DNA of 64,000 nt, taken from positions 7,331 through 71,330 of the forward strand of contig CAXVYQ010000004.1 of assembly GCA_963662495.2 (NCBI GenBank), given 5' to 3'. The notes under the pieces are model-generated. The model was not told where the DNA came from, did not search any database, and was given only the letters and a program-made list of their open reading frames with translations. The position numbers and the translations under genes were made by a program. The stretch comes from Terriglobia bacterium. Its GTDB lineage: Bacteria > Acidobacteriota > Terriglobia > 2-12-FULL-54-10. Within the stretch, counting starts at the first letter, position 1. Every line of letters starts with the position of its first letter. Positions 1 through 64,000 of this stretch are shown here, in pieces.

Positions 1-217
1 GCCCGCGCAGCTTCCTGTTCTGCAGGATGGCGCGGATTTTGTTTTCCAGCGGGAGCAGCAGGTCAGGCATGTGCAACCGCAGATCCATATAGCGATGATT
101 CACGCTGTGCAAGCTCGCCGTGAGCGAATAGTCTTCCTCCTCAACCCGCACCACGGCGTACCCGGTCATCGACCGGAGGCCGGTTTTCACTTTCGTGGCC
201 GTTTCCGTTCCCGACAT
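1..217 (-). CDS. yicC: YicC/YloC family endoribonuclease, 5' part (runs off window)
   Basis: Manual translation gives MSGTETATKVKTGLRSMTGYAVVRV...LHSVNHRYMDLRLHMP, with the SMTG(Y/F) and SVNHRY motifs. RBS AGGAG lies upstream. Not in the ORF track. Confidence 0.85.
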   Translation of the reverse strand, partial: MSGTETATKVKTGLRSMTGYAVVRVEEEDYSLTASLHSVNHRYMDLRLHMPDLLLPLENKIRAILQNRKLRG

Positions 218-225
218 CGGACTCC

Positions 226-2073
226 TTATGGAGAAACCGCAGGCTGCGCTGCCCGCGCCAGCTCCTGCGTCTCGTCCCAGAACTGCAATGCATGCAGCTT
301 CTGGTAGATGCCGCCCAGCCGCAGCAACTCTTCGTGCGTACCCGTCTCGCGAATCCGTCCGCCCTCCAGCACCACGATCCGGTCCGCCCGCCGGACGGTC
401 GATAGCCGGTGCGCGATCACGATCACCGTACGGCCCGCCATCAGATTCGACAGGGCCTCCTGCACCAGTTGCTCGGATTCCGTATCCAGCTCCGAGGTGG
501 CTTCATCCAGAATGAGGATGGGAGCATCCTTCAGCAGAGCGCGGGCGATTGCAAGCCGCTGCCGCTGCCCGCCGCTGAGCCGCTCGCCACGGTCAGCAAT
601 CATTGTCGCATAGCCGTCCGGCATCCGCCCGATGAACTCATGCGCCATGGCAGCCCGCGCCGCCTGCTCCATCTTCCCGGCGGAGACTTCTTTCTGTCCA
701 TAGCAGATATTGTTTCGGATCGTGTCGTTGAACAGAATGTTCTCCTGCGTAACCATGCTGATCTGCGCGCGCAGCGAATCCAGGCTGGCGTCGCGGACAT
801 CCACGCCGTCGATCAGCACACGGCCGCCGGTGGCGTCAAAGAAGCGCGGTATCAGGTTCGCCAGCGTGGTCTTGCCCGCGCCGCTCGACCCTACGATGGC
901 CACCACCTGCCCGACCCGCACCTCCAGCGAGACGTCCTGCAACACCGGCTCCCGGCTGTCATAGGAAAAGTCCACGTGATCGAACCCGATCGACCGCGAA
1001 AACGGCGTCAGTGTAACGGCATCCGGCTTTTCGGCTATCTCCTCCTCCAGGTCCAGCAACTCGAAGACTTTCGAGCTCGCTCCAATGGCCTGCTGGAAGG
1101 AGTTATTGATGCCCGATAGCCGCTTGACCGGCTCGTACATCTTGAAAAGCGCGTAGATGAAGGTGACGAACATGCCCGTGGTGAACTGGCTGGAGCGGAT
1201 CTGATCGCGCGCGTAGAGCAGCAGGAACACCAGCGTTACCGCGCCCAGCACCTCCATCAGCGGCGAAGTGGCGGCCTGCGCGCGGGCGTAGCGCAGGTTC
1301 ACCCGCAGCAGCTTGCCGGAGGCCTCGCGGAAGCGCCGCAGCTCCCAGTGCTCCATGCGGAATGCCTTGACGATGCGGTTCCCGCTGATGGTCTCCTGCA
1401 GGAGCTGGCTCAGGTCGGCCAGCTTGTCCTGGCTGGTGCGCGTGGACTGGCGGATGCGACGGCCGATCTTCGTCGCGGGCACCATCACCAGCGGCATCAG
1501 GCTGAGCGAGATCAGAGCGAGCCGCCAGTCGATGAAAAACACCACCCCCAGCAGGAAGATCAGCGTGAAGCATTGCCGCAGCAGGTCGGCCAGCACCTGG
1601 GAGACGGCCAGTTGAATCCGTTCAATATCGCTGAGCACGGTGGACATCAGCTTGCCCGTCGAAAAGCGGCGGAAGAAGCTGACCGACTGATGGATGATCC
1701 GCTCGTAGAGCTGGTTCCGAAGGTCCATGATGACCGAGAAGCCTACGTAGTGGATGGCGTAGGTGGCCAGGTATTCGCAGACGGCCTTGCCCAGAATGAC
1801 CCCCACGATGAAGATCGCGGTAACCGTCCAGACGTTGTGCACCCAGGCGGGCACCAGTTGGTCCAGATAGATCGTGTAATCGAGATAGGGGATCGTAACC
1901 AGGACAACCGTGGAGTCGGTCCCCTCCGGGCTCAGGACGCGGTCGAAGATCGGGCCAATCAACAGCGCCGAGAGGGCCTCGAACAGTCCCACGCCAACCA
2001 TCAGGACCACCCCGGCCAGCAAATACAACCGGTAAGGGCGCACCGAGCGCAGCAGCCGCATCAGATCAGACAC
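226..2073 (-). CDS. msbA: MsbA-like ABC exporter (fused TMD and NBD)
   Basis: N-terminal TM helices, Walker A GSSGAGKT, signature LSGGQRQR, Walker B ILILDEATS. Confidence 0.85.
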   Translation of the reverse strand: MSDLMRLLRSVRPYRLYLLAGVVLMVGVGLFEALSALLIGPIFDRVLSPEGTDSTVVLVTIPYLDYTIYLDQLVPAWVHNVWTVTAIFIVGVILGKAVCEYLATYAIHYVGFSVIMDLRNQLYERIIHQSVSFFRRFSTGKLMSTVLSDIERIQLAVSQVLADLLRQCFTLIFLLGVVFFIDWRLALISLSLMPLVMVPATKIGRRIRQSTRTSQDKLADLSQLLQETISGNRIVKAFRMEHWELRRFREASGKLLRVNLRYARAQAATSPLMEVLGAVTLVFLLLYARDQIRSSQFTTGMFVTFIYALFKMYEPVKRLSGINNSFQQAIGASSKVFELLDLEEEIAEKPDAVTLTPFSRSIGFDHVDFSYDSREPVLQDVSLEVRVGQVVAIVGSSGAGKTTLANLIPRFFDATGGRVLIDGVDVRDASLDSLRAQISMVTQENILFNDTIRNNICYGQKEVSAGKMEQAARAAMAHEFIGRMPDGYATMIADRGERLSGGQRQRLAIARALLKDAPILILDEATSELDTESEQLVQEALSNLMAGRTVIVIAHRLSTVRRADRIVVLEGGRIRETGTHEELLRLGGIYQKLHALQFWDETQELARAAQPAVSP

Positions 2074-2241
2074 GTTTGATTTCTCTCCCCGCGGTGGGTT
2101 TCGTCGAGCCAGTGCGTGAGGACCTCGCGGCCTACATTCCCCGCTTACTCCCGGCCTTCCCTGTAATTGTGCGTAATCTTCTGATTGTACCCTATCCGGC
2201 GGGCCGGGGTTGGATGGAGAGAGGAGGCGGCGCGGGCGCCC

Positions 2242-3116
2242 TTATTGCCGCTCCCGGCCGATCCCGTCGCGCAGCGAGGTCAGCGTGGACTCCACGACTC
2301 GCGCGGGACGGAATTCACCAGGCCCCGCAGCATCCATCCCACGCCGAACGGGATGCCGCGGCTCAGGCTCAGCGACTCGCACTCCACGTAAACACCCCCG
2401 TCGGCCTGCTGAAATCGCCAGTAGGCGTTCAGCCGCCATAGATAGCCGCCATCGTCGCCGATGGGCTTTTCGCGTTCCTCGTCCGTGCCCGGGTTGTCGA
2501 GCTGCGCGATCCGGGTGGCAACGCTGCGGCTGGAGGCGCGCTGCCCGTCGTGCCGCCGGTAGATGGCCGTGTGGTCCGTGTTGTAGACCACGGTGATGAT
2601 CTTGTGGCGGCGCAGGCGGAAGAAAAAGTGAAAGGTATCGCCGCTCCGGGAGATGAGCCTGGATTGTTCCATCTCCGGAAAATACTCCTGGTGCCGGTCA
2701 TAATTTTGTAGCCACGCGAGCAACCGGTCCAGCTCCATCTCCGGCAGAAACGCCGCACCGGTCCAGTGATGGATCAGCCCGTCTTTCACATCGATTTCGC
2801 CGCTGGGGTTCCGGGTTTCCATCCTTTCGATGTGGATTTCGCCGCGCCGCAACCGCTCGCGCAGCGACGGAGCCGCGTTCGTGTCTTGAAGATCCAGCGC
2901 CAGAAACTTTTCCCCGTTGTCCAGCTCCTTTGCGATCCGCTGCTCGGTCAACCGGACGTAGGTCTCCCAACTGTCTCGCGTATGGTCTTGCAGCTCGGCG
3001 CAGATGGCCTCTGGCCCCAAAGCCAGCAGCACGGCGAGCGCCACGCAACACCCCGCCACCGTTTGCCACCGGGATCGCGTGAGCCAGCCTGAGCCCTGGA
3101 ACTGTTTCGGTTTCAT
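2242..3116 (-). CDS. Secreted conserved hypothetical protein, frameshifted near the C-terminus
   Basis: ATG at 3116 with RBS GGAGGA and a signal-like N-terminus. The frame ends ...VPRES, and the adjacent frame continues ESTLTSLRDGIGRERQ*. One base appears to be missing near 2295. Confidence 0.6.
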
Positions 3117-3151
3117 AGGGGTCCTCCGCCGATGCCAACCCAAATCATAAT

Positions 3152-4165
3152 TCATGACGATGCTCGGAACTCTTCCCTGTAAATGCTCTCCATCAGCGTG
3201 CGCGCCGAGAACGGCAGGTACGCCAGGGCCGCGACGGATGCCAGAGCCAGCCCCGTTCCGATCTCGTCGGCCAGTAACAACGGGGAGGCCGCCCAGACGG
3301 CATCGAAAAGAAAAACGGCCGGGAACAATTGTCGAAACTTTCTGCCCGCCTCCGGATGGCTCAACCCCACCGAGGTGATCAGGTAGAGCCGCAGCGCAAT
3401 GCCGCACATCGCATACGCCAGCAGCACCGGCATGACGGCCGGGGACCGCACCAACAGGAATCGCCCCAGAACGGCCACCCCCGCCTCCGACTGGAACAGG
3501 AACACGCAATACATGGTCAGATAACCGGCCTGAATGGCGAGAAAAAGCAAGCGCGCGACTCCGCGGTCGATTGCGAAACGGGCCGGGGCGGGTGGCGAAG
3601 AGGACGCCTTCACCGGAAGCATGTCTCCGGAAACCGTCTCCCGCAGTTGGGGACCCGGAGGCTGGGAAGCCGCAGGCGCGGATCGTGGCTCCCAGCCGGC
3701 ACCGAGACCGATTATTTCCAGTGATGGGTCCGGGGCGGCGGCGGAATCCGCACTCCCGCCCGGCACAGTTTCATTCGCCACCAACTTGCCTGCATACGGC
3801 ACGGGTTCACTCGGCGTCAGGGGTCCGCTCGTCGCAATGATCGTGCCGATAAACCGGTAGCCTTTGCGCGGCAGCGTCTCGATGAAGCGCGGCTGGTCGG
3901 GTGCATCTTCCAGAGCGTCCCGGATCTTCCGCATCGCGGTGTTGATTCCGTGGTCCACGTCCACGAACTGATCTTCGCCCCAGAGCGCCCGCTGGATGTC
4001 GTCTCGCGTTACCAGTTCCCCGGCGCGGTCCGCCAGCAGGATCAGCAGCCTCACCGGCTGATCCTGGAGCCGGATCAGTCGTCCGTCCTGCTTCAGCTCC
4101 AGAGTGCGCCGGTCCACTGAGAAGCGATCAAAGCGAATAACCGGCGGGGAATCGGGATGTGCCAT
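3152..4165 (-). CDS. CadC/ToxR-like membrane-anchored winged-helix transcriptional regulator
   Basis: Trans_reg_C motifs (ELVTRDDIQRALW, GINTAMRKIRDALED, FIETLPRKGYRF), a Pro-rich linker and about 4 C-terminal TM helices. Confidence 0.85.
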   Translation of the reverse strand: MAHPDSPPVIRFDRFSVDRRTLELKQDGRLIRLQDQPVRLLILLADRAGELVTRDDIQRALWGEDQFVDVDHGINTAMRKIRDALEDAPDQPRFIETLPRKGYRFIGTIIATSGPLTPSEPVPYAGKLVANETVPGGSADSAAAPDPSLEIIGLGAGWEPRSAPAASQPPGPQLRETVSGDMLPVKASSSPPAPARFAIDRGVARLLFLAIQAGYLTMYCVFLFQSEAGVAVLGRFLLVRSPAVMPVLLAYAMCGIALRLYLITSVGLSHPEAGRKFRQLFPAVFLFDAVWAASPLLLADEIGTGLALASVAALAYLPFSARTLMESIYREEFRASS

Positions 4166-4298
4166 TAGCTGACTCAAATATAGGGACTTAGCCCTCCGAT
4201 TATAACACCGAACCGGGCCCCCTCTGATTCCCCCTCGCCAGGCCGCCGCTATCGAGAAAAACACGGTACGCGCCCCATTCGGAAACGGCCGGGAAGCG

Positions 4299-4414
4299 GT
4301 TCAGCACCAGTTCAGCAATGGTTCATCGGGCGGCCATGTCCTCCTGAATCCTTGTAATCCGTTCCATTAATTATATTTATAGTTCACGCAACCCCTTCAC
4401 CGCCAGTTCAGCAA
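4299..4414 (+). promoter_or_regulatory. Putative winged-helix operator: GTTCA(GCA) direct repeats with 11-bp period
   Basis: GTTCAGCA at 4299 and 4310, GTTCAT at 4321, GTTCAC at 4382, CTTCAC at 4395 and GTTCAGCA at 4406, all in the divergent intergenic region. Confidence 0.55.
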
Positions 4415-4608
4415 CAAATGACCCGCAGTGCATTGAGCCCGCATCCGATCTGCCCGAAAATCCCCCTCAGAAGGAGCTCATGGATGTTTCAAACAGCTTT
4501 GCGGCGCGGTTCCCCGAATCGACTTTCCCGTTCGGGGAACCTGTCATGAACCACGGAAACGGAGCATCGATGACTTCCCGGCAACTCAATCAACTCAAGG
4601 AGCAACAC

Positions 4609-5112
4609 ATGCGAAATCTGACATTTGCAATAGCGATCCTGATGACGTTTTCCATCTCCGCTCTGGCGCAGCCGGACTCGGCGGGAAATCTCCGAGGAGA
4701 GGTTTTTTATGGAGCGGGCGCGGGCATCGCGGGAGGCGAAGCCCAGGGATTGATGCATCTGGGCGGTGGATTCGACAAAACCATTTACAAGGGCTTGGGC
4801 GCAGGCGCCGAACTCGGGTATCTCTTCCCCCGCCAATCGTTCGCAAATGGAGTTGGCTTGTTCTCAGCGAACGCCTTTTACCACATCCAGCCCGATTCCT
4901 CCTTCCTCGTTCCCTTCCTGACCGGCGGTTATTCGCTGGCCTTCCGCCAGGAAACGGTAAATCTGGCCAACTTCGGCGGCGGAGTGGATTACTGGTTCCG
5001 GGGCCGCTGGGGGCTGCGCATGGAGGTCCGGGACCATGTGTCATAGAGCGTTCCATCCTTCGATCCGACGGCTCACATCCTGTCGTTCCGCATCGGGGTT
5101 GTGGGCCGTTGA
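4609..5112 (+). CDS. Small outer-membrane beta-barrel protein with an in-frame TAG at 5044-5046
   Basis: RBS AAGGAG, signal peptide ending SALA-Q and alternating beta-strand pattern. After the TAG the frame continues SVPSFDPTAHILSFRIGVVGR*, which looks like a terminal beta strand. Confidence 0.65.
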
Positions 5113-5188
5113 ACCGCCTTGCTCCTCGCGGCAAATTCTACTGGAGAGTCGCCGCCCGTCATCCGGAGTCCATCAGGAGGTTATTGTG

Positions 5189-5902
5189 ATGAACACCAGT
5201 TCCACACGGTTACTGCACATCGTCTGCACCATATGCTGTTTGCTTGTTGGGGGAAGAGCCCGTGCGGAAACCATTTCTTCGCCGCCGCCGGTCTCCCCCG
5301 ATCAGGTCCTCGCGCGCATGGAGCAGCGTTTCCTGCAGCAGATGCATGACATTCAATTCTATGAGGCCCGCAGAAACTACCGGGCCTCCAACCCCCATCT
5401 CAATACCCCAGCCCTCTGGAAAGTGGATGAATCCTACCACGCCCCGGGCGTCCGCATTCTTCACGTCCGGGAGCGCAGCGGACCCCGCTTCCTGGAACGG
5501 GTCCTTCTCGACAGGATTCTTGCGGTGGAGAGTGAAACAGCCACCGAATCCGTCCGCCGGGCAGTCGACCTGAACCGGGATAATTACCGCTTCCGCTTTC
5601 TGGCCTACGACCCGGAACAGGACTCCTATCGGTTCGAGGCAACCCCACTCACCGAGCACCCGTATCTGTTCCGCGGCACCGTCTGGATCAACGGTGATGA
5701 CTTCGGCGTGGAACGCATCGAAGGGTCGCCCGCGGGCAAGACATCCTACTGGGTCCGCGAGACCCATTTCGTTCACGAGTTTGCACGGTTCGGAGACTAC
5801 TGGTTTCCCGTGCATCACAGGTCCGTCGCGCGTCTCCGCTGGTTCGAAGAAGCCACGCTGGAAGTTACCTATTCCGGCTATCGCTGGACGATACGCCGCT
5901 GA
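5189..5902 (+). CDS. Secreted hypothetical protein, possibly LolA/MucB-like lipid-carrier fold
   Basis: RBS AGGAGG, signal peptide and beta-rich sequence (FRGTVWIN..DFGVERIEG, YWFPVHHRS). The fold is an inference. Confidence 0.6.
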   Translation: MNTSSTRLLHIVCTICCLLVGGRARAETISSPPPVSPDQVLARMEQRFLQQMHDIQFYEARRNYRASNPHLNTPALWKVDESYHAPGVRILHVRERSGPRFLERVLLDRILAVESETATESVRRAVDLNRDNYRFRFLAYDPEQDSYRFEATPLTEHPYLFRGTVWINGDDFGVERIEGSPAGKTSYWVRETHFVHEFARFGDYWFPVHHRSVARLRWFEEATLEVTYSGYRWTIRR

Positions 5903-5965
5903 ACGATGCACCGCTGGAGCAGTTGCCATAGAAGAAGATTTGAAAAATATTTCAAGGAGGTTCCG

Positions 5966-6658
5966 ATGAATGTCTTGTCTTTACCGAAAGTAACCGCCCC
6001 ATTCCGAAATGCCGAACGCAGGCAGGAGAGCTGGCTCGCGCCGTCCGAGCGGCGCTGTCTGCTCTGGCTGGCCGGGCGCATGCCGGTCAGCATCCAGCCG
6101 GACCATTTGACCCTGCTGGGTCTCGCCGCCCTGGCGCTGGCCGGGGCGTCCTACGCCCTGTCGGCCCTGTGGGCGCCGCTGTTGCTGGTAGTCAACCTTT
6201 GGCTCGCCGTCAACTGGTTCGGCGACAGCCTGGACGGCACCCTGGCCCGCTACCGCAACCGTCAGCGCCCGCGCTACGGATTCTACGTCGATCACATGGC
6301 GGACTCGTTCGGGGCGCTGCTGCTGATAGGCGGCCTGGCCCTTTCCGGCCGCGTCTCCGGACTCGTCGCGACCGCCCTGCTGGTGCTGTTTCTGCTGCTC
6401 TCCATCAACAGCTACCTGGCCACCTACACGCTCGGCACGTTCCAACTCTCCTTCTGGAAGTTCGGTCCCACGGAACTGCGCATCCTGCTCGCCATCGGAA
6501 ACGTCTTTGCCTTGTGGAGGCCCGAAATCAGCTTTCTCGGCGACCGCCAGATGTTCTTCGATGTTGCGGGCGGCATTGGAGCGATTGCGATGGCGGTGGT
6601 GCTGGTTTGCTCGGCCATCATGAACACGACGGCGCTTTACCGCGCGGAGAGGCTCTGA
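5966..6658 (+). CDS. CDP-alcohol phosphatidyltransferase family protein
   Basis: Signature D-SLDGTLARYR-x5-RYGFYVDHMAD and PDHLT. Confidence 0.92.
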   Translation: MNVLSLPKVTAPFRNAERRQESWLAPSERRCLLWLAGRMPVSIQPDHLTLLGLAALALAGASYALSALWAPLLLVVNLWLAVNWFGDSLDGTLARYRNRQRPRYGFYVDHMADSFGALLLIGGLALSGRVSGLVATALLVLFLLLSINSYLATYTLGTFQLSFWKFGPTELRILLAIGNVFALWRPEISFLGDRQMFFDVAGGIGAIAMAVVLVCSAIMNTTALYRAERL

Positions 6659-7116
6659 TGCGCTGGGTGAAGTTCACCGCCGTGGGCGCGCTCGGCATAT
6701 TCGTACAGCTTGGCGCGCTCGCGCTGCTGGTCCATGGGGGTGGAGTGGACTACCTGCTGGCGACGGTGATTGCGGTGGAGGCGGCGATCGTGCACAACTT
6801 CATCTGGCACTGGCGCTGGACATGGTCTGATCGCCGCCGCGCCGGGTCCGACCGCTATCGCTATGGGCCTGATAGAAGTCGCTCCGGACCTGATCGCAAC
6901 GCCGCTCGTAATCGCTGCAGTGCTGGGCTGATGCTCTGCTTTCTTCGCTTCCAGTCGGCCACGGGAGTCGTATCCTTGCTCGGAAACGTCCTGTTCACGG
7001 GCCTGCTGGCCAGCGCCGCTGACCTGGACCCCGTCCTGGCCAACGCCGCCGCCATCGTCCTCTGCTCGCTGCTCAACTACCTTGCCTGCGACCGGTTCGC
7101 CTTCGCGCGCCGGTAA
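6658..7116 (+). CDS. GtrA family membrane protein (putative flippase)
   Basis: KFTAVGALG...HNFIWHWRWTW...LLNYLACDRFAF. TGATG overlap with the upstream gene. Confidence 0.88.
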   Translation: MRWVKFTAVGALGIFVQLGALALLVHGGGVDYLLATVIAVEAAIVHNFIWHWRWTWSDRRRAGSDRYRYGPDRSRSGPDRNAARNRCSAGLMLCFLRFQSATGVVSLLGNVLFTGLLASAADLDPVLANAAAIVLCSLLNYLACDRFAFARR

Positions 7117-7177
7117 CGATGCCCCCTTCGGACCTCCACCCGGCGGCCCCGGCCCGTGTTACTCTACCAGAGCGCAT

Positions 7178-7501
7178 ATGGAACTGTTGGCCACCATCGT
7201 CCTCTGGGTCTACGCGCTGCTGCTGATTGGCGGCGGCGTTGCGGGCTGGAAGCTTTCCGGCAGCCGCATCTCGCTGACCGCGGGCCTGGGCAGCGCGGCC
7301 CTGCTGTTCGTGGCCTACCGCATCTCGCTATCGGCCCCCTCCACCGGCTATCTTGTTGCCGCCTTCATCGCCTTTTTCCTGATGATCCTGTTCTCCTCGC
7401 GCTACCGCAAGACCGGCAAGTTCATGCCCTCCGGCATGATGCTCATCGTCAGCGGGCTTGCCACGGCCCTTTTGGCGTTCGTAGCCGTGGTCCTCTGGTA
7501 G
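7178..7501 (+). CDS. TMEM14 family small membrane protein
   Basis: YALLLIGGGVAGW..SGSRISLTAG and RYRKTGKFMPSG motifs. Confidence 0.8.
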   Translation: MELLATIVLWVYALLLIGGGVAGWKLSGSRISLTAGLGSAALLFVAYRISLSAPSTGYLVAAFIAFFLMILFSSRYRKTGKFMPSGMMLIVSGLATALLAFVAVVLW

Positions 7502-7573
7502 CCGGTTCCCGTCCGATCACATCGCCCGACACCCCCGGTCCCCATCGTCTTTTCCATGCTACGCTTGCGGTCG

Positions 7574-8185
7574 ATGAGTACCCCAGCCTGGCTACGCGAC
7601 CCCAGAGCGTGGGCCGCGGGTGGAATCTCCCTCCTGCTGCTCGCCTCGCTGCTGTTCTGGGCGATTCGCGCACACCAGCGTACCGAGGCGCGCGATACGC
7701 TGAACGCCTACGAGCCGTTTAGCAACCCGCCGCTGGAGCTGCTCTTCCCCGCCTCCGTCGCCGATCAGCCCGGCGCCAGCGACCTGCTCGAACCCGGCAG
7801 CCGCGAGCGCATCTGGGCCGTGCGCCAGCGTGGCGGAAGAGTTCCCTCCCTGGAGGTCCGCCTCACCAGCGACGGCCGCCGCTGGTTCTCCACGGTCGGC
7901 AACCGGATCATCGCCACCTTCAAGGCCGGCGAGCGGTCCGTTACCCGGATATTGTTGCTCGGCGGCACGTTCCCCAGCCGCCAGATCGGTTTTGAATACA
8001 GCTGGTCCTCGCTGCATCCGGCGATGAAGATTTTCGGGGAAGATGCGCCCGCTCCGGGCGAGACCTACGAAGGAGAAGCCCTGCTCTATTATGAGAACGA
8101 TGCCTGGCGCGTCCTGCACTGGAGCACGCCGGATTTCGACCACGCAGTGGAACGCTTCCGCTCGCTTGCGCCCGCCCGCCGATAA
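7574..8185 (+). CDS. Hypothetical protein with N-terminal membrane anchor
   Basis: One TM segment followed by a soluble domain, with coding-like composition. Confidence 0.55.
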   Translation: MSTPAWLRDPRAWAAGGISLLLLASLLFWAIRAHQRTEARDTLNAYEPFSNPPLELLFPASVADQPGASDLLEPGSRERIWAVRQRGGRVPSLEVRLTSDGRRWFSTVGNRIIATFKAGERSVTRILLLGGTFPSRQIGFEYSWSSLHPAMKIFGEDAPAPGETYEGEALLYYENDAWRVLHWSTPDFDHAVERFRSLAPARR

Positions 8186-8281
8186 TGCCGGCTCAAACGC
8201 GCCCTGCCGCAGTCTTGCCGCAGTCTTGTCGCTGGATTCAGTTCAAGATGGGAGCGGTCCTCGAAGGGCGCTGGCCCGCCT

Positions 8282-9349
8282 TCAGGGCGCCATCGACTCG
8301 GAGGCCGCGCGCAACCCGGCTTCCGCGCGGCGTATCATCCGCCGGGCCCGTGCCACCTCAGCGGCGTCCGGATGCAGCTCCAGGAACTCGTTCAACTCTG
8401 CCAGGGCCTGCTGCCAGCGCTCATGAGCCATGTGGATTCGCGCCAGCGTGATCCGGGGATAGATAAAGTGCGCCGGGTCCAGAAGCTTGGTGCGCTCCAG
8501 AAACTCGACGCCGGATTCGTCGTGGCCCAGCAGGAAATGCGCCAGGCCTAGTTGCGCGTTGGCCAGAGGGTCCACGGGCCGCAGGAGCTGCGCCTCTTCG
8601 TTGTAGGGGAGCGAAGCGCGGGCGCGGCCCATGGACAGCAGGACGCCTCCCAGATTGAGCATTGGCCCGAATGCCTCCGGCTCGATCTCCAGCGCCTGGC
8701 GGAAATAGGACTCCGCCTTTTCAAACTCTCTTCGATTGAAGTAGATCGTTCCCAGGCTGTTCAGCGCCTCCATGAAATCCGGCGCTTCCCGCACTGCTTT
8801 GTCCAGGTGCTCGATAGCCCGGTCCACTTCCGCCCTGGCCAGCCGGTCCTGCGCTCTGCGGAACTCTCGCCGCGCCCCCCGGGGAAGCGCCAGTTGCCGT
8901 ACCGAAACGGTTGCCTGGGTAACGATCCGCGTATGCTCCTCAAGCATCTGCTCGGTGAATACGAACTGCTTATCCACTTTCGCGGAAACATCCGCAAAAC
9001 TTTCCGTCACCTCCACGGTTCTGGAGATCTTTCCGGCCGCCGGGATCAGAAACGTCAGCGTGTAGGTCGCCGGCCACAGGCCCTTGAACTGGAACCGTCC
9101 CTTGGAATCCGCCCGCTTCCGTTCATTGTAGGAGTAGCCGATGCCGGATATCTTCACTCCGATCCACTTGCCGAGCGTGGGAGTATCCTCCGGCAGCACG
9201 ACCTGCCCCCGCAACTCCAGCCGCCGGCCGCGCTGGCCCGGGTCTTGGGAGTGCAGGTAGCTGGATGGAGTGAGGGCGATGAGAAAGAGGAGAAAAACGG
9301 TGGTCAGCCGAAGGGCGGCCGGCCGGTCGGATTGGGCTCGAATCCGCAT
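8282..9349 (-). CDS. Secreted TPR protein with carboxypeptidase-regulatory-like N-domain
   Basis: ADSKGRFQFKGL.P.TY motif followed by TPR helices (ALNSLGTIYF...AESYFRQALEIEP). Confidence 0.8.
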   Translation of the reverse strand: MRIRAQSDRPAALRLTTVFLLFLIALTPSSYLHSQDPGQRGRRLELRGQVVLPEDTPTLGKWIGVKISGIGYSYNERKRADSKGRFQFKGLWPATYTLTFLIPAAGKISRTVEVTESFADVSAKVDKQFVFTEQMLEEHTRIVTQATVSVRQLALPRGARREFRRAQDRLARAEVDRAIEHLDKAVREAPDFMEALNSLGTIYFNRREFEKAESYFRQALEIEPEAFGPMLNLGGVLLSMGRARASLPYNEEAQLLRPVDPLANAQLGLAHFLLGHDESGVEFLERTKLLDPAHFIYPRITLARIHMAHERWQQALAELNEFLELHPDAAEVARARRMIRRAEAGLRAASESMAP

Positions 9350-9463
9350 GTCTGCCGGATGGAACTACGTTGGGAAATTATAACCCGTCTGTCCGTCTGC
9401 GGAGAACCAGCGGGTCGCTTCGAGTGTTGCCCGCTGGCCTCTGATTGAACATTTATTGGACAC

Positions 9464-11416
9464 TTATTGGGCTGGCAGCGGCACCGCGGATGTTACCGCG
9501 GTCAGTTGATCCAGCACATCCCGGTACACCACGATCTCCCCGGAGTCCGACAGTTGCTTGCGCAACTCTTCCTGATACAGCGAATAAGCCAGGTTTTTCT
9601 TCGCCGTCAGCAACTGTTCCCGGACCGATTCCTTCCGGATTTCGATGACCGAATCTTCCGGCGCCTGCCGGGTCTGGAGCTGGAATACCAGTTGCCCTCC
9701 GGTAACGGAGACCGGACCGGCAACCTCACCCGGGCTCATGCCCTGGAGATTTGCGGCCAGTTGCTGGACCGAACCAACCGTCCCGATCGTGCCGGCCAGC
9801 GTAACCTCACCACTTTCCGCCACCGTGGCCCCCGCGGCACGTGCCGCTGCAGTCAGGTCCTTGTTCTCCTGATTCTCCAGTTCCAAAGCCAGGTCCTGCG
9901 CCTGCGTGGCTGCCTGATTGCGGGACTGTTCGTCTTTGTACGCCTCGCGAACCTGATCCTCCACCTCGGAATATTCCGCCTGCCGCGGCAGATGGATCTC
10001 CTCCACCATCGGCACGACCACGCCGGACGATACTGAAATCGGGCGGCCCACCCAGCCGGCTTCCAGGCTGAAGATCTCCTGGGAGACCTCCTGATTATCC
10101 GGCATCCCTGGCAAGGGGTCCCCCTGTCCGTACATCGGCAACTCCACCAGGCCGGCGCCCATCCTCTCGGCAACTGCTCCCAAATCATCCAGCTCGTTCC
10201 GCCAGGCCACCGCCGCCTCTTCGCCCTTCCCGTTCAGCGCGGCCAGTACCTTCTCCTCCAGCAGCGCCGTTTCGATCTCCGGCTGCACTTCCTCGAATGG
10301 CTTCAGCCGCGCCTCCTCGCGTTCGCTCACCCGGATCAGATGAAATCCGAACTCCGTCTTGACCAGCTCGCTCAGCGCGCCGGGCTCCAGGCTGAAAACC
10401 GCCGCCTCGAATCCCGGAACGGTCTGGCCGCGGACGATGAATCCCAGTTCCCCGCCCTGCGCCGCGGAACCCGGGTCCTCGGAGTTTCCCTTCGCCAGTT
10501 CGGCGAAATCGGCGCCGTCCTTCAACTGTTGCAGCAACTCTCCGGCCCGCGTCTCGGCCACTTCCATCGCGGCCGGGTCGGTGGCCGAAGCCCGCACCAG
10601 GATGTGGCTGGCCGAGACCCGCTCCTCGGTCCTGTAACCGTCGATGTTCCGCTGGTAGTAATCGCGCACTTCGTTTTCCGGCACGCTGATGGCTTCCTGC
10701 GCCTCACTCCTGGAAAACACCATGAGCTTCGCATCCCGCTTCTGCGCTATCTGATACTGGTTCCGGTGCGATTCGAAATAATCGGCCAGGGCGGCGTCGG
10801 TTACCGGAATATCATCCCGCAGCTCGGAGGGCTGAAAGAGCACATAACTCAGCACGAACTTTTCATTCTGCTCGATCACCGCATCGCGCACTTCGCCGTC
10901 GCTGGCCGATACAGAGTCGGTTACCAACTGCTGCAGCCGCTGCGTAATGATCGAATTTCTGAACCTCCGCTCGAACTCCGCCACGGGAACACCGAAACGG
11001 TTGAAGACGATGGTGTCATACTGCTCCTGCCCTACGAATTTTCCGTCCGGAAACAGTTCCGGAATCTGCCGCAACCGCTGCACCATATCCTGCTCGGAAA
11101 CACGCACGCCCAGCCGGTCGGCTTCGTGCAGAATCGCTTTTTCCATCAGCATCTCGTCCAGCACCTGCTCGGTGTAGAGCCAGACCATCTCGGGCGGAAT
11201 GCGGCTTTCACGCGTCAACTGCATTACGCTCTGCTGCAACTCCACCGTCGTGATGCTATCGCCCTGCACCTCGGCCACCACTCCGGTCGCGACGGATGTC
11301 AGCGGCGTCATGATTCCCGGAATCAGCGTGATCACCATGGTGAGCGACACCAGCACCAGAATCGAGCCCACCAGTATTCGAATCGTTAAGTCTCTGCGGC
11401 GAAAAATATTCAGCAT
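9464..11416 (-). CDS. ppiD: PpiD-like periplasmic chaperone / parvulin PPIase
   Basis: N-terminal TM, SurA_N region and rotamase motifs ASHILV, FAELAK..SEDPGSAAQGGELG, TEFGFHLI. Confidence 0.85.
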   Translation of the reverse strand: MLNIFRRRDLTIRILVGSILVLVSLTMVITLIPGIMTPLTSVATGVVAEVQGDSITTVELQQSVMQLTRESRIPPEMVWLYTEQVLDEMLMEKAILHEADRLGVRVSEQDMVQRLRQIPELFPDGKFVGQEQYDTIVFNRFGVPVAEFERRFRNSIITQRLQQLVTDSVSASDGEVRDAVIEQNEKFVLSYVLFQPSELRDDIPVTDAALADYFESHRNQYQIAQKRDAKLMVFSRSEAQEAISVPENEVRDYYQRNIDGYRTEERVSASHILVRASATDPAAMEVAETRAGELLQQLKDGADFAELAKGNSEDPGSAAQGGELGFIVRGQTVPGFEAAVFSLEPGALSELVKTEFGFHLIRVSEREEARLKPFEEVQPEIETALLEEKVLAALNGKGEEAAVAWRNELDDLGAVAERMGAGLVELPMYGQGDPLPGMPDNQEVSQEIFSLEAGWVGRPISVSSGVVVPMVEEIHLPRQAEYSEVEDQVREAYKDEQSRNQAATQAQDLALELENQENKDLTAAARAAGATVAESGEVTLAGTIGTVGSVQQLAANLQGMSPGEVAGPVSVTGGQLVFQLQTRQAPEDSVIEIRKESVREQLLTAKKNLAYSLYQEELRKQLSDSGEIVVYRDVLDQLTAVTSAVPLPAQ

Positions 11417-11637
11417 ACCTAAATCCCGTGTACCATCCTGTGATTATCTTTTGACACTGTAACATAACAGCATATTGCATCCGGAACCACATTGACCAGA
11501 ACAAATCCCGCCCCGTGCCAGAACAAATCCCTGTCCGACGCCGGAGAGTTCCAGCCATCCCATCCCCCGGTCTCGCCCGGAGAAAGGCAGCGGCGCCCCG
11601 GAAGCTGGCGGCCCTGCCCACCCCCGCCCATATTATC

Positions 11638-12183
11638 TCAGGAATGGTTTGTGCCGGTTTCCGCCCGTTGCGCGGTTCTCACGTGCCATGCGAACCATCC
11701 GATAGTTCCGAACATTCCGGTCCATCCGAGCAGACGGAACACCCGCGCAATTCCCAGGTCATGGCGCAACAGTCCGAGGCTGGAAAAGATGTTGAACCAG
11801 TCGTGTCCGGCCTGATCCGGGTTTCCAACCGTAACCAGCGGGAGCACTTGCGCCCTCGCATCCGCCATGTATACGGAGATATTCAGGAAATTTTCAAAGA
11901 AAAAGAAGGCGCAGAAAACAAACCCGGTCGTCTGCCGGTGAAAAGAAAAATAGCTCGCCAGCATCGCCGGCACCATTAGCTGGAACAGCGTCCCGCCCCA
12001 CAACCCCAACGTGCGTCCAAAGTGGCTGAACAACAAGTGTCCGGCTTCATGCATGATCAGATTGGCGCTGTCCACGATCAGGAATCCGGACTTATTCGTC
12101 GCCGCGTGAATCAGAAACAGCGCGTAAAAAACAACCCAGGACCAGAATGCGATTTTTGATACCCGCTGCCATTCACCCTGCAT
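11638..12183 (-). CDS. Membrane protein with HExxH motif (M50-like zinc peptidase)
   Basis: HEAGH, GGTLFQL and GHDW motifs among TM segments. Confidence 0.6.
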   Translation of the reverse strand: MQGEWQRVSKIAFWSWVVFYALFLIHAATNKSGFLIVDSANLIMHEAGHLLFSHFGRTLGLWGGTLFQLMVPAMLASYFSFHRQTTGFVFCAFFFFENFLNISVYMADARAQVLPLVTVGNPDQAGHDWFNIFSSLGLLRHDLGIARVFRLLGWTGMFGTIGWFAWHVRTAQRAETGTNHS

Positions 12184-12288
12184 CCGAACGAATCTCCTTC
12201 CCCGCAAAGACCGCGAACCCGTGAAACTGATCCGCCTATCATGATGACCCTATCGGCCGATTGCCGGAAATCTCCTCCACAATATCTA

Positions 12289-12318
12289 TTGACAAGCCTG
12301 TAGCAGAATCGAAATACT
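12289..12318 (+). promoter_or_regulatory. Putative sigma70 promoter for argD
   Basis: TTGACA-N18-AATACT about 60 bp upstream of the argD start. Confidence 0.45.
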
Positions 12319-12381
12319 CACCTTTTTGACTTCATCATTCCTTCACAGGATTGCCTCACAGGCCGGCGGCGGAGACAACCA

Positions 12382-13614
12382 ATGAAAAAGAGCTTGCAGG
12401 AGATTGAAAAACGGCACCTGATCCAGACCTATGCCCGCCTGCCTCTGGTGATCGAAAAAGGGAAAGGATGCTGGGTCTGGGATGACCAGGGGAAGAAATA
12501 TCTCGACTTTCTCTCCGGACTCTCCGTGAACGCGCTCGGACATTGCCACCCCCGTCTGGTGCGCGTGCTGCGGGAGCAGGCCGGGAGACTCATTCACATC
12601 TCGAACCTTTATTATCACGCCTACCAGGCGCCGCTGGCCGCCGAACTGAAGAGGATCACGCACATGGACCGTGTCTTTTTCTGCAACAGCGGCGCGGAAG
12701 GCATCGAGGGAGCCATCAAGCTGGCGCGGTCGCACGGCAAGAAGATCCGCAAAGGGAAGTTTGAGATCGTCGCTCTGGAAAACTCCTTTCACGGACGCAC
12801 GACCGGAGCGCTGGCGGCCACCGGTCAGGAGAAATTCAGAAGGGACTTCGAGCCGCTGCTGCCCGGGGTGAAATTCGTCCGGCTGAACAACCTCCGTGAT
12901 CTGAAGGCAGCCATCAACCGGAATACCTGCGCCGTGTTGCTGGAACCGATTCAGGGCGAGGGTGGGGTATACGAGCTGAGCCGGGAGTTTCTGCAAACCG
13001 CGGCAACGCTTGCCCGGGAGAAAAAGGCGCTGCTGATACTGGACGAGATTCAGTGCGGATTGGGCCGCACGGGCCGTTACCTGGCTTCGCAGCAGTTCGG
13101 GATCACCCCGGACGTGCTCGTGCTCGCCAAGTCGCTCGCCGGGGGACTACCGATGGGAGCCATTCTGGCGCGCGAGGAAGTTGCCGCGGACCTGGGGCCG
13201 GGAATGCACGGCACCACGTTTGGCGGCGGCCCGCTGACCTGTCGCGTGGCACTGGAGTTTCTGGCCGTCCTGAAAGAGGAGAATATCCTACAGCATGTCC
13301 GAACCACCGGGGCTTATTTCAAACAACAGTTGAAGCAATTGAAGTCGCGGCACCCGATGATTCGCGAGGTGCGCGGACGGGGCCTGATGCTGGCGCTGGA
13401 TCTGGACCGGCCCAGCCGCCCCATCGTGCTGCGGGCGCAGGAGCGGGGACTGATCCTCAACAGCACGCATGGGTCGGCAGTCCGCTTTCTGCCTCCCCTG
13501 ATCCTGGACGCTAAACTCGTGGACCGGGCGATCCGCATATTGGAAGAAGTACTCTGCGAAGCTGGGAAGCAGGAGGCCTCCGAACCGCCTTCCAGCAGGG
13601 CCGCTGTCCGCTGA
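12382..13614 (+). CDS. argD: Acetylornithine aminotransferase (class III PLP)
   Basis: FCNSGAEG, SFHGRT, EPIQGEGG, DEIQCGLGRTG, AKSLAGG, HGTTFGG. Confidence 0.9.
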   Translation: MKKSLQEIEKRHLIQTYARLPLVIEKGKGCWVWDDQGKKYLDFLSGLSVNALGHCHPRLVRVLREQAGRLIHISNLYYHAYQAPLAAELKRITHMDRVFFCNSGAEGIEGAIKLARSHGKKIRKGKFEIVALENSFHGRTTGALAATGQEKFRRDFEPLLPGVKFVRLNNLRDLKAAINRNTCAVLLEPIQGEGGVYELSREFLQTAATLAREKKALLILDEIQCGLGRTGRYLASQQFGITPDVLVLAKSLAGGLPMGAILAREEVAADLGPGMHGTTFGGGPLTCRVALEFLAVLKEENILQHVRTTGAYFKQQLKQLKSRHPMIREVRGRGLMLALDLDRPSRPIVLRAQERGLILNSTHGSAVRFLPPLILDAKLVDRAIRILEEVLCEAGKQEASEPPSSRAAVR

Positions 13615-13659
13615 TGCGGACTCTTCCAGCAATCAAGCCACGGGGCGGGGAGTGACGGG

Positions 13660-14871
13660 GTGAGCGGGCCGGGGGTGAGTGGACTAGATGTGCTGGTCTG
13701 GATTCTGGCGGCAGTCGTCGCTGGCTCCATCGCTTACACCGGCATCTCCCTCCATGGCGCTCTACGGTTTTTCCGTTGCTTCCCCCGGCGCTTCCTGCCC
13801 GCCACGCCTCCAAGCATCCCAGGAAATTTTTCGCCTCCCCTGTCCCTCTTGAAGCCGCTTTACGGCGCGGACCGCGAACTGGAAGCGAATCTCGAAAGCT
13901 TCTGCCGGCAGGACTACCCTCATTACGAAATCCTGTTTTCCGTCCGGGACCAATCCGACCCGGCGGTCGCAATCGTGGACCGGCTTCAGCAGAATCATCC
14001 CACGATCCCGATCCGTCTGCTGGTGCTCGGACCGCCCAAATATCCGAACGCAAAGGTGCACGGGCTGGAGGCGATGATGGAGGCCGCGGCGCACCAGATT
14101 CTGGTGGTCAGCGACAGCGACATGCGGGTTTCCCCGCAATACCTTTCGAGCGTGGTGGCGCCGCTGGCGGACGAAAAGGTGGGGATGAGCACGGTGATTT
14201 CCCGCGGCGTGGCCGGCCGGTCCATCTGGTCGCTGCTGGAGACGCTCGGGATGAACACGCAGTTCACTCCGGGGATTCTTTCGGCATGGGTGCTGCTGGG
14301 CCTCGAATTTGCCCTGGGACCGACGATGGTCGTGAGAAAAACAGTGATCGAGCAGATGGGTGGGTTCGGTACACTGGGCGACTATCTGGCCGATGACTTC
14401 GTGCTCGGCGAGCGGGTGGCGCGCCTGGGACACCGGGTGGAGCTGGCAATGAATATTCCCGACCACCTGATCTGGAACGATTCCTTCCGCCAATCTCTCG
14501 ATCACCGGCTTCGCTGGGAGCGCAGTTCCCGCCGGTCGCGGCCCGCAGGCTACCTGGGACAGGTCTTCACCCATGCACTGCCACTCGCGGCGGGGCTCGG
14601 AATTGCCGCCGGGGCCATTCAGCCCGCCGGAGCATGGCTGGCCTGGACGCTGGCGGGCCTCTGCTTGGTGGCGCGCGCGGTGCAGGCGTGGTTCGTCGGC
14701 TGGACCGTGTTGCGGGACGGCTCGCTCAAAAAATTCTGGTGGCTGCTGCCGGTTCAGGACCTGGTGAGCTTCCTGATCTGGCTGGCGGCGTTTTTCGGAA
14801 AACAGGTGGAGTGGCGGGGTGAGCGCTTCGAGGTGCTACGAGGCGGGAAACTGAAACAGGTAAGCCGATAA
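13660..14871 (+). CDS. hpnI: HpnI / ceramide glucosyltransferase family GT2
   Basis: LKPLYG, SFCRQDYP, NAKV, SDSD, YLADDFVLG, RW motif and C-terminal WRG. Confidence 0.8.
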   Translation: MSGPGVSGLDVLVWILAAVVAGSIAYTGISLHGALRFFRCFPRRFLPATPPSIPGNFSPPLSLLKPLYGADRELEANLESFCRQDYPHYEILFSVRDQSDPAVAIVDRLQQNHPTIPIRLLVLGPPKYPNAKVHGLEAMMEAAAHQILVVSDSDMRVSPQYLSSVVAPLADEKVGMSTVISRGVAGRSIWSLLETLGMNTQFTPGILSAWVLLGLEFALGPTMVVRKTVIEQMGGFGTLGDYLADDFVLGERVARLGHRVELAMNIPDHLIWNDSFRQSLDHRLRWERSSRRSRPAGYLGQVFTHALPLAAGLGIAAGAIQPAGAWLAWTLAGLCLVARAVQAWFVGWTVLRDGSLKKFWWLLPVQDLVSFLIWLAAFFGKQVEWRGERFEVLRGGKLKQVSR

Positions 14872-14906
14872 GAACTGATAGTGGTAGGCGGAGTAAAAAA
14901 CAGAGG

Positions 14907-15255
14907 CTAGATCTCCGTATCGCGGGGAACGGAGAAACCGATCTCGCGGTCGCGGGCGGCCTTGCCGGGATTCAATTCAACCCACAAAATGGCCTGATAC
15001 GGGACGGTCAGGGCGGGCCAGGCGACTGTCTCTCCGGCTTCGGCGCCGCAATCGGGTGGAAGCGGGCTGGACTTCTCGGTATCGGAATAGTAGGAAAAGG
15101 TCAGCAGGGAATCCTCCGCCCGAATGATCTTGACAACGTTGAACTCCTCACCGGCAACCCGCAACGTGAGCGACACTGCGCTGCTAAGGATAGACCTTGT
15201 AGTAGTCTTCGACGAGGTCCCCGATATTTTTGAAGAAGACTCTGTTGAAGGACAT
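14907..15255 (-). CDS. Hypothetical protein downstream of atpE, frameshifted near 15186
   Basis: MSFNRVFFKNIGDLVEDYYKVYP joins SSAVSLTLRVAGEEF... if one extra base is removed. Confidence 0.5.
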
Positions 15256-15347
15256 AGTGGCGGAGGCCCCAATGATGACCGGTCCGGCGGCCAGTTGATC
15301 GAGAGAGGGGATACCCTGTTCCGCGAGATATCCCCTCTCCAGCATTA

Positions 15348-15656
15348 CTATACCTTGATGAAGATGATCACGAAGGTATAGAGCGCCAGAGACTCGATGA
15401 AGGCGAGACCGAGAATCAGCGCGAGGCGGATTCCGGCCGTGGCTCCGGGATTGCGGGCCATGCCTTCCGCCGCCGCCGCCGTTGCCTTGCCCTGAGCCAG
15501 ACCGCAGAGGCCGGAGGCGATGGCCATGCCGAAACCGGCAGCCAGCGCGGCCATGTTCAGCGGGGCGCTGGCAGCCGCTCCGGCCTCCTGCGCGAAGGCC
15601 GGGGTTGCTCCAAAGACCAGCAGAATCCCCGCCATGGACCAAAATAAATTCTTCAT
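15348..15656 (-). CDS. atpE: ATP synthase Fo subunit c
   Basis: GLAQGKA...MARNP...LAFIESLALY with the ion-binding Glu. N-terminal signal-like extension. Confidence 0.95.
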   Translation of the reverse strand: MKNLFWSMAGILLVFGATPAFAQEAGAAASAPLNMAALAAGFGMAIASGLCGLAQGKATAAAAEGMARNPGATAGIRLALILGLAFIESLALYTFVIIFIKV

Positions 15657-15775
15657 ACCTGCTCCTTTCCTACCATATAAAATTGTCCCAGTGGGTGGTT
15701 GTCCCGCACCCCTCTTGCAGCGGAACCTCACGCTGAGACGATGCTCATAATAAGCCGTATTGCAGATCTTCCGAA

Positions 15776-16510
15776 TCAATGCTCTTCGGCGACGGCGCCG
15801 GCCAGGTACACCATGGTCAGCAGCACAAAGATAAAGGCCTGGAGCCCACCGACAAATATATGAAGTCCTTCAAATACCACGGGAACCGCTACGGGAACCA
15901 GCGCAATGAAGATCAGCGAGATATTATGCCCCGCGATCATGTTGGCCATGAGCCGCACCGCGAGCGAAAGAATTCGGGCCAGGTGGCTGACCAGCTCGAT
16001 AACGAACATCAGCGGAGCAATGGCCATGACCGGGCCCATAAAAGTTTTTACATAGGCGAAACCGTGATGCTGGGCGCCCACATAGTTGTAATAGATAAAT
16101 GCCACCATGGCGCATCCGAGCGTAACGGGGATCTGGTCGGTAGGCGTTTCCAGCGTGGGGATGATGCCGATGACGTTGCAGAGGAAAATAAACAGTCCCA
16201 GGGTCAGAAGAATGGGGACGAAACGGGACGTGCGGTGCCCGACAATATCTTCAATCTGGCCGTCGATGCCGTCGATCAGCAGTTCAAAGACCTGCTGGAG
16301 CTTGCCCGGCCTGTCGACCGAAATTCCGCGACGCACACCCAGCAGCACGACCATGATGATCAGCGCAACGAAAATCTCCATCGCCAGATAGTTGGGGATG
16401 GGATGGCCCGGAACCTCCGGGTGGATGCCCACGGCTTCCAGCAGCGCCGTCGCCGGTCCGCCGAAGACGTTGTTTAAGAGGGCGGTAAACCAGAGTTCCT
16501 GATGTTCCAT
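15776..16510 (-). CDS. atpB: ATP synthase Fo subunit a
   Basis: SLAVRLMANMIAGH and LQAFIFVLLTMVY. Confidence 0.95.
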   Translation of the reverse strand: MEHQELWFTALLNNVFGGPATALLEAVGIHPEVPGHPIPNYLAMEIFVALIIMVVLLGVRRGISVDRPGKLQQVFELLIDGIDGQIEDIVGHRTSRFVPILLTLGLFIFLCNVIGIIPTLETPTDQIPVTLGCAMVAFIYYNYVGAQHHGFAYVKTFMGPVMAIAPLMFVIELVSHLARILSLAVRLMANMIAGHNISLIFIALVPVAVPVVFEGLHIFVGGLQAFIFVLLTMVYLAGAVAEEH

Positions 16511-16512
16511 GA

Positions 16513-17025
16513 CTATCGATGTTTTCTCAATTCGTAGTAGATCTGAAAACCAGCTTCCACCAGCAAGGCTGCAATGGAGAGAAAGAGTCCTCCAAAGAAG
16601 GCCTCCAGACTGATGGCCGAATTTGAAAATATAGCATAGCCGGCAAGGGCTATCAACGCGTAGCGGAAGAGGAACCGGAACACAGCCGCGGTGGATCCGC
16701 TGCCAGGGCGTTTGGCGCCAGGGTGTTTGTCCGTCTGGGTGGCGATGGCGTTGGCCAGAACGTTGACAGAGGTTGTCATCCATTGCAGGCTCAAGGCCGA
16801 AACCGTCGCGCCCACCCCGAAGCCCACCGCCCAGCTTGCCCCGCCCCACCACCAGCAGGCTGCGACGCCCATCACGCCCATCACCACCATGACGCGCGCC
16901 ACCCGGCGCTCCGTACCTGCGAGCAGGACGAGTTCTTCCGGAGGAATCTCGGTGGCAGGGGTTTCAGGCCCGGCGGAGGGGGTCGTGGAGCCGGCTTCCG
17001 GACTGGAGGGGGTTTCGTCGCCCAT
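16513..17025 (-). CDS. atpI: ATP synthase subunit I family protein
   Basis: Four TM segments with FLFRYALI, located upstream of atpB. Confidence 0.7.
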   Translation of the reverse strand: MGDETPSSPEAGSTTPSAGPETPATEIPPEELVLLAGTERRVARVMVVMGVMGVAACWWWGGASWAVGFGVGATVSALSLQWMTTSVNVLANAIATQTDKHPGAKRPGSGSTAAVFRFLFRYALIALAGYAIFSNSAISLEAFFGGLFLSIAALLVEAGFQIYYELRKHR

Positions 17026-17028
17026 GAG

Positions 17029-17256
17029 CTACTCCGAATTCCTGGTAACGATCCGGATCATCTCGACAAAGCCGGCAACGATGCCAATGAGGAGGAAAAC
17101 GACGTTCAGGAAATTGGTATCGAACAGATGGTCCAGCAGGACGCCGATGAAGTAACCCGTGACGGCCGAGGCCGGCAACAGGACGCCGATCGTGCTATAA
17201 CGGCTGATCTGGACCCAAGCGGACTGTTTTTTTTGCGGCGGCATCGGACTCTCCAC
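17029..17256 (-). CDS. atpZ: AtpZ/AtpI family protein
   Basis: GYFIGVLLDHLFDT...LLIGIVAGF motif. Confidence 0.8.
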   Translation of the reverse strand: MESPMPPQKKQSAWVQISRYSTIGVLLPASAVTGYFIGVLLDHLFDTNFLNVVFLLIGIVAGFVEMIRIVTRNSE

Positions 17257-17290
17257 GGACCGCGGGTTCGGATTGGTGAGCAGGCTAGCG

Positions 17291-17330
17291 CGCCGGTTAA
17301 GGCCGGCTAAGGCCGATTAAGGCCACCTAA
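17291..17330. repeat. Four imperfect 10-bp tandem repeats
   Basis: cgccggttaa ggccggctaa ggccgattaa ggccacctaa, overlapping the nuoN stop. Confidence 0.7.
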
Positions 17331-18814
17331 GGGAGGATCGATTGTACGGTGTCCGTCGCGAGCTGAATGAACGGGTCCGGATAGATCCCGATGAACAGCG
17401 TCATGGCCAGCGAGACGGCCAGCGTAAACCGGACGCCCGGCGCCAGGCTGAGCTGAGTACGGTCCGCCGGCTCCCGCATGAACATGACCACGACAACGCG
17501 GAAGTAGTAGTAAAGCGCCACGGCCACGTACAGGACCGCGACAACGGCCAGAACATAATGCTGCGTCTGGATGAGTGAAAGGAAGATGAAGTACTTGCCG
17601 ATGAATCCGGCGGTCGGCGGGATGCCGGCCAGCGAGAGCAGAAAAATCAGCATCAGCACGGCGGCCACGGGCGAGCGGTAGATCAGCCCCGACAGGTCGT
17701 CGATCTCATCGCCGATCAGGTCCTGGCGCCGCATGGAAACGATGACGGCGAAGACACCGAGGTTCATGAACATGTAGACGAGCAGGTAGATGGCGATGCC
17801 CTTCACGCCCGTGTCATTTCCCGCTATCAGGCCGAGCATCATGTAACCGGCGTGGGAGATCGCCGAGTATCCCAGCAGCCGTTTCAGGTTCGACTGGCTG
17901 ATGGCGGAAAGGTTGCCCAGCGTCATCGTCGCGATAGCCACCCCGATCAGCAGCGGCAGCCACAACTCCCGCACCGGCGCCAGCGGCACCATGAATATCC
18001 GCAGCAGGAAGGCGAAGGCGGCGGCCTTCGGGCCCACGGACATGAACGCGGTGATGGAATGCGGCGCGCCTTCGTAGGCATCGGGCAACCACTGGTGGAA
18101 GGGGACCGCGCCGATCTTGAAGAGCAGTCCGGCGGTGATGGTGAGGACGCTGATGAGGACGAGCGGGTCGCCGTCGGGCCGCTGGGAGATGGCGGAGGCG
18201 ATGATCCGCAGGTCGGTCGAATTGCTCATGCCGTAGAGCAGCGACATGCCGTAGAGCAGGATGCCGCTGGAGAATGCGCCCAGCAGCAGGTACTTCAAGG
18301 CCGCTTCATTGGAGCGGCGGTCCCGCCGCAGGTAGCCGGTGAGGATATAGACAGAGATCACCATCAGTTCCAGGCCCATGAACAGAGTAACCAGGTCCAT
18401 GCCGATGGCCAGGAAGATCATGCCGACGGTGGCCAGCAGCATGATGGCGTAATGGTCGCCGCGCTGTTCGTCTTCCACATCCAGGTATCTGATGGACAGC
18501 AGGATCGAGAGGGCCGAGGAGATCAGGAAGATCCAGATGAAGTAGATGCCGAACGTGTCCAGGATGATGGCGCCGCGGAAGGCTTCCACTTCCCGCACGC
18601 CGGCCTGGGCCATCATGTATTGGATTCCCCCGGGCCAGGGACCCAGGCTGTAAGCCGCAAACCCGATTCCGACCAGCGCCATCACGGCGTTCAAGTGCTT
18701 CTGGCCCTTTTCCAGCATCAGGTCCGTCATCATCACGCCCAGCGCGAAGATCGCCAGCAGGATCGCGGGCTTCAGGACCAGAAAATCGACCGATGAGAAA
18801 TATTCAGTCAGCAT
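17327..18814 (-). CDS. nuoN: NADH-quinone oxidoreductase subunit N
   Basis: EAALKYLLLG, FKIGAVPFHQWLPDAYEGAP, KRLLGYSAI. Confidence 0.95.
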   Translation of the reverse strand: MLTEYFSSVDFLVLKPAILLAIFALGVMMTDLMLEKGQKHLNAVMALVGIGFAAYSLGPWPGGIQYMMAQAGVREVEAFRGAIILDTFGIYFIWIFLISSALSILLSIRYLDVEDEQRGDHYAIMLLATVGMIFLAIGMDLVTLFMGLELMVISVYILTGYLRRDRRSNEAALKYLLLGAFSSGILLYGMSLLYGMSNSTDLRIIASAISQRPDGDPLVLISVLTITAGLLFKIGAVPFHQWLPDAYEGAPHSITAFMSVGPKAAAFAFLLRIFMVPLAPVRELWLPLLIGVAIATMTLGNLSAISQSNLKRLLGYSAISHAGYMMLGLIAGNDTGVKGIAIYLLVYMFMNLGVFAVIVSMRRQDLIGDEIDDLSGLIYRSPVAAVLMLIFLLSLAGIPPTAGFIGKYFIFLSLIQTQHYVLAVVAVLYVAVALYYYFRVVVVMFMREPADRTQLSLAPGVRFTLAVSLAMTLFIGIYPDPFIQLATDTVQSILP

Positions 18815-18879
18815 GATTCATCTATCAGAGGGTGAAAAGCGCCCGGTTCCGGCTATCGACGAAAGCCAGGACTTCCCCG

Positions 18880-20457
18880 TTACTCCTCCTCCGCGCTCTC
18901 CTCCTGCCCGGCCGCCGGGCCCGGGGCCTCGGCCGGAGATGCCACTTGTGCCGTTGCGTAGTAGTCCGGCCGGACGCGCTCCACGATGCGCTGTACCGGT
19001 TTTTCCAGGATATGGAAGAACGGTCTCGGGTACAGACCGATCCAGAAGGCCCAGATGACCAGTGGAATCAGCGTCATGAACTCCCGGAAATTGATGTCCT
19101 TGAGCGTTTTGTTCTTCTCGTTGTCCAGCGTTCCAAACATGGTCCGCTGGTAGAGCCAGAGCAGGTAGGCCGCGCCCAGCACGATGCCGCTCACGCCGAT
19201 GGCCGCCCAGACTTTGTTCTCCTCGAAGGTGCCCTGCAGGATCACGAATTCGCCGATGAACCCGTTCAGAGTGGGCAGGCCGAGCGAAGACATGGCGATG
19301 ATGAGGAACAGGGTGGCATAGACGGGCATCACGTGCGAGAGGCCACCGAACTCGGAGATTTCACGCGTATGCCGCCGCTCGTAGATGATACCCACAATCA
19401 GGAAGAGCGCGCCGGTGGAGATGCCGTGGTTGATCTGCTGGATGATGCTGCCGGTGATCCCGTTCGGATTCAACACGAAGATCCCCAGGGTGATGAACCC
19501 CATGTGGCTGACCGAGGAGTAGGCGACCAGTTTTTTCCAGTCCTTCTGCATCAGCGAAACCAGCGCGCCATAGACGATGGCGATCAGCGAGAGCGTTACC
19601 ATCGCGCTGACCACGCGGGGGTCGCGCGAGGCATCGGGCAGCATGGGAAGTGAAAACCGCAAGAACCCGTAGGTGCCCATCTTCAGCAGAACCCCGGCCA
19701 GAATGACCGACCCGGCGGTGGGCGCCTCCACGTGGGCATCCGGCAGCCAGGTATGGAACGGGAACATGGGAACCTTGATGGCGAATCCGACGAAGAACGC
19801 CGCAAAGATCCACAGTTGCAGATCGAGCGGCATATTCATATTCGACAGGGTCGGGATGTCAAAGGTATAGACGCCAGTCTGGGAATGGTTCCAAAAGTAC
19901 AGGCCGAAGATGCCCAGCAGCATCAGGACAGAGCCGACCAGCGTATACAGGAAGAACTTGATCGCGGCATACAGTTTCCGGGGGCCGCCCCAGATGCCGA
20001 TCAAGAAGTACATCGGGACGAGCATCACTTCCCAGAACATGTAGAACAGGAAGAAATCCATCGTCATGAACACGCCCAGCATCCCCGTCTGAAGGATCAG
20101 CAGATAGATGTAGTATTCCTTCACGCGATCCTGAATAGCGGACCAGGAGCAGAGCACCGCCAAATATCCGATCAGGGTGGTGAGCATCACCAGCAGAAAG
20201 CTGATGCCGTCGATCCCCAGCGAGTAATTGGCGCCGATGGAAGGAATCCATTCGACCTTTTCGAGAAACTGGAAGCCGCCAAGGTCGGCATCGAACCAGA
20301 AGACCAGCAGGAGCGAGACGAGAAACCCCGTGAAGCTCACGATATTCGCCGTCAGCCGGATCAGGCTTTTGTTCGCCGACGGCAACAGCAGCAGGAGCAT
20401 CGCCCCGGCCAGCGGCAGGAACATCACCACGCTCAGGATATGTTCATGAAACCACAT
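18880..20457 (-). CDS. nuoM: NADH-quinone oxidoreductase subunit M
   Basis: FWEVMLVPMY and PFHTWLPDAHVEAPTAGSVILAGVLLKMG. Confidence 0.96.
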   Translation of the reverse strand: MWFHEHILSVVMFLPLAGAMLLLLLPSANKSLIRLTANIVSFTGFLVSLLLVFWFDADLGGFQFLEKVEWIPSIGANYSLGIDGISFLLVMLTTLIGYLAVLCSWSAIQDRVKEYYIYLLILQTGMLGVFMTMDFFLFYMFWEVMLVPMYFLIGIWGGPRKLYAAIKFFLYTLVGSVLMLLGIFGLYFWNHSQTGVYTFDIPTLSNMNMPLDLQLWIFAAFFVGFAIKVPMFPFHTWLPDAHVEAPTAGSVILAGVLLKMGTYGFLRFSLPMLPDASRDPRVVSAMVTLSLIAIVYGALVSLMQKDWKKLVAYSSVSHMGFITLGIFVLNPNGITGSIIQQINHGISTGALFLIVGIIYERRHTREISEFGGLSHVMPVYATLFLIIAMSSLGLPTLNGFIGEFVILQGTFEENKVWAAIGVSGIVLGAAYLLWLYQRTMFGTLDNEKNKTLKDINFREFMTLIPLVIWAFWIGLYPRPFFHILEKPVQRIVERVRPDYYATAQVASPAEAPGPAAGQEESAEEE

Positions 20458-20513
20458 TCTTTTCCGTCCTCATTCCGAATTTCGATGCGCGAGCCAAATC
20501 GCTTCCCGAACCA

Positions 20514-22565
20514 TCAGCGCAACCAGAAGTAGCTGAAGAAAACCACCAGCCCGATCAGGATAGACAGGGCAGCGGTCTGCACCAGCCCGGTCTGCAGCAG
20601 CCTGACCGGAAAGGAAAGAACCTTTACCCCCAACGCACTCACCCGCACGGCGCCATCGATGACCCAGGTATCCCACCAGATGGACAGCCGGGAAGTGAGC
20701 CGGGTCAGCCAGGCCGCGCCGTTCACGCCGCCGTCGATCACCCTGGCATCAAAACGGCTCAGCTTCTCGCCGCCGCCCATCGCCAGGCCATGTACGAAAA
20801 ACTTGTTGTAAACCTCGTCCACATAGTACTTGTTTTCTAACAGCCGGTGGACCCCGCTGAAGCTGGTGGCGAGCCGTTCGGAGGCCGCCCGGTTCTTCAG
20901 GAAGAAATAGTAAGCCGCCGCGACTCCCGCGCCGGCGATGCCCACCGAGAGAGCCATCAGCATGTATTCCAGCGCGTGAGAATGTTCGGCCGCGTCCGCC
21001 GCCTGCGCCGCCAGCGCAAGATGCGCCGGCTCGAAAACAGGCTCCAGCCAGTGCTCCAGATGGTTACTGCCGCCGAGCACAGCAGGTATGCCGATCCACC
21101 CGCCCGCAAAGGAGAGTACCGCGAGGATGATGAGCGGAATGGTCATCACGGGAGGAGATTCGTGCAAATGATGCTCGGCCTCATCCGAGACGCGCGACTC
21201 GCCGAAGAAAGTCAGGAACATCAGCCTCCAGATATAGAGCGCAGTCAGACCGGCCGTAAACAGGGCGATCAGATAGAGCAGCGTCCCCGAGCCGATGGGA
21301 TTGATGAAGGTCAGCCACAGTATTTCATCCTTGCTGAAAAAGCCGGAAAACAGCGGGGTCCCGATAATCGCCAGCGCGGCGACGAAAAAGGTTTTCGAGG
21401 TGATGGGAATCTTCTTCCACAACGCGCCCATCTTGCACATGTTCTGCTCGCCGCTCAGCGCATGGATTACGCTTCCGGCGCCGAGGAAGAGCAGGGCCTT
21501 GAAGAAGGCATGGGTCATCAGGTGGAAAATCCCTGCGCCGAACGCGCCCACGCCACAGGCCAGCACCATGTAACCGAGCTGACTGACAGTGGAGTAGGCC
21601 AATACGCGTTTGATATCGGTCTGCGCGATGGCGATGGTGGCGGCAAACAGGGCGGTAAACGCTCCCACGCCGGCCACGACCGCCATGGTCTCCGGCGCCA
21701 TCGCATAGAGCACGCTGGAGCGTGCGATCAGGTAGACGCCCGCCGTTACCATCGTCGCGGCATGGATCAAGGCGCTCACCGGGGTGGGGCCTTCCATGGC
21801 GTCCGGCAGCCAGACATAGAGCGGCACCTGCGCGGATTTCCCTGTAATACCGATGAACAGCAGCAACGTCATCAGAACGATCAAGGCGTCGCCCGAAGAG
21901 AACCGGCCACTGGCGGCCTGCCCCATGACCGTGTTGTAGTGCACCGAGCCAAAGACCTCCAGCATGAGGAACATGCCGAGGATCACGCCGGCATCACCGA
22001 TCCGGTTGGCGATAAACGCCTTTTTCCCGGCATCGGAGGCGGATTTTTTGTGGAAGTAGTACCCGATCAGCAGGTAGGAGCAGACGCCCACGCCCTCCCA
22101 GCCCACGAACAGCAGCAAATAATTGTTCGCCAGAACCAAGGTGAGCATCGAGAACATGAACAGATTCAGATAGCCGAAGAAACGGTAGTAGCCGTCTTCC
22201 CCGGCCATGTATCCCACCGAGTAAACGTGGATCAGGAACCCGACACCTGTAACCACCAAGATCATCACCGAGGAAAGCGGATCGAGCAGAAAACCCCAGT
22301 CGGCCGCCAGGGTGCTCAAGGTCCCATCGGCGGTGCGGAACGTAGCGCCAGGCACCCAGGTGTAGAGAATTTTTTCATAGCTGCGCTCGCTGAGCGAAGC
22401 CAACTGCACAACGGCTCCGAGCGAAAACAGGAAGGAAATCCCGACCGTTCCAGGACAAATCAGGCTCACCAGCCGCTTCGGCAATCGCTTGCCGATGAGC
22501 AGCATCAGAATGGCGCCCGCGGCGGGAAACAGCGGAATCAGCCAGATTTGTTCCAGAAAATTCAT
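20514..22565 (-). CDS. nuoL: NADH-quinone oxidoreductase subunit L
   Basis: GKSAQVPLYVWLPDAMEGPTPVSALIHAATMV and HAFFKALLFL. Confidence 0.96.
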   Translation of the reverse strand: MNFLEQIWLIPLFPAAGAILMLLIGKRLPKRLVSLICPGTVGISFLFSLGAVVQLASLSERSYEKILYTWVPGATFRTADGTLSTLAADWGFLLDPLSSVMILVVTGVGFLIHVYSVGYMAGEDGYYRFFGYLNLFMFSMLTLVLANNYLLLFVGWEGVGVCSYLLIGYYFHKKSASDAGKKAFIANRIGDAGVILGMFLMLEVFGSVHYNTVMGQAASGRFSSGDALIVLMTLLLFIGITGKSAQVPLYVWLPDAMEGPTPVSALIHAATMVTAGVYLIARSSVLYAMAPETMAVVAGVGAFTALFAATIAIAQTDIKRVLAYSTVSQLGYMVLACGVGAFGAGIFHLMTHAFFKALLFLGAGSVIHALSGEQNMCKMGALWKKIPITSKTFFVAALAIIGTPLFSGFFSKDEILWLTFINPIGSGTLLYLIALFTAGLTALYIWRLMFLTFFGESRVSDEAEHHLHESPPVMTIPLIILAVLSFAGGWIGIPAVLGGSNHLEHWLEPVFEPAHLALAAQAADAAEHSHALEYMLMALSVGIAGAGVAAAYYFFLKNRAASERLATSFSGVHRLLENKYYVDEVYNKFFVHGLAMGGGEKLSRFDARVIDGGVNGAAWLTRLTSRLSIWWDTWVIDGAVRVSALGVKVLSFPVRLLQTGLVQTAALSILIGLVVFFSYFWLR

Positions 22566-22569
22566 CGAG

Positions 22570-22878
22570 TTACCATTTCATGAGGTTCATTTCGTCGGCC
22601 TGCACGGTTTCCTTGTTCCGGAACAGGGCGATCAGAATACCAAGGCCCACGGCCGCTTCCGCCGCCGCATCCACGATGACGAAGATGGCAAACACCTGGC
22701 CGTTGACCGACAGCAACTGGTTGGAAAACGCCACCAGATTGATGTTGACCGCGTTCAGCATCAACTCAATCGATATGAGAATGATGATGACGTTCCGCCG
22801 CGTGAGAACGCCAATCACCCCGATCGTAAACAGGGCGGCGCTCAGAAAAACATAATGAGCCGTCGGCACAGGCGGCAT
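22570..22878 (-). CDS. nuoK: NADH-quinone oxidoreductase subunit K
   Basis: [10 protein letters not shown] and AAAEAAVGL. Confidence 0.95.
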
Positions 22879-22889
22879 TCCAGTCTCCC

Positions 22890-23405
22890 TTACTCCAGAT
22901 CCTTTTTGGCCAGCACAACCGCGCCGACCATGGCAACCAGTAGCAGCAAAGAGGCTATCTCAAACGGCAGCAGATAGTCCCGGTACAGGGCCAGGGCCAC
23001 CAGCTCGGTGTTCGGCTGCAGTGTCCCGCCAAAGCTCTCGGCGAAATAAAAAGCCTCTTGACCTTTGTAGATAAAATAGCCCAACTCAATCAGCAGCAGC
23101 GCCGCGCAGGTGATCCCCAGAGGCCACTGGCCCGAGTACTGCCGCTCGCTGGCGGCCTCCTCCAGGTTCACCAGCATAATGACGAACAGGAACAGCACCG
23201 TGATGCCGCCGATATATACAAGCACCTGCACGGCGGCGAGGAATTCAGCGTTCAGGTGCAGGTACAGGCCCGCCACTCCCAGCAAGGTAACGACCAGCCA
23301 GATGGCCGCGTGCACGGCGTTGCGGCGCGTGATCGTAATGACCCCGCCGCCCAGGATCACCCCGGCCAGAATATAGAAGAACGCATTGGGGAGAACGGTT
23401 TGCAT
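22890..23405 (-). CDS. nuoJ: NADH-quinone oxidoreductase subunit J
   Basis: [26 protein letters not shown] and YLLPFEIAS. Confidence 0.95.
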
Positions 23406-24595
23406 CAGTTACCCAGCCAGCGGACCACCTGGTCCCATTGCATTACGAAACCGGTAACGATCACATTGGCGATCGCAATCGGAATCAGCCACAGCCATCC
23501 AATCTGCATCAACTGGTCATAGCGGTATCGCGGCAAGGTGAAGCGCACCCAGATGAACGTATAGATGCCCAGAAAAACCTTCAGCCCGAACCAGAACAGC
23601 CCTTCGATGGCGGCCCGCGCTTCCGGGATCAGGCAGACGCCCGCCACCAGAAAGAATGCCCCGGCCAGCCCGCCCATCCCCAGCTTCTGCGGGAGTCCGG
23701 TCTCGCGCATCGCGCCGAGCAGCGACATTGCGCCCAGCCCGCCGAACACCAGCACGGGGAAATAATCGATGAATCCCAGGGCCTCGACGTTCGGAAACGG
23801 CCGCATCCATCCGCCGAGGAACAGGATCGTCATGAGCGAGCAGACGATCACGATGTTGGAATACTCGGCCAGGAAGTACAGTGAGAAACGAAAGCCGCTG
23901 TATTCGGTGTGGTAGCCGGCCACAATCTCAGATTCGGCTTCCGGCATGTCGAACGGCGTGCGGTTGGTCTCCGCCAGGGCGGCGATTACATAGATCACAA
24001 AGGCTACCGGCTGGTAAAAGATGAACCACATCCGCTGCTCGTTCTGCGCCTCGACGATGCCCTGCAGGCTCAGCGTGCCGGCCAGCATCAGCCCGCCGAT
24101 CAGCGAAAAGCCCAGCGCCACCTCGTAGCTCACCAGTTGTGCCGTGGAGCGCAGCGCGCCGAGCAACGGGTAGTTGCTGTTCGAGCTCCAGCCGCCCAGA
24201 ATGATCCCCAGAATACCCACGGAAGTTAAGGAAAGGACGAACAGCAACCCGATATTGGTGTCCGGAACCGGAAGCCGGTCGCTGAAGGGGATGAGAAAGA
24301 TCGCCAACAGCGCCGTTACCACCGAGATGATCGGCGCCAGCCAGAAGACCCATTTATCGGTCAGGGCCGGGATGATGTCTTCCTTCAACAGCAGCTTCAC
24401 GGCATCGGCCAGCGGCTGCAGCAGGCCGTGCGGGCCCACGCGCATCGGCCCGAGACGGGCCTGGATGTCCGCCATCACTTTTCGTTCCAGCAGGACGATA
24501 TAGCCGGTCATGAGCGGGAACACCATCAACAGCACCAAACCATAGACGAAAGGCCAGAAATACGGTTCGATGGCTGGTGGAATCGGCAGTGGCAA
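23405..24595 (-). CDS. nuoH: NADH-quinone oxidoreductase subunit H
   Basis: ERKVMA.IQARLGP, QPLADAVKL, RTPFDMPEAESE, PRYRYDQLM. Confidence 0.96.
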   Translation of the reverse strand: MPLPIPPAIEPYFWPFVYGLVLLMVFPLMTGYIVLLERKVMADIQARLGPMRVGPHGLLQPLADAVKLLLKEDIIPALTDKWVFWLAPIISVVTALLAIFLIPFSDRLPVPDTNIGLLFVLSLTSVGILGIILGGWSSNSNYPLLGALRSTAQLVSYEVALGFSLIGGLMLAGTLSLQGIVEAQNEQRMWFIFYQPVAFVIYVIAALAETNRTPFDMPEAESEIVAGYHTEYSGFRFSLYFLAEYSNIVIVCSLMTILFLGGWMRPFPNVEALGFIDYFPVLVFGGLGAMSLLGAMRETGLPQKLGMGGLAGAFFLVAGVCLIPEARAAIEGLFWFGLKVFLGIYTFIWVRFTLPRYRYDQLMQIGWLWLIPIAIANVIVTGFVMQWDQVVRWLGN

Positions 24596-24702
24596 GTTGC
24601 AAGTCCTCTCTGGCAGTCAGTCCCGGCGGCTACTTCCGGTCAGTGGCATGCAGGCTTCATGCCTGCGGTCAGCCGGTGTCAGCAATCCACTTCACCCAAA
24701 AC

Positions 24703-25824
24703 TCAGCGGTCCACTTCTCCCAGAACAATATCGATCGTCCCGATGACGGCCACCACATCGGCGATCAGCAGCCCGCGTACCATACAATCCAGAGCCTGCA
24801 GATTGATGAACGACGGCGGCCGTACGTGGATCCGGTAGGGCTGCGTGCTCCCGTCGCTCACCACATGGTAGCCGAGCTCCCCCTTGGGAGCCTCGATCGC
24901 GTGATAGACTTCCCCGACCGGCGGCTTGATGATCTTCGGGACCTTACACGTAATCGGCCCATCCGGCAGCTTCTCCAGCGCCTGCCGGACGATGCGGATC
25001 GACTGGCGCATCTCTTCCATGCGGACCATGTACCGGTCGAAGGTGTCGCCGTTCTGCCCGGTGGGTATATCAAAATCAAAATCCGGATAGGCCGCGTACG
25101 GCTGCGCCTTCCGCAGGTCCATCTCGACTCCCGCGGCGCGCAGCAGTGGCCCGGTAACGCTCAGGTCGATGGCCTGCTCGGCCGTCAGAATCCCCACACC
25201 CTTGGTGCGCTTCAGCCAGATCCGGTTGCCGGTCAGCAGTGTCTCATACTCGCCGATGTGGAAAGGAAACGTATTGCAGAACTCCTTGACCTGCTGCTCG
25301 AACCCGTCATAGGTCTCATACTGCAATCCGCCGATGCGGAACGCATGTGTGGTCAGCCGCGCCCCGCAGTAATTCTCGAAGATCTTCAGCACCTCCTCGC
25401 GTTCGCGGAAGGTGTAAAACAAAGGGGTGATCGCCCCCAGATCGAGTGCATGGGTACCCAGCCACAACAGGTGGCTGGAGATTCGGTTCAGCTCCGTCAG
25501 TATGACCCGGACGTAGTTGGCCCGAGGCGGCGCCTCCACCTGCAGCAGCTTCTCCACGGCCTCGCAGTATCCCAGCCCGTTCGAGACAGCGGCCACGTAA
25601 TCCATCCGGTCCACATAGGGCGCAAACTGCGTGTAGGTGCGGTTTTCGGCGATCTTCTCCACGCCCCGGTGCAGGTAGCCGATGACCAATTCAGTTCCGC
25701 GGACCTTTTCGCCATCCAGTTTCAGGATGACGCGCAACACCCCGTGCGTGGACGGATGCTGCGGTCCCATGTTGATGACGATTTCGTTGGCATCCAGGAA
25801 GGTCGCCTGCGGTGTCGTCGCCAT
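24703..25824 (-). CDS. nuoD: NADH-quinone oxidoreductase subunit D
   Basis: [29 protein letters not shown]. Confidence 0.96.
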
Positions 25825-25870
25825 TATGGCGTCCCCACGGGGCGGAGCTTCGCGTTGCGTCGGTGCCTCA

Positions 25871-26488
25871 TTACTGCCCGCTTTCGATGTGCAGGTTTTC
25901 CTTCACCCAGTTTTTGTCCTGCTTCAGGATGGGGTAATCTTTCCGCAGTGGATAGCCTTCCCACTCATCCGGCAGCAGGATTCTCTTCAGGTTCGGGTGG
26001 TGGTCAAACGGGATGCCGAACATGTCGAAGACTTCCCGCTCCATCCAGTCGGCCCCGCTCCAAACAGGAAAAACGCTTTCGACCGTTTCATTTTCACCCA
26101 CATAGGCCTTCACCCGCAGCCGTTCATTGGCCGCGAAACTATACAACTGATAGATGACGTCGAACCGCTGGTCCCGGCTGGGATAGTCCGCGGCGGTCAG
26201 GCTCGTCAGCATCTCGTACCCGCTCTCGCCCTTCAAGTGCTGGGCCAAGGGAAGGATGCTCTCCCGGGGAACGATCAGGCAGTTTTCCCCCAGATGGGAA
26301 TAAGCTTCCATCGCCATCTCGGGAAATGCGGCGCGAAGCGACGTTACCAGTTCGGATTCCCATGGTTCGCCCACGGGAGCCGAAGGGTCCGGCGGCGCCG
26401 GCTTGACCGGGGCAGCAGCCTCATTGGCTGGCTTGGCAGCGGGCGCACCCTCTTGTTTTTGTGTTTCCTGCGGTTTTTCGTCTGACAT
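25871..26488 (-). CDS. nuoC: NADH-quinone oxidoreductase subunit C
   Basis: [21 protein letters not shown] and GYPLRKDYP. Confidence 0.95.
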
Positions 26489-26542
26489 TCCGTCCTGATT
26501 TGCCGATTACAACACCTGTCTTATACGCAGTAGAACCTTAGA

Positions 26543-26572
26543 TTTTTAACATATCGCGGAAATAAGTGTCAA
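26543..26572 (-). promoter_or_regulatory. Putative sigma70 promoter upstream of nuoC
   Basis: Minus-strand TTGACA (26572-26567) followed 18 nt later by TAAAAA with an extended TG. Confidence 0.45.
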
Positions 26573-26833
26573 CGATGAAACGGTCTGCTCGTTCTTTTAA
26601 CTGGCTTTTAACGGGTTGTCGAATCCCTGATTGCAGGCGATGAGGAAGGCATTGCGGATCAATTAGAAGTGGCCCGAACCCGGCTGGCCCGGAACCGACT
26701 CGCAAGACCAAATCCGCCGGATGTACCAGTTTGTGACTGCTTGGGAACCCTTTTCCCTTGATGAAACTGTTGCCGTTTCCCTACAATCATGATTCGGCTG
26801 CCCTGTCAGGGGGCCTTTTGGTAGACCTTTGGA

Positions 26834-28568
26834 ATGAAGCGCATGCGGATGCTTTATGTAATTCTGGCGGTGATGCTGCTGGCCAGCGTCGGCCCGCTCA
26901 TTTTCTATGCCTCCAAGACCAATGGATATCAACCGGCAGGCGCTGGAAACCAATGAAATCCTGCTGCAGAACACGATTACCCATTCCATCGCCGAAGAGA
27001 TTTCTATCCACAATCAGAGCTTTCATCAATTGCTGGACAACCTGGATCAACTGCTGACCGCCCGCTCCGACTGGCTTCGAGGCCGGAATCCGTTCCAGAA
27101 CCAGCAGTTACGGACCATGCTGGAGCAGATCGTGGGCTCCTCGAACAACATCATTTATGCCACCCTGCTGGATGCCCAGGGAAAGGGGATTCAGGCCGGA
27201 AACTACTCCGCCGATTCCGACCCCTTCCTGGCCCGTACGCTGGACCGCGCCTTCGGCGCCGCCCAGCAGCGCCGTGAATACCAGAGCGATCCGGTGCAGA
27301 TCTCGCAGGCCCAGAGCCTGTTTCCAGCCATGCTGGTTTCCCGGCCCATCCTCCGCGACGACAAGTTCCAGGGCATGATGGCCGTGGTGTTGAACCTGCA
27401 GTTTCTGGTAGACCGTCTCGATTCCAGCAGCACCAACGGCCTCCGGGCTTTTATCGTGGATCAATTGGGCCGCCTCATCCTGTCTCCCGATCTGCAGAAC
27501 GAATCGCTCGGCCAGAACATGGACCAATCGCCCATTGTCCAAATGTACCTGAGCTGGAAGGGCAATGTCCTGGGCGCGGAGACCAGCGAGTTCGATCTGG
27601 AAGAGAATGGCGAATCGATCCCGATGGTGGGCACTTACTGGCCCGTTCAGTCGATGGGCTGGGCCGTGATCGCCCAGAAACGGCGCGAAGACTCCTATTA
27701 TGCCGTACAGGCAGTAGCTACGGCGACCATGGCATGGGCAATCGTGGCATTGCTGATGTGTCTGGGACTGTCTTATTTCCTCAGCCTGTGGGTGGTCCGG
27801 CCCATCCGTTTTCTCACCGAGGCCAGCCGGTCCATCGCCCAGGGCGACTTCAGCAAGCGCATCCAGATTCGCAACCGTACGGAGGTCGGAGAACTGGCGG
27901 CCACCTTCAACCACATGAGCGCCGATCTCGAACTGCACATCCAGCGCCTGAAGGATGCCGCGGATCGGAACCATCAGCTCTTCATGGAATCCATCCGCAT
28001 GATGGCCACCGCGGTGGACGAGAAAGACCCCCACACCCACGGCCACTCCGAGCGCGTCTCGCGTTACTCCGTCCTCATCGCGCAGCACCTGAAATTGCCC
28101 GAACAGGAGGTGGACAAGATCCGCATCTCGGCCCTGCTGCACGACATCGGCAAGATCGGAATCGAGGACAAGATTCTCAAAAAACCCGGCATGCTCACCC
28201 CGGAAGAGTTCGCCATCATGAAGCAGCACCCGCAGAAGGGCGCCGTGATCGCAGGCCGTGTTGCCCAGCTGAGAGAGATGGTGCCCGGCATCGAGCTGCA
28301 TCACGAATGGCTGGACGGCCGGGGTTATCCCTACGGGCTCAAGGGGGCCGAGGTCCCGCAGATGGCCCGCATCATCTCGGTTGCCGATACGTTCGATGCC
28401 ATGACGACCCACCGGCCTTACCAGAGCGCCATGGAGCCCCAGGTCGCCGTCGAGTACATTCAATTCTGCGCCGGGCAAAAGTTCGACCCCGATGTCGCCG
28501 CTGCCCTGGAGGCCATCTACGAAAGCGGCCAGATGAAGATGCGCAGCACGGCCGCCGCCATGGCCTAA
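26834..28568 (+). CDS. Membrane HD-GYP c-di-GMP phosphodiesterase (Cache-like and HAMP domains), frameshifted near 26921
   Basis: TM1 MKRMRMLYVILAVMLLA... lies in another frame and joins MDINRQ if one A is removed. HAMP EVGELAATFN, GHSERV, LLHDIGK, HHEWLDGRGYP. Confidence 0.85.
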
Positions 28569-28671
28569 TACGCCCGCCCCCGCCCCCACCCGGCGCTATG
28601 CAACCCGAGCCGGTTTCATGGCACAATAGAAAACCTGTCAGCCGCATCGGGCAGGAAAGGACTCGACCCGC

Positions 28672-29931
28672 GTGGAAACAAAAAACGAACCGGAAAGCCT
28701 CTCGCGTGGAACCGTCGCGGCAACCCCCGCGACGCCATCCCGCAGGGTCAAACCCTCGGAGAGAACGGAACGGATGCACTATGCCATCCGCGACGTTCTG
28801 CTGGTGGCGGACCAAGCCCGCGCGACGGGAAAAAAACTCGTCAACCTCAACATCGGCGACCCTCTGCTTTATGACTTCGAGACGCCGCCGCATATGATCG
28901 AGGCCATCTATCACGCCATGCGCACCGGACACAACGGGTATGCGGAATCCAAAGGCGTCCCCGAGGCGATCGAGGCGATCCGCGAGGATGCGCACCGCTC
29001 CGGCATCGTCAACATTCAGGAGATCTTCATCCACTCCGGTGTCAGCGAAGGCATCGACATGGCCGTGGCCGCCCTGGTCGATCCTGGCGACAATGTCCTC
29101 ATCCCTTCGCCCGGCTATCCGCTATACGACACGGTCCTGGCGAAGCTGGGGACCGAGGCCGTTTTTTACCGCATGGATGAATCCAACGGATGGCAGCCCG
29201 ATCTGGACGATATCGCCAGCCACATCAACAATCGCACCCGCGCCATTGTCGTCATCAACCCCAATAACCCCACCGGGGCTGTATACAGCAAAGAATCGCT
29301 TCTGGGAATTCTGGAGCTGGCTTCCCGTCACGGTCTGGTCGTCTTCTCCGATGAGATCTATTCGAAGCTCCTGCTCGACCCGGTGGAATTCACCCCGATC
29401 GCGAGCCTGGCGCCCGAACTGCCCATCATCACCTTCAGCGGCCTGTCCAAGGCCTATCTGGCCCCCGGCTTCCGGACCGGCTGGGCAATCATCAGCGGCA
29501 ACCGGAACGACCTTGCCGGCTACACGGAGGGCATCGCCCGTATGCTGCGGGCGCGGCTTTGCTCCAGCAATCCCATGCAGTTTGCCATTGAGCCGGCGCT
29601 GGTCGGCGATCAGGGCCATATCCCGCGCATGGTGGAAAAGCTTCGCAGCCGCCGGGACCGCATGATGAAGATCTTCGAATCGTTCTCCCGGATTCACTGT
29701 GTCGCGCCACAGGCGGCTTTCTACGCCTTTCCCCGCCTCGACATTCCCCGCACGGACACGGAGTTCGTCCGCGACCTCATCATGGAAACCGGCGTCATCA
29801 TCGTTCCCGGCTCCGGCTTCGATCAGGCTCCCGGAACGCGGCACATCCGCCTCGTTTTCCTGCCGCCCGAGCAGTTGCTCGATCAAGCGCTGCCCCGGAT
29901 CGGCCACTTCGCTGAAACCTGGTCCTCACCG
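28672..29931 (+). CDS. Class I/II PLP aminotransferase (AlaA-like); stop absent, reads through into the next gene; end approximate
   Basis: LNIGDP, INPNNPTG, SDEIY, GLSKAYLAPGFRTGW. Confidence 0.85.
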
Positions 29932-30015
29932 CCCGCTTTCCTTTCATTCCGCTCTTCGAATACAATCGGCTCGTCGATTCCCGAAATCGCTATTCCTCTC
30001 AAGGAGGCTCTCGCC

Positions 30016-31125
30016 ATGAAGGAAATCTACCGCGCCGATCACCTGGGCAGTCTGTTGCGCCCCCCGGAGATTCTTGAGGCCCGCAGACGGGCAGCTGAGG
30101 TGCCGGAGCAACGGCACGCCCTCAAGGAACTGGAAGACCGTCATATTCTGCGCGTTCTCTCGCGCCAGAAAGATCTCGGATTCCATATCTTCACCGACGG
30201 GGAGCTACGTCGTAATACGTTCATGAGCGACTTCATCGATGCGGTCGACGGGTTCGATACAGCCGACGAAATAGCCCGCACCTGGCAGGGAGATGAAGAC
30301 GATCAACCGGCCGTCAGCTCCATCACCGGTATCGTTACCAGAAAGCTGACCCCGCACCGCCGCCTCACCAGCCGCGAAGTGGAGTTCCTGAAGCAGCACG
30401 CTCCTGGAAACATCAAGATCACCCTGCCCAGCGCCACGCAGTTTCCCGCCATCGCCTTCAAGGATGGCATCACCGACCGCGTCTATCCGGACCGTGTCGC
30501 GCTTTTATGGGATATCGTCGAAATCATGAAGGCCGAGCTTGCAAAGCTCACCGCTGAAGGCGTCTCCTACATCCAGATTGACGCTCCGCGCTACAGCTAT
30601 TACCTCGACCCCCGGTGGCGGGAATGGATTCGCAAGGAAATGCACCGCGAGCCTGACGACCTGCTCGCCGAATCGCTTCGCGCCGACAACGAATGCCTGA
30701 AGGCCGCGCGGGCCGCCGGCGTAACGCTTGGCTTTCACCTCTGCCGCGGCAACAACCGCAGCCAGTGGTACTCACAGGGCGGCTATGACGCCGTGGCCGA
30801 GCAGATGTTCAACACGCTCCAGACCGACCGCTGGCTGCTCGAATATGACGATGAACGCTCCGGCACCTTTGAACCGCTGCGCTTCATTCCCGCCGGCGCC
30901 ACGGTGGTTCTAGGTCTCATCAGCAGCAAAACGCCCCGGCTCGAAGATTCCGACGTGCTGGCTCGCCGCGTGGAGGAGGCCTCGCGCTACGTCCCGCTCG
31001 AGAACCTGGCCCTCAGCCCGCAGTGCGGCTTTGCTTCCACGGCCGAGGGCAACCTGCTCACCGAAGACGAGCAATGGGCCAAACTCGAGCTCGTCGCCGA
31101 CACCGCCGCCCAAATCTGGAAGTAG
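30016..31125 (+). CDS. Cobalamin-independent methionine synthase II family protein (YxjG/H-like)
   Basis: Own RBS AAGGAGG. RADHLGSLLRP, TDGELRR, HLCRGN, LEYDDERSG, LSPQCGFAS. Confidence 0.88.
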   Translation: MKEIYRADHLGSLLRPPEILEARRRAAEVPEQRHALKELEDRHILRVLSRQKDLGFHIFTDGELRRNTFMSDFIDAVDGFDTADEIARTWQGDEDDQPAVSSITGIVTRKLTPHRRLTSREVEFLKQHAPGNIKITLPSATQFPAIAFKDGITDRVYPDRVALLWDIVEIMKAELAKLTAEGVSYIQIDAPRYSYYLDPRWREWIRKEMHREPDDLLAESLRADNECLKAARAAGVTLGFHLCRGNNRSQWYSQGGYDAVAEQMFNTLQTDRWLLEYDDERSGTFEPLRFIPAGATVVLGLISSKTPRLEDSDVLARRVEEASRYVPLENLALSPQCGFASTAEGNLLTEDEQWAKLELVADTAAQIWK

Positions 31126-31147
31126 AAACGAACGAAAGGAAACCATC

Positions 31148-32062
31148 GTGCCAATTCCAGATTTTCAATCCATCATGCTCCCTCTGTTAGAACTGGCCTC
31201 TGATGGCAAGGAACATACCCTTCGAGAGAGCCGGGAAATTCTGGCCCAAGAATTCAATCTTTCGGATAAAGAAAAAGACGAGCTATTGCCAAGCGGCCGG
31301 CAGCCAATATTTACCAATCGCGTGTCCTGGTCAAAAGTCTATCTTACTCAGGCGGGACTGCTGCAATCACGAGGTCGAGGACTTTTCCAAATTACTGAGC
31401 AAGGCAGAAAACATCTCCGCGCGCAACCAGAGAAAATTTCAGTCAAGCTGCTTGAACAGTATCCAAACTTTTTCGAATTCAGGTATGGGCCACACAAAGG
31501 CACGAAGAATGCCGACAGGTCTACTCCAACTGAAGATATAAGTCAGACTCCTGAGGAAGTTCTGGAAATTGCTCATCAAAGACTCGGCAGCGAATTAGCT
31601 ACCGATGTACTTGCACTTGTGAAAAATTCGAGTCCCCAGTTTTTTGAAAAGCTGGTCGTTGAAGTTCTTCTAAGCATGGGCTACGGAGGGTCGAGAAAAG
31701 AGGCCGGAGCCGCCATTGGAAAAGCCGACGACGAGGGCATTGACGGAGTTATCAATGAAGATCGGCTGGGTCTTGATGTTATTTATATACAGGCTAAGAA
31801 ATGGGATTCTTCGGTTGGACGGCCCGAAATTCAGAAATTTGTTGGCGCACTCCATGGGAAGAACTCAAGGAAAGGTGTTTTCATCACTACCGGCACGTTT
31901 ACCTCCGGAGCGATCGATTATGCCGGAAGAATTGAGCCTAAGGTCGTTCTTATCAACGGAAAGCACCTTGCAGAATTTATGATCGATTTCAATGTTGGCG
32001 TTATTCCTGTTGCCACTTACCCAGTGAAACGCGTCGATTCCGATTTCTTCAACGAAGATTGA
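31148..32062 (+). CDS. mrr: Mrr type IV restriction endonuclease
   Basis: IPDFQSIM.PLL N-domain, FFEKLVV, DEGIDG, YIQAKKW. Visibly lower GC than the flanks. Confidence 0.92.
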   Translation: MPIPDFQSIMLPLLELASDGKEHTLRESREILAQEFNLSDKEKDELLPSGRQPIFTNRVSWSKVYLTQAGLLQSRGRGLFQITEQGRKHLRAQPEKISVKLLEQYPNFFEFRYGPHKGTKNADRSTPTEDISQTPEEVLEIAHQRLGSELATDVLALVKNSSPQFFEKLVVEVLLSMGYGGSRKEAGAAIGKADDEGIDGVINEDRLGLDVIYIQAKKWDSSVGRPEIQKFVGALHGKNSRKGVFITTGTFTSGAIDYAGRIEPKVVLINGKHLAEFMIDFNVGVIPVATYPVKRVDSDFFNED

Positions 32063-32153
32063 AACTTTTACCGGGGAGCGAGGCAGATGGAAACTCTCGC
32101 CCCCTCCTGCCTAGCCCCAGATTTCCATTTACCAAGCCTCTGGTCCCACTCGC

Positions 32154-32819
32154 CTAATTCGTCGCGAAGCAGTAGAACAGCCCGTCGCCGCCCGAGCCCC
32201 GCAGGTTCTCCTGGCTGCATCCGCGGCTCGGATGCGCCGAGTTCCAGGAGGTGTTGCCCCCGCCCTGGCGGTCGTGATGGCCCACCTGCGCCGATCCTTC
32301 GCCGCTCGGTGACGTCGAGTCGGTCCAGTTATTGCAGGTATGATCCGCGCTGCCCATGTACGCCCGTCCCAGCGAGTTGGAGCCGGTCAGGATGTCGTGC
32401 CGGTTCGGCGTATCGCCCCGCCCATTGACGACTTCGCCCTTCTCGTTGACCCCCGTCGCCTTGTGCAGGTTGTTCCGGTCGCGCTCGAAATCCCCGTGCA
32501 GGTCCGCCACGTTATCCGCGATCTTTTCGCCCTTCGCGTTGTGCCACGGCCCGCCGCCGATCCGGTCCCGCGCATTCACTGCGCCGGGACCCTGCGTGCT
32601 CAGATAGGCCTGCCACGTCCGTCCACCGGCTCCGGCCGCCTCGGCCAGGTTCTGACAATGCGCGTCGGCCCCGGCCAGCCCGCCCAGGTTCGCTCCGTTG
32701 CCCGGACCCACGCTGGTAACGAAAAACGTCATCGGCGCCTGCTGTTCCTGCGCCACGGCTCCGGTCGTTGCCAGCAACCCCAGCGCGATCACTCCCACCA
32801 CAACGTGAAACTTTTTCAT
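32154..32819 (-). CDS. Secreted lectin/endostatin-like protein
   Basis: Signal peptide, FFVTS, GGLAGADAHCQ, WQAYLS, CNNWT, LFYCFA. Confidence 0.7.
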   Translation of the reverse strand: MKKFHVVVGVIALGLLATTGAVAQEQQAPMTFFVTSVGPGNGANLGGLAGADAHCQNLAEAAGAGGRTWQAYLSTQGPGAVNARDRIGGGPWHNAKGEKIADNVADLHGDFERDRNNLHKATGVNEKGEVVNGRGDTPNRHDILTGSNSLGRAYMGSADHTCNNWTDSTSPSGEGSAQVGHHDRQGGGNTSWNSAHPSRGCSQENLRGSGGDGLFYCFATN

Positions 32820-33079
32820 CTCGTCTCTACCTCCCGCATATTTTCCATGATTTTTTCAACGATACTTTCCATGCCATCTCCGATGCCACTCCGATGATAA
32901 CCACCGGCTATCGACCGAACTCACTGTTTGCCAGCCTACCATGATTGCTGCTTCAATCCCCATGCCCGTGCGTATAATTGCCTTCAGCGGATAGGACCAA
33001 ACACGTCCGCTGGAACCGAAGCATTTTGCCCGGTCCTGCTGCCACTTGCCGTGCAACGAATGGAAGAGGGTATTCCCCC

Positions 33080-34162
33080 ATGCGACGGATGAAACAAATG
33101 AGACAAATGCGACAGACCGCATTTCCGCTGTTGGCCCTGCTAACAATTTTCCTGATCGCCCCCGCCCTCGCCACCGCCCAGGACGCGCCTCCTCCCACCG
33201 GTTACGCGGTCAAGAAACCCGTTCTCGGCGGCGCCTGTCCCATGTGTCCCTGGGGCGCGATGGCCGAAGTCGTCCGGGAAGCCATGGCCACTTACGGATG
33301 GGATATCCAGATCTGCTACGTCTGCGCCGGGGGGCCGCGGGAGGCCCGCATGGTCGCAGGCGCCATGATGCCCGAGCCTAGGGGCGGCGAGGCCGGCGAA
33401 CTCCCCCTGCCCGCTGGCCCCGTCGACTTCGGCGTTACCGGCTCGCAGTTTCTCCAGTGGGCCTACCTCGGCATCGACGTCTTTGCCAGCGACCCTGAGG
33501 GCCCTCGCAAGAATCTGCGCCTGGTCGCCAACATTCAGGAGCCCACTTACCTCATCGTCGCCGTAAAAGCGGACTCGCCCATCAATAACCTCAGCGAGAT
33601 CGTCGAGAAGCGCGTGCCCGTCAACCTCGTCGCTCGCACCAGCATCGGCGGCGGCATCACTCCGACGATTCTTTCCTATTACGGAATCTCGCAGGAGCGT
33701 ATCGAATCCTTCGGCGGTTCCTTTTCCACCGTCTATGACCGGGACAAGGACGCGGACGTCATCATCGGATTCGGTTCGCTGGTCAATGCTCCCGAATACA
33801 ACCTTTTCTACCAGCTCAGCCAGATCCACGATCTCCGCTACCTGGAACTAGCCCCGGACCTGCGCTCCAAACTTGCCCGCGACCTCTATCTCGAACAGGT
33901 GGAGATTCCCCACGGCCTGTTCCGCGGCCTCGACCGCTCCATCCCTACAGTGGCCCGCACTGGCACGGTCATCTATGGCCGCGACGACATGCCGGATGAG
34001 TTCGCCTATACGCTCGCCAGGGCCATGGACCTGCACCAGGACCTGCTCCAGTGGACGCACATGAACTTCTCCTATAATCCCCACACCGTCTGGAAGGCTT
34101 TCGACGTTCCGCTGCACTCCGGTGCTGAACGGTACTATCGGGAGGTCGGCTACATGAAGTAA
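33080..34162 (+). CDS. TAXI family TRAP solute-binding protein with two CxxC motifs
   Basis: Signal peptide, NLRLVANI, DMPDEFAYTLA and C-terminal VPLHSGAERYYREVG. Confidence 0.75.
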   Translation: MRRMKQMRQMRQTAFPLLALLTIFLIAPALATAQDAPPPTGYAVKKPVLGGACPMCPWGAMAEVVREAMATYGWDIQICYVCAGGPREARMVAGAMMPEPRGGEAGELPLPAGPVDFGVTGSQFLQWAYLGIDVFASDPEGPRKNLRLVANIQEPTYLIVAVKADSPINNLSEIVEKRVPVNLVARTSIGGGITPTILSYYGISQERIESFGGSFSTVYDRDKDADVIIGFGSLVNAPEYNLFYQLSQIHDLRYLELAPDLRSKLARDLYLEQVEIPHGLFRGLDRSIPTVARTGTVIYGRDDMPDEFAYTLARAMDLHQDLLQWTHMNFSYNPHTVWKAFDVPLHSGAERYYREVGYMK

Positions 34163-34253
34163 CCCCGCCCGCGTCTCGCTGTCACTGACTTTCTCTGGCA
34201 ACACCGGTTCTGAACAATTGCACGATTCAGAGTGTTAGAATGGCCACACGAAG

Positions 34254-35072
34254 ATGACGAATCACTGGGCGCATCGCCGGAACATCACCCTGAAAACAGC
34301 CACCGTCTTGCTCATCGCCTGCCTGCTCGCGGCCGTCGCCAGCAGCCAGATCCGTTACCGCCGCCTGAACGTTCCCGGCGAGCCGGAGGCCGAGTTCCAT
34401 CTGGGCCGCATGGCCTACAGCACCCGCGGTGGCGGGGGTGGCTCCCGCGGTTTTTTCAACCGCTATTGGGCCATCGACTATCCCATGGCCGAGGTGCATT
34501 TCCTTCCCGCGCTGCGCCGGCTCACCGGCATCTTCGTCGCCGAGGACAGCGTCCATGTGGAAGCTACTGACGACCGCATTTTCGACTACCCGTTTCTCTT
34601 CGTTCAGCAGGTCGGCCAGGGCAACTGGAACCCCACGGAAGAGGAGGCCGCCCGTCTCCGCGAATACCTGCTGCGTGGAGGTTTTCTGCTCTTCGATGAC
34701 TTTCACGGTGAGATTGACTGGATCGTCTTCGAGTCCGCCATCCGCCGCATCCTTCCCGGCCGGCCCATCGTCGAGATCCCGGACGACGACCCCATGATGC
34801 ACGTCTTTTTCGACCTCGGCGACCGCATCCAGATCCCCGGCCAGCGGCACCTGCGCATGTCGCGCGGAGGCGAGGTCGTTGCGAGGATGCAGGGCGAGCC
34901 GCACTGGCGCGGCATCTACGACGACCACGGCCGTCTCATCGTCGGCATCAATTTCAACATCGACATGGGCGATGCCTGGGAGCACGCCGACGATGCCTGG
35001 TACCCGTCCTCGATGACCACGCTTGCCTATCGCCTAGGGGTCAACTACGTCCTCTACGCCATGACGCATTGA
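34254..35072 (+). CDS. DUF4159 domain protein
   Basis: WAIDYP.AE, LREYLLRGGFL.FDDF, DMGDAWEHAD, LGVNYVLYAMTH. Confidence 0.85.
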   Translation: MTNHWAHRRNITLKTATVLLIACLLAAVASSQIRYRRLNVPGEPEAEFHLGRMAYSTRGGGGGSRGFFNRYWAIDYPMAEVHFLPALRRLTGIFVAEDSVHVEATDDRIFDYPFLFVQQVGQGNWNPTEEEAARLREYLLRGGFLLFDDFHGEIDWIVFESAIRRILPGRPIVEIPDDDPMMHVFFDLGDRIQIPGQRHLRMSRGGEVVARMQGEPHWRGIYDDHGRLIVGINFNIDMGDAWEHADDAWYPSSMTTLAYRLGVNYVLYAMTH

Positions 35073-35224
35073 ACGGTCCGGTCCCGCGCCGGGCGACCCG
35101 TGCGGGCTTGTCGCAATCAGCAACCAGACTGTTGTTGCTCTCTCCCTGCTCGCACGGTAAAATTTTCCAGTCGGCATTATGATGATTGCACGACCCCGCG
35201 CCGAATCCATCTCAGGAGGAAACC

Positions 35225-36007
35225 ATGTCCATCGCCTGTCCCGTTGATCTCGATACCGAGATGCTCCGCAGCGAGGTTTCCAGCATGTATACCCGGGTCG
35301 CGCAGACCCCGGACGGTGACTTTCATTTCCACCGCGGCCCCACCTACGCCGCCGAATACCTTGGCTACGACGGAGCCGAACTAGCCGCTCTGCCCGCCGA
35401 AACGACGCGTTCGTTTGCCGGCGTCGGCAACCCCACCGCCATCGCTCCGATCCAGCCGGGCGAGACGGTTCTCGACATCGGCTGTGGCGCCGGCATGGAC
35501 CTGCTGCTGGCCGCCCGCCGCGTGGGCCCCACCGGACGCGCCATCGGCGTGGATATGACCGAGCCCATGGCGCAGCGCGCCCGCGACTCGGCCGCCGCCA
35601 TCGGCCTCGCTCACGTCGAGGTCCGCTCCACCGATGCCACCGCGCTGCCCTTTGACGACGATTCCATCGATGTCGTCATCTCAAACGGCGTGCTGAATCT
35701 CGTCCCGGAAAAAGAGCAGGCCTTCGCGGAAATTTTTCGCGTCCTGCGCCCCGGCGGCCGTCTCCAGCTTGCCGATATCATCGTCGAAGAGGAGCTCTCC
35801 GACGACATCCGCAGTAACGTCGATCTGTGGGCCAGCTGAATCGGCGGCGCTCTGCCGGAGGCGGAGCTGATCGGCTATCTGAATGATCTGGGTTTTGTTG
35901 ATGTGGAATTGAAGACGCGATTCGACTGCTTCCGCGATACCTCGAAGGAACGCACCGCTCGCCGGTACGGTGTCCGCGGCGCCAACATCCTCGCCGTCAA
36001 GCTCTGA
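35225..36007 (+). CDS. ArsM-like SAM-dependent methyltransferase, probable selenoprotein (TGA 35837-35839)
   Basis: VLDIGCGAG and DVVISNGVLNL. LWAS-[TGA]-IGGAL matches the ArsM W-x-x-C-I-x-G-A motif, and the frame stays open 55 more codons. Confidence 0.85.
35840..35872 (+). promoter_or_regulatory. SECIS-like hairpin
   Basis: GCTCTGCC-GGA-GGCGGAGC stem-loop at 35849-35867, with the apical G 18 nt after the TGA. Confidence 0.65.
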
Positions 36008-36130
36008 TCGCCTTCAGACCGGCGTCTGACCCGGTAATTCAACCCGGTGACACATCCTTACCGAAGTCGAACTGCTCGGCGTTGCTCTTCTCATTCGTTC
36101 AGGGGTAATCTGAGGATAGGAGAAACCCTC

Positions 36131-36334
36131 ATGAAGCTTCAAATAATTCTTGAGCCCAGCGACGAAGGCGGCTTCACCGCCACCGTGCCTTCCCTGCCCG
36201 GCTGCATCAGTGAAGGCGACACCCGCCAGCACGCTCTGGCCAATATCGAGGAAGCGATCCGCCTCTACCTTGAACCCTTGGACAAAGGAGAGGAGCTCTC
36301 CCCGGACGCCGAAATCATCGAGCTTGCTCTGTGA
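36131..36334 (+). CDS. hicB: HicB family antitoxin
   Basis: GGFTATVPSLPGCISEGDT...ALANIEEAI. Confidence 0.9.
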   Translation: MKLQIILEPSDEGGFTATVPSLPGCISEGDTRQHALANIEEAIRLYLEPLDKGEELSPDAEIIELAL

Positions 36335-36558
36335 CCAAGGTTCCGAGTCTGGGGTTTGACAGAGTGATTCGGGCGCTGCACCGGGATGGCTGGCAAACAG
36401 TTCGCCAGCGCGGCAGCCACATGCGCCTGGAAAAGGAGCTCCCCGATGCGCTACTCAAGCTGACCATCCCCGCCCATCGCCCCATCAAAAGATCCACCTT
36501 GGCCCAAATATTGAAACAGGCCCGCATCACTCTGGAAAAATTCCAGGATCTGCTCTAA
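36331..36558 (+). CDS. hicA: HicA family toxin
   Basis: GW..VRQRGSH and IPAH..IKRSTL..ILKQA. Overlaps hicB by GTGA. Confidence 0.9.
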   Translation: MTKVPSLGFDRVIRALHRDGWQTVRQRGSHMRLEKELPDALLKLTIPAHRPIKRSTLAQILKQARITLEKFQDLL

Positions 36559-36583
36559 CCGCAATCCGAACCTATTACCCGAC

Positions 36584-37705
36584 CTAATCCATGCGCGGCA
36601 GCACGGCGGGCTTGATCTCCTTCAGCGCCGCCATGTTTTCGAGCGCCTCGTTCACGTCTTCCAGGGCATAGCGGTTCGTAATCATCCGGCTGAAGTCGAA
36701 CCGCTCGGCGTTGCTCTCGAGGAACCGCAGCGCCTTGTAGAAATGCGCCACGGATGCTGACACCACGCCGATCATCTCCACCATGTCCTTGTTGATGCGT
36801 CGCGGCGAGAAGCTCACGTCTCGTCCGCCCGTCGTCCCGATCACCAGGAACCTGCCACCGCGCCGCACCATCTGGAGACCCTCCTCGAAAGCCGATGGAG
36901 GTCCCGCCGCCTCGATCACGATGTCCGCGCCGCGCCCCTCGGTCCACCGCTTCACCATCTCGATGCGCTCGCGCCCGTCCGTTACCTCGTCCAGGTTGAT
37001 CGTCTCGGTCGCGCCCCACTCCCGCGCCAGCTCCACCCGCAGTTGCGGCGCTCCGATCGAGATGGTCTGTCCCGCCCCGGAGGCCATCGCCATCGCCAGC
37101 GCGTAGAGTCCCACCGGCCCGGTGCCCAGCACGGCGATCGTCGGCTGCACCCCGATCCCGCCATGCTGATCCAGCCGCTCGAAGCCGTGGACCACCGTCC
37201 GCAACGCGCAGGTCGCCGAGGAGGCCACCTCGCTCCCGACCCCGTCGGGCACCTTCACCGGACGGCACTCCGGCAGGATGTAGCAGTAGTCGGCGAATCC
37301 CCCGCAGAGGTATGGATACTTCTCCGCGCTGCGCCACCCGTTCATCTTCGCGTTCGGGCACAGCGACGGCTGCCGCGCGATGGTGCAGTAATAGCATTTG
37401 CCGCACCAGGGATAGGCCCACACGATGCGGTCGCCCGCCTGGAGCGGGGCATCGGCAGCGTCGCGCGCCACGCCCTCGCCCAGCGCCGCCACGCGCCCCA
37501 CCATCTCGTGCCCCAGTCCCACGGGCCACTCCGGCTGCAGATCGCCGTGGAGCATGTGGACATCCGTTCCACAGACCGTCGCCGCCACCACCTCGGCCAC
37601 TATGGCCCCCGGCTCGGGCGGCAGGATCTCGATCTCGCGTATCTCCACCGGCTCGCGCGGCGCCCGCAACACCGCCGCCCGGCTCGTCTTAGGCAACTCA
37701 TCCAT
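36584..37705 (-). CDS. Zinc-dependent alcohol dehydrogenase (MDR family)
   Basis: VCGTD, GHE, CGKCYYC-x7-C and GTGPVG. Confidence 0.92.
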   Translation of the reverse strand: MDELPKTSRAAVLRAPREPVEIREIEILPPEPGAIVAEVVAATVCGTDVHMLHGDLQPEWPVGLGHEMVGRVAALGEGVARDAADAPLQAGDRIVWAYPWCGKCYYCTIARQPSLCPNAKMNGWRSAEKYPYLCGGFADYCYILPECRPVKVPDGVGSEVASSATCALRTVVHGFERLDQHGGIGVQPTIAVLGTGPVGLYALAMAMASGAGQTISIGAPQLRVELAREWGATETINLDEVTDGRERIEMVKRWTEGRGADIVIEAAGPPSAFEEGLQMVRRGGRFLVIGTTGGRDVSFSPRRINKDMVEMIGVVSASVAHFYKALRFLESNAERFDFSRMITNRYALEDVNEALENMAALKEIKPAVLPRMD

Positions 37706-37810
37706 TTCCGTTCACCCTCCGTTCCTCCGGATTCACACCTACATTCAGAAAATTACTATCGCTGCTATATGTAACCCTGGAGAAATAACGAATTCTATTC
37801 TCTCTGCAAG

Positions 37811-39546
37811 CTACTCCGGCAATGCAAACACGTAAATCTCATTGTGCCCGCGCGGCGGCTTGATCTCCGGCACCACGTCCAGCGGCCCCCGCGTCCCGGA
37901 CGCGCCGTCACCCGTCATCACCGCCACGTATTGTTTCCCGTCCACCGCGTAGCTGATCGTGCTGTTCTGGATGATGCCTCCCAGGATCGACTCCCACAGA
38001 ATCTCGCCCGTATCGGCATCGAAGGCCCGGAACCGCCGGTTCATATCTCCCCAGAAGAGCAGGTCGCCGGCCGTTGCCAGCATCGCCCCTTACCCGGAGC
38101 GCGCTGCGAATAGAGCCGCTCCACCTTCGCGATCACAGCGTATGCATTCGGATCAGCCCCCGGCCGCAGCACTCCCACCCTCGGCCCGTTGCCGTTCACC
38201 GTATCCGGGTTCGCCGTCGTATCCACGCATTGGTCATGATAGGGAATAAACAACGCGTTCTTGCCGGGATGATACGCCATGGGCCAGTAGCTCTTCGTAT
38301 TGTGAAAGCACATGATGTGGCGGTCTTCCCAGCTCTTGATGACCACGTCCCAGTTCATATACGTCTTGCCTGTCTCCACGTCGATGCGCTGTATATGAAA
38401 CTCCGGCACATCGTGCGGGAACGGCGTAGCCCACAGGAACTCTCCGTCCTCCGGGTCGTTCACCCAGATGCCGCCAGGCTCTCCCAATGACACCACGATC
38501 TCGCGCTCCTCACGCTGCTTCACCCGCGGGTTGATCCATTTCACGGCCTCGGCGTCCGGACTCATTCGCGTCCGCAGCAGGATGCGCTCCTGCGTATGGT
38601 CGGCATCCCAGTCGTCCCCCGGCAGGTGTTGGTAGTACCACTTCAGCTCGCCGGTCCCGAGGTCCAGCGCCACCGTGGAGTTGCTGTAGAGATCGGCCGG
38701 GGCGGAACGCGGGATGTCATCGATGTCGCCGCCGTGCCGCTTCAGCCGCGTGTGCGGAGCCGGGTTGGCGATCCCCCAGTAGAGCAGATTCCGCGCCGGG
38801 TCATAGGCTCCCGGCAAACCCCAGGGTGTCGCCGATCTTTTATCGAACGGCACGGTCCCCCAGGTCTCATCCCCCGGCTCGCCCGGGCCGGGAGTAGTGA
38901 AAAACCTCCATACCTCATCGCCCGTCCGCCCGTCAAAGGCCGCGATACAGTCCCGCCCGTCGCCGCATCCGGTCAGCCCCGCGACGACCTTGTCGCCGAA
39001 TGCCTTCGGACCGGAGCTGGAAAACGGCGCCGCCTTCTCCCATCGCACCTTCCCCGTGCGCGCATCCAGCGCCACCATGGTCCGGTCGGGTGAGGAGTAG
39101 ACCACCAGATCCTCGATCAGCGCAATCGTCCGCCCGGCCCTGCCTCCGCGCTCCATCTTGCGCTGGTAATCCCAGATCAGGTCGCCGTTGGTTGCGTCCA
39201 GCGCCTGCATCCCTCCGGGGTTCGCCACGAACAGGACGCCGTCGTGCACCAGCGGGATGTGCTCATGAATTCCTGGGGAGAGTCCCCGGGACCATGCCAG
39301 CCGCAACTGATCCGCGTTCCGCCGGTTGATCTGATCCAGCGGACTGAACCGCTGGTTGTCATAGGTCCGGCTGTACGTCAGCCAGTCGTCGGGGCTCGGC
39401 TCCAGCAGCATCGGCGCTGTTACCGGCTCGTAGTCGGGCGCCTGCGCCCACAACTCCGCCACCACCGCGCTCATCAGGATCGCGCTGGTCAGCACTCCTG
39501 TACGAATGCCTGTCTGCATGCCTGTCCGCATGATAGTTCTGATCAT
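37811..39546 (-). CDS. PQQ-dependent dehydrogenase family protein, frameshifted near 38090
   Basis: Signal peptide, RFSPLDQIN, ALDARTGKVRW and WYYQHLPGDDWDAD. The C-terminus MLATAGDLLFWGD...GKQYVAV lies in another frame. Confidence 0.8.
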
Positions 39547-39854
39547 TTCGATCCCTCCCTCGCACTGCCTGCTCCGCCCGTCCCCCGCAGATTCCCCGCG
39601 GCAACCCCGCAGCATCTCCGCGGCATACGCGCGGCAGACCCGCGGCATCATTGGTGCCCCAAAGTCTACCTCACCCCGCCCGCTTCGCAACCCCCTCGCT
39701 GAGAAGATTCCCCCCACCCCACCCGCCGCACGGGCCGCATCCTCACCACCCCATTCAAACTGTCGGTTGCTTGAATGCTTTCTACCTCTCTGCCGAAGGC
39801 CCGAGCGGAGCCGCGCAGCGGCACAGCGAGCGCCACCTCACACACTCCCGCCCT

Positions 39855-39917
39855 CCCATGCAGTGTGAGCCGCCCCGCAAGGGGCGATGCGAACCATTGG
39901 CCGGCACGCAGTGCCCT
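39855..39917 (+). repeat. REP-like interspersed repeat with GCCCC-GCAA-GGGGC hairpin, copy 1
   Basis: Near-identical to 41954-42013, with a partial copy at 41555-41570. Confidence 0.6.
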
Positions 39918-39953
39918 GGACGCCGCCCCTGAGCCAGTCTATCCTGTAGGTAT

Positions 39954-40814
39954 ATGACGGCTTCGACGATCTTCCTCCTCTGGATCGCGGCGTTTATTTC
40001 GCTGCTGGCCCTGGACCGCGTCCTGCCGTTGCGCCAGCGACGCCGCGCCCTGCTGCCCCGTCTGGTCGTCAACATCATGCTGGCGGCTCTGGCCTATGTC
40101 TGTGCCGCCTCACTGGTCAAGCCCGCGGCGATGGCCGCCTCCGGATGGGCCCTGCGCCAGCCGTTCGGCCTGCTGGCCTTGTTTCCGTTGTCGCTCAATG
40201 GGCAGATTGTCGTGAGCTTTCTTCTCATGGACCTGTCTTTTTACGACTGGCACCTGCTCAACCACCGTTGGCCGCTGCTCTGGCGGTTCCACAACGTCCA
40301 CCACATCGACCCGGACCTGGACATCTCCACCGCCGTCCGCTTTCATTTCATGGAGATCGTCTTCTCCACTCTGTTCCGCATCGTGCAGGTCGCCATCATC
40401 GGCATCTCCCCGGCACTCTATATCGTCTACGAGATCGCCTTTCAGGCCAGTACGCTTTTTCAGCACAGCAACGTCCGCCTGCCCATCCGCTTCGAACGCC
40501 TGCTGAACAAGGTCTTCGTCACGCCCCGCATGCACGGCATCCACCACTCCGGCATCGAGAACGAAACCCATTCCGACTTTTCCGCCGTTTTGTCCATCTG
40601 GGACCGGCTGCACGGCACCTTGCGGCTCAACGTCCCGCAGTCGCGCATCACCATCGGCATCCCGGCCTACGACCATCCCCGCGACAACACTTTCTGGAGT
40701 TGCCTTTCACTACCGTTCCGGCGCCAGCGCGATTATTTCCGTTTTGCCGACGACACGCCGGCCACCCGCGACCCCGGCGACCTCGGCCCGCGCCGCACCC
40801 ATCTGGCCGAATAA
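39954..40814 (+). CDS. Sterol desaturase / fatty acid hydroxylase family protein
   Basis: His boxes HLLNH, FHNVHH, QHSN, HGIHH and WDRLHGT. Confidence 0.9.
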   Translation: MTASTIFLLWIAAFISLLALDRVLPLRQRRRALLPRLVVNIMLAALAYVCAASLVKPAAMAASGWALRQPFGLLALFPLSLNGQIVVSFLLMDLSFYDWHLLNHRWPLLWRFHNVHHIDPDLDISTAVRFHFMEIVFSTLFRIVQVAIIGISPALYIVYEIAFQASTLFQHSNVRLPIRFERLLNKVFVTPRMHGIHHSGIENETHSDFSAVLSIWDRLHGTLRLNVPQSRITIGIPAYDHPRDNTFWSCLSLPFRRQRDYFRFADDTPATRDPGDLGPRRTHLAE

Positions 40815-40946
40815 CTGCCCACTTCATTGGATTTTCTTGAGAGAATGTCCTTGTGCTTTCCATCGGGCCGGGCAGAGAAACCATCGCTCACCCTCACTCG
40901 CCGGGCAGGTATTGACCGCACGGTTGGATTTCTTCCTGGATGAACT

Positions 40947-41393
40947 ATGTGCTACTCCGTCTACCTATCGACCGACAGCCCGGAGAACCTGGCCGACCGC
41001 AATTCCGCGCTCGTCCGATTCGATCCGGTGTCTGATCCTGCTTCGGACCCATCCATCGCGCTTCTCGCTTTTCCAAACCATTGGGAGGTGAAATCAAAGT
41101 CAGACTGCGGCTGTACCTTTCGGCATCTTCATACGTCCTCCGTCAACCTCGGTTTTTCTGAACCCGTGGACTGGTATGAGGAGGAACAGGACGGACTCGA
41201 CGCAACCCGGCAGTTATACGTGACGCTGAATGATATCTTGACCTCCGGACATCGCGTGGACCTCGTCGACCATTGGTCTGATTCCCCGGTCAGCAACATC
41301 CAGACTCTCGATGTGTCATTCGATGAAGTGGAGGAGAAGACCTTCCGCTTGTTCGAGGACCATAAGTTCCGCTTGAACAAAGCAGATGTCTAA
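40947..41393 (+). CDS. Hypothetical protein (MCY..., CGC motif)
   Basis: 148-aa ORF with protein-like composition. Confidence 0.6.
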   Translation: MCYSVYLSTDSPENLADRNSALVRFDPVSDPASDPSIALLAFPNHWEVKSKSDCGCTFRHLHTSSVNLGFSEPVDWYEEEQDGLDATRQLYVTLNDILTSGHRVDLVDHWSDSPVSNIQTLDVSFDEVEEKTFRLFEDHKFRLNKADV

Positions 41394-41609
41394 CCGTTTT
41401 GCGCTCTCTTGGAAATCATAACCGCAGCATATTCGTTTCCACTCTGCCGAAGGCCATTGTGCAGCCGGAGGCGGCGCAATGTATGCCGGAGACGGAGCAA
41501 TGTATGAAGGTGCAGGCGCAGCGACAGCGACTTCCCGCACACTCTCCCGCTTTTCCATGCAGTGTGAGCCTCGTGCAAACTTGTACCCGAGTCCCACGGC
41601 CGTGGCGAG

Positions 41610-41958
41610 GCGACTAACAGGCGTCCGAGCAACTACCCCTGCCTTACCCATTCTCCTTCTCCATCGCCTTCAGCCGCTTGGCTTGCTCCACCTTCAGTCC
41701 GCCATATTCTTTCCGCCAACGATAGTACGTTTGCACGGTGATCCCGGCTTCCTTGCACGCTTGCGGTGTCGTCTTCCCGCTTGCCACCGCCACTTCAACC
41801 TGTCTTAACACCGTTACGATCTGTTCCGGTTTGTACCTCTGCATCGGCATGTTCAATACCCTCCTCCATGAGATTCTCTCTCACTTCAGCTGGTACTAAA
41901 ATCCCCGGTCAGGTCAGCGACTAACAGGCGTCCGAGCAACTACCCCTGCCTTACCCAT
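41610..41958 (+). repeat. Exact 42-bp direct repeat flanking the IS fragment (41610-41651 and 41917-41958)
   Basis: gcgactaacaggcgtccgagcaactacccctgccttacccat occurs twice. Confidence 0.9.
41652..41916 (-). mobile_element. Truncated IS3-family element (left end and partial orfA)
   Basis: Left end TGACCTGACCGGGGATTTTAGTACCA and OrfA HTH ACKEAGITVQTYYRWRKEYGG. Confidence 0.85.
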
Positions 41959-42013
41959 GCAGAGTGAGCAGCCCCGCAAGGGGCGGTGCGAACCATTGTC
42001 TGGACGCAGTCCT
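41954..42013 (+). repeat. REP-like interspersed repeat, copy 2
   Basis: cccatgcagagtgagcagccccgcaaggggcggtgcgaaccattg...acgcagt. Confidence 0.6.
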
Positions 42014-42037
42014 ACTGCACGAAGTGGACGCAGTGCC

Positions 42038-43501
42038 CTATTGGATTTGGATTACTGCTGCATTACTACTCTGACCGCCCGACTGTATGACAACATCCGC
42101 CGGACCGGAAGGCGACAGCGACGGCACCACAACATTTAACTGGTAGAGCCCCACAAACCCCGGAGCCAACCCGGAAAACACAACCGTGGCCGGCAATCCT
42201 GCAATAGTAACCGTCGGCGGCAAAATCGTGAGTGAGAGTGGATCCGCACCAGCCGCCGATCCGCTCAATGGCGGATTGGTTACCGGGCCCACTCCGGTCG
42301 CATAGATCACGATGGTTTCCCCCGTGGTTGCCGGGTCGGAGAGTGAAATAAGCTGGTTCGTCGTGCCATGCAGAATCGCCCCGGCCGTTCCATCAACAGT
42401 AAATATTCCAGGGTAGGATGTAATGGCATCCACTTGACTGGAAGCGCTGCTGGTTCCGTCGCGATTGACTACAATATTTGCGGCACTTTGTCCGGTCGCT
42501 TCCCAGGGTACCTGCAAATTGATCTGTTCCACTCCATTCACATTAGCGACTGCAAACAACGGAGCCGGGACACCATTGACCGTAACAGACACTCCTGCAA
42601 GAGTAGTGGGAAGCGGAACGATGGTGGCCAGCGTGATCGCCGGGGCGGAGGTAAGTTTGCTCCCAAATAACGAGACAATCGACCCCGGAATCGCAACGGG
42701 CCCCTGAAAACTTGCGCCATTCACCACGCCACCATCAAAGATGAATGGCGTATCCGGACCTAACAGGTTCACCGGACCCGTATCGGCGGGATACCCGTTA
42801 TTCAGCTCATCGGTCTCCGTGATCCGCAGCAGGTCGTCCACCAATGCCACCAGATAGTACGTTCCAGCGGATAGACCTGCGGGAATGGCGATGTCCACTG
42901 GTCCGCACGTCGCGCTCGCATCCACTGCCAGCCCTTCTTCGTATACGCAGGAGCCACCGGCAAAGACATCGGATTTCTCGATTTTTTCGTCGGTGGAAAA
43001 ATAGTAGCTGAGCCGGAACCGTTCCGCATCGGCATCACCGCTGTTCCCAATCTCGGTTTCAAGAATTGCGATGGATCCACCAAGCAAGCCGGACGTCCCG
43101 GCGCTCAGGCTCGTGACATACAGATCCAGTCGTACGATCGGCACCGCACCATAGACATACTCGACGGCGTGCCGGTCCGAAGGCTGAATGTGGACAACCT
43201 CTCCCAACCCGATTGTGCTCAGCATCACGGCCGCGGACGTGATCCCATCCGGATGAGACAGCCCAATCGCATGGCCGACTTCATGCACCGCCACGCTTTG
43301 AAAATCATAGAAATCCGGATCTCCATTCGTCGCATACGGCTGGTTGGAATTGATATAGATATCGGCTTCAGCTAAACGGCAGGACGCCACGTAATAGATA
43401 ATCAACGTGGTTCCCAGGAAGCCCTCCGGCCAGCTCAGCGCCCCCAGCAGTGTCGGTGCGAACCCGATCGTGTTTCTGTCGTTGAAGATCGCCTCCGTCC
43501 C
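42038..43501 (-). pseudogene. Matrixin + CARDB + TIGR03437-like surface protease, 5' part interrupted by an IS
   Basis: HEVGHAIGLSH zinc motif, VVNGASF and LAPGFVGLYQLN. The frame is open up to the IS edge at 43501. Confidence 0.75.
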
Positions 43502-43913
43502 TGACCTGACCGGGGATTTTAGTACCAGCTGAAGTGAGAGAGAATCTCATGGAGGAGGGTATTGAACATGCCGATGCAGAGGTACAAACCGGAACAGATT
43601 GTATCGGTGTTAAGGCAGGTTGAAGTGGCGGTGGCAAGCGGGAAGACGACACCGCAAGCGTGCAAGGAAGCCGGGATCACCGTGCAGCTAAGAGATGAAT
43701 GCCTGAATGGAGAGATCTTCTACTCATTGAAGGAGGCCCAGGTGGTGGTCGAACAGTGGCGGCAGCAGTACAACACCAGAAGACCCCACTCGGCGCTCGG
43801 CTATAGGCCCCCGGCACCGGGGGCCTATAGCCCTGTCGGGAAACCGGTTTCTCGGCCTCAGATTGTGGTGTAAACTCTCTCACATCAGTTGGTACAAAAT
43901 CTCTGGCGGGTCA
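43502..43913 (+). mobile_element. Internally deleted IS3-family element (412 bp) with both ends
   Basis: TG...CA ends with imperfect IRs (TGACCTGACCGGGGATTTTAGTACCA / TGACCCGCCAGAGATTTTGTACCA). The OrfA N-terminus is fused to the OrfB C-terminus (LRDECLN...YNTRRPHSALGY). Confidence 0.9.
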
Positions 43914-44429
43914 CCGCCTTGTACCGCTTTTATGGGCACTGCGCTGGACCTGCCGGAGAATGTGAACCCAAGGCCAGCTTTTGACCTGCAACGTGATGCA
44001 TCATTCCTGGAATATGAAAGAATTCTCAGGCTGCATCTGAACGCAGACATTACAATTGAATGTCGATTTGACCCCGCCTTTTTCTGGAAAGATCAGAAAC
44101 GGTACCGAGTGGGGGAAGGCGAGGGATTCGGAAAGGACAAGTCGGCAGATGCGCGGTTGGTTATACGAAAAATTTCCGATGTCCACATCTGGAACACCCC
44201 TTTAATTGACTGACCATCGGTAGAAATCTTTTAAGTGCTTCCGCAAACAACTGTTGGCGAGCCAATTGTAACTTGTTCCGGTGGTGGTGCTCTGTAATCC
44301 AGTGTTGTTCAGCAGCGTCGGAATTCGCAGAATCTTCCCGACCGACAAAATTCTTTTCTCTTGGATGGACAGCAGCGCTGTCCTGGGATTAGAATGGCGG
44401 CAGTCAAATCATTCGCGGGAGGGGGCCCC

Positions 44430-45074
44430 ATGCCAGCCAGCAAAGCGCGGAAAATCGAGAGACTCGGAAGAATCGGAAACAATCCGCAGGAGGCGGGAGG
44501 CGGCATCGGACTCACTCTCGTTCCCGACCCGGAGACGCTTTACTCCGCATCGCTCGACACCCCGGTTGGAAAAATCACCGCCATCTGCTCCAATCGAGGG
44601 CTTCGCGCGCTGGAAACGGGCTGGGATCACGCCTCACGTAAGGTTCGCAAGATTGGCGAAAACCGAGGATTCCGATCCCGCGCCCCCCGGCCGGTTGAGG
44701 TCGGCTCTCTCAAGACTCCCGGCGCAAATTACGCGCGGCGGACCGTCCGCGAGCTCCGGGACTATTTTTCCGGAAAGCTCCGTGACTTAAACATTCCATT
44801 AGACATGCAGGGCACACCCTTCCAGAGGTCCGTCTGGCAGGCCCTGCTGACCATCCCCTATGGCGAGACCCGCTCCTATGCGGATGTTGCCCGCCTGATC
44901 GGCCATCCCCGCGCCAGCCGCGCCGTCGGTGGAGCCAACGGCTCCAACCCGGTCTCCATCATCGTTCCCTGCCACCGCGTCATCGCAAGTGATGGAAAAC
45001 TAGGTGGTTACGGTGGAGGACTGGACAGGAAAACCGTCCTGCTGGAACTCGAACAATCCCGCCCGGCCCGATAG
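44430..45074 (+). CDS. ogt: Methylated-DNA--protein-cysteine methyltransferase
   Basis: GTPFQRSVW, IPYGET.SY, RAVG, PCHRV. Confidence 0.93.
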   Translation: MPASKARKIERLGRIGNNPQEAGGGIGLTLVPDPETLYSASLDTPVGKITAICSNRGLRALETGWDHASRKVRKIGENRGFRSRAPRPVEVGSLKTPGANYARRTVRELRDYFSGKLRDLNIPLDMQGTPFQRSVWQALLTIPYGETRSYADVARLIGHPRASRAVGGANGSNPVSIIVPCHRVIASDGKLGGYGGGLDRKTVLLELEQSRPAR

Positions 45075-45092
45075 GTTTTCAGCTGTAAGTTG

Positions 45093-47300
45093 TTATTGAT
45101 AAAAGCGATAGGTGAGTTTTGCCTGTAGTGCCTGGTCCCGCCCCCTGCGCCCGTCATCCAGGTCCCGCGCAGCGTCCGTAAATACAACAAATAAATTGCT
45201 ATCCCGGCCATAAAGCAGATGGAACCGCAGCTGTGTGTTGAACGTGTCATCCAAGCTGTTCCATTGCAGGAATGAATCCACCGTCATGCGCGCCGTAATG
45301 GGAACGCTCACCCGTCCCAGCCAGAGATGGGTCTTGAAGTCCCCTTCTTTCAATGATATATCATTCAACTCGTATTCGCCTTCCAGCAAAAGATGTGGGG
45401 ATGCGCGCCAGACGCCACCCAGCTCCAGCCTCTGTAGCGTTCCGCTGAAAAACTCACCTTTCTCGAACTCCAGATTCGGCACGATCGCGCGTCCGTCAAA
45501 TCCCCAGAACGATATCTCCGCCCGTTTGAACCCATAGGAGCCGGGAGGGATGACGATGCCTTTGCGCGGGTTGATCTCGAACGGTTCATCTTCGGGCAGA
45601 CTTTCCAGATTCCGCTCGAACTCGAAGCGGATGTGGTCGCCCGATTCCAACTGGTTGTTGAATCCCATGCCCCACTCGCGGGTCTCCAGAATATTCTGCT
45701 GGCTCGTGAGATAGGAGAAACGGTTGAAGAAATTGATTCTTCTCGACCAGGGCTTGTTCAGCCGGAAGCCTTTCCGCACGAAGGCGGAGTGGCGTCGCAT
45801 GTCGTCGCGAGGAACAAAGCCGAGAGCGGGTTCGAACTCCTCTTCCACCGACAGAGTGCGCACGTTGATTCCCAGAAGATCGGTGGTGTAGTTCAGCCCG
45901 GTAGAATAAGAATAATGTTTCTCTGCTTGATCTCGGTCGTCCTCGGCGGCGAGGAAGCCTTCCCATTTCAGGTTCCGGCCCAGCCAGATCAGCGCGTCAG
46001 GTCCAACGACCTGATTGCGTTTCGCGCTGGATTGGACCGAAGTCAGGATCCCGCCGACGTAAGAACGCTGGCCGAAGTTCCATCGCAGGCGGCTGGCGCT
46101 TAAGTTCGTGCCCGGGGTCTCGCCGACCCGGTCGGTCTGGGTGGAAAGAACACCCAGGTCGAAGGCTCCGAACTTGGCCGTCATGCGGCCGCCGCCCAGA
46201 ATCGGGACCGGCGCGCGGTTTTCGAGGCCGATCCGGCGGCTGAAAAACATCTCAGCATCGTTTTCCACACCGAACTTGAACAGCTGGGCGTTTTCGAGAA
46301 AGAACTCGCGCTTTTCCGGAAAACGCAGCGAGAAGCGCGTGAGGTTGACCTGTTCCTCATCGACCTCCACCTGGGCGAAGTTGGTGTTGTAGGTGAGATC
46401 GAGCGTCATGGCGGAGGAAACAACATACTTCACGTCCCCGCCCACATCTCCCTTGGTTACCGAATCCGTTCCGGTGGTCCTCGTCCATCCGAGGGCGCTG
46501 TAGGGAATGAACTGCAGGTTCCGCTGTGGAACGATCTCTCCCAATCCGTCCAGGTGGCCATGAAACTCGTTGCGCGTCATCGAGAAGCCTTGGGGAATGG
46601 GGGCCCAGGAGGAGCTTTCATTCCTGCGCTTCAGGCTCCGAATGACGTTGAATCCCCAGGTCCCCTCGCCACCGAGAGGAAACCGCAGGATGCGGAAGGG
46701 GATCTGCATTTCGGCGCTCCAACCGTCTTCCAGCAGCCGCGTCCGGACGTCCCATACCTCGTCCCAGTCCGGATTCCAGACCCCATTATCGACGTAGGAA
46801 TCCTGCTTGGTCGCGAGCGGATTGATCGAAAAAACATAGCCGCGGCGATGATCGTGAAACGTATCCAGCATGATGCGCACCACATCGTCTTTCTGCCAGA
46901 CCGAATCGTCGCGGAACCGCAGGATATTGCGCGTGATCGCCTCCGGGTCCGAGTCCCGCAGATAGACGCCGATATAGAGGGATTCTCCGTCCCGGATCAC
47001 CCGGACTTCGGTCTGCTCGGTGGGCGGGCGGCCATAGGCCGGGTCCTGCTGCGTGAAGGAGCCGATGACCTCCGCCCCGGCCCAGACCGGGTCCGACAGA
47101 TCGCCATCCATCTCCGGCCCCGTTTCGACCTCCATGACCTGGTAGCGAAAATCCAGATGCGTCGCCTCACGGTCCCGGGCGGCAAAGGAGATATCCTGAG
47201 CGGCCAGCCTGGAGGAGGACACGGACAGAGAGACCAGAAGCGTGCTCATCAAGAAAAAAAGAGTTTGAGATCGAATCATGATGAAGCCGAATGGATACAC
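45093..47300 (-). CDS. CBM9-like + DUF5916 outer-membrane protein
   Basis: DGDLSDPVW, GWSAEMQIPF, NFAQVEVD, FPEKREFFLE, FFSRRIG. Confidence 0.85.
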   Translation of the reverse strand: MYPFGFIMIRSQTLFFLMSTLLVSLSVSSSRLAAQDISFAARDREATHLDFRYQVMEVETGPEMDGDLSDPVWAGAEVIGSFTQQDPAYGRPPTEQTEVRVIRDGESLYIGVYLRDSDPEAITRNILRFRDDSVWQKDDVVRIMLDTFHDHRRGYVFSINPLATKQDSYVDNGVWNPDWDEVWDVRTRLLEDGWSAEMQIPFRILRFPLGGEGTWGFNVIRSLKRRNESSSWAPIPQGFSMTRNEFHGHLDGLGEIVPQRNLQFIPYSALGWTRTTGTDSVTKGDVGGDVKYVVSSAMTLDLTYNTNFAQVEVDEEQVNLTRFSLRFPEKREFFLENAQLFKFGVENDAEMFFSRRIGLENRAPVPILGGGRMTAKFGAFDLGVLSTQTDRVGETPGTNLSASRLRWNFGQRSYVGGILTSVQSSAKRNQVVGPDALIWLGRNLKWEGFLAAEDDRDQAEKHYSYSTGLNYTTDLLGINVRTLSVEEEFEPALGFVPRDDMRRHSAFVRKGFRLNKPWSRRINFFNRFSYLTSQQNILETREWGMGFNNQLESGDHIRFEFERNLESLPEDEPFEINPRKGIVIPPGSYGFKRAEISFWGFDGRAIVPNLEFEKGEFFSGTLQRLELGGVWRASPHLLLEGEYELNDISLKEGDFKTHLWLGRVSVPITARMTVDSFLQWNSLDDTFNTQLRFHLLYGRDSNLFVVFTDAARDLDDGRRGRDQALQAKLTYRFYQ

Positions 47301-47468
47301 CCAACCGAAAGAGTGACCAAGGAAAATAATATATGAATTTATACGACATGCTAAAAGCGAAGAAAGTTGCCGCGGGCGGGAAATTCTTTGCCCTATGTGC
47401 AGGATAACACTCGTTTCGCTACGACCGTGGATGGGCCTCCGGAGGGAGGGGGAGGAACGGAGCGGCTG

Positions 47469-47840
47469 CTAAGCCCGGTCGCGATGAACGGTCGCGGGAG
47501 AGAAGGCAGGCAGGCAAATGGCGATATATTCGGTCGCAACGTCAGTCGAATATTGAACCCACTCCCCACGGCGGGCGATAACGGCCTCCCCGGCTTCGAC
47601 ATCCTTCCGCATATCCTTTTGGCCATCGCTATACCGCACCGTCAGCGTGCCTTTGAGCACGAGGGTAAATTCATCGAACTCAGGCCTCTGCCCCGGTTCC
47701 CGCCAACCCTCCGGACTCTGCATCCGGGCGACGCTCAACGAATCGGTTCCGCTGTTCACCCGTCCGATGAACTCATCAATGATCTTCGGCTTGTTCCCCA
47801 CCGCCGCAATCCGCGTGGGGGAAGGAATAAAAGTAGGCAA
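47469..47840 (-). CDS. Cupin domain protein (EutQ-like)
   Basis: GNKPKIIDEFIG, GWREPGQRPEFDE, C.PAFSP. TTG start with RBS AGGAG. Confidence 0.75.
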   Translation of the reverse strand: MPTFIPSPTRIAAVGNKPKIIDEFIGRVNSGTDSLSVARMQSPEGWREPGQRPEFDEFTLVLKGTLTVRYSDGQKDMRKDVEAGEAVIARRGEWVQYSTDVATEYIAICLPAFSPATVHRDRA

Positions 47841-47896
47841 TTGCTCTCTCCTGGTATTTTCTGCGGATTCTCCGGACCGCGCCAAGTGTGTTTCGG

Positions 47897-48565
47897 TCAA
47901 GCTCCCTTTGAGTAGTGGATATGATCCGGGCCCACGGCGCCTCCGGACATGATAAAGGCCATGGCGTCATCGAGCGACCATTCGGTGGAGATGACTCGGG
48001 AGAGGGGGACGATCTCCAGATAGCCCGAGGTCGGGTTCGGAGTGGTGGGCACGTAGACAGCGGCGAGCTCCTCCCCGGTATTCTCGTCCACGAAGGTCCG
48101 GGTTACCAGCCCCACGGCCTTCATCTCCGGCGTGGGGAATTCGATGAGCACGACGCGCTGCACGCCATCGGGCTTCTGCTGAAGGGCTGCGAGGAGCTTG
48201 CGCGTGGACCCATAGATGTTCTGCACCAGCGGGATGCGTTCCACAAAGCGGTTGAACAGCGACAGCGCCTGATGGCCGACGACGCGCGTGGTGGCCCAGC
48301 CGAGAACATACAGCACCAGTACAACCAGAACGAAGGCGCAGAGAGCCTGGACGCGGAAATCGAGCAGCCAGCGGCTGAGCGCGGGCGCATTGCTTGCCGC
48401 AGCCCTGGCAAGCGCGCGGACCCACGGGCCGCCGAGGGAAGCAATCAAATTGAAGAGAAAAACCAGAACCAGCCACGTAACCCACAGGGGAACGATGACG
48501 AACAGACCCGTAATGACATAGGTCCGCAGGCGGGCAACGAACGGCTTACCGGAATCAGTGGACAT
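47897..48565 (-). CDS. DUF502 membrane protein
   Basis: ITGLFVIVPL, RIPLV..IY, VPTTPNPTSG. Confidence 0.9.
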   Translation of the reverse strand: MSTDSGKPFVARLRTYVITGLFVIVPLWVTWLVLVFLFNLIASLGGPWVRALARAAASNAPALSRWLLDFRVQALCAFVLVVLVLYVLGWATTRVVGHQALSLFNRFVERIPLVQNIYGSTRKLLAALQQKPDGVQRVVLIEFPTPEMKAVGLVTRTFVDENTGEELAAVYVPTTPNPTSGYLEIVPLSRVISTEWSLDDAMAFIMSGGAVGPDHIHYSKGA

Positions 48566-48778
48566 AGGACGACCTCGCAACGGAGAGATAATCGAGAATC
48601 CGAACGCGCGGCCCTGCGAATATCAGACCGGACGCGGAATCACATCGCAATCACAACGCGATTCAAGATAACACTTGCCGCGCCGAGAAGGGAACGGCAT
48701 TCAGTCGGCATTCAAATGGAGGCGGCTCCCAACAGGACAGTGCGGGGCCGGGCCGGGGCGAGGCGGGACGCGGCACAA

Positions 48779-49681
48779 TTACCTGCCAGCCGCGTCGAGC
48801 GGAAGCTCCATGAGGGAGAGCGGATCGACCCTGGCCTCGTGCAGCCGGACAGTCCAGTGCAGGTGAGGCCCGGTAACGCGGCCGGTCGAGCCCACATCGC
48901 CTACCGCATCGCCGGCGGAAACCATCTCGCCTTCCTCGACACCGATGCGCGAAAGATGCGCGAAGAAGGAGTAGAGTCCCTGGCCGTGGTCGAGGATCAC
49001 GCAGTTGCCGGAGAAGTAGAGGTCTTCGGCCAGCACCACCCTTCCGGCGTTCGGAGACTCGACGGGAGTGCCCTCGCGGGCGCGGAAATCCGCACCGCTG
49101 TGGGGACTCCGGGGTTCGCCGTTGAAGACGCTGCGGACACCGAAGCTGCTGGTGGCCTCGCCCGGCACGGGCCGCAGGAACCCGCCGCTCCACAGCCGCT
49201 CCGGAGAGGCGGTGGAAAACATCTCCTTCATCCGGCGGCTCTCGCGCCCGATGCGCTCAAGGACCTCCGGGGGCGGCTCCACGTATTCCGGGCGGACACG
49301 CAGCGTGCGGGTGCGAAACTTTTTGTCCGCGACGCGAAGTGAGTAAGTGGCCGGGTGGGTTTGGCCGCCGGGATCGGTGAGGGTGATCTCGACCGCGTGA
49401 TCTCCGGGCTGGATCTCCAGATCGAGGCCGACCAGCCCCTCCCAGTGAGAGGCGTCGTGGGTGGGATAGAACGCCACCTCCGTGCCGAGGAAGCGGCCCG
49501 AAACGGAGCGAAGCGGGATGGCGGAGGCGACGGAGATGAGGACGGCTTCGCCGGGCTGCAGGGCACGGGCCTGATGGGTGATGGTGATGTCTGGAAGATC
49601 CTGCTGCGCGGCTGCGGCGGACGGGCCGGTTAACAGGACAGCGAGAAGAAGGCCGCGTGGAACGAGCGGCTTGCGAAGCAA
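48779..49681 (-). CDS. M23 family metallopeptidase (start approximate)
   Basis: HSGAD, DHGQG, AHLS, GPHLHW. Confidence 0.88.
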   Translation of the reverse strand: MLRKPLVPRGLLLAVLLTGPSAAAAQQDLPDITITHQARALQPGEAVLISVASAIPLRSVSGRFLGTEVAFYPTHDASHWEGLVGLDLEIQPGDHAVEITLTDPGGQTHPATYSLRVADKKFRTRTLRVRPEYVEPPPEVLERIGRESRRMKEMFSTASPERLWSGGFLRPVPGEATSSFGVRSVFNGEPRSPHSGADFRAREGTPVESPNAGRVVLAEDLYFSGNCVILDHGQGLYSFFAHLSRIGVEEGEMVSAGDAVGDVGSTGRVTGPHLHWTVRLHEARVDPLSLMELPLDAAGR

Positions 49682-49782
49682 AGGAATGTCTTTGAAGAAA
49701 CAGATTTGAGGCACGACGACCTGCTCCTGCGGCTGCCTGTGCGGCCGGAAATATCCATTCCCATTAGAACAGATTTCCGGAA

Positions 49783-51921
49783 TTATTTCAGGACTCCGAG
49801 AGCGTCGCCAATGAGAAGGCCGGAGTCGGCCGGCATGACGAACAGCGGATTGATCTCTATCTCCGCAATGGTCTCCTGGAACTCGACGGCAAGGTTCCCG
49901 AGTTTCCAGATGAATTGGGCGAGGGCCTCGGTATCGGCAGGCGGGGAGTTGCGAAATCCGGTCAGAAGATGGAAGCCCCGAATTTTCCGGATCAGGTCCC
50001 CGGCCTCCCGGAGCGTCATCGGCGCGGGCCACACCACGACATCGCGCATGGCCTCGACGAAAACTCCGCCCAGCCCGAACGTAACGAAAGGGCCGAAGCG
50101 CAGGTCCTGGCGGAGGCCCGCCACCACTTCGCACACCTGGCCGGAGACCATCTGCTCGACGAGTACGCCGTCGAGACGTGCGCCGGGATGGGCGGCCTCG
50201 GCGCGGTGGATGAGATCGGTGAAAGTTTCCGCGACCTCGCCGGGGGAGGAGACGTTCAGCCGGAGGAGACTGGCTTCGGTTTTGTGGAGGATGTCGGGAG
50301 AGGAGATCTTCATGGCGACAGGGGTGGAAATGGAGGCAGCGATGGTCTGGGCTTCCTCAATCGAGCGGGCCAGGCCGCCGCGCGGGACCGGAAAACCCCA
50401 GGAGCCCAGCAGCGATTTTGTCTCCTGCTCGCTGAGCGTGCCCCTCCCCTGCGAGCGGGCGGTGGCGATCAGCTCATTGGCGCTGGCGGGCAGCGCGGGC
50501 GGCGCAGCATCTGCCTCTGGGTCCGATGCTTCCGCTAGCACCTTCCGGCGGGTGGAAACATGCCGGACCATCTTCCCGATGGACCGGATGGCCCGGGCCG
50601 GCTCGGTGAACAGAGGCACCTGGGCCTCGGCCACCATCCTGCAGACGGCCGGGTCCGGGAGCGGGAACCAGGCGACGGCGACGAGCTTGTCCGTGGCACG
50701 GGCCACCTGCGCGATGCCTTCGGCGAGCCGCTCGTGCGCGCCGGGGATGATGCCGAGAAACAGGACCAGCGTGTCGACATTCGGGTCGGCGAGAATGATC
50801 TCCGAGGCCTTGCGGAACAGCTCCGGGTTCGAAACGGCCTGCGCGGTGAGGTCCATGGGATTGGCGATGGAAGCAAAAGCGGGCATGACCTTTTCCAGAG
50901 CCGCCTTGGTTTCGGCGGTGAGGTCGGGAAACTCGATGCCCCACTCGCTGCCGACGTCCGCCATCAGAATGCCGGCCGCGCCGGAGATGGTGAGTATCTG
51001 AACGCGCGCGGAGCGGGGCCGTTTCGGATACTGGGCGATGACGGCCAGGTCGAACAGCTCGTCGAGATTGTCGGCGCGCAGGATGGCGTGTTTGTCAAAG
51101 ACGGCCTGGTAGACCTGCTCCGAGCCGGCCAGCGATCCGGTATGCGACAGGCTGGCCTTGGCCCCCGCGTCCGAGCGGCCCGTCTTCATCATGATGAGCG
51201 GGGTGTCCTGGACAAGCGCCTTTTGGGCGGCGGCCTGGAAAGCCGCGCCATCGCGTGCGTCCTCCAGATAGCCGAGGACGAGGCGGGCGTCCGGGTCGTC
51301 GAGGATATAGTCCAGATAGTCGGAAAAGTCCAGGACACATTCGTTGCCCGTGGTGATCCAGTAGCCGAACCGGACGTTGCGCTGCCGGGCCGCGCCCAGG
51401 ATGTAGGAACTCAGCGCGCCGCTCTGGCTGATGAACGCCGCCGGGCCGACCTCGGGAAAGCCGTCGTTCAATCCCACGCTGAACGACGCCGTGATGCGCT
51501 CGGGCAGGTAGACGAAGCCCGAACAGTTCGGGCCGCAAAGGGCGATGTTGTACTCGCCTGCAATGCGGATCAGGTCTTCCTGCAGGCCGATTCCCGCGGC
51601 GCCGATCTCCGCGAATCCGGAACTGATGATGGCGGCGGCCCTCACGCCCTTCTTGCCGCAGGCCTCCAGAGCGGGCGGAACCATCACGGCTGGCAGCGTG
51701 ATGACCGCCAGATCGACCGGACCGGGAATGTCCGCCACCGAGCCGTAGCAAGGGACGCCGCCCATCTCGGTGTACTTGGGATTGACCGGATAGATGCCGC
51801 CCGTGTAACCGAACTCCTGGAAGAACTGGAAGGGCCGGCCGCTCAGCTTGTTCACCTCCGTGGAGGCGCCGATCAGCGCCACACCGCGAGGGTGGAACAT
51901 TTTGGATAGATCCCAGGCCAT
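49783..51921 (-). CDS. ADP-forming acyl-CoA synthetase (acetate--CoA ligase family, fused alpha/beta)
   Basis: IGAS, YPVNPK, GPNCSG, SQSGA, SHTGSLAG phospho-His and ATP-grasp ILHKTE, EINPL. Confidence 0.9.
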   Translation of the reverse strand: MAWDLSKMFHPRGVALIGASTEVNKLSGRPFQFFQEFGYTGGIYPVNPKYTEMGGVPCYGSVADIPGPVDLAVITLPAVMVPPALEACGKKGVRAAAIISSGFAEIGAAGIGLQEDLIRIAGEYNIALCGPNCSGFVYLPERITASFSVGLNDGFPEVGPAAFISQSGALSSYILGAARQRNVRFGYWITTGNECVLDFSDYLDYILDDPDARLVLGYLEDARDGAAFQAAAQKALVQDTPLIMMKTGRSDAGAKASLSHTGSLAGSEQVYQAVFDKHAILRADNLDELFDLAVIAQYPKRPRSARVQILTISGAAGILMADVGSEWGIEFPDLTAETKAALEKVMPAFASIANPMDLTAQAVSNPELFRKASEIILADPNVDTLVLFLGIIPGAHERLAEGIAQVARATDKLVAVAWFPLPDPAVCRMVAEAQVPLFTEPARAIRSIGKMVRHVSTRRKVLAEASDPEADAAPPALPASANELIATARSQGRGTLSEQETKSLLGSWGFPVPRGGLARSIEEAQTIAASISTPVAMKISSPDILHKTEASLLRLNVSSPGEVAETFTDLIHRAEAAHPGARLDGVLVEQMVSGQVCEVVAGLRQDLRFGPFVTFGLGGVFVEAMRDVVVWPAPMTLREAGDLIRKIRGFHLLTGFRNSPPADTEALAQFIWKLGNLAVEFQETIAEIEINPLFVMPADSGLLIGDALGVLK

Positions 51922-51985
51922 TCTGCAAAATTCCCTTATTCGCGATTTGTCATCTTATGGATGCGTGTGGCAGGACCGAAGGTCG

Positions 51986-53380
51986 TTACCGGCGGGCTTT
52001 CCCTGCTCCGCTGCCTTTGGCCAGCCAATCGGCTGGAACAAAATCGGCGAGGTTCAGGCTATCCATGACCTCATCGGGGACGCTGTGCATCGGAGTGAAG
52101 GAGCCGAGCTGCGGCTTGGCCGTGGCGTCGATGCCCATCTTGGCGGTAACGCCGTCCTGGAGATCGGAGGGGTCCAGGTCCGAGCCGCCCACGTTGCTGA
52201 TGATGGTCACATCCCGGTCCGCCTGGCAGCGCGTGCCCACGGCCCACATCACGCGCTGGTCGTTGAAGATGTCGATGTCATGGTCCACGACGATCACGTG
52301 CTTCATGTACATATCCGAGCCGAGAACCGCCAGAATGGCGTTCTTGCCCTGGCCCTCGGTCTTCTTGTCGATGGACACGTAGACGGTGAACGGCGCGGGG
52401 ATACGCACTGCCCGGACCGAGGGAACCATCGCCTTTACGGAGCGAAACAGGTTGGCCTCCATCGGAATGGTGGACAGCAGCAGGTGGTCCAGATGTCCGA
52501 CGGTGATGTCGTGCAGGTAGGCGTCCTTGCGGTGCGTGATGGCGTTGACCTGGAAGATCTCCCGCTCGCGGCTCCCGAGCGAGTAGCCGGTAAACTCGCC
52601 GAAGGGCCCTTCCTCCACGCGCTCGAAGGGCGGAATCTCACCCTCCAGGATCATCTCCGCGCGCGCCGGAACCATCAGGTCCATGGTCTCGGCCGGGACA
52701 ACTTCCATCGGCTCGCCAGCCAGCGCGCCCATCAGGTCGTACTCCTGCTCATCGATCGAACCGATGTTCAGCGCCCCCAGAGACCAGGCCGGATGCGCGC
52801 CCAGAATGACGGCGACCGGCAGAGGTTGGTTCAACCTTTCGGCATTGGTATAAAACTCCCAGAGATGCTTGGCCAGGGTCAGGTGGATCGACGTGTGGTT
52901 GCGGTCGATCATCATGAGGCGGTTGAAACTGCAATTCAATTTCCCGCTGAGCGGGTCCCGCGACAGCGTGATGCCGGCGGTGAGATACGGCCCCGCATCG
53001 CCCTGGTGGTGAACGATCTGCGGCAACTTCCCGAGGTCCACGTCATCGCCCTTTTGGATGACCTCCTTCACCGGGCCGGTCGCAACCTCGCGCGGCGCGA
53101 CGGGATTGGCGATCCTCTCCAGATAGGTGACCACGGCGGCGCGCGGAGCCGCACCGATGGCCGAGGCCAGCCGCCGCCGCGCGGCATGCAGGTTGGTAAC
53201 GACCGGGAACTCGCTCCCCTTTACATTCTCAAAGATCAGGATGGGGAAGCGGCGTTCCCGTTCCAACTGCACCGCCAGCGCAGTGATTTCAAACCGGGGA
53301 TCGACTTCCTTCTGGATGACCAATACGTCGTCCGGGGATTCCTGTTTGATTTTTTCAATAAAGCCTCGAAAGTCCGTCAC
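51986..53380 (-). CDS. UbiD family prFMN-dependent (de)carboxylase
   Basis: FENVKG, DAGPY, NCSFNR, EGPFGEFTGY, VVDHDIDI, KMGIDAT. Confidence 0.92.
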   Translation of the reverse strand: MTDFRGFIEKIKQESPDDVLVIQKEVDPRFEITALAVQLERERRFPILIFENVKGSEFPVVTNLHAARRRLASAIGAAPRAAVVTYLERIANPVAPREVATGPVKEVIQKGDDVDLGKLPQIVHHQGDAGPYLTAGITLSRDPLSGKLNCSFNRLMMIDRNHTSIHLTLAKHLWEFYTNAERLNQPLPVAVILGAHPAWSLGALNIGSIDEQEYDLMGALAGEPMEVVPAETMDLMVPARAEMILEGEIPPFERVEEGPFGEFTGYSLGSREREIFQVNAITHRKDAYLHDITVGHLDHLLLSTIPMEANLFRSVKAMVPSVRAVRIPAPFTVYVSIDKKTEGQGKNAILAVLGSDMYMKHVIVVDHDIDIFNDQRVMWAVGTRCQADRDVTIISNVGGSDLDPSDLQDGVTAKMGIDATAKPQLGSFTPMHSVPDEVMDSLNLADFVPADWLAKGSGAGKARR

Positions 53381-53452
53381 GATTCTCTCTCACCTCGTCT
53401 GTAAGTTATCTGCGCTACGTCCAGCCTTCTTTGCCTGCGGGAAAAGCGAATT

Positions 53453-54334
53453 CTATATTTTGGCTGCTACCTCTTTGGAAATATCAATAAAATTCGATAT
53501 CCCCTCAAATCGATTATCTCTGCGATAAGCGATAGCGGTTTCCACGTACGGAGCGTGCTGAAACTCACGGAAGACGATTCCCTTCCTCCGCACACCCCGG
53601 ATGGAGGACCGCATGATGGAGACGCCGAATCCTTCACTGATCAACTCCAGCATTGTATACACATTGTCCACTTCATGAACCGTCCGCAGACTCATGCCGG
53701 CATTGCGGCACAGGCTGGCGATCTGCTCGTAGCGACCGGGGCTCATATGCAGCGGGAGGATGATCACCGTTTCATTCGCAATCGCTCTCAGTGAGAGATT
53801 GCGGCGGGAGGCCAGCGGATGATGCTGCGGCAGAGCCAGCACGAGGCGCTCTTTCAGAATCGGTTCCATCGTAAGGCCTTCCGGGTCCACGGGCAAAGTT
53901 ACCAGACCCAGGTCGATCTGTCCGTTGCGGATAGCGGAAAGCTGCTGGGGAGAAACCAGGCTTTTGACGATCACCTGAATCTCCGGGTAGCGTTTGGAAA
54001 ACTCCCGGAGAATATTCATGGCAACGTTGATGTTCGCGGAGGAGCATCCCAGCACGAGCTGCGACTGTTTGTGGCGGCCCGCCTCCAGCGCCAGTCCGGC
54101 GGCCTGCTCCACCTGCTGCAGGATCAGCCGGGCCTCACCGGCAAAAACACGTCCGGCCTCGGTCAGCTCCACGTGCCGCTTGGTCCGGAAGAATAGCTTG
54201 ACCTTCAGATCATCCTCCAGCCGCATGATCTGCTGGCTGAGGGGAGGCTGGCTGATGTGCAGTTTCTGGGCCGCGCGGCCAAAATGCAGTTCTTCGCAGA
54301 CGGCCAGAAAATATCGGAGCTGGCGGAGTTCCAT
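53453..54334 (-). CDS. LysR family transcriptional regulator
   Basis: MELRQLRYF...LHFGRAAQKLHISQPPLSQQI. Confidence 0.95.
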   Translation of the reverse strand: MELRQLRYFLAVCEELHFGRAAQKLHISQPPLSQQIMRLEDDLKVKLFFRTKRHVELTEAGRVFAGEARLILQQVEQAAGLALEAGRHKQSQLVLGCSSANINVAMNILREFSKRYPEIQVIVKSLVSPQQLSAIRNGQIDLGLVTLPVDPEGLTMEPILKERLVLALPQHHPLASRRNLSLRAIANETVIILPLHMSPGRYEQIASLCRNAGMSLRTVHEVDNVYTMLELISEGFGVSIMRSSIRGVRRKGIVFREFQHAPYVETAIAYRRDNRFEGISNFIDISKEVAAKI

Positions 54335-54372
54335 GGCGATTAATATGAAAAACGTCTTAGTCGGACTCTAAA

Positions 54373-54409
54373 TATGTATTGGATTTACCGGGCTGTGTCA
54401 AGCTATAAC
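54373..54409. promoter_or_regulatory. Overlapping divergent promoters between lysR and ubiD
   Basis: Minus-strand TTGACA-N17-TACATA (54401-54373) and plus-strand TATAAC at 54404. Confidence 0.5.
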
Positions 54410-54513
54410 GATTTCTGATACCACCAGCCGTTGATTCCTCCTCCGCCCGCCACGAACCGCGACGGCCGGATGGAGACCAGATCACGACCGGGAAACCAGA
54501 CACAGGAGAGATC

Positions 54514-56052
54514 ATGCTTACCATTCGGGAACTATTGAAAGAATCAGAGGCCATGGGCCAATTGAAGAAGATTTCCCAGCCCGTGGACTGGGATGAGGAG
54601 ATGGGAGCGCTGAACTACATGGTGGCGCAGCGGGAAAACGCGCCCGTGCTCTGGTTTGAGAATGTTCGCGACGCTAAACATGGCGCTACCACGGTCATGA
54701 ACCTGTTCGGGACCGGAAAGGACCGCGTGGCGCTGTCAATGGGGCTGCCGAAGGGCAAGTCCATGATGGAGTTGATTCAGGAAGCAAAGAAGAACTTCGG
54801 CAACCGCGTGCCGCCGGAAATGATTTCTGCCGACAAGGCTCCAGTGAACGAAGTGATTCTGGAAGGTGATGAGATCGACCTCAACGACTTTCCCGCCCCC
54901 AAGATGTGGCCCCGGGATGGCGGCCGTTACCTGGGCACATGGGACGTGCTGGTTACTCGCGATCTGGAGGACGGGCACCTGAATCTGGGCACCTACCGCC
55001 AGATGATCAAGGCTCCGCGCGAGCTGTTCGTCTACTGGTCGCCGGGCAAGGATGCCCGTTTGCAGAGCGAGCGCTACTGGGCACAGGGCAAGCCGTTCCC
55101 CGTGGCCGCCGTCTACGGACCGGACCCGGCCCTGCTGGTTGTGGGCTGCATCACGCTTCCCAAGACCGAGTGCGAATACGACTACGCCGGCGGGCTGTGG
55201 AACGAGCCGGTGAAGGTGTTTCACAGCGACCTGACGGGGCTGGACCTGCCCGCCTCGGCCGAGATCATCGTGGAAGGCTTCATGCACCCCGGCAAGGAAG
55301 GCCGCGAAGGCCCGTTCGGCGAGTTCACCGGATACTACGGTCGTCCGGAGGAGAACACGCCCTACATCGATGTGGAGCGCGTCCGGATGCGCAAGAAGCC
55401 GATTCTGACCAGCGCGCTGATGGCCGATTATCCGGCAAACGAGTTGGGCATCATCTATGCCATCGCGCGCAGTGCGGCGATCTGGACGGATTTTGACAAG
55501 CTGGGCGTTCCGGGCATCAAGGGCGTCTATTGTTTCCCGGAAGGCGGGGGGGGGTTCGGCATCACCGCCGTATCAATCGAGCAGCGCTTCGCCGGACACG
55601 CCGCGCAGGTGGCCGCGCTCGCCGCGCAGGTTCCCAGTGGCGCCTACTACTCGAAACTGATCATCGTCGTGGATGACGATGTCGACTGCTCGGACATCCA
55701 CCAAGTAATGTGGGCTATCGCCACGCGCAGCAACATGGAGAAGGACATCGACATCCTGCGCGAGACCTGGTCCACCTGGCTGGACCCCACCAAGAACCCG
55801 CCCGAAGAGCGGCCCTGGGGCTCCAAGGCGCTGATCAACGCCTGCAAAGAGCATAAGTTCCTGAAGGTGTTCGCCGCACGGAACCGGATCACCCGCGAGA
55901 TGTACGACAAACTCTCCGGGCGCTGGAAGGAACTGGGCCTGGATGGCGAGCCGCCGAATCTGATGGCGTTCGAAGATGGCGAGGGCGTTATTCTGGGCGA
56001 CAAGCCAGCCGGCAAGGGGTCGGATGCCCCCGGCGGCGCACCTTCGATGTAA
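54514..56052 (+). CDS. UbiD family (de)carboxylase, tandem paralog 1
   Basis: DGGRYLGT, NLGTYRQM, EGPFGEFTGYY, VVDDDVD. Confidence 0.92.
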   Translation: MLTIRELLKESEAMGQLKKISQPVDWDEEMGALNYMVAQRENAPVLWFENVRDAKHGATTVMNLFGTGKDRVALSMGLPKGKSMMELIQEAKKNFGNRVPPEMISADKAPVNEVILEGDEIDLNDFPAPKMWPRDGGRYLGTWDVLVTRDLEDGHLNLGTYRQMIKAPRELFVYWSPGKDARLQSERYWAQGKPFPVAAVYGPDPALLVVGCITLPKTECEYDYAGGLWNEPVKVFHSDLTGLDLPASAEIIVEGFMHPGKEGREGPFGEFTGYYGRPEENTPYIDVERVRMRKKPILTSALMADYPANELGIIYAIARSAAIWTDFDKLGVPGIKGVYCFPEGGGGFGITAVSIEQRFAGHAAQVAALAAQVPSGAYYSKLIIVVDDDVDCSDIHQVMWAIATRSNMEKDIDILRETWSTWLDPTKNPPEERPWGSKALINACKEHKFLKVFAARNRITREMYDKLSGRWKELGLDGEPPNLMAFEDGEGVILGDKPAGKGSDAPGGAPSM

Positions 56053-56162
56053 GCTTGATTCCGGCGGGCGGATTGCCGCCTGCTGGAAACGTCAGAATGC
56101 GGGGGAGCGAATCCGGCCCGGCCGGCGCAGCCCCCGTAAGTAAAAAAGGATGAGGACAACGG

Positions 56163-57629
56163 ATGCGCGACCTACGTACTTGGCTCGATGAAGCGGAAAA
56201 ACTGGGTGAGTTGCACAAAATCAGCAAGCAGATGGATTGGGACGAGGAGACCTCCGCCCTGAACTATATGGTGGGGCAACAGGAGGGCGCGCCCGCGCTG
56301 CTGTTTGAGAATATCAAAGATGCGCCGATGGGCTTCCGCACGCTGCATAATCTGTTCGGCACCAGCAAGGACCGGATTGCGATGACCTTCGGCCTGCCGA
56401 CCGGACAACCTCTGATCAACTCGGTTCAGTCACTGCGGCAGAGTTTTCATAAACGGATTCCGCCCTCGGTGGTTGCCGCCGCTGAGGCGACCGTCAACCA
56501 GAACATCAAGCAGGGCAAGGATGCGGACATCTCGATCTTTCCGGCTCCCAAGATGTGGCCGCTCGATGGAGGACGCTACCTGGGCACCTGGGATAGCTTC
56601 ATTACGCGCGATCTGGAGGACGGCCACCTCAACCTGGGAACCTATCGCCAGATGGTGAAGAGTCCCCGGGAGTTGTTTGTCTACTGGTCGCCGGGCAAGG
56701 ACGCCCGTTTGCAGGCCGAGCGCTACTGGGCGAAAAACCTGCCCATGCCTGTGGCCTGTGTCTACGGGCCGGACCCGGCGCTGCTTGCCGTCAGCTGCCA
56801 GACGCTGCCGAAGACGCAATCAGAGTATGACTACGCCGGCGGGTTGATCAACCAGCCGATCGAGGTGTTCAAAAGCGACGTAACCGGTTTGCTGCTGCCG
56901 GCCTCGGCCGAGATCATCATTGAGGGCGAGATGCGTCCGGGGAATGACGGACTGGAAGGGCCCTTCGGCGAGTTCACCGGATATTACGGCCGTCCGGAGG
57001 CCAAGACTCCCATCATCGACGTGAAGTGCGTCCGCTACCGCAACGATCCCATCCTGACCTGCGCCCTGATGGCTGATTATCCGGCCTGCGAGCAGAGCCT
57101 GCTGTTCAGCTTCATCCGCTCAGCCCGCATCTGGACGGATCTGGAACGGGTGGGCGTTCCCGGCATCAAGGGTGTCTATGCGTTTCCCGAGGCCGCCGGT
57201 GGCTTTGGCGCCACGGCCGTCTCCATCGAGCAACGTTATGCCGGCCATGCCGCGCAGGTCGCCGCCCTGGCCGCGCAGGTTCCCAGCGGCGCCTATTACA
57301 CGAAGTTCATCATCGTTGTGGACGAGGATATCGACCCGACCGACATTCATCAGGTAATGTGGGCCATGTCCACCCGCTGCGACCCGGAAGTGGATATCGA
57401 CGTGCTGCGCGAAACCTGGTCCACCTATCTCGACCCCACGAAGAATCCGCCCGAGGAGAGGCCATGGGGTTCCAAGGCGCTGATCAACGCCTGCAAACAG
57501 CACAAGTACATCAAGCAGTTCTCCAAACGCTCCCGCCTGAGCCGCAAAGTCTATGAGAAGCTCGTCTCCGAGTGGGATGAGTTCGGCTTCAAGTTCCCCG
57601 CTCCGCGGATCACGAACTTCGAGGAGTAA
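56163..57629 (+). CDS. UbiD family (de)carboxylase, tandem paralog 2
   Basis: Same motifs as paralog 1, with long shared stretches (ELFVYWSPGKDARLQ, DPTKNPPEERPWGSKALINACK). Confidence 0.92.
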   Translation: MRDLRTWLDEAEKLGELHKISKQMDWDEETSALNYMVGQQEGAPALLFENIKDAPMGFRTLHNLFGTSKDRIAMTFGLPTGQPLINSVQSLRQSFHKRIPPSVVAAAEATVNQNIKQGKDADISIFPAPKMWPLDGGRYLGTWDSFITRDLEDGHLNLGTYRQMVKSPRELFVYWSPGKDARLQAERYWAKNLPMPVACVYGPDPALLAVSCQTLPKTQSEYDYAGGLINQPIEVFKSDVTGLLLPASAEIIIEGEMRPGNDGLEGPFGEFTGYYGRPEAKTPIIDVKCVRYRNDPILTCALMADYPACEQSLLFSFIRSARIWTDLERVGVPGIKGVYAFPEAAGGFGATAVSIEQRYAGHAAQVAALAAQVPSGAYYTKFIIVVDEDIDPTDIHQVMWAMSTRCDPEVDIDVLRETWSTYLDPTKNPPEERPWGSKALINACKQHKYIKQFSKRSRLSRKVYEKLVSEWDEFGFKFPAPRITNFEE

Positions 57630-57899
57630 CCAGCAACCTGACCGGAGGAGTGCTCTTCCCTCAACCCTCTGGTCTGCACCATCGGCGGCAGCGGTCTCCT
57701 CCGCCAGCCGCATTCCGTGCCGGGCATTCCCTGCCAGCCACCAGCCATCACCCGGACTGGGTTCGACCACATCTGAGACGTTCTTCCATTGGAAGGCATG
57801 GAGAACCCATGCCGAAGCATCCCTGGCGGGCGGGATGGATCCGAGGCAATGGCGAATGGGACGGAGTTGAGCTTCTCCGGGCAGTCTCGGGGAGGGCGT

Positions 57900-60260
57900 T
57901 TATAGATCCGGTGCAAAAAAATTTTCCGGGAAGGAACTGATGGTTCCATCGTCCAGGTCTTCGCCGAAGATGGATGACTGCAACAGTTTTGTCGCTTCAT
58001 CCGGTGGTATTGGGCGGGCGAAGAAATATCCCTGAGCCAATTTACACCCATGCGCGGTCAGGTAATCCAGTTGCTCCCTGGTTTCCACGCCCTCCGCAAT
58101 CACTTCCAAACCCAGAATATTTCCCAATGACAAAATGGATTTGATGACGGAGGCATTCCGCTCATCCGAGCCGATTCTGGATGTGAACACCCGGTCGATC
58201 TTCAGGCCGGAAACTGGCAGATCGGTCAGATAAGCCAGCGATGAATACCCCGTGCCGAAATCGTCGATGTGAACGCGAATCCCCATATCCCTCAACTTCT
58301 CCATCATCCGGGTCACCGAAGGAGGGTCGACCATGATCTGTCCCTCTGTAATTTCCAGCGTCAAACTATCCACTGTCAGTCCGGATTTTGATAGAAGTTT
58401 CCGTATTCTCTCGTGCAGTTCTTTGCGCATGAAATACTTGGGAGAAAGATTTACACTAACGCTCAGATGCGGATAGTTGGGAAATTCTTTTTTCCACTCT
58501 GCAATCTGCCGGCTCGATGCTTCCAGCACCCAGTCGGTGATCGGCATGATAAGATCCGTATCTTCGGCGATTTGCAGGAACTCCATCGGCCCCAATAATC
58601 CCTGCTCCGGATGTTGCCAGCGAATCAGCGCCTCAAATGCAACAATGTCCTGTGAAGTTGTGATAACTATGGGCTGGTAGTAGACGACCAGCTCATTTTT
58701 TCCCAGTGCCCGGCGGAGATCATTATCCAGTCGAAGACGTTTTACGGCGCTTTCGTGCATGCTCTGATCAAATACTTGGTAGTTTCCCGGCCCTTTTGAT
58801 TTCGCCCGGTACATCGCTGTGTCCGCATCTCGCAATGGATTCTCGATATCCAAGTATTCTTTGGTGGAAAGGGCGACTCCGATGCTCGCCGTGGTAAACA
58901 CCTCTGCTTCCTGGAGCAGGATCGGGGCTTGTAACGCGATCCGGATCCTCTCGATTGCTCTGGGCACATCGTTCCATTGCCCGACCCCGTCGAGCAGCAG
59001 AGAAAATTCGTCGCCGCCCAGCCGCGAAACCGTATCCGTTGCACGGATGCAGTTTTGCAATCGTTGTGCCACTTCCATCAATAATTGATCGCCTGCCTGG
59101 TGTCCCAAGCTGTCGTTGATGAGCTTGAAACGGTCCAGATCGATGAACAGGACCGCGAATTGATGGCTGGAATCGCGGCTTTCGCGACTGATGGCAAGAG
59201 ACAAATGATCCAGAAAAAGTGCCCGGTTCGGCAGACCGGTCAACGGATCATGAAAAGCGTTATGTTCGAGCTGTTTCTCCAGATTCTTGCGCTCGATCAG
59301 CCTGCCGAGCTGAACACCGATCTGGTCGGTCGCGTCCAGCAGGACCCGGTCCACCTCCATCTTCTCACGAGAGAAAAATTCCAGCACAGCCATCAATTCG
59401 CCATCCACGAACACCGGGAACGCAAACGCTGAAACCAGCCCTGTTTTCCGAGCTTCCGGGGCTCTCGGACATACCAGGTCTCCTGCGATGTCCCGCACCC
59501 ATACAGCCTTTCCGCGTGTGAAAACACATCCGGGAAGCCCCACTCCGTCCTCGAACCGGATCATCTCACTCGCACGGACAAATGGCAGATATTTTTCCTG
59601 GTCATTCACATGCCACAACCGGGAAGAGAGCAGGGAATCGCTCATGGAGTTATCGCGCAGATAGGCATGACCAACCGGCCATTGAATGTATTCACACAGC
59701 TGATCCAGTACAATCCGCAGCGCTTGATCCGTTGAAGGCGCTTCATTGGCCATGGAGGCAATATAGGATATGGACCTGAAACGTTCTCTGGCAAGGTCAT
59801 CGCTTAATTTCTGTTTTTCACACAGTTCCAGAAGGAACTTTTGGTTAAAGCTGGCAACCTTATCGATGATGCTGGCAAAGATGGCGGGAATCAGTTTCGG
59901 GACTTCCGAGAGAAGCCGGATGAACTCATCCCGGGAAATGATGAAGCAGGTCGTCTGATCCGTGGTCCGTGTGGTTGTATCCCGAACGGACTCACCGATC
60001 AGGGACATCTCACCGAAGCAGCCTCCTTCCGCCAAGGAAGAGACCACGTGCGGGGTTCCACCTTCATCCTTTTTTGAAACCGCAACCGACCCCTCCAGAA
60101 TGAGGTAGAGACAATCGGCGAGATCTCCTTCGGCAAAAACGGGTGTGCCCGGCGGGAGGGTAATAATGTTCCCGATAGCAGTCAGCGATTCCAGCGCTTC
60201 GGGACCCAGGCCTTGAAAAATGGGGATTGCACTCAACAATCCATCGACAGTTGTGTTCAT
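57900..60260 (-). CDS. cNMP-binding + GAF + GGDEF + EAL signalling protein
   Basis: CFGEMSL, GVGLPG, HDPLTGLPNR, RLGGDEF, FEALIRW, DDFGTGYSS. Confidence 0.92.
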   Translation of the reverse strand: MNTTVDGLLSAIPIFQGLGPEALESLTAIGNIITLPPGTPVFAEGDLADCLYLILEGSVAVSKKDEGGTPHVVSSLAEGGCFGEMSLIGESVRDTTTRTTDQTTCFIISRDEFIRLLSEVPKLIPAIFASIIDKVASFNQKFLLELCEKQKLSDDLARERFRSISYIASMANEAPSTDQALRIVLDQLCEYIQWPVGHAYLRDNSMSDSLLSSRLWHVNDQEKYLPFVRASEMIRFEDGVGLPGCVFTRGKAVWVRDIAGDLVCPRAPEARKTGLVSAFAFPVFVDGELMAVLEFFSREKMEVDRVLLDATDQIGVQLGRLIERKNLEKQLEHNAFHDPLTGLPNRALFLDHLSLAISRESRDSSHQFAVLFIDLDRFKLINDSLGHQAGDQLLMEVAQRLQNCIRATDTVSRLGGDEFSLLLDGVGQWNDVPRAIERIRIALQAPILLQEAEVFTTASIGVALSTKEYLDIENPLRDADTAMYRAKSKGPGNYQVFDQSMHESAVKRLRLDNDLRRALGKNELVVYYQPIVITTSQDIVAFEALIRWQHPEQGLLGPMEFLQIAEDTDLIMPITDWVLEASSRQIAEWKKEFPNYPHLSVSVNLSPKYFMRKELHERIRKLLSKSGLTVDSLTLEITEGQIMVDPPSVTRMMEKLRDMGIRVHIDDFGTGYSSLAYLTDLPVSGLKIDRVFTSRIGSDERNASVIKSILSLGNILGLEVIAEGVETREQLDYLTAHGCKLAQGYFFARPIPPDEATKLLQSSIFGEDLDDGTISSFPENFFAPDL

Positions 60261-60767
60261 TGCTCTAATCCAAATTTCTGTCTTTCAGCAAACCGGAGGG
60301 GAACCATATTCCAATCCGTGATTCCAATTCGCGTGTTCCCGCCAACCGATAAAGACCTGCGCGGAACAGGTCCTGGAAAAATGCCGGTACAATGTCGGCA
60401 CGATGGATGTTGTTCGTCCCGTCTTGCAATCCCGCGGCGCATCAGGACACTCATCCCGCATTTCTTTTCCACTCTGTAATATCGGCTCCATTTCGAGACT
60501 GATCCCTTTGTAATTCGTTTCGAGGACCTTCGTGTGATTTTAGTAACACGTTACTATCCGATCAAACAGAGCCCGGCCGGACAAAACCGGGCGAAATCCC
60601 GGCGCGGCGTTGACGAATCCCAGTCCAGTCCGATGCATTCCTCCACGCCGAATTGCCGACCCGAGTTACTGCTGATGCCAGGAAAATTCGTCCCCGGCCA
60701 CGGCGCGGCAGGAGTTATAATGGCGGCATTGCTTTCGCAGATAGTTAGCGGTAAAAAGGAGGGTACT

Positions 60768-61316
60768 TTGAAGCATCGGCGTTTCAGGATTTTCATGGCA
60801 GGTTTCTTGTTTCTGGCCTTGGCAGGGGCATTCATTGCCCAGCCACTGCAGGCCCAGGATTTGATGACCAACTTTAAGGTGGGAGATCCGGCACCGGATT
60901 TCACACTCCCGGATCAGGGCAACAATAAAATCACGCTCAGCGACTTCAAGGGCGAAAAGAATGTGGTGCTGGCATTTTACGTCCTGGCGTTCACCGGAGG
61001 CTGAATCCGGGAATTACAGGCATATCAGGCTGATATTGCCACCTTTGAAGATTCAGACACACAGATTCTCGGCATCAGCGTGGACAGTGTTCCCGCCAAC
61101 CGCCGCTTCTCGGAAGACATCCAGGTCACCTTTCCGTTGCTGAGCGATTTCCAAAGAAACGTCAGCAAGGAATACGGAATCATCAATGAGGAAAGGGGCA
61201 CCGCCATCCGAACCACCTACGTGATAGACAAGCAGGGGATCATCCGGAAGATCGAGCAGGGCTCGGTCGCTATCGACCCCTCTGGCGCTGCGCAGATGTG
61301 CAGCCTCTTGAAATGA
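60768..61316 (+). CDS. Secreted AhpC/TSA peroxiredoxin, probable selenoprotein (TGA 61002-61004)
   Basis: RBS AAGGAG with a TTG start, signal peptide and VGDPAPDFTL. AFTGG-[TGA]-IREL sits at the TxxC peroxidatic site and continues in frame through ILGISVD, FPLLSD and RTTYVIDK. Confidence 0.88.
61019..61040 (+). promoter_or_regulatory. SECIS-like hairpin
   Basis: GGCA-TATCA-(GGC)-TGATA-T-TGCC, with the apical G 24 nt after the TGA. Confidence 0.6.
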
Positions 61317-61591
61317 ATCTGAATTGATTTGATGCAGAAATGGCCGGTCTGGCTGGGACCGGGTAGTGGCCGCTGCCGCTAGCCGGACCCGCCGGGTCTG
61401 CCATGTCCGTCGCAGGGGCGGGCCTGTTGCATAACCCGCCTACCTAACCCTCTTACCTAACGAGGACCCAGTCTCAAAACTCTGACCTGTTGATGACCGG
61501 GGGCCCCGGTCAATAATTCACGGCCCCACACGGTTCAGGATGGGCATTTCCCCCGGCCTGCCATCTCCGGCGCCTGCCACAAATCAGCCCC

Positions 61592-63271
61592 TTACCGGGA
61601 CCGTCCACCGCCACTCGCATCCACTGCATTCGGCGGCGCATCCAATGCATCATCTAATGATGCTGGCGGCGCGTAGTACCGTTGCAGATTTGCGATGGAA
61701 TCGGCTCGTTTCATCAGGGCATCGACTTCCTCGGGACTGAAGGCCTTGGCGCCCAGCCGCACCAGCAACTCCGCCGTGCTTTCGTAATTTCCATAGAGCC
61801 CGGCCCGGCTCGGCCGCGGGCTGATGCCGGCCGCCATGGTCCAGGGCGTCTCCCCCGACATATCCTCCACATTCACGTCGGCACCCTTCGAGGCCAGGTA
61901 TTCGACGATGGCATCGGCTCCCGTAAAGGCGGCGGCATGCATCGCGGTCTCCCCGCCCACATTGGCGGCGTTCACATCGGCGTCCAGTCCCACGATCAGT
62001 TTCACTGCTTCCAGAGCCGCGGCCTTATCCTCTTCGCTCCGGTAGGCCTTCCACACGCCTCCGGCCGCGACCATCAAAGGCGTGGTCCCACCGCGTGCTT
62101 CCAGCAGCGGATCGGCCCCATTTTCCACCAGCCGCCGGATCAGGCCGATGTCAGCCGAAACCGCCGCCAGGAAAAAGGGCGTCGCGCCGTCCATGCGCGC
62201 GGCATGGGGAGCACGGGATGGAAAATTCGTCAGACTCTTTTTGATCTGAGCGTTCGGGTCAGCGCCCGCGGCCAGCAGCGGCCCGACCAGACCGGGCATG
62301 TTCACCCAGGGGGCGCGGTAATACGGCTCGTACTCAAATTCAAATTGAAAACCAATCAGGTCGGAAAGACCCTTCCGGTTGGCATAGTGCAGGGGAGTAA
62401 TCCCGTTGCCATCGGCCACGTTCGGATCTGCCCCTCTTTCCAGCATCAGCAGGGCCATCTCCTCATGACCGCTGGCAGCCGCCACCACCAGGGCGTTGCC
62501 GTAATCCGGCGCGGATTCAGTCACATCCGCTCCCGCATCCAGCAATATTCTGGCGGACTCCACGTCCCCCTGCTGGGCGGCAAACATCAAAGGGCTGAAT
62601 CCGCTCGAGCCGGACCCAGCCTCGCTCTCTCCCTGATAGTTGGCGGCATAAAGCAGCGGCGTATACCCATCCGACCCATTCGACAAGGCGTTCACATCCG
62701 CACCGGCCCCGGCCAGCAACGCGACAACCCGCGGGTGCCTTTCAGCCACGGCCCACATCAAAGCGGTCTGCGCGCCCTGTCCCTCGGTGGCGTTGACCTG
62801 TGCGCCATGATCGAGCAGCAATCTGACCCCGTCCACGTCCCCGGTCTTCGAACACGTCATGAGCGCCGTCTCGCCGGTAACCTGGGCCGCGTTGGGGTCC
62901 GCTCCGGCTTCCAGCAGAATTTTGACAGCCTCCCCGTTTCTGTTCGTGCAGGCCAGCGCCAGCGGAGCAACCCCGTAATCATTCGCCCGATTCACGTCCG
63001 CCCCGGCACGAATCAGCAGCCCCGACGTCTGGAGGTCATTGCGGTGCACGGCCCAGGCCAGCGCGGTCGCGCCGTCCGGCTGCGCCTCATTCACATCCAC
63101 CACATCCACCCGCTGCTGGAGGAGTGTCCGCACGGTCTCGGCGTCTCCCTGCTTCACCGCCTCCAACAGCCGCAGATCGCCGCTGGCGGCATGGCCCACA
63201 GCCGATAGAAATGCTGCCACGAGCACCCATCCACTCAGGCATCCGTTCAGGACTTTGCCGATGTTTCTCAT
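61592..63271 (-). CDS. Secreted ankyrin-repeat protein
   Basis: Repeated G.T(A/P)L..A...G...V..LL..GAD(V/P)N units and a signal peptide. Confidence 0.92.
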   Translation of the reverse strand: MRNIGKVLNGCLSGWVLVAAFLSAVGHAASGDLRLLEAVKQGDAETVRTLLQQRVDVVDVNEAQPDGATALAWAVHRNDLQTSGLLIRAGADVNRANDYGVAPLALACTNRNGEAVKILLEAGADPNAAQVTGETALMTCSKTGDVDGVRLLLDHGAQVNATEGQGAQTALMWAVAERHPRVVALLAGAGADVNALSNGSDGYTPLLYAANYQGESEAGSGSSGFSPLMFAAQQGDVESARILLDAGADVTESAPDYGNALVVAAASGHEEMALLMLERGADPNVADGNGITPLHYANRKGLSDLIGFQFEFEYEPYYRAPWVNMPGLVGPLLAAGADPNAQIKKSLTNFPSRAPHAARMDGATPFFLAAVSADIGLIRRLVENGADPLLEARGGTTPLMVAAGGVWKAYRSEEDKAAALEAVKLIVGLDADVNAANVGGETAMHAAAFTGADAIVEYLASKGADVNVEDMSGETPWTMAAGISPRPSRAGLYGNYESTAELLVRLGAKAFSPEEVDALMKRADSIANLQRYYAPPASLDDALDAPPNAVDASGGGRSR

Positions 63272-63324
63272 ATCCGCTCTCCTCTGATCCGGAGGGCGAT
63301 CCGGAACCCCTCGCCACTCCAGCC

Positions 63325-64000
63325 TTATACCAATGATAAAAGTTTCAGATTTCCCGTGCTGTCGCCGATGCGATCCAGGGGAATCCCCATTTTTTCCAGC
63401 AAGGTCAGGTACAGGTTGGTCAGCGGTGTACCCTTCGGATACTGGACGTGATAATTTCTCCGGATATTTCCGGCGCCACCGCCCGCCAGCACCGTGGGCA
63501 GGCCTTGGTAGGAATGGCTGTTGCCGTCGCTGATCCCGCCGCCGTAGACAATCATCGAATGGTCCAGCAGGTTGCCATCACCCTCCGTGGTGGATCGAAG
63601 TTTCTCCAGCAGATAGGCGCACAGCTTGGAATGATAGGTATTGATCCGGAGCACCTTGGCAATCTTATCGGGGTCCTTCTGGTGGTGGGTCAGTTGGTGG
63701 TGCGCATCCGGGATGCCGATCTCGCGGAAACTCCGGTCGCTCTGCTCGCGGCCCATCATGAAGGTACAGACACGGGTCAGGTCCGACTGGAAGGCCAGCA
63801 CCTCGAGGTCGAACATGATCTGAGCGTACTCGTCGAATCTCTCCGGTACGCCGGCGGGCCGCTCCACCACGGGCAGCTCGCGTGAAGATTGCTCTTCGGC
63901 GATCTGAATGCGGCGCTCCACATCGCGCACCGCGTCGAAATATTCGGAGAGCTTGGCCTGGTCGCGCGGCCCGAGCTGGCGGGAGAGCCGGGCAGCGTCC
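63325..64000 (-). CDS. DUF1552 domain protein, 3' part
   Basis: SDLTRV.TFM, HHQLTHH, GNLLDHSM, GNSH, GDSTG. The 5' end lies outside the window. Confidence 0.85.
   Translation of the reverse strand, partial: DAARLSRQLGPRDQAKLSEYFDAVRDVERRIQIAEEQSSRELPVVERPAGVPERFDEYAQIMFDLEVLAFQSDLTRVCTFMMGREQSDRSFREIGIPDAHHQLTHHQKDPDKIAKVLRINTYHSKLCAYLLEKLRSTTEGDGNLLDHSMIVYGGGISDGNSHSYQGLPTVLAGGGAGNIRRNYHVQYPKGTPLTNLYLTLLEKMGIPLDRIGDSTGNLKLLSLV

Follow-up and report, generated by a model that had tools for sequence, protein, structure and literature searches.

A selenocysteine-containing methyltransferase of the ArsM/AS3MT fold from a soil-bacterial clade, probably distinct from the canonical arsenite methyltransferases

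The locus described here lies on the forward strand of the window, that is, the whole 64,000-nucleotide stretch of Terriglobia DNA that was analysed, and consists of a single reading frame with an in-frame TGA at codon 205 (...VDLWAS-U-IGGALPEAEL...). As an earlier, sequence-only reading had noticed, this TGA at 35837–35839 sits in LWAS-TGA-IGGAL and is followed by 55 more sense codons, ending ...GANILAVKL, before a second TGA closes the frame at 36005–36007. Under translation table 11, the ATG at 35225 gives a product of only 204 aa, and the list of open reading frames carries an entry of 217 aa from an upstream TTG start at 35186. The second TGA is taken as a plain stop because orthologues have TAG or TAA at this very position; terminal stops in the Sec forms of the gene are TGA in 40, TAG in 12 and TAA in 9, while one runs off its locus. 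Downstream of it the frame would continue S-P-S-D..., and this sequence is unconserved among orthologues. A second selenocysteine (Sec) at this codon, a candidate prompted by a match to the 'UXPK-star' family NF047649, was rejected on the same grounds. A scan of 34900–36300 for promoters and terminators found nothing promoter-like and a single terminator-like site, as chance would give, and a tRNA scan of the 64,000-nt window returned no tRNA genes. The features of the locus are collected in Table 1.

Table 1. Features of the selenoprotein locus, in window coordinates.
Feature	Position	Strand	Evidence
Shine-Dalgarno-like AGGAGG	35214..35219	+	5 nt before the ATG at 35225; read from the sequence
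Selenoprotein CDS, 260 codons plus terminal TGA stop	35225..36007	+	translation with TGA as U; Pfam and PDB matches; full-length orthologues with one TGA each
Cys5 codon TGT, IACP motif, clade-specific conserved Cys	35237..35239	+	Cys in 62/62 Sec forms and 14/18 Cys forms
H34-F35-H36-R37-G38 motif	35324..35338	+	invariant, 80/80 clade sequences; probably stands where canonical ArsM has S-C-C-G
Val67 codon, CmArsM Cys72 column (GCGNP to GVGNP)	35423..35425	+	phmmer alignment to 4kw7 and 5evj
SAM-binding motif I, VLDIGCGAG, residues 82–90	35468..35494	+	inside the Pfam methyltransferase matches; aligns to the motif of the ArsM structures
Gly155 codon, As(III)-binding CmArsM Cys174 column (SNCV to SNGV)	35687..35689	+	alignment to 4kw7 and 5evj
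UGA selenocysteine codon, Sec205, motif U-I-G-G	35837..35839	+	column of CmArsM Cys224; TGA/Cys pairing; same base in contigs of four studies
Bacterial SECIS hairpin	arms 35849..35856 and 35860..35867; loop GGA 35857..35859	+	MFE, covariation, bSECIS model fit
Ordinary TGA stop, no second Sec	36005..36007	+	orthologue stops at the same place; 3' sequence not conserved

The encoded protein is a methyltransferase of the ArsM type, as had been proposed from the sequence. Pfam Methyltransf_31 matches it at 6.6e-31, and the Pfam methyltransferase matches span residues 77–206. In a phmmer search, the best PDB matches were ArsM structures, aligned over residues 50–230 with E-values of 2e-25 to 5e-21, and a profile-profile alignment with canonical ArsM (hhalign) gave a probability of 100%, with 40% identity over 222 columns. 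Like the CmArsM/AS3MT structures (4fr0, 4kw7, 5evj and 8xt7), the protein combines a SAM core with a C-terminal W-x-x-C-[IL]-x-G-A segment, and the in-frame TGA replaces the Cys of that segment, where the earlier reading had placed it, in alignment with Cys224, an As(III) ligand of CmArsM. Unlike those structures, it keeps the Cys224 column only, and as Sec, with Val67 in the column of Cys72 and Gly155 in that of Cys174; it also has 260 aa against 321–387 residues in the solved chains.

The change of GCGNP to GVGNP and the presence of Cys in IACP (C5) and FDCF (C235) are all as first described, and the altered Cys set is real, though wider than claimed: the Cys of the Cys174 column, where Gly155 had been missed, has been lost as well, and so, probably, has the N-terminal CC pair. 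Across the clade, the Cys72 column holds Val or Ile, with Cys in none of 80 sequences, and the Cys174 column holds Gly in all 80 (SNCVINL to SNGVLNL). Profile-profile alignment places F-H-R-G over the S-C-C-G that contains the Cys44 pair, with low local confidence, and Cys5 lies upstream of the aligned region. C235 is not conserved, being Cys in 36 of the 62 Sec forms.

Selenoprotein forms of ArsM are said to have been known since the work of Fomenko and colleagues in 2007, and Haft and Tolstoy reportedly described, in 2025, the NCBIfam families NF041537 (ArsM/AhpD), NF041536 (ArsM/DUF2284) and NF047649 (methyltransferase/UXPK-star). In two reviews, a Sec-containing ArsM is listed as PRK11873/NF008823, with the motif UxxG and WP_011987699.1 as its example, and the one from 2026 credits Sec-ArsM to Fomenko et al. 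2007. Because a Sec-containing ArsM is therefore an already listed selenoprotein family, the original description of a "hidden selenoprotein" holds for the present clade only and falls at the family level. The recoding is not of a new kind, with ArsM as a selenoprotein already in print at that level. The literature searched for a description of the clade contained family-level listings of Sec-ArsM only, and the words "methyltransferase" and "arsenite" are absent from the main text on BSepDB (PMC13326102).

With the listed Sec-ArsM family, the window protein shares the ArsM fold, a Sec in U-x-x-G at the C-terminal As-binding Cys column and a SECIS element directly 3' of the UGA. It differs in scoring 229.5 bits against the NF008823 cut-off of 263, in lacking equivalents of Cys72, Cys174 and, probably, the CC pair, and in possessing the clade-specific C5 and HFHRG. 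None of the NCBIfam cut-offs is passed; the best matches are NF041537 (233.4 bits, cut-off 510), NF041536 (230.5, cut-off 575) and NF047649 (215.2, cut-off 460). These three families are matched from residue 9–10 on, so that the N-terminal region is included, and the UxxG Sec motif is common to them and the window protein. In the case of NF041537 and NF041536, however, only the methyltransferase part matches, and the window protein ends at residue 260 with neither AhpD nor DUF2284, while it differs from NF047649 in lacking a C-terminal U-x-P-K end with a further Sec. Membership of NF047649 was also considered for the phylum as a whole and set aside, as none of 301 genomes scored above its cut-off; the tally includes one unpublished genome, G188, on which by itself no conclusion depends.

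The most durable alternative is that the gene product truly methylates arsenite (or methylarsenite) and is an ordinary Sec-ArsM, in which Sec alone would be enough to bind the arsenical. Such a reading would draw on the position of Sec205 in the As(III)-binding Cys224 column, on a UxxG motif that fits the listed Sec-ArsM, on the ArsM proteins that are its best PDB and NCBIfam relatives, and on the name "arsenite methyltransferase" given by JGI to clade members. It is nonetheless distinctly unlikely. A published criterion for ArsM asks for at least three of four Cys, and the window protein seems to retain one of the four canonical positions, falling outside the accepted ArsM criteria because Cys72 is Val, Cys174 is Gly and HFHRG probably stands for the CC pair; the first column is never Cys and the second always Gly in the clade, and the score lies under the NF008823 cut-off. 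Moreover, arsenic-resistance families had no match among 144 flanking ORFs of 79 loci. The canonical ArsMs of related genomes retain all the motifs, and the source genome itself encodes a separate ArsM-like protein that has Cys in all three columns (C72, C174 and C224) and a CC pair in its N-terminal part; its gene adjoins one for a TIGR04283 arsenosugar-biosynthesis glycosyltransferase. The window enzyme is thus inferred not to be a canonical arsenite methyltransferase, since the ArsM thiol ligands would be replaced by His34, His36 and Arg37 in a proposed site with Cys5 and Sec205.

Selenocysteine insertion at this codon would depend on a SECIS element, and the 8-bp hairpin with a GGA loop that had been pointed out just 3' of the TGA was indeed found at 35849–35867 (GCUCUGCC-GGA-GGCGGAGC, 8 pairs). 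The hairpin starts 9 nt after the UGA, its loop is separated from that codon by 17 nt, and it has an MFE of -12.7 kcal/mol (z -3.72), with 0 of 200 shuffles folding equally well. Longer stretches are unexceptional for G+C-rich DNA (z -0.91 for 81 nt and -1.03 for 34 nt), so the hairpin energy of a single sequence is weak evidence, and for this reason the Sec reading is carried by comparative evidence. [quoted passage not shown] Among 62 TGA genes, 95.8% of the alignment cells pair, against 30–55% in controls with the helix slid along the alignment, and compensatory changes occur at three of the eight pairs, a result reached by 0 of 500 shuffles. Of these changes, GC to CG is seen in 6 sequences, CG to UA in a single one, and CG to either AU or UA in 27; the first G of the loop is invariant. 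In the 18 Cys genes, only 53.7% of cells pair and the helix is absent, despite their coding for a similar peptide (GALPE.E). An Rfam scan of 35000–36300 gave only a chance match to a viral hairpin (E 0.43) and is silent on SECIS because no match reached significance. A bacterial SECIS directly 3' of the UGA, as first suggested, is thus borne out by the model fit, by covariation in the TGA genes and by its absence from the Cys forms, and this contrast would make the locus a clean positive control for SECIS detection.

The remaining comparative evidence bears directly on a second alternative, namely that the TGA is a true stop, leaving a 204-aa truncated methyltransferase or a pseudogene with the downstream frame as a leftover. 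The 204-aa products of gene callers fit this idea, as does the use of TGA as the terminal stop of the window gene, yet the idea is very improbable. The Sec205 column was read in 80 related loci of named genomes: TGA stands in exactly this column in 61, from several phyla, Cys (TGC/TGT) in 18, and one locus is unplaced, with no motif match. This is the TGA/Cys pairing that would be expected of a Sec codon; P0003, P0005 and P0006 are additional Cys forms. Within the same taxonomic family, four further full-length copies in three genomes have one TGA each. The 55 codons after the TGA are open in 62 of 62 TGA genes, and differences at codon positions 1, 2 and 3 (0.36, 0.355 and 0.58) show the third-position bias of coding-type substitution, while the covarying hairpin is limited to the TGA forms. 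Finally, the complete Sec machinery is present in the source genome, where profile searches placed selA (467.9 bits), selB (350.4 bits) and selD (351.3 bits, with an in-frame TGA of its own) above their family cut-offs and aragorn found one tRNA-Sec(tca). The last alternative, that TGC or TGT was turned into TGA by a fault of sequencing or assembly, or that TGA is reassigned throughout the genome, is barely credible: no supporting point was found, 35100–36100 is identical, TGA included, in contigs of four runs from four studies (one of them possibly the source of this assembly), the same TGA occurs in 61 other genomes, and TGA also ends the window gene and 39 of the 61 Sec-form orthologues, at a place where TAG or TAA stands in others. 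The points on which the sequence-only reading could have failed (the Sec machinery, the TGA/Cys pairing, conservation of the segment after the TGA, and TGA itself in independent contigs) have therefore all come out in its favour. On comparative sequence evidence, 35225–36007 is confirmed as an intact selenoprotein gene in which TGA205 is predicted to code for Sec; UGA205 would be decoded by the genome's SelA, SelB, SelD and tRNA-Sec, as directed by the SECIS hairpin. Taken jointly, a SECIS-directed Sec methyltransferase of the ArsM/AS3MT fold, from a distinct clade and other than a canonical arsenite methyltransferase, is the probable identity of the product.

To judge from its relatives, the window protein is a member of a distinct, widespread and large clade of soil bacteria, with hosts in Acidobacteriota, Myxococcota, Beta- and Gammaproteobacteria, and others. 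Truncation by standard gene callers had been anticipated and is plain in a large protein collection, where 104 of the best 120 matches are exactly 204 aa long, and several clade members among these 120 have been named "arsenite methyltransferase" by JGI. Because relatives end at 204 aa and carry this name, surveys and gene counts of arsM in soils may include a truncated, probably non-arsenite enzyme. The clade also amounts to a natural experiment on Sec in methyltransferases, in which one soft ArsM ligand has been kept and upgraded to Sec while the other three Cys have apparently been replaced, and it may serve as a lead to a new methyltransferase substrate.

The immediate neighbours of the window gene (DUF4159, an NMT1-like binding protein, HicB/HicA and a Zn-dependent dehydrogenase) give no functional hint. 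Across the flanks of 79 loci no conserved operon was found, because the immediate neighbours are heterogeneous. In 19 of 61 Sec-form loci, a gene for DsrE, an ArsR-rhodanese, a rhodanese-fused methyltransferase, a class-V aminotransferase or an MBL-fold protein lies within 3 kb; these recurring neighbours are themselves heterogeneous and found at less than a third of loci, with only generic assignments for MBL and MFS. They nevertheless offer a hint of a sulfur or selenium species as substrate. The leading guess, possible but tentative, is persulfide, sulfide or selenide, perhaps delivered via DsrE- or rhodanese-type carriers. Next, and unlikely, comes an arsenical of an unusual kind; arsenic chemistry keeps its place among the candidates because As(III) binding is proven for the position that Sec205 occupies and because of the JGI label.

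As for the proposed mechanism, Sec205 may act as a soft nucleophile or ligand that would hold the substrate beside the SAM methyl, with Cys5 as a candidate resolving thiol and with His34, His36 and Arg37 in place of the ArsM thiol ligands. In its fullest form, the proposal would be of a widespread soil and sediment Sec methyltransferase with a new Cys5/His34/His36/Arg37/Sec205 site that methylates sulfur or selenium species received from DsrE or rhodanese carriers, and as a whole this is doubtful. If it were true, the clade would possess an activity distinct from arsenite methylation, and many environmental "arsM" calls would be mislabelled.

Finally, several relatives occur as fusions. P0163 and P0203 join a DsbA-like domain to the methyltransferase in proteins of ~550 aa, while P0126 joins a Cys-form methyltransferase to an AurF-like domain. 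All three resemble the window protein, at 45–56% identity over 92–99% of the query, with Val and Gly in the C72 and C174 columns (the latter in SNG) and position 205 as the site of a single Cys, but differ from it in having Cys rather than Sec and in their extra domains; P0163 and P0203 also have YHFPLG where the window protein has FHFHRG. The DsbA-like fusions, in which the pattern of Gly155 and a single Cys recurs, hint in their own right at sulfur or selenium chemistry.

The gene at 35225-36007 almost certainly encodes a genuine selenoprotein, judging by its sequence and those of its relatives. The sequence-only reading had proposed a hidden selenoprotein on the strength of an in-frame TGA in LWAS-*-IGGAL, and this codon is indeed present, with the frame open beyond it to ...GANILAVKL. 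When the TGA is read as selenocysteine (Sec, U), translation from the ATG gives a protein of 260 residues; under table 11 that ATG yields a product of 204 aa, and the ORF listing starts the frame at an upstream TTG, for 217 aa. Over 35100-36100, contigs from four runs in four studies match the window exactly, one of them possibly being the assembly's source.

Coordinates of the selenoprotein gene, its signals and nearby features (window positions)
Feature	Position	Strand	Remark
DUF4159 gene	34254-35072		Neighbour
NMT1-like binding protein gene			Neighbour
Shine-Dalgarno-like AGGAGG	35214-35219	+	Sequence reading
ATG start codon	35225	+	Sequence reading
Internal TGA	35837-35839	+	Codon 205, the sole internal TGA, in ...NVDLWAS-U-IGGALPEAEL...
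Hairpin GCUCUGCC-GGA-GGCGGAGC	35849-35867	+	Starts nine nt past the TGA
Terminal TGA	36005-36007	+	After ...GANILAVKL
Inverted repeat TCAGAC-CGGC-GTCTGA	36014-36029	+	Perfect, 6 bp; 7 nt past the stop
HicB-like antitoxin (67 aa) and HicA toxin (75 aa)	36131-36558	+	Overlapping frames, directly downstream of the selenoprotein gene
Zn-dependent dehydrogenase gene		Opposite	Neighbour
90-aa ORF	37811-38083	-	Overlaps the next ORF in a different frame
558-aa ORF	38041-39717	-

The source genome (3.28 Mb, 12 contigs) possesses the Sec machinery, with selA (467.9 bits), selB (350.4 bits) and selD (351.3 bits) all above their family cut-offs, together with one tRNA-Sec(tca). The selD gene, at G000:C4:125061-125999 (locus L019), contains one in-frame TGA, and SelD is itself probably a selenoprotein. 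Among 41 close-relative genomes, the source included, three from the same taxonomic family yielded four further full-length copies, which share 54-70% identity across residues 1-259 or 1-260; each has exactly one TGA, in a column common to all five sequences: LW[AT][SG]-U-I[AG]GAL. The remaining matches are 39-47% identical, lack internal stops and mostly start near query residue 40-48. A wider scan, taking a single genome for each species, picked out 172 stretches, 98 of which encode a relative; among the best 80 of these 98, the Sec column is TGA in 61 and a Cys codon in 18 (TGC 12, TGT 6), and in the last, L087, motif search found no gene.

The segment beyond the TGA is conserved as coding sequence. 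Its frame of 53-80 codons is open in all 62 TGA genes (the window's counted), differences from the window per site are 0.36, 0.355 and 0.58 at codon positions 1, 2 and 3, and mean amino-acid identity to the window is 0.51-0.56 after the TGA versus 0.63-0.65 upstream. The terminal stop is TGA in 40 of these genes, TAG in 12 and TAA in nine, with one gene running off its locus end; this mixture indicates that TGA has not been reassigned and that the window's second TGA is a plain stop.

The 8-bp hairpin with a GGA loop is a predicted SECIS element, as the sequence-only reading had also suggested. Folded alone, it has an energy of -12.7 kcal/mol (z -3.72; no equally good fold among 200 shuffles); in 81-nt and 34-nt contexts the z values of -0.91 and -1.03 are unremarkable for G+C-rich DNA, and thus fold energy alone proves little. 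In a gapless alignment of the 62 TGA genes from the TGA to +50, the helix (columns 13-20 with 24-31) pairs in 95.8% of 496 cells, versus a shuffled mean of 87.2% and a level reached by none of 500 shuffles, and control alignments with the 3' arm shifted by 1-3 columns give 29.6-54.8%. Two-sided changes occur at three of the eight pairs (G-C to C-G in six sequences; C-G to U-A in one; C-G to A-U in 19 or U-A in eight), and every sequence has G as its first loop base. Since these compensatory changes accompany amino-acid changes (PE to LE, QV or QS), the helix has been kept at the protein's cost. The 18 Cys genes code for a similar peptide (GALPEPE), yet only 53.7% of their cells are paired, a level equalled or exceeded by 394 of 500 shuffles. 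The bacterial SECIS model calls for a stem of 4-16 bp, a loop of 3-9 nt with a G in its first two positions, a UGA-to-loop distance of 16-37 nt and an MFE no higher than -7.5 kcal/mol (PMC13188914, section 5), and the window's hairpin, with a distance of 17 nt, lies within every limit.

A rapid maximum-likelihood analysis (LG+G4; branch support by SH-aLRT alone) of 80 sequences from this clade of stand-alone ArsM-fold methyltransferases, with seven canonical ArsMs as outgroup, splits off the latter with support of 100. The 18 Cys forms together make up a single group (support 99), nested with three Sec forms, L094, L078 and L086 (support 100), and a single Sec/Cys change would suffice within this sample. 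The window's nearest relatives belong to the Acidobacteriota, in Terriglobia and Solibacteraceae. Other Cys forms occur among Sec-like database proteins (P0003, P0005, P0006), and two single full-length entries have Trp (P0004) or Arg (P0017) in the Sec column, each one base from TGA; candidate explanations are genuine substitution, sequencing error and translation with another code.

The protein has class I methyltransferase domains (Pfam; Methyltransf_31, 6.6e-31), and its best solved relatives are arsenite methyltransferases: 5evj (2.1e-25), and 4kw7 and 4fr0 (CmArsM) at about 5e-23. Compared with a profile built from 12 canonical ArsMs of related genomes, a profile of 56 clade members gives a match probability of 100%, the two being 40% identical across 222 columns. 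Counting along alignments to the solved structures places Val67 at CmArsM Cys72 (GCGNP to GVGNP), Gly155 at Cys174 (SNCV to SNGV) and Sec205 at Cys224, a column retained as Sec; the proposed ArsM-like Sec methyltransferase with an altered Cys set is thereby supported. Column 67 lacks Cys in all 80 clade sequences, with V 41, I 13, M 4, T 2 and L 2 in the 62 Sec forms and V in all 18 Cys forms. Gly155 and His34-Phe-His36-Arg37-Gly38 are invariant in both (62/62 and 18/18), Cys5 is found in 62/62 Sec and 14/18 Cys forms, and Cys235 in 36/62 and 16/18. The profile alignment sets the clade's F-H-R-G over ArsM S-C-C-G, with low local confidence. GCGNP, SNCVIN and W-x-G-C occur together in 14 of 16 canonical ArsM genes from related genomes; the W-x-G-C pattern was not found in loci L027 and L039, and the GCGNP pattern had no correct match in L040.

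Sec in the ArsM family is already published, and the stand-alone clade is a variant with an altered site. In two reviews, "arsenite methyltransferase" (PRK11873 / NF008823) stands in the selenoprotein tables ahead of predicted entries, with WP_011987699.1 as the example; the 2026 review, which cites Fomenko et al. 2007, adds the motif UxxG, and the GOS study lists arsM among selenoprotein families common to prokaryotes and eukaryotes. Three fusion families (NF041537, NF041536, NF047649) are credited to Haft & Tolstoy 2025. A literature search found no account of a stand-alone Sec clade without Cys72, Cys174 and the CC pair, although Haft & Tolstoy 2025 may contain one. To count as ArsM in a published survey (PMC5552862), a protein had to carry Cys in three or more of the positions 44, 72, 174 and 224; the clade keeps one of these positions. 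The studied protein passes none of the NCBIfam models: NF041537 ArsM/AhpD selenoprotein (233.4 bits, cut-off 510), NF041536 ArsM/DUF2284 selenoprotein (230.5, 575), NF008823 ArsM (229.5, 263) and NF047649 methyltransferase/UXPK-star (215.2, 460). The NF047649 cut-off was reached in 0 of 301 genomes of the phylum (unpublished genome G188 counted). A relative in the same phylum, L126 (G321:C93:1037-1864), matches this model over positions 7-277, has two in-frame TGAs and is possibly nearer to the double selenoproteins of UXPK-star type.

The gene product is probably not a canonical arsenite methyltransferase. The same genome carries a separate 396-aa ArsM-like gene (G000:C2, locus L004 68-2978) with a CC pair, GCGDP, SNCVLN and LWSGCIAGAF, adjoined by a TIGR04283 arsenosugar-biosynthesis glycosyltransferase (263.8 bits, cut-off 182); this locus is probably an arsenosugar or arsenolipid cluster, and the Sec protein, we infer, does not serve as arsenite methyltransferase in this cell. 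A PiT/sulfate-permease-like gene also flanks the 396-aa gene. On the favoured reading, a soft substrate next to the SAM methyl would be bound or attacked by Sec205, Cys5 might serve as resolving thiol, and His34, His36 and Arg37 would stand in for the lost thiols.

While the window's own neighbours are uninformative as to function, those of other clade members offer a hint. Among the 144 nearest flanking ORFs of 79 loci, no arsenic transporter, reductase or other ars family was matched, and the only "arsR" matches are regulators that carry a fused rhodanese domain. When all flanking ORFs were clustered, the recurring neighbours of Sec forms were ArsR-rhodanese (nine loci), DsrE-like (eight), MFS transporter and LysR (seven each) and MBL-fold hydrolase (six) genes, and an ArsR-rhodanese, MBL, MFS and methyltransferase group occurs whole or in part in six loci (L052, L059, L066, L071, L075, L093). 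The nearest-ORF census adds one DsrE (L050) and a methyltransferase-rhodanese fusion (L065), and class-V aminotransferases of the cysteine-desulfurase type lie directly downstream in L079 and L080. At least one DsrE, ArsR-rhodanese, rhodanese-fused methyltransferase, class-V aminotransferase or MBL-fold gene lies within 3 kb in 19 of 61 Sec-form loci, a hint of sulfur or selenium trafficking, though not a conserved operon. In P0128 (631 aa) and L093 (1583-3019 and 3001-3783) the start of the methyltransferase is overlapped by, or fused to, an MFS transporter ORF, which suggests translational coupling in some loci.

For the Cys forms (loci L081-L120), an AurF-like di-iron ORF adjoins the gene in 12 of 18 loci, mostly ending just before the methyltransferase start, and both are joined in a single database protein, P0126 (587 aa); this arrangement suggests a pathway of two enzymes, separate from the one served by the Sec forms. 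The Val/Gly/single-Cys pattern recurs in more distant relatives (P0163, P0203; ~550 aa), which are fused to a DsbA-like thioredoxin-fold domain, consistent with thiol-disulfide chemistry at the lone Cys or Sec. A large set of ~550-aa proteins likewise joins DsbA-like/Thioredoxin_5 domains to a methyltransferase with an SNG motif and single Cys, some being labelled as from Methanobacteriota MAGs.

Back in the window, no T-run follows the inverted repeat downstream of the gene, and a terminator scan made no call there. Finally, the overlapping 558-aa and 90-aa ORFs, together spanning 37811-39717, look, on inspection of their sequences, like parts of one PQQ-dependent dehydrogenase, and their overlap may reflect a frameshift or an assembly error.
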